This document shows, in pieces, positions 1 to 14,242 of a DNA stretch of 14,242 nucleotides (within the stretch, counting starts at the first letter, position 1; each line of letters starts with the position of its first letter). The notes below the pieces were generated by a model that did no database searches, had not been told where the DNA came from, and was given only the letters and a program-made list of their open reading frames with translations. This DNA is from an uncultured archaeon (GTDB lineage: Archaea; Asgardarchaeota; Thorarchaeia; Thorarchaeales; Thorarchaeaceae). The stretch spans positions 1-14,242 of the forward strand of contig CAZVZC010000014.1 in assembly GCA_964631415.1 (NCBI GenBank). Direction: 5' to 3'. A program made the translations under genes and the position numbers.

Positions 1-2
1 TG

Positions 3-176
3 GAAGACCTTCTGGCGCATGAAACCGTTGATTTCCTGTCTAAGACAAGAGAGTTCATGGGGAGTCCGCGCACTTATGGGGACGCTCTATGGAACGTGCT
101 AATGGAACAGATACACCACCGGGGGCAGATTTTCATGCTGATGTCATCTGCAGGGGTCAAGCCCCCGGAGTTGTAG
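3..176 (+). CDS. DinB/YfiT-like family protein, C-terminal fragment (5' end lies outside the window)
   Basis: Manual translation of frame +3 (not in the ORF track): EDLLAHETVDFLSKTREFMGSPRTYGDALWNVLMEQIHHRGQIFMLMSSAGVKPPEL*, TAG at 174-176. HHRGQ(I) followed by G.KPP is the typical DinB C-terminal signature. Confidence 0.85.
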   Translation, partial: EDLLAHETVDFLSKTREFMGSPRTYGDALWNVLMEQIHHRGQIFMLMSSAGVKPPEL

Positions 177-183
177 TTCTGGC

Positions 184-1389
184 TCATTCCTCGAAGTCAG
201 GTGGGGTCATAGATGCCCACACCGGGACCTTCTCCATTGCTGGGTCGTAGCCGTCCAAGACATGACGACCCAGTATGAGCCGCTGTATTTCGCTGGTACC
301 TTCATATATCTGGTAGAGCTTGGCATCGCGAAACAGCTTCTCCAACGGGTACTGGTCGATGTAGCCGTAACCTCCATGAATCTGCAGCGCCTCGCTGGCA
401 ATCCACATCGCTGCGTCTGTGGCGTAGGCCTTGGCCACACTCGCGGCAATGGTGGACTCGGCACCCGTGTCCGCTTGCCATGCGGCCTTGAGGTAGAGCA
501 TCCTTGACGCCTCAATCTTCATGTACATTTCAGCCAGCTTGAACTGAATCACCTCGAACTTGCGTAGCTTCTCCCCAAATGCCTCTCTCTTGTTGACGTA
601 TTCGCGTGCATACTCCATGGCTGCCCTCGCGAGACCTGTTGAAAAGGCTGCGATTGCAGGCCGTGTCATAGCGAATGTGGCCATTGCAGTAAGGAACCCC
701 GTTCCCTCAGACCCCAATAGGTTCTCTGCAGGGACTTTCGCTTCCTTGAACATGACAGACGAGGTCACAGAAGCACGATGGCCCATTTTCTCAACAGGCC
801 GACCCGTCTTCACGCCCGGTGTGTCGGCATCAACAATGAGCGCACACAGAGACTTGTGTCGCTGGCTTGGGTCAAGACTAGCAAAGACAGTGAAGGTGTC
901 GGCATATGGTGCATTTGTTATCCAGAACTTGGTGCCATTGAGGACGTAGTGATCACCCTCCTTTCTGACCTTAGTCTGGATACCGGCTACATCGCTCCCC
1001 ATCCCAGGTTCCGAACATGCGAAGCTGATGAACTTCAGGTCTTTTGTGAGCGGCCTGAGATACTTCTCTTTCTGTTCATCCGTACCTGCTACAAGTATCG
1101 GTTCTGCACCTAGGGAATTCACGTAGATACTCGTGGTCATGCCTGCGCATCCAGCGGCCATCTCCTCGACGACTAGGCACATGTCGATGACTCCTCGGCC
1201 AAGACCCCCATACTCCTTCGGTATGCCCAAGTTCATGAGACCATCTTGCCAACACTTCTTGATTACTGGCAGTGGAAACTCGCCGGTCTTGTCGTAATAG
1301 TGGGCATAGGGGATCATGTACCCTTGAGCAAACTCTCTCGCCTTCTTCTGCAGCGCGATTTGTTCATTGGTGAGCGTGAAGTCTATCAT
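184..1389 (-). CDS. acd: Acyl-CoA dehydrogenase (short/medium-chain type)
   Basis: Motifs FACSEPGMGSD, LNGTKFWITN, KMGHRAS, REAFG, QIHGGYGY and catalytic-Glu-containing IYEGTSEIQR. Start set to ATG 1389 (MIDFTLTNEQ, a typical ACAD N-terminus) behind GAGGGAG rather than the track start at 1446. Confidence 0.95.
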   Translation of the reverse strand: MIDFTLTNEQIALQKKAREFAQGYMIPYAHYYDKTGEFPLPVIKKCWQDGLMNLGIPKEYGGLGRGVIDMCLVVEEMAAGCAGMTTSIYVNSLGAEPILVAGTDEQKEKYLRPLTKDLKFISFACSEPGMGSDVAGIQTKVRKEGDHYVLNGTKFWITNAPYADTFTVFASLDPSQRHKSLCALIVDADTPGVKTGRPVEKMGHRASVTSSVMFKEAKVPAENLLGSEGTGFLTAMATFAMTRPAIAAFSTGLARAAMEYAREYVNKREAFGEKLRKFEVIQFKLAEMYMKIEASRMLYLKAAWQADTGAESTIAASVAKAYATDAAMWIASEALQIHGGYGYIDQYPLEKLFRDAKLYQIYEGTSEIQRLILGRHVLDGYDPAMEKVPVWASMTPPDFEE

Positions 1390-1435
1390 GTCTGCTCCCT
1401 CAGCTACTGTACTTGTTGTTGAACTGGCTTTGGAG

Positions 1436-1449
1436 GTATAAGTCACTTA
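1436..1449 (-). promoter_or_regulatory. Putative TATA-like element (CTTATA on minus strand) overlapped by palindrome TAAGT-C-ACTTA, upstream of the acyl-CoA dehydrogenase
   Basis: Plus strand 1439-1449 = taagtcactta (5-1-5 inverted repeat), about 50 nt upstream of ATG 1389 in an 88-nt intergenic gap. Confidence 0.35.
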
Positions 1450-1477
1450 CGAAGTGGCAACGCTCCAAGATGCGGAA

Positions 1478-3742
1478 TCAGGCCTTAGCAGTCATCTGTT
1501 TGACAACCTCGGGCAGGCTCCACTTCAGCTCCAGCTCAAGTGCGCCGCTTTCGGGGCCCGGACAGCGTCTGACACAGGTCCGACAAGCCACACAGAGCCA
1601 GAGATCGACCTCGACCTTGCCAAAGCCTGGAGCATCCCTCTTCAGTGGGACACTTGTTGTTGGTCGTACAGCTGCCAGACTACGGATTGTCTTGTAGAAC
1701 AGGGCCTTGTTGACTGGAAGCTTCTGAAGCGCCTCCTCAGGGAAGTCAAAGTAGCTGGGAACATCAACATTGGACTTCAACTCGATTGCGTGTTCAGGAC
1801 ATGCAATCTGGCACGACTTGCATCCAAGGCACCTTGAGGGTTCCCAGTCTATTGTGCCGAACCCTAGAAGCGGGGCGTATCCCATCATGTCACGGTACTC
1901 ATCCAGTACCGACGGCACATCTATTTCCATCAAGTCGTCTATAGTGACCTTGGGTTTTGCACTGGGAATCTTGGCACGAGCTCGATAGGCCAGAAGAACG
2001 GCAGACTTGATCTTCTCTTCAACACCCTTGAGTACCGGCTCAGCAATGACTTGGCCGGCGACTCTGATCTTCAGCATCTTGTCACACGACTTCGAGAAGG
2101 CGTCCAGAGAGCCTACAAGTCGTCCTATGTCCTGAGCTTTGAAATCGCTCAGTATGCTATTGATCTCAGCCTTTGCAGCCGAGAGCTGAGGAGCCAAGCT
2201 GCTGACGGTTCTGATTGTGATCTCAGCCTCGTTAGGAGTTCGAGGCACGTCATACAAGACATAGCCATGAGACTCGCCCACTGCTGTAAGCAGTCCGTCA
2301 CTTTTCAATCTCAGCAGATGCTGAAACACACGGTTCTGGGGGATGTGTGTTCTCTCGGCTAAATCATGGGCAGTCATGGCTCCGATATCACGGATAAGAA
2401 CCAGTATCATGCCGCGCTCAAGTTCATTGTCGAGATATGTGGCAACCATCCTATCATAGGTTTCAGGGTTCAGCTTCTCACCGTACACGTTCGCTTCAGA
2501 AACTAGCTTAGGCCCCTTTTCCAGAGCTATCTTGAGTCTGAACCTTGTGAAGGCTTCGAGGCCTGCAGATACGAGTAGACGGAGATCGTCTGAGCTCCCT
2601 GTGCCCTGTGACTGCAGCACCCCCACTGTCATTGAATCCACAGTCTTCCTGAGCGTGTCCACATGATCTGAGAGCTTGGTTTCGTCGTACTCACCAAGCA
2701 ACTGTAGCTTCTCCAGTATAGGCCCAAGCTTATCCAAGGAGGCCTTGGCAGAGTCCTGTGTGCTGCCCTTCAGTGATCTGACGACTCCACGGAACTGCTG
2801 AATGACTCGCTTCAATACAAGCGTCGTCGGGGGAGTGGCTGCAAGCACGCGAGCGAAGACCGGAGAGTCACCTTCCAGACCGGCCATCTCAATCTCACCC
2901 CTCTGAATCATAGATATGATTGCTGACTGCACTGTCTCTGGGGAAACCCTCATCAGAGTAGCCAGCTGCACTGCTGTCTTCGACCCCATGCTGTTCAGAA
3001 TGAATAGGATTATGCCGCGATGTAGTTCTGTCAGGGCGTTCACTGATACCAGCTGTAACACACGAGAGTCCTCAATCCGGCCCTCTCTTCGCCCACGCTT
3101 GATTTGGGCCGAGGCACGTAGGAAGGGACCATACCTTGTCTTTGCGCCAAGCTTCTGCAGTGCATCAAGGGTCGTGTCTGGGCTCGATTCAATACTGGAA
3201 GTCGCCTGTGAGAGGGACTCGATGAGTGCATTCAACTCGGCAGTAGCACCGACCGCGTTCGCCTTGGCCTTCTCCTCATACTCCCCGACCACGGACTCCA
3301 TTCTGGCAATCACGTCTGGTATTGATTTCAGAATGCTATCGATGTCTACTACCGAGGCCTGGCGTTGCTCAGCAATGACACGCTTCTTAGCCGCCAATGA
3401 TGATCTCAAGGCATCGAGAAGGCTGAGGAGCCCCTTTGACTCTAAGTTCTCAGCAGCCTTCTCCAAGTTGGCGATAGAATCGACCAAGATGGACTTCTCA
3501 GCTATCTGTGCTAATAGCCCAGTCCGTGTTGCTGTTTCCAAGAAGGCATCGAAGTAAGAACTGGGAAACGCAACGATAGGCTCGATGAGGGGCCCAATCC
3601 CACGTCTAAGGTTCTCGATTTCTACCGCAATTCTGCTGACAGGTACGGCAGACTCCTCCTTGAGCCCACCAAGCGTCAAGACCATGTCCATCATACGACG
3701 CCGTTTTGGCGCCATCTCCTTGACCACTTCAACGGCGCTCAT
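1478..3742 (-). CDS. Uncharacterised Hdr-associated protein (754 aa): helical segments, two (possibly three) winged-helix modules and a C-terminal 2x[4Fe-4S] ferredoxin domain
   Basis: ATG at 3742 overlaps the upstream TGA stop (ATGA). Internal repeat ELHRGIILFILNSMGSKTAVQLA..RGEIEMAG / ELERGMILVLIRDIGAMTAHDLA..DGLLTAVG with 201-aa spacing. Cluster motifs CLGCKSCQIACP and CVACRTCVRRCP. Confidence 0.85.
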   Translation of the reverse strand: MSAVEVVKEMAPKRRRMMDMVLTLGGLKEESAVPVSRIAVEIENLRRGIGPLIEPIVAFPSSYFDAFLETATRTGLLAQIAEKSILVDSIANLEKAAENLESKGLLSLLDALRSSLAAKKRVIAEQRQASVVDIDSILKSIPDVIARMESVVGEYEEKAKANAVGATAELNALIESLSQATSSIESSPDTTLDALQKLGAKTRYGPFLRASAQIKRGRREGRIEDSRVLQLVSVNALTELHRGIILFILNSMGSKTAVQLATLMRVSPETVQSAIISMIQRGEIEMAGLEGDSPVFARVLAATPPTTLVLKRVIQQFRGVVRSLKGSTQDSAKASLDKLGPILEKLQLLGEYDETKLSDHVDTLRKTVDSMTVGVLQSQGTGSSDDLRLLVSAGLEAFTRFRLKIALEKGPKLVSEANVYGEKLNPETYDRMVATYLDNELERGMILVLIRDIGAMTAHDLAERTHIPQNRVFQHLLRLKSDGLLTAVGESHGYVLYDVPRTPNEAEITIRTVSSLAPQLSAAKAEINSILSDFKAQDIGRLVGSLDAFSKSCDKMLKIRVAGQVIAEPVLKGVEEKIKSAVLLAYRARAKIPSAKPKVTIDDLMEIDVPSVLDEYRDMMGYAPLLGFGTIDWEPSRCLGCKSCQIACPEHAIELKSNVDVPSYFDFPEEALQKLPVNKALFYKTIRSLAAVRPTTSVPLKRDAPGFGKVEVDLWLCVACRTCVRRCPGPESGALELELKWSLPEVVKQMTAKA

Positions 3743-5904
3743 GGACGCACCTCCGCCCACTTGCCAGCTGTCCCGAGATGAACAGGAGTCGGACCAAGCT
3801 CCTTAGCACGCCGGACCATCTCCCCCACGGCGTTAGTGAACCTCTCGGGCTCAGCACTGAACATCCTGAACATCTCCACACGCTCGCCCTGCCACCCAAT
3901 GGCGTTGAGTATCTCGCGAGCAACATCAACCTGTATCTGCGCGATCTCGTTGCCAGTACCACCCATGTGACAACGATCTGTTTCACAAGACGCAATCATT
4001 ACCGTGCTCGCTCCGTGTTCGAATGCCTTCAGGATGTCGATGATTGAGACTCTGCCAGCGCAGGGGACAGGAATCAGACGAGTGCTTGGAGAATACTCCA
4101 TCCTCCTTGTCCCGACTATGTCAATCGTGGAAACAGAACACTCCTCACAGTAGAAACAGACGGTTATCGGATACTCAGGTCCAGCGCCCTCCAAGTTGGC
4201 CTCTATCTCGGACCACAGCTGCTCGTTGGACAGGAAGTTCAGCTGTGTAGCGGCGGATGGACAGAGACTCTGACAGACGCCGCAGGCATGGCAGTTCAGC
4301 GTGTCAATCTTGGCTTTGAAGAGTATCTTCTGGTCTTCGCTCTGTGTTTCTGCCTCCGTTTGCTCGACCATCAGCGGAACACCACGGGGGCATTGCTGCG
4401 CACAGAGACTGCAGCCCACACAATCGTCTACGTTCAACACTGCGCCACGCGCAAGCAGCTCGATCTTCCCGTTGTTGAGTTCATTGTGAAGTATCAAAGC
4501 ACCCGCCTGTGCATCGGTCACTGCCTCATAGACAAACTGAGGATGAGCCACTGCACCTACAGCTACTACTCCCCTTCTTCGGGTTTCAACACGTCTGAGC
4601 TTGCCATATAGCTCCTTCACGTGCCCATCGTACTCCAAGGCATAGCCAAGGGTCTGAGAGAGCTCTGGAAGGCCGTCTGGAGGAAGAACCGCAGCGGATA
4701 GGACGAGCAGGTCAGGGTTTGTTTCGAAGTACCGGTCTAGTAGCGAGTCATAGATTCTCACACCGGTCTTCCCGTTCTTCTCCCATACCATGCTGACCCG
4801 GCCCCGGATGTAGTCAACACCCTTCTCGCGGGACTCCTTGTAGACCAGCTCGTTCTCGAAAGGTACCCTGATGTCCATGTAGACGATGCGTACTCTTGCA
4901 TCAGGGACCCTCTTCAGAAGCTCCAAGGAGTTATCGATAGCGAACGTGCAGCAGAGTTTGCTGCAGTCACGTTTGTGATCCTCTGACCTACTACCCACAC
5001 ACTGGACCATGACCACCTCTCTGACCGGTCCACCATCAGAGGGACGCGAAACTTGACCATCTGTCAGCATGCATGACAGCTCGAACTGCGTTATCACATC
5101 CGGATTCTTGCCATACCTATACTCTGGCATCGTCGTGGGCTTGAACTCTTGGAAGCCCATCGCTAGCACGACTCCTGATGTCTTGAACTTCCTCTCTTCT
5201 CCACCAGCTTGGGTATAATGTACTGTGAAGTCGCCCATCTCGCCCTCGACGAACTTCACGCGTGTGTCAATCATCACTGCGATTCTCTTATCCTTCTTCA
5301 CAGCGTCGAGCCTGCCACTGAGAACCTCTCGACCAGACTTTCCGGTGGGGGCAACAGCCGGGAGCTTGATGACATGTCCACCTAGACTCTTTTCCAGCTC
5401 TATCAATGAGACTTCATACCCCAGCTTGGAGAGGGATAGTGCGGACTCAATCCCTGCGACTCCGCCTCCAATGACTGTCACATGGTTCCCGACTTCCTTT
5501 CGTTGGACTTGGAGCGGTTTTGAAAGAGAAGAACGGAACAATGCCCCACGTATCATGTCATTGCTCTTTCGACTCGCTTCGTCAGAGTCTTTGTGTACCC
5601 AAGCACAATGCTCGCGGATGTTTACGTACTGTATCTGTGTAGGGTCCTTTCCTCTTGACTTCAGGTAGTGGTCGATCCGAGGCCCTATCTTCTGGCTTGT
5701 GCAGGCAGCGATGACGAGCCTGCCACCATACCTGTCCATCATCTTCTCTATCTGGGCTAGGCCATCTTCTTGACAGACTAGATCGTGGACTGTCACCGCA
5801 GCGGCCAGCTCGTTCCCAGCGATGCTGTTCTTCAGGAAATCAAAGTCAAGACCGAGCGTCTTGCCACAGGTGCACAGAAGAACTGCAGACTTGTCATGGT
5901 TCAC
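3739..5904 (-). CDS. hdrA: Heterodisulfide reductase subunit A-like flavoprotein fused to a C-terminal MvhD [2Fe-2S] domain (HdrA''-MvhD)
   Basis: N-terminal CTCG..C..ACT..NIREHCAWVH domain; FAD motif GGGVAG; QCVGSR..CSKLCC; two CxxCxxCxxxCP motifs; MvhD motifs FYCEEC, VPCAGR, CETDRCH, ELGPTP. GTG start 6 nt after GGTGA. Confidence 0.93.
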   Translation of the reverse strand: MNHDKSAVLLCTCGKTLGLDFDFLKNSIAGNELAAAVTVHDLVCQEDGLAQIEKMMDRYGGRLVIAACTSQKIGPRIDHYLKSRGKDPTQIQYVNIREHCAWVHKDSDEASRKSNDMIRGALFRSSLSKPLQVQRKEVGNHVTVIGGGVAGIESALSLSKLGYEVSLIELEKSLGGHVIKLPAVAPTGKSGREVLSGRLDAVKKDKRIAVMIDTRVKFVEGEMGDFTVHYTQAGGEERKFKTSGVVLAMGFQEFKPTTMPEYRYGKNPDVITQFELSCMLTDGQVSRPSDGGPVREVVMVQCVGSRSEDHKRDCSKLCCTFAIDNSLELLKRVPDARVRIVYMDIRVPFENELVYKESREKGVDYIRGRVSMVWEKNGKTGVRIYDSLLDRYFETNPDLLVLSAAVLPPDGLPELSQTLGYALEYDGHVKELYGKLRRVETRRRGVVAVGAVAHPQFVYEAVTDAQAGALILHNELNNGKIELLARGAVLNVDDCVGCSLCAQQCPRGVPLMVEQTEAETQSEDQKILFKAKIDTLNCHACGVCQSLCPSAATQLNFLSNEQLWSEIEANLEGAGPEYPITVCFYCEECSVSTIDIVGTRRMEYSPSTRLIPVPCAGRVSIIDILKAFEHGASTVMIASCETDRCHMGGTGNEIAQIQVDVAREILNAIGWQGERVEMFRMFSAEPERFTNAVGEMVRRAKELGPTPVHLGTAGKWAEVRP

Positions 5905-5910
5905 CAGCCA

Positions 5911-7173
5911 TCACCGCCTGCTCTGAAGTATCTTCGACACCACGGCTCTTGCCTGGGTCACACTCTCAGGAACCTCCGCAGGACCAGCTGCTGCCCCACA
6001 CACATAGACATGGTTTCCAGCCACCACTTCGTTCTCGGACACAGGGTCTGCGGCGGCCACAAAACCATATGTAGACCCAAGTCCGAGCGACTTCATGATG
6101 TGTGACGCATCCTGTGGGGGTTCTAGTGCAGACGATAGTACGAGCAGGTCTACAGAGAATCGGAGATATTTGTCTAGAAGTGAATCATAGACTGTCACGT
6201 TGACAGCCCCATCCTTGCGCGGCTCGACTCGCGTCACTCGTCCTCGTATGAACTCGACCCCGGCATCCCTTGACACACGGTAGTAGCGTTCGTGTCTATC
6301 ATAGGTTCGGATGTCCATGTAGACGACCGAGACACGCGAATCCTGCCTTTCGGTCGCTATGATGTTTGCATGTTTCAGTGCGAAAACGCAACAGATCTTG
6401 GAGCAATAGGGGTGATGCTCCTCGTCCCTGCTACCCACGCACTGGACCATCATCACCTGCTTCACTCCGACACCGTCCGAGGGGCGCAATAGCACTCCAC
6501 CGGACTTGCCGTTCGGATCGAGCATCTGAGCAAGCTCCAGCTGTGTGATGACACTAGGAATCCGACCATAGCCGTACTCTTGCATGTCAATTGGCTTCAT
6601 CTCATGATAGCCAGTAGCGACTACGATGTCTGATACCCCGACAGTCTCCTCGCTGGGCTGCGCATCGAGCTTGATGGCCTTGGTCGGACAGTCTTCCTCA
6701 GCCTTTCTTGTACCTTCATCAGCCATTGAGGGATCATAGGTCACCGCCTGTGGCTGACATTGTGGAGAAAGCAAGTGAAACGCTCTTGAGCGCTCTGTAC
6801 AGAGCCCGCACAGGGTACACTTACGGGGATCTACATACCTTGGGCCCACTGCAATCTTGACTTTGAAATCCCCAGGACTGCCAGAGATCTCTTTCACTTC
6901 AGTGCCAGTCTTGAGCTCGATATTGGGCTGATCGACCAATGCACTTCTGTAGAAACACTTGCGGATTCCGGGCCGCCAACGATTGCCTTCAAAGCAGTAG
7001 AAACAGTCGTCCGTCGGGAAAGCTTTGTAGAGGTCTAGTGCGTTGCCCCCCACAGACAGGGCACGTTCCACAAGGACACTCTTGATACCTGAGTCAGCTA
7101 GTTCAACGGCCGCAGTCATTCCTGCAACACCGGCACCAATGATCAGGACCGTGTCAGACACGCTTCCGCTCAC
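5911..7173 (-). CDS. hdrA: Short heterodisulfide reductase subunit A-like flavoprotein (HdrA'), lacking the N-terminal and C-terminal Fe-S domains
   Basis: GAGVAG FAD motif; LYKAFPTDDC (HdrA consensus LDKTFPTxDC); reduced inserted ferredoxin CTLCGLC..CP; VATGY; RPSDG; QCVGSR..CSKICC; FIRGRV; DLLVLS. Confidence 0.92.
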   Translation of the reverse strand: MSGSVSDTVLIIGAGVAGMTAAVELADSGIKSVLVERALSVGGNALDLYKAFPTDDCFYCFEGNRWRPGIRKCFYRSALVDQPNIELKTGTEVKEISGSPGDFKVKIAVGPRYVDPRKCTLCGLCTERSRAFHLLSPQCQPQAVTYDPSMADEGTRKAEEDCPTKAIKLDAQPSEETVGVSDIVVATGYHEMKPIDMQEYGYGRIPSVITQLELAQMLDPNGKSGGVLLRPSDGVGVKQVMMVQCVGSRDEEHHPYCSKICCVFALKHANIIATERQDSRVSVVYMDIRTYDRHERYYRVSRDAGVEFIRGRVTRVEPRKDGAVNVTVYDSLLDKYLRFSVDLLVLSSALEPPQDASHIMKSLGLGSTYGFVAAADPVSENEVVAGNHVYVCGAAAGPAEVPESVTQARAVVSKILQSRR

Positions 7174-7174
7174 C

Positions 7175-8041
7175 TCAACCTTTCAGATGACTAAGTATCG
7201 AGTCTGCAGTGACACGGTTCATCCGCAGTCCAACTGCGTCCTCACCGATTCCCAGTGCCAACGCCAGTATCTGAGGATAGAGTAGAACTGGTAGGTCATA
7301 CACCTCTCCATAAGACTCTTTGAGGCCAAGCTGTTGAAGGTCCAGTTGGTTGCCACACGCGGGGCATACAACCGTTGCAAACTCCGCACCGGCCTCTTTC
7401 ATGGATCGTATCTTGTCCCTCGCAAGCCTGATTGCCAGAGGCTCATTGACAGGCAGGATAGTCGCACCACAACACTGCTTCCACAAAGGATACTCGACTA
7501 CCTTTGCGCCGGTTGCCCTCACCAGCTCCTCAAGCATCTCAGGCTTGAACTCAGTCACATCGGCCGGACGAAGAAGGTGACAACCATAGTGAATTGCGAT
7601 TCCGACCCCATCGAGGGGCTTGGTGATTCTGCGGCGTATCTCATCAGGACCTATGTCGGTATAGATAGCCTCCACGAAGTGGCGGACCTTGACTGTTCCC
7701 TTGAACTCAAGGTCGTACCTTTTCAGCTCCTTGTTCACGCGAGCCCTGTCTTCTGAGTCGTGTTTCAGGTGATGCTGAACGTCTTTCAAGGAGCCAAAGC
7801 ATCCATTGCAGGGCGTCAATATGTCATGACCATTCTTCTCAGCGATAGCAAGGGTGCGGCCGTTGACAACCAGCCAGCCGAAGTAGTCAATCGCCCTTAG
7901 GTTTGGACTCCCACAACATGCCACATCAGGCATGTACTCGAACTCCATACCCAATGCCTCAGCCACCTTCATCATGGCAGCTTCGTAGTTAGGATAGTTC
8001 GCAGGAACGCTGCAGCCCATGTAAAGATTGTAGACAGGCAC
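7175..8041 (-). CDS. hdrB: Heterodisulfide reductase subunit B (two CCG domains)
   Basis: YMGC..CCG..TPCNGC and HYGCH..CCG..VCPAC..QLD, ending PVLLYPQILALALG. Start chosen at GTG 8041 (5 nt after GGTGA); GTG at 8050 or 8053 are alternatives. Confidence 0.95.
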   Translation of the reverse strand: MPVYNLYMGCSVPANYPNYEAAMMKVAEALGMEFEYMPDVACCGSPNLRAIDYFGWLVVNGRTLAIAEKNGHDILTPCNGCFGSLKDVQHHLKHDSEDRARVNKELKRYDLEFKGTVKVRHFVEAIYTDIGPDEIRRRITKPLDGVGIAIHYGCHLLRPADVTEFKPEMLEELVRATGAKVVEYPLWKQCCGATILPVNEPLAIRLARDKIRSMKEAGAEFATVVCPACGNQLDLQQLGLKESYGEVYDLPVLLYPQILALALGIGEDAVGLRMNRVTADSILSHLKG

Positions 8042-8042
8042 C

Positions 8043-8585
8043 CTATTCACCACCCTTGACGAGCCTGCCAGTCCGGGTTTCTTTCAGGATTGCCTTTATG
8101 CCCTCAGTTGACAACCCAGGCACTGCCGCTTCTAATCCTAAGTCCTCACGTTCCCAGTCTGAGGTCACAACATAGAGCTGTCCCTTGTCAATCAACTCCT
8201 TCGCGATTGCAAGGACCTTCTCTGGCACCTTACCCGATTCAGCCGCCAAGTTCTTGCAGTCAAAGAAGATGTCTGTGATACGCACCTTCTGCGGGCAGCG
8301 TTCTTGGCACTGAAAACACGTCAGGCATTCCCATATCTCCTTGCCCGACAGGACCTCTTCACGCATTCCTAAGAGAATCATCCGAATCAGTTGGTGAGGC
8401 TTGTACTTCCACTGGTTGGCAATCGGACATGCTGCTGTACAGGTGGAGCAAGCAAAACAAGCGGATAGCTCCTCTCCGTCAGGCATGCTCTTAATGTCGT
8501 CCTTGAACTTCGCATCGAGCAACGACATGTCGATTGGATCAACTAGGGTCATCGGTTTGCCAGAGGTCTGCTTTGATTCTGCCAT
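8043..8585 (-). CDS. hdrC: Heterodisulfide reductase subunit C
   Basis: CFACSTCTAACP and IWECLTCFQCQERCP, with PHQLIRMILLG between them; directly upstream of hdrB; GGTGA Shine-Dalgarno-like motif 6 nt before ATG. Confidence 0.95.
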   Translation of the reverse strand: MAESKQTSGKPMTLVDPIDMSLLDAKFKDDIKSMPDGEELSACFACSTCTAACPIANQWKYKPHQLIRMILLGMREEVLSGKEIWECLTCFQCQERCPQKVRITDIFFDCKNLAAESGKVPEKVLAIAKELIDKGQLYVVTSDWEREDLGLEAAVPGLSTEGIKAILKETRTGRLVKGGE

Positions 8586-8647
8586 GAGAGAGTCACCAAC
8601 TGCTCTTTCGGCTGGTTGGGCGGATGCGAGAGCGAAATTCCAGCCCG

Positions 8648-8662
8648 TATTAAAAGTTTCAC
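8648..8662 (-). promoter_or_regulatory. Putative BRE/TATA promoter of the hdr operon
   Basis: Minus strand reads GTGAAAC-TTTTAATA (purine-rich BRE-like stretch then TATA-like box), about 63 nt upstream of the hdrC ATG. Confidence 0.55.
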
Positions 8663-8741
8663 CAACAGCTCAGAGGCCGGCCATGACAAGTGGACAGCCA
8701 CGTACGAAGCCATGCGAATTCTGCATACGAACAGGCATTCA

Positions 8742-8875
8742 GGCAATGAATGTCAGGGAAAGGCCTGTAGGTTATAGAAAGGCGGGGTGCGTAACACCGG
8801 CCTACAGGCTAGACAGTCTTGGACGCTCTTCATCATGGACTGCTATGTCCAACACTGTCCAACTGGCAATGAATG
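8742..8875. repeat. Two adjacent inverted repeats bracketed by an 11-bp direct repeat
   Basis: GGCAATGAATG at 8742-8752 and 8865-8875; GCCTGTAGG (8763-8771) / CCTACAGGC (8801-8809); GACAGT-C-TTGGAC (8812-8824) / GTCCAA-C-ACTGTC (8847-8859). Confidence 0.75.
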
Positions 8876-8876
8876 G

Positions 8877-9065
8877 TTATTCTGTGAAGCCCCTCTTGTA
8901 TGTCAAGAATAGGATTAGGAGCATACCTACAATCATGGACAACTCGTAGGCGAATATGACAGGGAAGCTCTGCGTGTTAAAGGGGGAAACAATGCTGCCC
9001 AGTAGCGAGAAATCCACGCACAATCCCGCGCCAAGAAGCACAATCCATGGTCGTTTCTGCGGCAT
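8877..9065 (-). CDS. Small hypothetical membrane protein (62 aa, two predicted TM helices)
   Basis: Two hydrophobic stretches (WIVLLGAGLCVDFSLLGSIV; IFAYELSMIVGMLLILFLTY) with basic residues at both termini; co-oriented, 25 nt after the preceding gene. Confidence 0.6.
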   Translation of the reverse strand: MPQKRPWIVLLGAGLCVDFSLLGSIVSPFNTQSFPVIFAYELSMIVGMLLILFLTYKRGFTE

Positions 9066-9090
9066 AACCCATTCTATGGTAGCGGCCTTC

Positions 9091-9390
9091 TTATGGGTTT
9101 CGTGCAGACTCGATGATTGAAGCCAGACTGGACTTCATGGTGTCACAGATGTCAAGACTGCCCTGCCGCAGCTGGGACGCAAGGCGGATTACGTAGCCTT
9201 TCAGTTGTTCCGGGTCAGCCTGCATACGTCCAATTGGAGGATTCTTTCCTTCGGATAGAAGCCGTAAGACGCCGGTGAGAGCGACCTGGAACTTGTCATG
9301 CATTTGCTCGATCTCTTCACGAGCAAGAGCAATGCGAGCCGACAGACTGATGATCTGCTCAATCAGGTTGTCGTTTTCCATCTCAGTCAT
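9091..9390 (-). CDS. Hypothetical alpha-helical protein (99 aa)
   Basis: ATG overlaps the end of the GINS gene by 8 nt; amphipathic helical pattern; no family motif recognised. Confidence 0.75.
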   Translation of the reverse strand: MTEMENDNLIEQIISLSARIALAREEIEQMHDKFQVALTGVLRLLSEGKNPPIGRMQADPEQLKGYVIRLASQLRQGSLDICDTMKSSLASIIESARNP

Positions 9391-10021
9391 GCGCCTTCTT
9401 CTTGTCTATAGCCACTCTCGCAACCGTACCGTCACGGAGCCAAGTCCTTGCATTCTCTACGGGGATCATGGCATTGTCACCTGCCTTGAAGGGGCCATAT
9501 GTTTCTTCATCTAGGCCAACGAATGCAGTTTCGACGGGACGCAAGAAGACAACGCTGACATATTCTACCTCCTCAGGGCTTGATGTCACGTCTGTCATCC
9601 CTCCGCTTGCCTGTGGACTGCCCTTGTCGTGCGCCTTGCCTTCAGGCAGGGGTGCCCCTGCGAGGACACTCTTTACAGATTCCAAATGGCCCTCGACAGC
9701 ACGGAAGACTCTGTTGTAGTACTCTTCTTCAGCGAGTGTCATGGCCCCAAGAGGCTGACGTTGTGAGAGAGCTGCATTCAGTATCTTCTTCTTGCGTAAC
9801 ATGAGAAGATCATTCAACATGAACTCCATATTCAGTACCTCTTGCGTCAGAAGGTCGGTTTGCAGAATCTCGCCTGCGGGAATCTCGGCTAGCGATAACC
9901 GCGTCTTGGACAGATAGGCTGCCATTCTGCCCAAACGCAGGTCTTCTAGGTCCTGAAGCTCACTGTTCTCCATCTCGGCCTGCCAAGACTTGCTGATCTC
10001 GTCATACCCCGTTTCACTCAA
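9383..10021 (-). CDS. gins51: DNA replication complex GINS subunit, Gins51/Gins15 type
   Basis: A-domain (W..E..LQDL..LR.KKIL..MT..EEEYY), a linker and B-domain FVGLDEETYGPFKAGDNAMIPVENA; directly downstream of priS. Start set to TTG 10021 overlapping the priS stop; the track start at 10147 lies inside priS. Confidence 0.9.
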   Translation of the reverse strand: MSETGYDEISKSWQAEMENSELQDLEDLRLGRMAAYLSKTRLSLAEIPAGEILQTDLLTQEVLNMEFMLNDLLMLRKKKILNAALSQRQPLGAMTLAEEEYYNRVFRAVEGHLESVKSVLAGAPLPEGKAHDKGSPQASGGMTDVTSSPEEVEYVSVVFLRPVETAFVGLDEETYGPFKAGDNAMIPVENARTWLRDGTVARVAIDKKKAHD

Positions 10022-11492
10022 TCGTTGCCACACCCTTACATAGCATGAACACCGCGGCCGCCATTGGTAGTTCCACAGTCTCGTCCTGATACGGACCATA
10101 CTCTGTTTCGCCAATCCTGAACGAAGGGACCTTTGCTGTGCCACCACTGACCTTGACCTTCAGCGATCCCTCCGTGAGGCCTATGGCGTCCCTGAATGGG
10201 TCAAAGTCATCAATCTGGTCGCGAGTAAGTGGGGTCACGGTGAAGCCAGTCTTTCCATTCAGGGTGCCTATCAGACGTATTACCCTGTGCACATCATGAG
10301 TGACTGGCACGTCTATCTTTCCGCCATACGAAGCGACTGCCTGAGCAGCAATCTCCTGCCAAGACTTGAACCCGACGCCCCCCACTTTCCCGCTCAAGAT
10401 AGGCGGCGTCCTCAAAAGGCCCTCAATTGCCGCAGCCCGTTGTTTGCGCAGCGGCCCAACCCATCGTTCCTTGCCAGTGTAGGAATCGATTCTCCTTATG
10501 AACTCCACAATGGCAGCAGTAATCTTTCGAGGCCAACCAGACACCTCGCCGGAAGGAAGCGGCATCAAAATCTGAGTTATGAACCTCTCACTGTTGAACC
10601 CAACGCCGTTTATGTAGTGGACTATCTCAACTCGTGCATCAGAGGCCAGTTTGTAGATTCGGGGGTCTCTAACACGGACATGGTATCCACGGTGGCCGCT
10701 GTAGTTCAGCTGGATGGAACTACGATCGATACCAAAGTCGCTCACGAGGAATTCCTCGTAGAGCTTCAATGCGTATCTTTTGGCATCACTAAGGCACCTA
10801 TCGCACACCCACTTCCGCGTACTGAAACCCCACAGTTGTGTGCTGACTCTCTCACTGCCACACTTGGGACAGCGCATCTCTGGTGGGGCCTCCTTTCCCT
10901 CTTCGTGGCATTTCTCGCAACTCCACTTTCGGAGACCACCACACTTGGGACATGTTTCAGGAGGATTGCCAGTCCCAATCTCGTGACACTCGGGATTGTT
11001 ACACCGCCAAGCGTCGTGAATGCTCGAACACGGAGAGTCTAGGTGGTCGGCATCAATATCGAATACAAGCTCTGCGCCCTGCCACCCCTTCTCGTCCATG
11101 TTCCTAGCGACGGGTGTGTTGTAAAATGCTGCCGAGTGATAGACACTGTGAGGCGCAGATGCAATCAGCTCATTCCGAAGGGCATCAGCTGTCCGGAAAC
11201 CGAGATGACGACTCCAGTTCGTAGCTTGGACCTCAGTGGAGCCACAGTTCGGACAGGCCTGAATCTTCTTGAAAGACCTGCCGGTCCGTCCGCAGCCAAT
11301 CTTAGTCTTACGACCAGACGAGTCGGCCACCTCGCGCTCAGGACACCGCCAGATATAGTCCCAGCTCTCCGTAGCGAACTCGCGCATTTGAATCTGATTA
11401 GGTGAATCCACTCTGTCCGGATGTGTGCGGTAGTAATCTTGGAACATCAGCTGCAAGAACTTGAGGTCTGTTTCCTTTGTGCGGGTCGGCAT
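10014..11492 (-). CDS. priS: DNA primase catalytic (small) subunit with multiple zinc-ribbon insertions
   Basis: REF, YHSAAFY, KGWQGAELVFDIDADHL, YSGHRGYHV and IDVPVTHDVHRVIRL..TLNGKTG motifs. ATG 11492 (MPTRTKE) preferred over the track start at 11537. Confidence 0.95.
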   Translation of the reverse strand: MPTRTKETDLKFLQLMFQDYYRTHPDRVDSPNQIQMREFATESWDYIWRCPEREVADSSGRKTKIGCGRTGRSFKKIQACPNCGSTEVQATNWSRHLGFRTADALRNELIASAPHSVYHSAAFYNTPVARNMDEKGWQGAELVFDIDADHLDSPCSSIHDAWRCNNPECHEIGTGNPPETCPKCGGLRKWSCEKCHEEGKEAPPEMRCPKCGSERVSTQLWGFSTRKWVCDRCLSDAKRYALKLYEEFLVSDFGIDRSSIQLNYSGHRGYHVRVRDPRIYKLASDARVEIVHYINGVGFNSERFITQILMPLPSGEVSGWPRKITAAIVEFIRRIDSYTGKERWVGPLRKQRAAAIEGLLRTPPILSGKVGGVGFKSWQEIAAQAVASYGGKIDVPVTHDVHRVIRLIGTLNGKTGFTVTPLTRDQIDDFDPFRDAIGLTEGSLKVKVSGGTAKVPSFRIGETEYGPYQDETVELPMAAAVFMLCKGVATIE

Positions 11493-11641
11493 GCTCCAGA
11501 TCAACTCGAAACGGCGGTGACTCCTGCTCGACAGCAAGCGGAATGTTCGGACAATCGACTACGGAGAACAATGTTGAGAGCTGCAGAGCCCATTATCGCA
11601 ACCCTCCTGTGACCGAGAACGACAGTTCACCCTCGCAGGGG

Positions 11642-12397
11642 CTATCTCCGTTCCACACGCGGAGCCAAGATGAAGCTGATCCTGCCGCCCTCAGCAATGG
11701 CAAACTCCATCATCAAGGGCTTGTTCGAACTGAACTGCAGGACAAGACTGTCACTAGACATCGCCTTGGCAATCTCAGACAGGTAGTTGAGAGCATACAT
11801 GGAAGTGCTTTCCTTGTCGACCTTGAGATCGTAGAGAAGCGACTCTTCGCCCAGCCTCAGCGAAACTTGTGCTTCGCCTGTATCGCCTTCTCCAATGAAA
11901 GAGATCGTGTCAGACTGGGCGACTATCTTGACGTGGCTAGAAACAACACCTATGTCCTTCACAGCCTGTTTGAAAGCCTCTGCGTACATCTCGGCTCTCA
12001 CATCAAACGACAGAACTGGCTTCTTGGTCCTGTCCTCAGGAGGCGTAAGTATCTGAAGCTTGAACACTCGTTCGGCTTGACCTAGCATCTTGATTTCAAA
12101 ACGCTGTTCTGTTTCGTTGAGATTGAACTCCAGCTTGTCGTCACTGGCCATTCTCTTGCTCACTTTTGTGAGCTCGTCGATTCCGAGGCAGATATCATGT
12201 TCTCCTTCGCAGCTATACTCTTGAAAGACTGCTGCGGGAAGTACAAGGTCAATCATCGCAGCCTTAGTCGAGTCCAGCTGACGCAATGAAAACCCCGTTG
12301 CAGACGCCACAAAGTGGACTTCCGTGAGCAATGTGGCGAGCGCATCCACAATCTGTTTCCAAGTCTTGGTGCTATCAAGTGTTGCATGAAACATCAT
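11642..12397 (-). CDS. pcn: Proliferating cell nuclear antigen (DNA sliding clamp)
   Basis: 251 aa; LRQLDSTKAAMIDL..FQEYSC, SMYALNYL, NKPLMMEF, FILAPRVE C-terminus; upstream of priS and gins. Start is ATG 12397 or 12394. Confidence 0.97.
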   Translation of the reverse strand: MMFHATLDSTKTWKQIVDALATLLTEVHFVASATGFSLRQLDSTKAAMIDLVLPAAVFQEYSCEGEHDICLGIDELTKVSKRMASDDKLEFNLNETEQRFEIKMLGQAERVFKLQILTPPEDRTKKPVLSFDVRAEMYAEAFKQAVKDIGVVSSHVKIVAQSDTISFIGEGDTGEAQVSLRLGEESLLYDLKVDKESTSMYALNYLSEIAKAMSSDSLVLQFSSNKPLMMEFAIAEGGRISFILAPRVERR

Positions 12398-12410
12398 TCA
12401 GTGCCTCCGT

Positions 12411-12827
12411 TCATCTGCTCAGTGTCTGAGAAACCTTCTGTTCCAGTTCAAGCGCCTGCTTGTATTCCTCGAGATTCAGTGAGTTGATGTTAAAAACCAG
12501 ACTGACCGCGAGCATCAACTCGTTTCCGTTGGGAGCACTCTTCTCCGTGATGTCACCTATCAGCATGTATCTCTGAGCCACCTCTAGCAATCCTTCGACC
12601 GAAACTTTGATCTGTCTTGCCTTGCCCACCTCGTCATATATATCCTGTACAAGTGCCGTGCCAAGACGTGAATCTACTACTATACACATTATTCTCACAG
12701 GGCCCTTGGTTCTGGCGGACAGACTACGTATTGTAACGAGTCTAGCAGGTTGTATCCGGGGAAATCGTTGATCCTCAGTCAAACTGTCCGCACCGTCATT
12801 ATCCGTCAGAGCTGTGTGCTCTGTCAT
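12411..12827 (-). CDS. Single OB-fold protein resembling replication protein A small subunit (RPA14/Rpa3-like)
   Basis: PA..V.I..L..VRI.C.VV..A.VQD..Y.LIG..LNLEEYKQALELE resembles, from memory, Thermococcales RPA14 (OB fold plus C-terminal trimerisation helix); adjacent to PCNA. Confidence 0.65.
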   Translation of the reverse strand: MTEHTALTDNDGADSLTEDQRFPRIQPARLVTIRSLSARTKGPVRIMCIVVDSRLGTALVQDIYDEVGKARQIKVSVEGLLEVAQRYMLIGDITEKSAPNGNELMLAVSLVFNINSLNLEEYKQALELEQKVSQTLSR

Positions 12828-12843
12828 CTAGTCTTGATTCTCG

Positions 12844-12853
12844 TGATATAAGA
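12844..12853 (-). promoter_or_regulatory. Putative internal TATA box for a leaderless transcript starting at the Rpa3-like gene
   Basis: Minus-strand TTATAT (plus 12846-12851) begins 24 nt upstream of ATG 12827; no Shine-Dalgarno motif before that ATG. Confidence 0.4.
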
Positions 12854-12921
12854 ATGTATGAGTCCGTCTGCAAACCGAGTCAGTCTGGCCCTTGGTCGTG
12901 TGCGGGAGCAAAAGGGGCCGT

Positions 12922-13254
12922 TCAACGACCCCCATAGTATCGCCAAGTCTGCTTACACTTTGTGCATCTGTAGAACTCCGTGGCGCCTTCGTCGCCGCGC
13001 CTTGTCTGGACTGTCCAATAGTAGGCCTCCGTGTTCCCACAGGACGGACAGACAGCAGCCGTCTTGGGCATCGGAACAGACTCGTCTTCAACAACAACAA
13101 TCTTGTCACGAGGCGTTCTAGTCACGTTTTGTGAAACCCTCAATTCACCCTTCATCGGCATCGTGTGACCACAACTACGACACATCAAGACCTTCGTTCC
13201 ACTCTCTCCAACAGCGGGAACCATCAATGCGCCACACTTTTCGCAGAACTGCAT
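12922..13254 (-). CDS. tfs: Transcription elongation/cleavage factor TFS (RpoM/TFIIS family)
   Basis: Two zinc ribbons (MQFCEKCG..CRSCG; CPSCGN..CTKC) and QTRRGDEG with an intact acidic DE dyad. ATG at 13254. Confidence 0.95.
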   Translation of the reverse strand: MQFCEKCGALMVPAVGESGTKVLMCRSCGHTMPMKGELRVSQNVTRTPRDKIVVVEDESVPMPKTAAVCPSCGNTEAYYWTVQTRRGDEGATEFYRCTKCKQTWRYYGGR

Positions 13255-13296
13255 ATAGTGGCACCCCGTGCGCGGCGTCGAAGCGAACTTCATCAG

Positions 13297-13779
13297 TTAA
13301 GGATTGCTGACTGGATGTGATCCGTTTTGTGGGCCCATATCAGTGTATACAGAACCAGAAGGTATCTGAAACATCATCTGTTCAAGCAACACTTGGAAAG
13401 CATGAGAGGCGACTTGCCCCTCTTCCTTGCGCCCTGTTTCGGGGCCAATTGGCAATGCCTTCACGATAATGTCAACAGCGGACTCGATTGAAATCCTTCG
13501 CTTCAGCCAGAGCCAGGCAAAGATTGCTTCATAGGCATCAGCTGCACGACCAATGTCCGTCTTGTGTCCGATTTGAGTATATAGTGGAACTGCACGTATG
13601 CTTCGTGCAAGCACACGGTCCTGGACCTTTTCTCCTGTGACGTCCCCCAAAACCACCGACTTGGCCAGAGAATAGCAGAGGTTCACAAGGCTGTCGCCAA
13701 GCTTGGCAAGTCCTTTGTCATTTACAATGTCACGGATACTCTCGTGTTCTGTAAGGTGATCCCAAGCCAATTGACTCAC
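13297..13779 (-). CDS. Archaeal ribonuclease III-like family protein (single domain, no dsRBD)
   Basis: DKGLAKLGDSLVNL.YSLA, G.KV.D.VLA and ADAYEAIFAWLWL match the archaeal RNase III-like pattern; position between rpoL and tfs fits known archaeal gene order. Confidence 0.8.
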   Translation of the reverse strand: MSQLAWDHLTEHESIRDIVNDKGLAKLGDSLVNLCYSLAKSVVLGDVTGEKVQDRVLARSIRAVPLYTQIGHKTDIGRAADAYEAIFAWLWLKRRISIESAVDIIVKALPIGPETGRKEEGQVASHAFQVLLEQMMFQIPSGSVYTDMGPQNGSHPVSNP

Positions 13780-13794
13780 CCAGAGCTGGCGGAC

Positions 13795-14094
13795 TCAGCC
13801 GCTCCCGTCGATGCCATGGTCTGAAACCGCCTGCTCAAACCGCTTCCGAAACTCGTCGGTCCTCGCAAGCATCCTGTCGAGCCCTTCTCTGAGAACCACA
13901 TTTGCTTGACGCCTCTTAGTCCTCAGAGTGAACACAGGACTGGCAAGCAATGGGTGATCGATGTTGTAGCCAGCGAAATCCACAGACTCCTCTTCAAGGA
14001 GGGTCTTACGCAGCAGATTGCAGAACGAGTGCCCTTCACCGCGTATCTCGGCTACCAACTGATACTTTGTGTTCTCGATGACTCGTATCTCCGT
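13795..14094 (-). CDS. rpoL: DNA-directed RNA polymerase subunit Rpo11 (RpoL)
   Basis: EIRGEGHSFCNLLR..L..VDFAGYNIDHPL motif. Homology extends 12 codons upstream of the track start (14058) to an ACG at 14094 (xEIRVIE). Confidence 0.93.
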   Translation of the reverse strand, partial: TEIRVIENTKYQLVAEIRGEGHSFCNLLRKTLLEEESVDFAGYNIDHPLLASPVFTLRTKRRQANVVLREGLDRMLARTDEFRKRFEQAVSDHGIDGSG

Positions 14095-14096
14095 AT

Positions 14097-14240
14097 CTAA
14101 CGCCTCCTTCCTCTGGCGTGCCCGTCATCATCTTGTCCCCTGCGGTCACTGGGCCGGTACGACGACCCTCTAGTTCGTTCGTGAAACTGACCAGTCCGAC
14201 CACGGCCTTCACTGTAGCCTTCGCGGTCATGCCGACCACG
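14097..14240 (-). CDS. C-terminal Arg/Gly/Asp-rich tail of a gene truncated by the window edge (exosome cap subunit Csl4 expected from synteny)
   Basis: Manual translation: RGRHDREGYSEGRGRTGQFHERTRGSSYRPSDRRGQDDDGHARGRRR*, TAG at 14097-14099, 2 nt before the proposed rpoL start. Identity rests only on the usual csl4-rpoL adjacency. Confidence 0.6.
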   Translation of the reverse strand, partial: RGRHDREGYSEGRGRTGQFHERTRGSSYRPSDRRGQDDDGHARGRRR

Positions 14241-14242
14241 GC

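Follow-up and report, generated by a model that had tools for sequence, protein, structure and literature searches.

The window, i.e., the whole 14,242-nt stretch of DNA analysed here, comprises an entire contig and raises the question of which partner delivers or accepts electrons in an Hdr-type operon in which the place after the MvhD domain is taken by a 754-aa protein, here called X. All six genes, i.e., hdrC, hdrB, hdrA', hdrA''-mvhD, X and the gene for an acyl-CoA dehydrogenase (ACAD), are encoded on the minus strand. The spacing among the hdr genes is 1–13 nt depending on the choice of start codon, and the gene calls on same-species contigs (180/288/416/721/754/398 aa) are in agreement with the six genes of the window. 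A sequence-only reading had described a tightly packed hdrC-hdrB-hdrA'-hdrA''/mvhD-X block with the ACAD following after 88 nt, lacking a hydrogenase or formate dehydrogenase module in the operon. Re-derived gene calls and domain searches reproduce this layout, and the gene content bears out the missing module, as hydrogenase, formate dehydrogenase, Flx and Etf genes are absent from the window. On same-species contigs the ACAD is followed by a DinB gene in opposite orientation, and no redox partner gene was found beyond the ACAD on these contigs. Upstream of the hdr block the window encodes GINS, primase, PCNA, TFS and RpoL, and no Rfam family matches within it. On the evidence of domain architecture, cofactor motifs, conservation, fusions and linkage of the genes, together with an interface model that lends support, we propose that the block probably codes for a flavin-based, soluble disulfide reductase of the Hdr type, whose HdrA core is asymmetric and in which X is a stoichiometric subunit forming a third port.

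The subunits expected at the disulfide site are well preserved in their cofactor motifs. The HdrC-like subunit (positions 8043–8585, minus strand, 180 aa) carries two CxxCxxCxxxCP motifs (Cys 43, 46, 49, 53 and Cys 87, 90, 93, 97), matches Fer4_8 with E 2.7e-12 and is 72–77% identical to its family relatives. The HdrB-like catalytic subunit (7175–8041, minus strand; 288 aa, or 292 aa from a GTG at 8053) contains exactly ten cysteines, arranged as two CX31-35CCX34CXXC (CCG) motifs (Cys 14, 46, 47, 82, 85 and 158, 194, 195, 230, 233), and the CCG domain is detected in two stretches (E 3.2e-31). Thereby the combination by which HdrABC is recognised, two CCG motifs in HdrB and two [4Fe-4S] motifs in HdrC, is present. 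Every match to the NCBIfam Hdr equivalogs (TIGR03288, TIGR03290, NF041778, NF040770) stays under the curated cut-off, with HdrC reaching 100.8 bits against TIGR03290 (cut-off 160 bits) and HdrB 270 bits against TIGR03288 (cut-off 345 bits). McrA was found in none of 86 genomes of the window's family, in line with the earlier view that this Hdr-like system is a dedicated one and its host not a methanogen. Neither ComA nor DsrC was matched in the window's genome, which is 85% complete, the ComA search being a weak test in which the Methanosarcina control was also unmatched. Small coiled-coil proteins of 93–101 aa encoded in Helarchaeota/Lokiarchaeota-type clusters were considered as thiol carriers and rejected, as they contain no Cys.

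The domains of HdrA are divided between two paralogues with complementary losses, and a single four-domain HdrA of the homodimeric type is not what the operon encodes. HdrA' (5911–7173, minus strand; 416–420 aa, with the start at 7173 or 7161), a QmoA-like short HdrA, aligns to residues 138–555 of 8rvv_A and 142–560 of 5odc_A. It consists of a FAD/thioredoxin-reductase-like domain and an inserted ferredoxin domain retaining the Cys set for one cluster only, while the N-terminal domain and the C-terminal ferredoxin are both absent. Its DCFYC motif (DCxxC; Cys57/Cys60) is the equivalent of Cys194/Cys197 of M. wolfeii HdrA. Among the 120 matches listed in the homologue search with HdrA', only Thorarchaeota orthologues were found. 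The QmoB/HdrA2-like HdrA''-MvhD fusion (3739–5904, minus strand, 721 aa) is composed of an N-terminal Cys domain, a FAD domain, a C-terminal 2x[4Fe-4S] ferredoxin (489–555) and a FlpD/MvhD domain (582–704, E 2.6e-32); it has no inserted ferredoxin domain and no Cys at the positions aligned to Cys194/Cys197. For both proteins HdrA2 (NF040770) is the best NCBIfam match, with 309 and 456 bits, respectively, compared to a cut-off of 1100 bits. For tandem HdrA proteins of ANME a complementary heterodimer was described, in which one paralogue has Cys197 but no N-terminal domain, and the same work mentions the Moorella HdrABC-MvhD-MetFV system, in which the double HdrA is a fusion (Chadwick et al., 2022; PMC9012536). 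The adjacent genes of the window show this complementarity of N-terminal domain and Cys197, suggesting that HdrA' and HdrA'' may assemble into a heterodimer.

X (1478–3742, minus strand, 754 aa) starts with an ATG that overlaps the TGA of hdrA'' as ATGA, so that it is translationally coupled to hdrA''. Its C-terminus (about residues 620–754) is an internally duplicated 'GFG...CxxCxxCxxxC' 2x[4Fe-4S] ferredoxin domain, and these two clusters are the only cofactors of standard X. The protein is confined to Asgard archaea; the full-length form occurs throughout the window's family (85 of 85 genomes) and in three further Asgard families (3/3, 2/2 and 2/2 genomes, respectively). In MAGs labelled Helarchaeota and Lokiarchaeota it is encoded between hdrA''-mvhD and hdrC-hdrB, with a gene order and surroundings unlike those of the window, and the linkage of the 754-aa gene to hdr, first noticed from a single locus, thus holds beyond local synteny. 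A search for longer relatives, spanning only proteins of at least 1331 aa, returned none. Moreover, homologues of the ferredoxin domain of about 160 aa adjoin HdrA'/HdrA''-MvhD pairs in further Asgard lineages, and MvhD-ferredoxin fusions exist as a 312-aa protein (locus L069) and as a cluster of 21 proteins of 266–294 aa.

A complex model of HdrA'' residues 480–721 with X residues 421–754 reached a score of 0.89, whereas the best of three controls reached 0.00. This score is the model's own confidence, computed from author-built alignments, and in the calibration of the tool 58 out of 80 solved complexes, but just 2 out of 110 mismatched pairs, attain this mark. Three runs shared at least 91% of the contacts, with a partner pLDDT of 60–63. 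The modelled interface of X comprises residues 676–707, and L675, P676, N678, A690, P694, L700 and G706 are among its invariant or near-invariant columns. The prediction is supportive of the ferredoxin domain of X sitting on the MvhD domain of HdrA''. Furthermore, in some Thorarchaeota, in the same slot of 8 family genomes, a 972-aa variant is composed of X 7–211, an NfnB-like module (E 7e-98 and 9e-90 to 4YLF_B and 5JCA_L) and X 407–760, i.e., the first winged-helix module of X is replaced. By analogy with FlxABCD-HdrABC, this suggests that the variant may belong to an NAD(P)H-linked Hdr.

The gene following X offers another candidate partner. The ACAD (184–1389, minus strand, 401 aa, three ACAD domains) is of the medium-chain type, its closest solved structures being 1ukw_A and mitochondrial MCAD (E 1e-119 to 1e-121). 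It might be coupled to the complex, so that electrons from acyl-CoA oxidation enter via X or enoyl-CoA is reduced by electrons leaving X, with ferredoxin and a thiol/disulfide pair completing the set of partners, an arrangement that would be compatible with the best explanation given above. We regard this coupling as unlikely, albeit the strongest of the alternatives. The ACAD is co-oriented and follows X immediately in 30 of 30 family loci examined, NfnB-variant loci included; it is conserved as strongly as HdrA'' (78–87% identity within the family), and the window's genome has just three ACAD genes in all. However, synteny across the family extends over everything from RpoL to the stand-alone MvhD, and because of this the adjacency weighs little. 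In X-bearing genomes outside the Thorarchaeota, ACADs of about 50% identity are encoded on other contigs, and none was found in the hdr clusters of these genomes. The 88-nt spacer between X and the ACAD (1390–1477) contains a motif, CCACTTCGTAAGTGACTTATACC (1435–1458, minus strand), of which 11 columns are invariant in six Thorarchaeota loci, while the remaining spacer has diverged; its TTATA precedes the ACAD ATG by about 50 nt, and the motif may be the ACAD's own TATA/BRE promoter. Enzymes of the MCAD type normally pass their electrons to ETF. The genome encodes EtfB-EtfA on a different contig (C47), and no etfAB genes were found near the ACAD in the window or in the 30 family loci, so that the adjacency typical of Bcd/EtfAB-type systems is missing. 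Moreover, with about -10 mV the enoyl/acyl-CoA couple is too positive to serve the MvhD port of a bifurcating HdrA as its medium-potential donor. What looked like a fusion of X and the ACAD (1161-aa ORF, locus L065 of genome G378) is joined by a run of 100 N and is an assembly gap. The ACAD-Hdr coupling suggested by the sequence-only reading thus reduces to position: the ACAD is a conserved positional neighbour of the hdr block, in the window's family only.

The N-terminal part of X raises the question whether it acts as a redox-sensing transcription factor instead, with two winged helices under Fe-S control regulating the hdr operon rather than serving an enzyme. A helical N-terminal domain is followed by winged-helix modules at about residues 235–300 and 437–501. 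Residues 450–500 give sub-threshold or near-threshold Pfam matches of the MarR/ArsR/TrmB type, and in VIA-align both modules are genuine winged-helix folds that superpose on MarR/ArsR-type DNA-binding regulators with Z 10–12 and an rmsd of 1–3 Å over about 60–85 residues. Relatives of X carry the source annotation 'ferredoxin/MarR family regulator'. The wide VIA-align search recovers only the ferredoxin fold besides the two winged helices and barely covers the long helical parts; for residues 7–620 the Protein Atlas feature search returned generic wHTH clusters with scores of at most 0.76, below the useful range, and the predicted structure of X has a low pTM of 0.39, leaving the domain packing uncertain. 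RPC62/RPC3 of RNA polymerase III, the best whole-model Foldseek match (E 1.5e-4), was rejected as a homologue, as the TM is about 0.1 and the rmsd above 30 Å, and the tandem winged-helix arrangement alone is shared. Against a regulator speak the mid-operon position of X in the Helarchaeota/Lokiarchaeota-type clusters and the ATGA overlap in the window, and winged-helix repeats frequently serve as protein-protein scaffolds. A regulatory role is therefore judged improbable. Since its ferredoxin domain occurs without winged helices beside HdrA pairs and fused to MvhD, since it is predicted to dock on MvhD, since natural variants swap one winged-helix module for an NfnB enzyme module and since the gene is linked to hdr, X is most likely a structural subunit for electron entry or exit and not a regulator.

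Finally, an ordinary H2-dependent Mvh-Hdr was considered, in which MvhAG encoded elsewhere docks on the fused MvhD and X is an MvhB-like accessory polyferredoxin. Genes for MvhG and MvhA are indeed present in the genome (contig C16:2951-5175), as is a second NiFe hydrogenase, and published Asgard metabolic models take Hdr as an H2-driven HdrABC-MvhADG with an unidentified heterodisulfide (PMC11291895). In the tree of MvhD domains, the HdrA''-fused domains form a clade with a support of 100/99, and the genome's MvhGA-linked MvhD falls into another clade; grouping with MvhAG-associated MvhD, which would have spoken against the sequence-only reading, is thus not observed. The long form of X and this MvhD clade may have arisen in one evolutionary event. 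As the hydrogenase cluster lies on another contig and has its own MvhD and could be paired with the further HdrA, HdrB and HdrC sets of the genome, as the predicted X contact covers the MvhD face, and as the NfnB variants suggest a donor other than hydrogenase, we consider an H2-dependent complex very improbable.

For the preferred reading, an Hdr-type disulfide reductase with X at the third port, we infer electron-flow direction, bifurcation, the donor of standard X and the substrate along the following lines. In the HdrA'/HdrA'' heterodimer, HdrA' would contribute the Cys197-type ligand and the one-cluster inserted ferredoxin arm, and HdrA'' the N-terminal cluster domain, the C-terminal ferredoxin and the fused MvhD [2Fe-2S] domain. 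HdrC and HdrB would provide the wire and, with both CCG motifs intact, the active site for a thiol/disulfide substrate; probably no Mcr reaction in the window's family needs this substrate, and a pair different from CoM/CoB, as suggested by the sequence-only reading, is plausible. The duplicated 2x[4Fe-4S] domain of X would dock on the face formed by the MvhD domain and the C-terminal ferredoxin of HdrA'', the place held by MvhG in methanogen complexes, which would make X a third electron port for a medium-potential donor or acceptor. The helical and winged-helix part of roughly 600 aa may be a scaffold that recruits or substitutes a donor module, and in some Thorarchaeota the NfnB-like FAD/NADPH module within X would give rise to NADPH-linked Hdr enzymes. 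As a more far-reaching and only tentative proposal, X might found an unrecognised, Asgard-centred class of input/output modules for HdrA-type bifurcating enzymes, in which a duplicated 'GFG' di-cluster ferredoxin sits on MvhD and, in Thorarchaeota and Helarchaeota-type lineages, has acquired a winged-helix scaffold for recruiting various donors, in some of them an inserted NfnB module and in Thorarchaeota possibly the adjacent ACAD/ETF system. If this were true, a thiol-based route would tie fatty-acid or amino-acid oxidation to the ferredoxin and NADPH pools.

The Asgard metabolic models mentioned above also underlie syntrophy scenarios of how eukaryotes originated. One Hdr system that is universal in Thorarchaeota-type genomes appears to be wired otherwise: its HdrA core would be heterodimeric, a hydrogenase is lacking, and a subunit specific to the lineage would occupy the donor port. 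The natural variants with an NADPH module at the donor port lead to the testable hypothesis of an NADPH- or X-dependent disulfide/ferredoxin oxidoreductase, for which the five proteins are a defined set of complex candidates. Moreover, a family labelled merely as '4Fe-4S dicluster domain-containing protein' acquires a proposed role.

Compared to known systems, the complex shares with the MvhADG-HdrABC of methanogens (5ODC, 8RVU, 7BKB) the two-CCG site of HdrB, the clusters of HdrC, the FAD domain and proximal cluster of HdrA and the MvhD [2Fe-2S] adaptor, with sequence matches of E 1e-70 to 1e-81. It differs in that two complementary paralogues, one of them fused to MvhD, divide the domains of HdrA between them, in that the operon has no hydrogenase and the family no Mcr, and in that the ferredoxin domain of X is predicted at the hydrogenase-side contact of MvhD. 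The complementarity of Cys197 and N-terminal domain is common to the tandem HdrA of ANME (PMC9012536); however, the partners in the ANME and Moorella systems are FdhAB-like, NfnB insertions or MetFV, here the X family, and the window's lineage is Asgard without Mcr. With QmoABC and QmoAB-HdrCB of sulfate reducers (PMC3333476) the system has in common a short HdrA-like and a long MvhD-bearing HdrA-like flavoprotein and an HdrC-like Fe-S protein, i.e., the two HdrA paralogues, the second with an MvhD-like domain, that characterise QmoABC, and for QmoB, too, a third partner is still to be named (PMC3333476). In contrast to QmoABC, the window encodes a full HdrB, and judged on the 180-aa HdrC and the window's genes, the membrane cytochrome b domain of QmoC and a linked aprAB are absent; HdrC matches NCBIfam qmoC (E 2e-14) at model positions 2–104 of 360 only, and the Qmo likeness is one of domain layout. 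In HdrA2B2C2 of Methanosarcina (NF040770), HdrA is likewise fused to MvhD, but HdrA2 is one polypeptide and has no X-like subunit. Finally, NADPH modules of the NfnB/GltD type (4YLF_B, 5JCA_L) have a counterpart in the variant X of some Thorarchaeota, the window's own X being of the form without it, and whereas NfnB/GltD is a separate subunit in bifurcating enzymes, in the variant the module is inserted in the scaffold of X.

The window is one entire 14,242-bp contig of a MAG of 2.16 Mb that is 85% complete. The names that databases give to close relatives put the organism among Thorarchaeota-type Asgard archaea. The stretch 184–8585 of the window holds six genes, all on the minus strand and in the same orientation: hdrC (8585–8043), hdrB (8041 or 8053–7175, two starts being possible), the gene of a short HdrA (HdrA', 7173–5911), that of a long HdrA fused to MvhD (HdrA'', 5904–3739), the gene of a 754-aa Fe-S protein, here called X (3742–1478), whose ATG overlaps the TGA of hdrA'', and, after a spacer of 88 nt, an acyl-CoA dehydrogenase gene (ACAD, 1389–184). 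The sequence-only reading had described this hdr block with the 754-aa protein and the ACAD correctly, as gene calls, Pfam and NCBIfam agree on it and the gene calls are identical on same-species contigs. The four Hdr proteins and the ACAD have matches in both profile collections, although no Hdr match reaches the NCBIfam equivalog cut-offs; for X these are generic Fer4 and weak MarR/ArsR matches only. Upstream of the hdr block the window encodes GINS, primase, PCNA, TFS, an RNase III-like protein and RpoL, and on same-species contigs the ACAD is followed by DinB in opposite orientation, with no redox partner gene directly after the ACAD.

Immediately upstream of the hdr block lies a 62-aa hydrophobic ORF (8877–9065, minus strand), and a 61–63-aa gene is called in the equivalent position of four compared loci (L005, L009, L010, L025). 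The spacer between this ORF and hdrC is unusually long (~290 nt), contains two exact 11-bp direct repeats (GGCAATGAATG) 123 nt apart at 8742–8875 and gave no Rfam match. As it measures only 92–142 nt in other Thorarchaeota genera (L009, L010, L025), the window's genus may carry an inserted element here. A 99-aa helical ORF (9091–9390, minus strand) overlaps the end of the GINS gene. The window has one PCNA gene, and some Thorarchaeota/Sifarchaeia relatives have two in tandem (L008:778–2472; L025:687–2334).

HdrB has exactly the ten cysteines of two CCG motifs and HdrC two complete CxxCxxCxxxCP motifs, so that the disulfide-reducing site and its wire look intact. Alignment of HdrA' and HdrA'' to solved HdrA structures showed that the two are complementary in domain content. 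HdrA' is limited to the FAD domain with the inserted ferredoxin (HdrA residues 138–560), retaining the DCxxC motif (Cys57/60, equivalent to Cys194/197) and, in the inserted domain, the ligands for just one cluster. HdrA'' has, in addition to its FAD domain, an N-terminal cluster domain, a C-terminal di-cluster ferredoxin and MvhD, and lacks the inserted ferredoxin as well as both cysteines of DCxxC.

The AlphaFold model of X (mean pLDDT 77.7, pTM 0.39) shows long helices, winged-helix modules at ~235–300 and ~437–501, both of which are genuine folds in structure comparison (Z ~12), and a C-terminal di-cluster ferredoxin containing an insert of ~60 residues. The likeness of the whole chain to RPC62 was rejected as topological only. 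Among the 1.84 billion representatives of a protein library, X is represented by a single Thorarchaeota cluster and by full-length homologues of 22–27% identity, those with a named source being Helarchaeota- or Lokiarchaeota-labelled MAGs. A survey of 400 genomes across the phylum showed X at full length in 85/85 from the window's family and in 7/7 from three other families, with domain-level matches only outside these four.

The hdr-X-ACAD block does not vary within the family, and since the entire neighbourhood is likewise syntenic there, this linkage is by itself weak evidence. Independent evidence for linkage comes from the other X-bearing lineages, in which X sits between hdrA''-mvhD and hdrC-hdrB in an array encoding a double HdrA-MvhD fusion, a double HdrA, MvhD, a 93-aa coiled-coil protein, HdrA', HdrA''-MvhD, X, HdrC and HdrB, with flanking genes unrelated to those of Thorarchaeota. 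The coiled-coil protein immediately preceding hdrA' in these Helarchaeota- and Lokiarchaeota-type clusters is conserved, Cys-free and 93–101 aa long (L022:6314–6595; L023:6003–6284; L024:6180–6485). In the Lokiarchaeota-labelled locus L022, a methyltransferase gene and a gene of the URO-D family, which includes methylcobamide:CoM methyltransferases, come after the cluster (14658–15785). Moreover, a ~160-aa homologue of the X ferredoxin domain adjoins HdrA'/HdrA''-MvhD pairs in further Asgard lineages (by source names Odin, Heimdall/Hod and Baldr), and from this short form the domain of X was recognised as an internal duplication of a '...P-E-x-I-x-V-P-x-x-L-x-GFG...CxxCxxCxxxC' unit. MvhD is even fused to an X-type ferredoxin in a 312-aa protein (L069) and in a cluster of 21 members (266–294 aa), including one Bathyarchaeia entry.

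A contact between X and HdrA'' was also predicted. The complex of HdrA'' 480–721 with X 421–754 scored 0.89, the best of three controls reaching 0.00; in the calibration of the tool this mark was attained by 58/80 solved complexes and 2/110 mismatched pairs, counts that apply only roughly here because the alignments were self-made. At least 91% of the contacts were shared between runs, at a partner pLDDT of 60–63. In the model, X residues 639–730, chiefly 676–707, meet MvhD (620–671 and 707–719) and the C-terminal ferredoxin (494–551) of HdrA'', and several of the X positions are invariant among the Thorarchaeota, Helarchaeota and Lokiarchaeota sequences. This supports, short of proof, binding of X to the MvhD/ferredoxin face.

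Eight genomes of the family have, in the place of X, a protein of 972–1108 aa in which X 7–211 and X 407–760 flank an NfnB-like module (Fer4_20/FAD/NADPH; E 7e-98 to Thermotoga NfnB, 4YLF_B); loci L025 and L067 carry this variant. Here an NADPH oxidoreductase module stands in for the first winged-helix module, which argues that X is the donor-side module of the enzyme and its N-terminal part an exchangeable scaffold.

The acyl-CoA oxidation link of the sequence-only reading is unsupported beyond family-level synteny. The ACAD, whose nearest structures are Thermus ACAD (1UKW) and mitochondrial MCAD, follows X in 30/30 family loci, but the ~50%-identical ACADs of the other X-bearing lineages lie on contigs apart from the hdr cluster. 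The spacer behind X contains a conserved block with TTATA ~50 nt ahead of the ATG, and with the ribosome-binding site GAGGGAG, suggesting that the ACAD has a promoter to itself. What looked like an X-ACAD fusion was rejected, its junction being an N-filled scaffold gap. Furthermore, the acyl/enoyl-CoA couple is thermodynamically poor as a medium-potential partner at the MvhD port. Taken together, functional coupling of the ACAD to the Hdr complex is possible and unproven.

Other redox genes are dispersed in the window's genome (G000). An aldehyde:ferredoxin oxidoreductase gene directly followed by mvhD-mvhG-mvhA lies on contig C16 (93–5175, L018), this hydrogenase being group-3c-like with its own MvhD. 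In the only EtfB-EtfA pair found (C47:3–1526, L020), EtfA bears a 2x[4Fe-4S] ferredoxin domain at its N-terminus and is truncated where the contig ends. Besides additional hdrCB pairs there are one single HdrA gene (736 aa, C16:34836–37046) and two giant genes that each encode a double HdrA, one of 1151 aa ending in MvhD (C38:14405–17860, L019) and one of 1101 aa (C21:5862–9167). The orthologues of these two stand directly upstream of the X cluster in Helarchaeota- and Lokiarchaeota-type genomes, whereas here they are dispersed. A 531-aa, TfrB/HdrD-like protein (C1:86094–87689) matches both HdrC and HdrB. In a maximum-likelihood tree the HdrA''-fused MvhD domains form a single clade (support 100/99), separate from that of the MvhGA-linked, stand-alone and double-HdrA-fused MvhDs. 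McrA was found in 0/86 family genomes and in 4/5 non-Thorarchaeota X-bearing genomes tested, so that this type of complex is present in genomes with an Mcr-type enzyme as well as in genomes lacking one. Neither DsrC nor, as a weak test, ComA was found in the window's genome at its 85% completeness.

The earlier proposal, namely that the block encodes a dedicated Hdr-like complex in which one subunit lacked an explanation, thus holds and is sharpened: X most likely sits at the MvhD port of an enzyme with heterodimeric HdrA, as a structural subunit that combines ferredoxin and scaffold. X and its NfnB variants are not described in the literature searched, in which multiple and fused HdrA genes are known for Thor- and Lokiarchaeota (PMC11237513) and an 'unidentified heterodisulfide' was invoked (PMC11291895). 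The same complementary HdrA pattern is present in ANME archaea, where it was read as heterodimeric HdrA (Chadwick et al., PMC9012536), and QmoA/QmoB have a similar layout of a short flavoprotein and a long flavoprotein with MvhD (PMC3333476).
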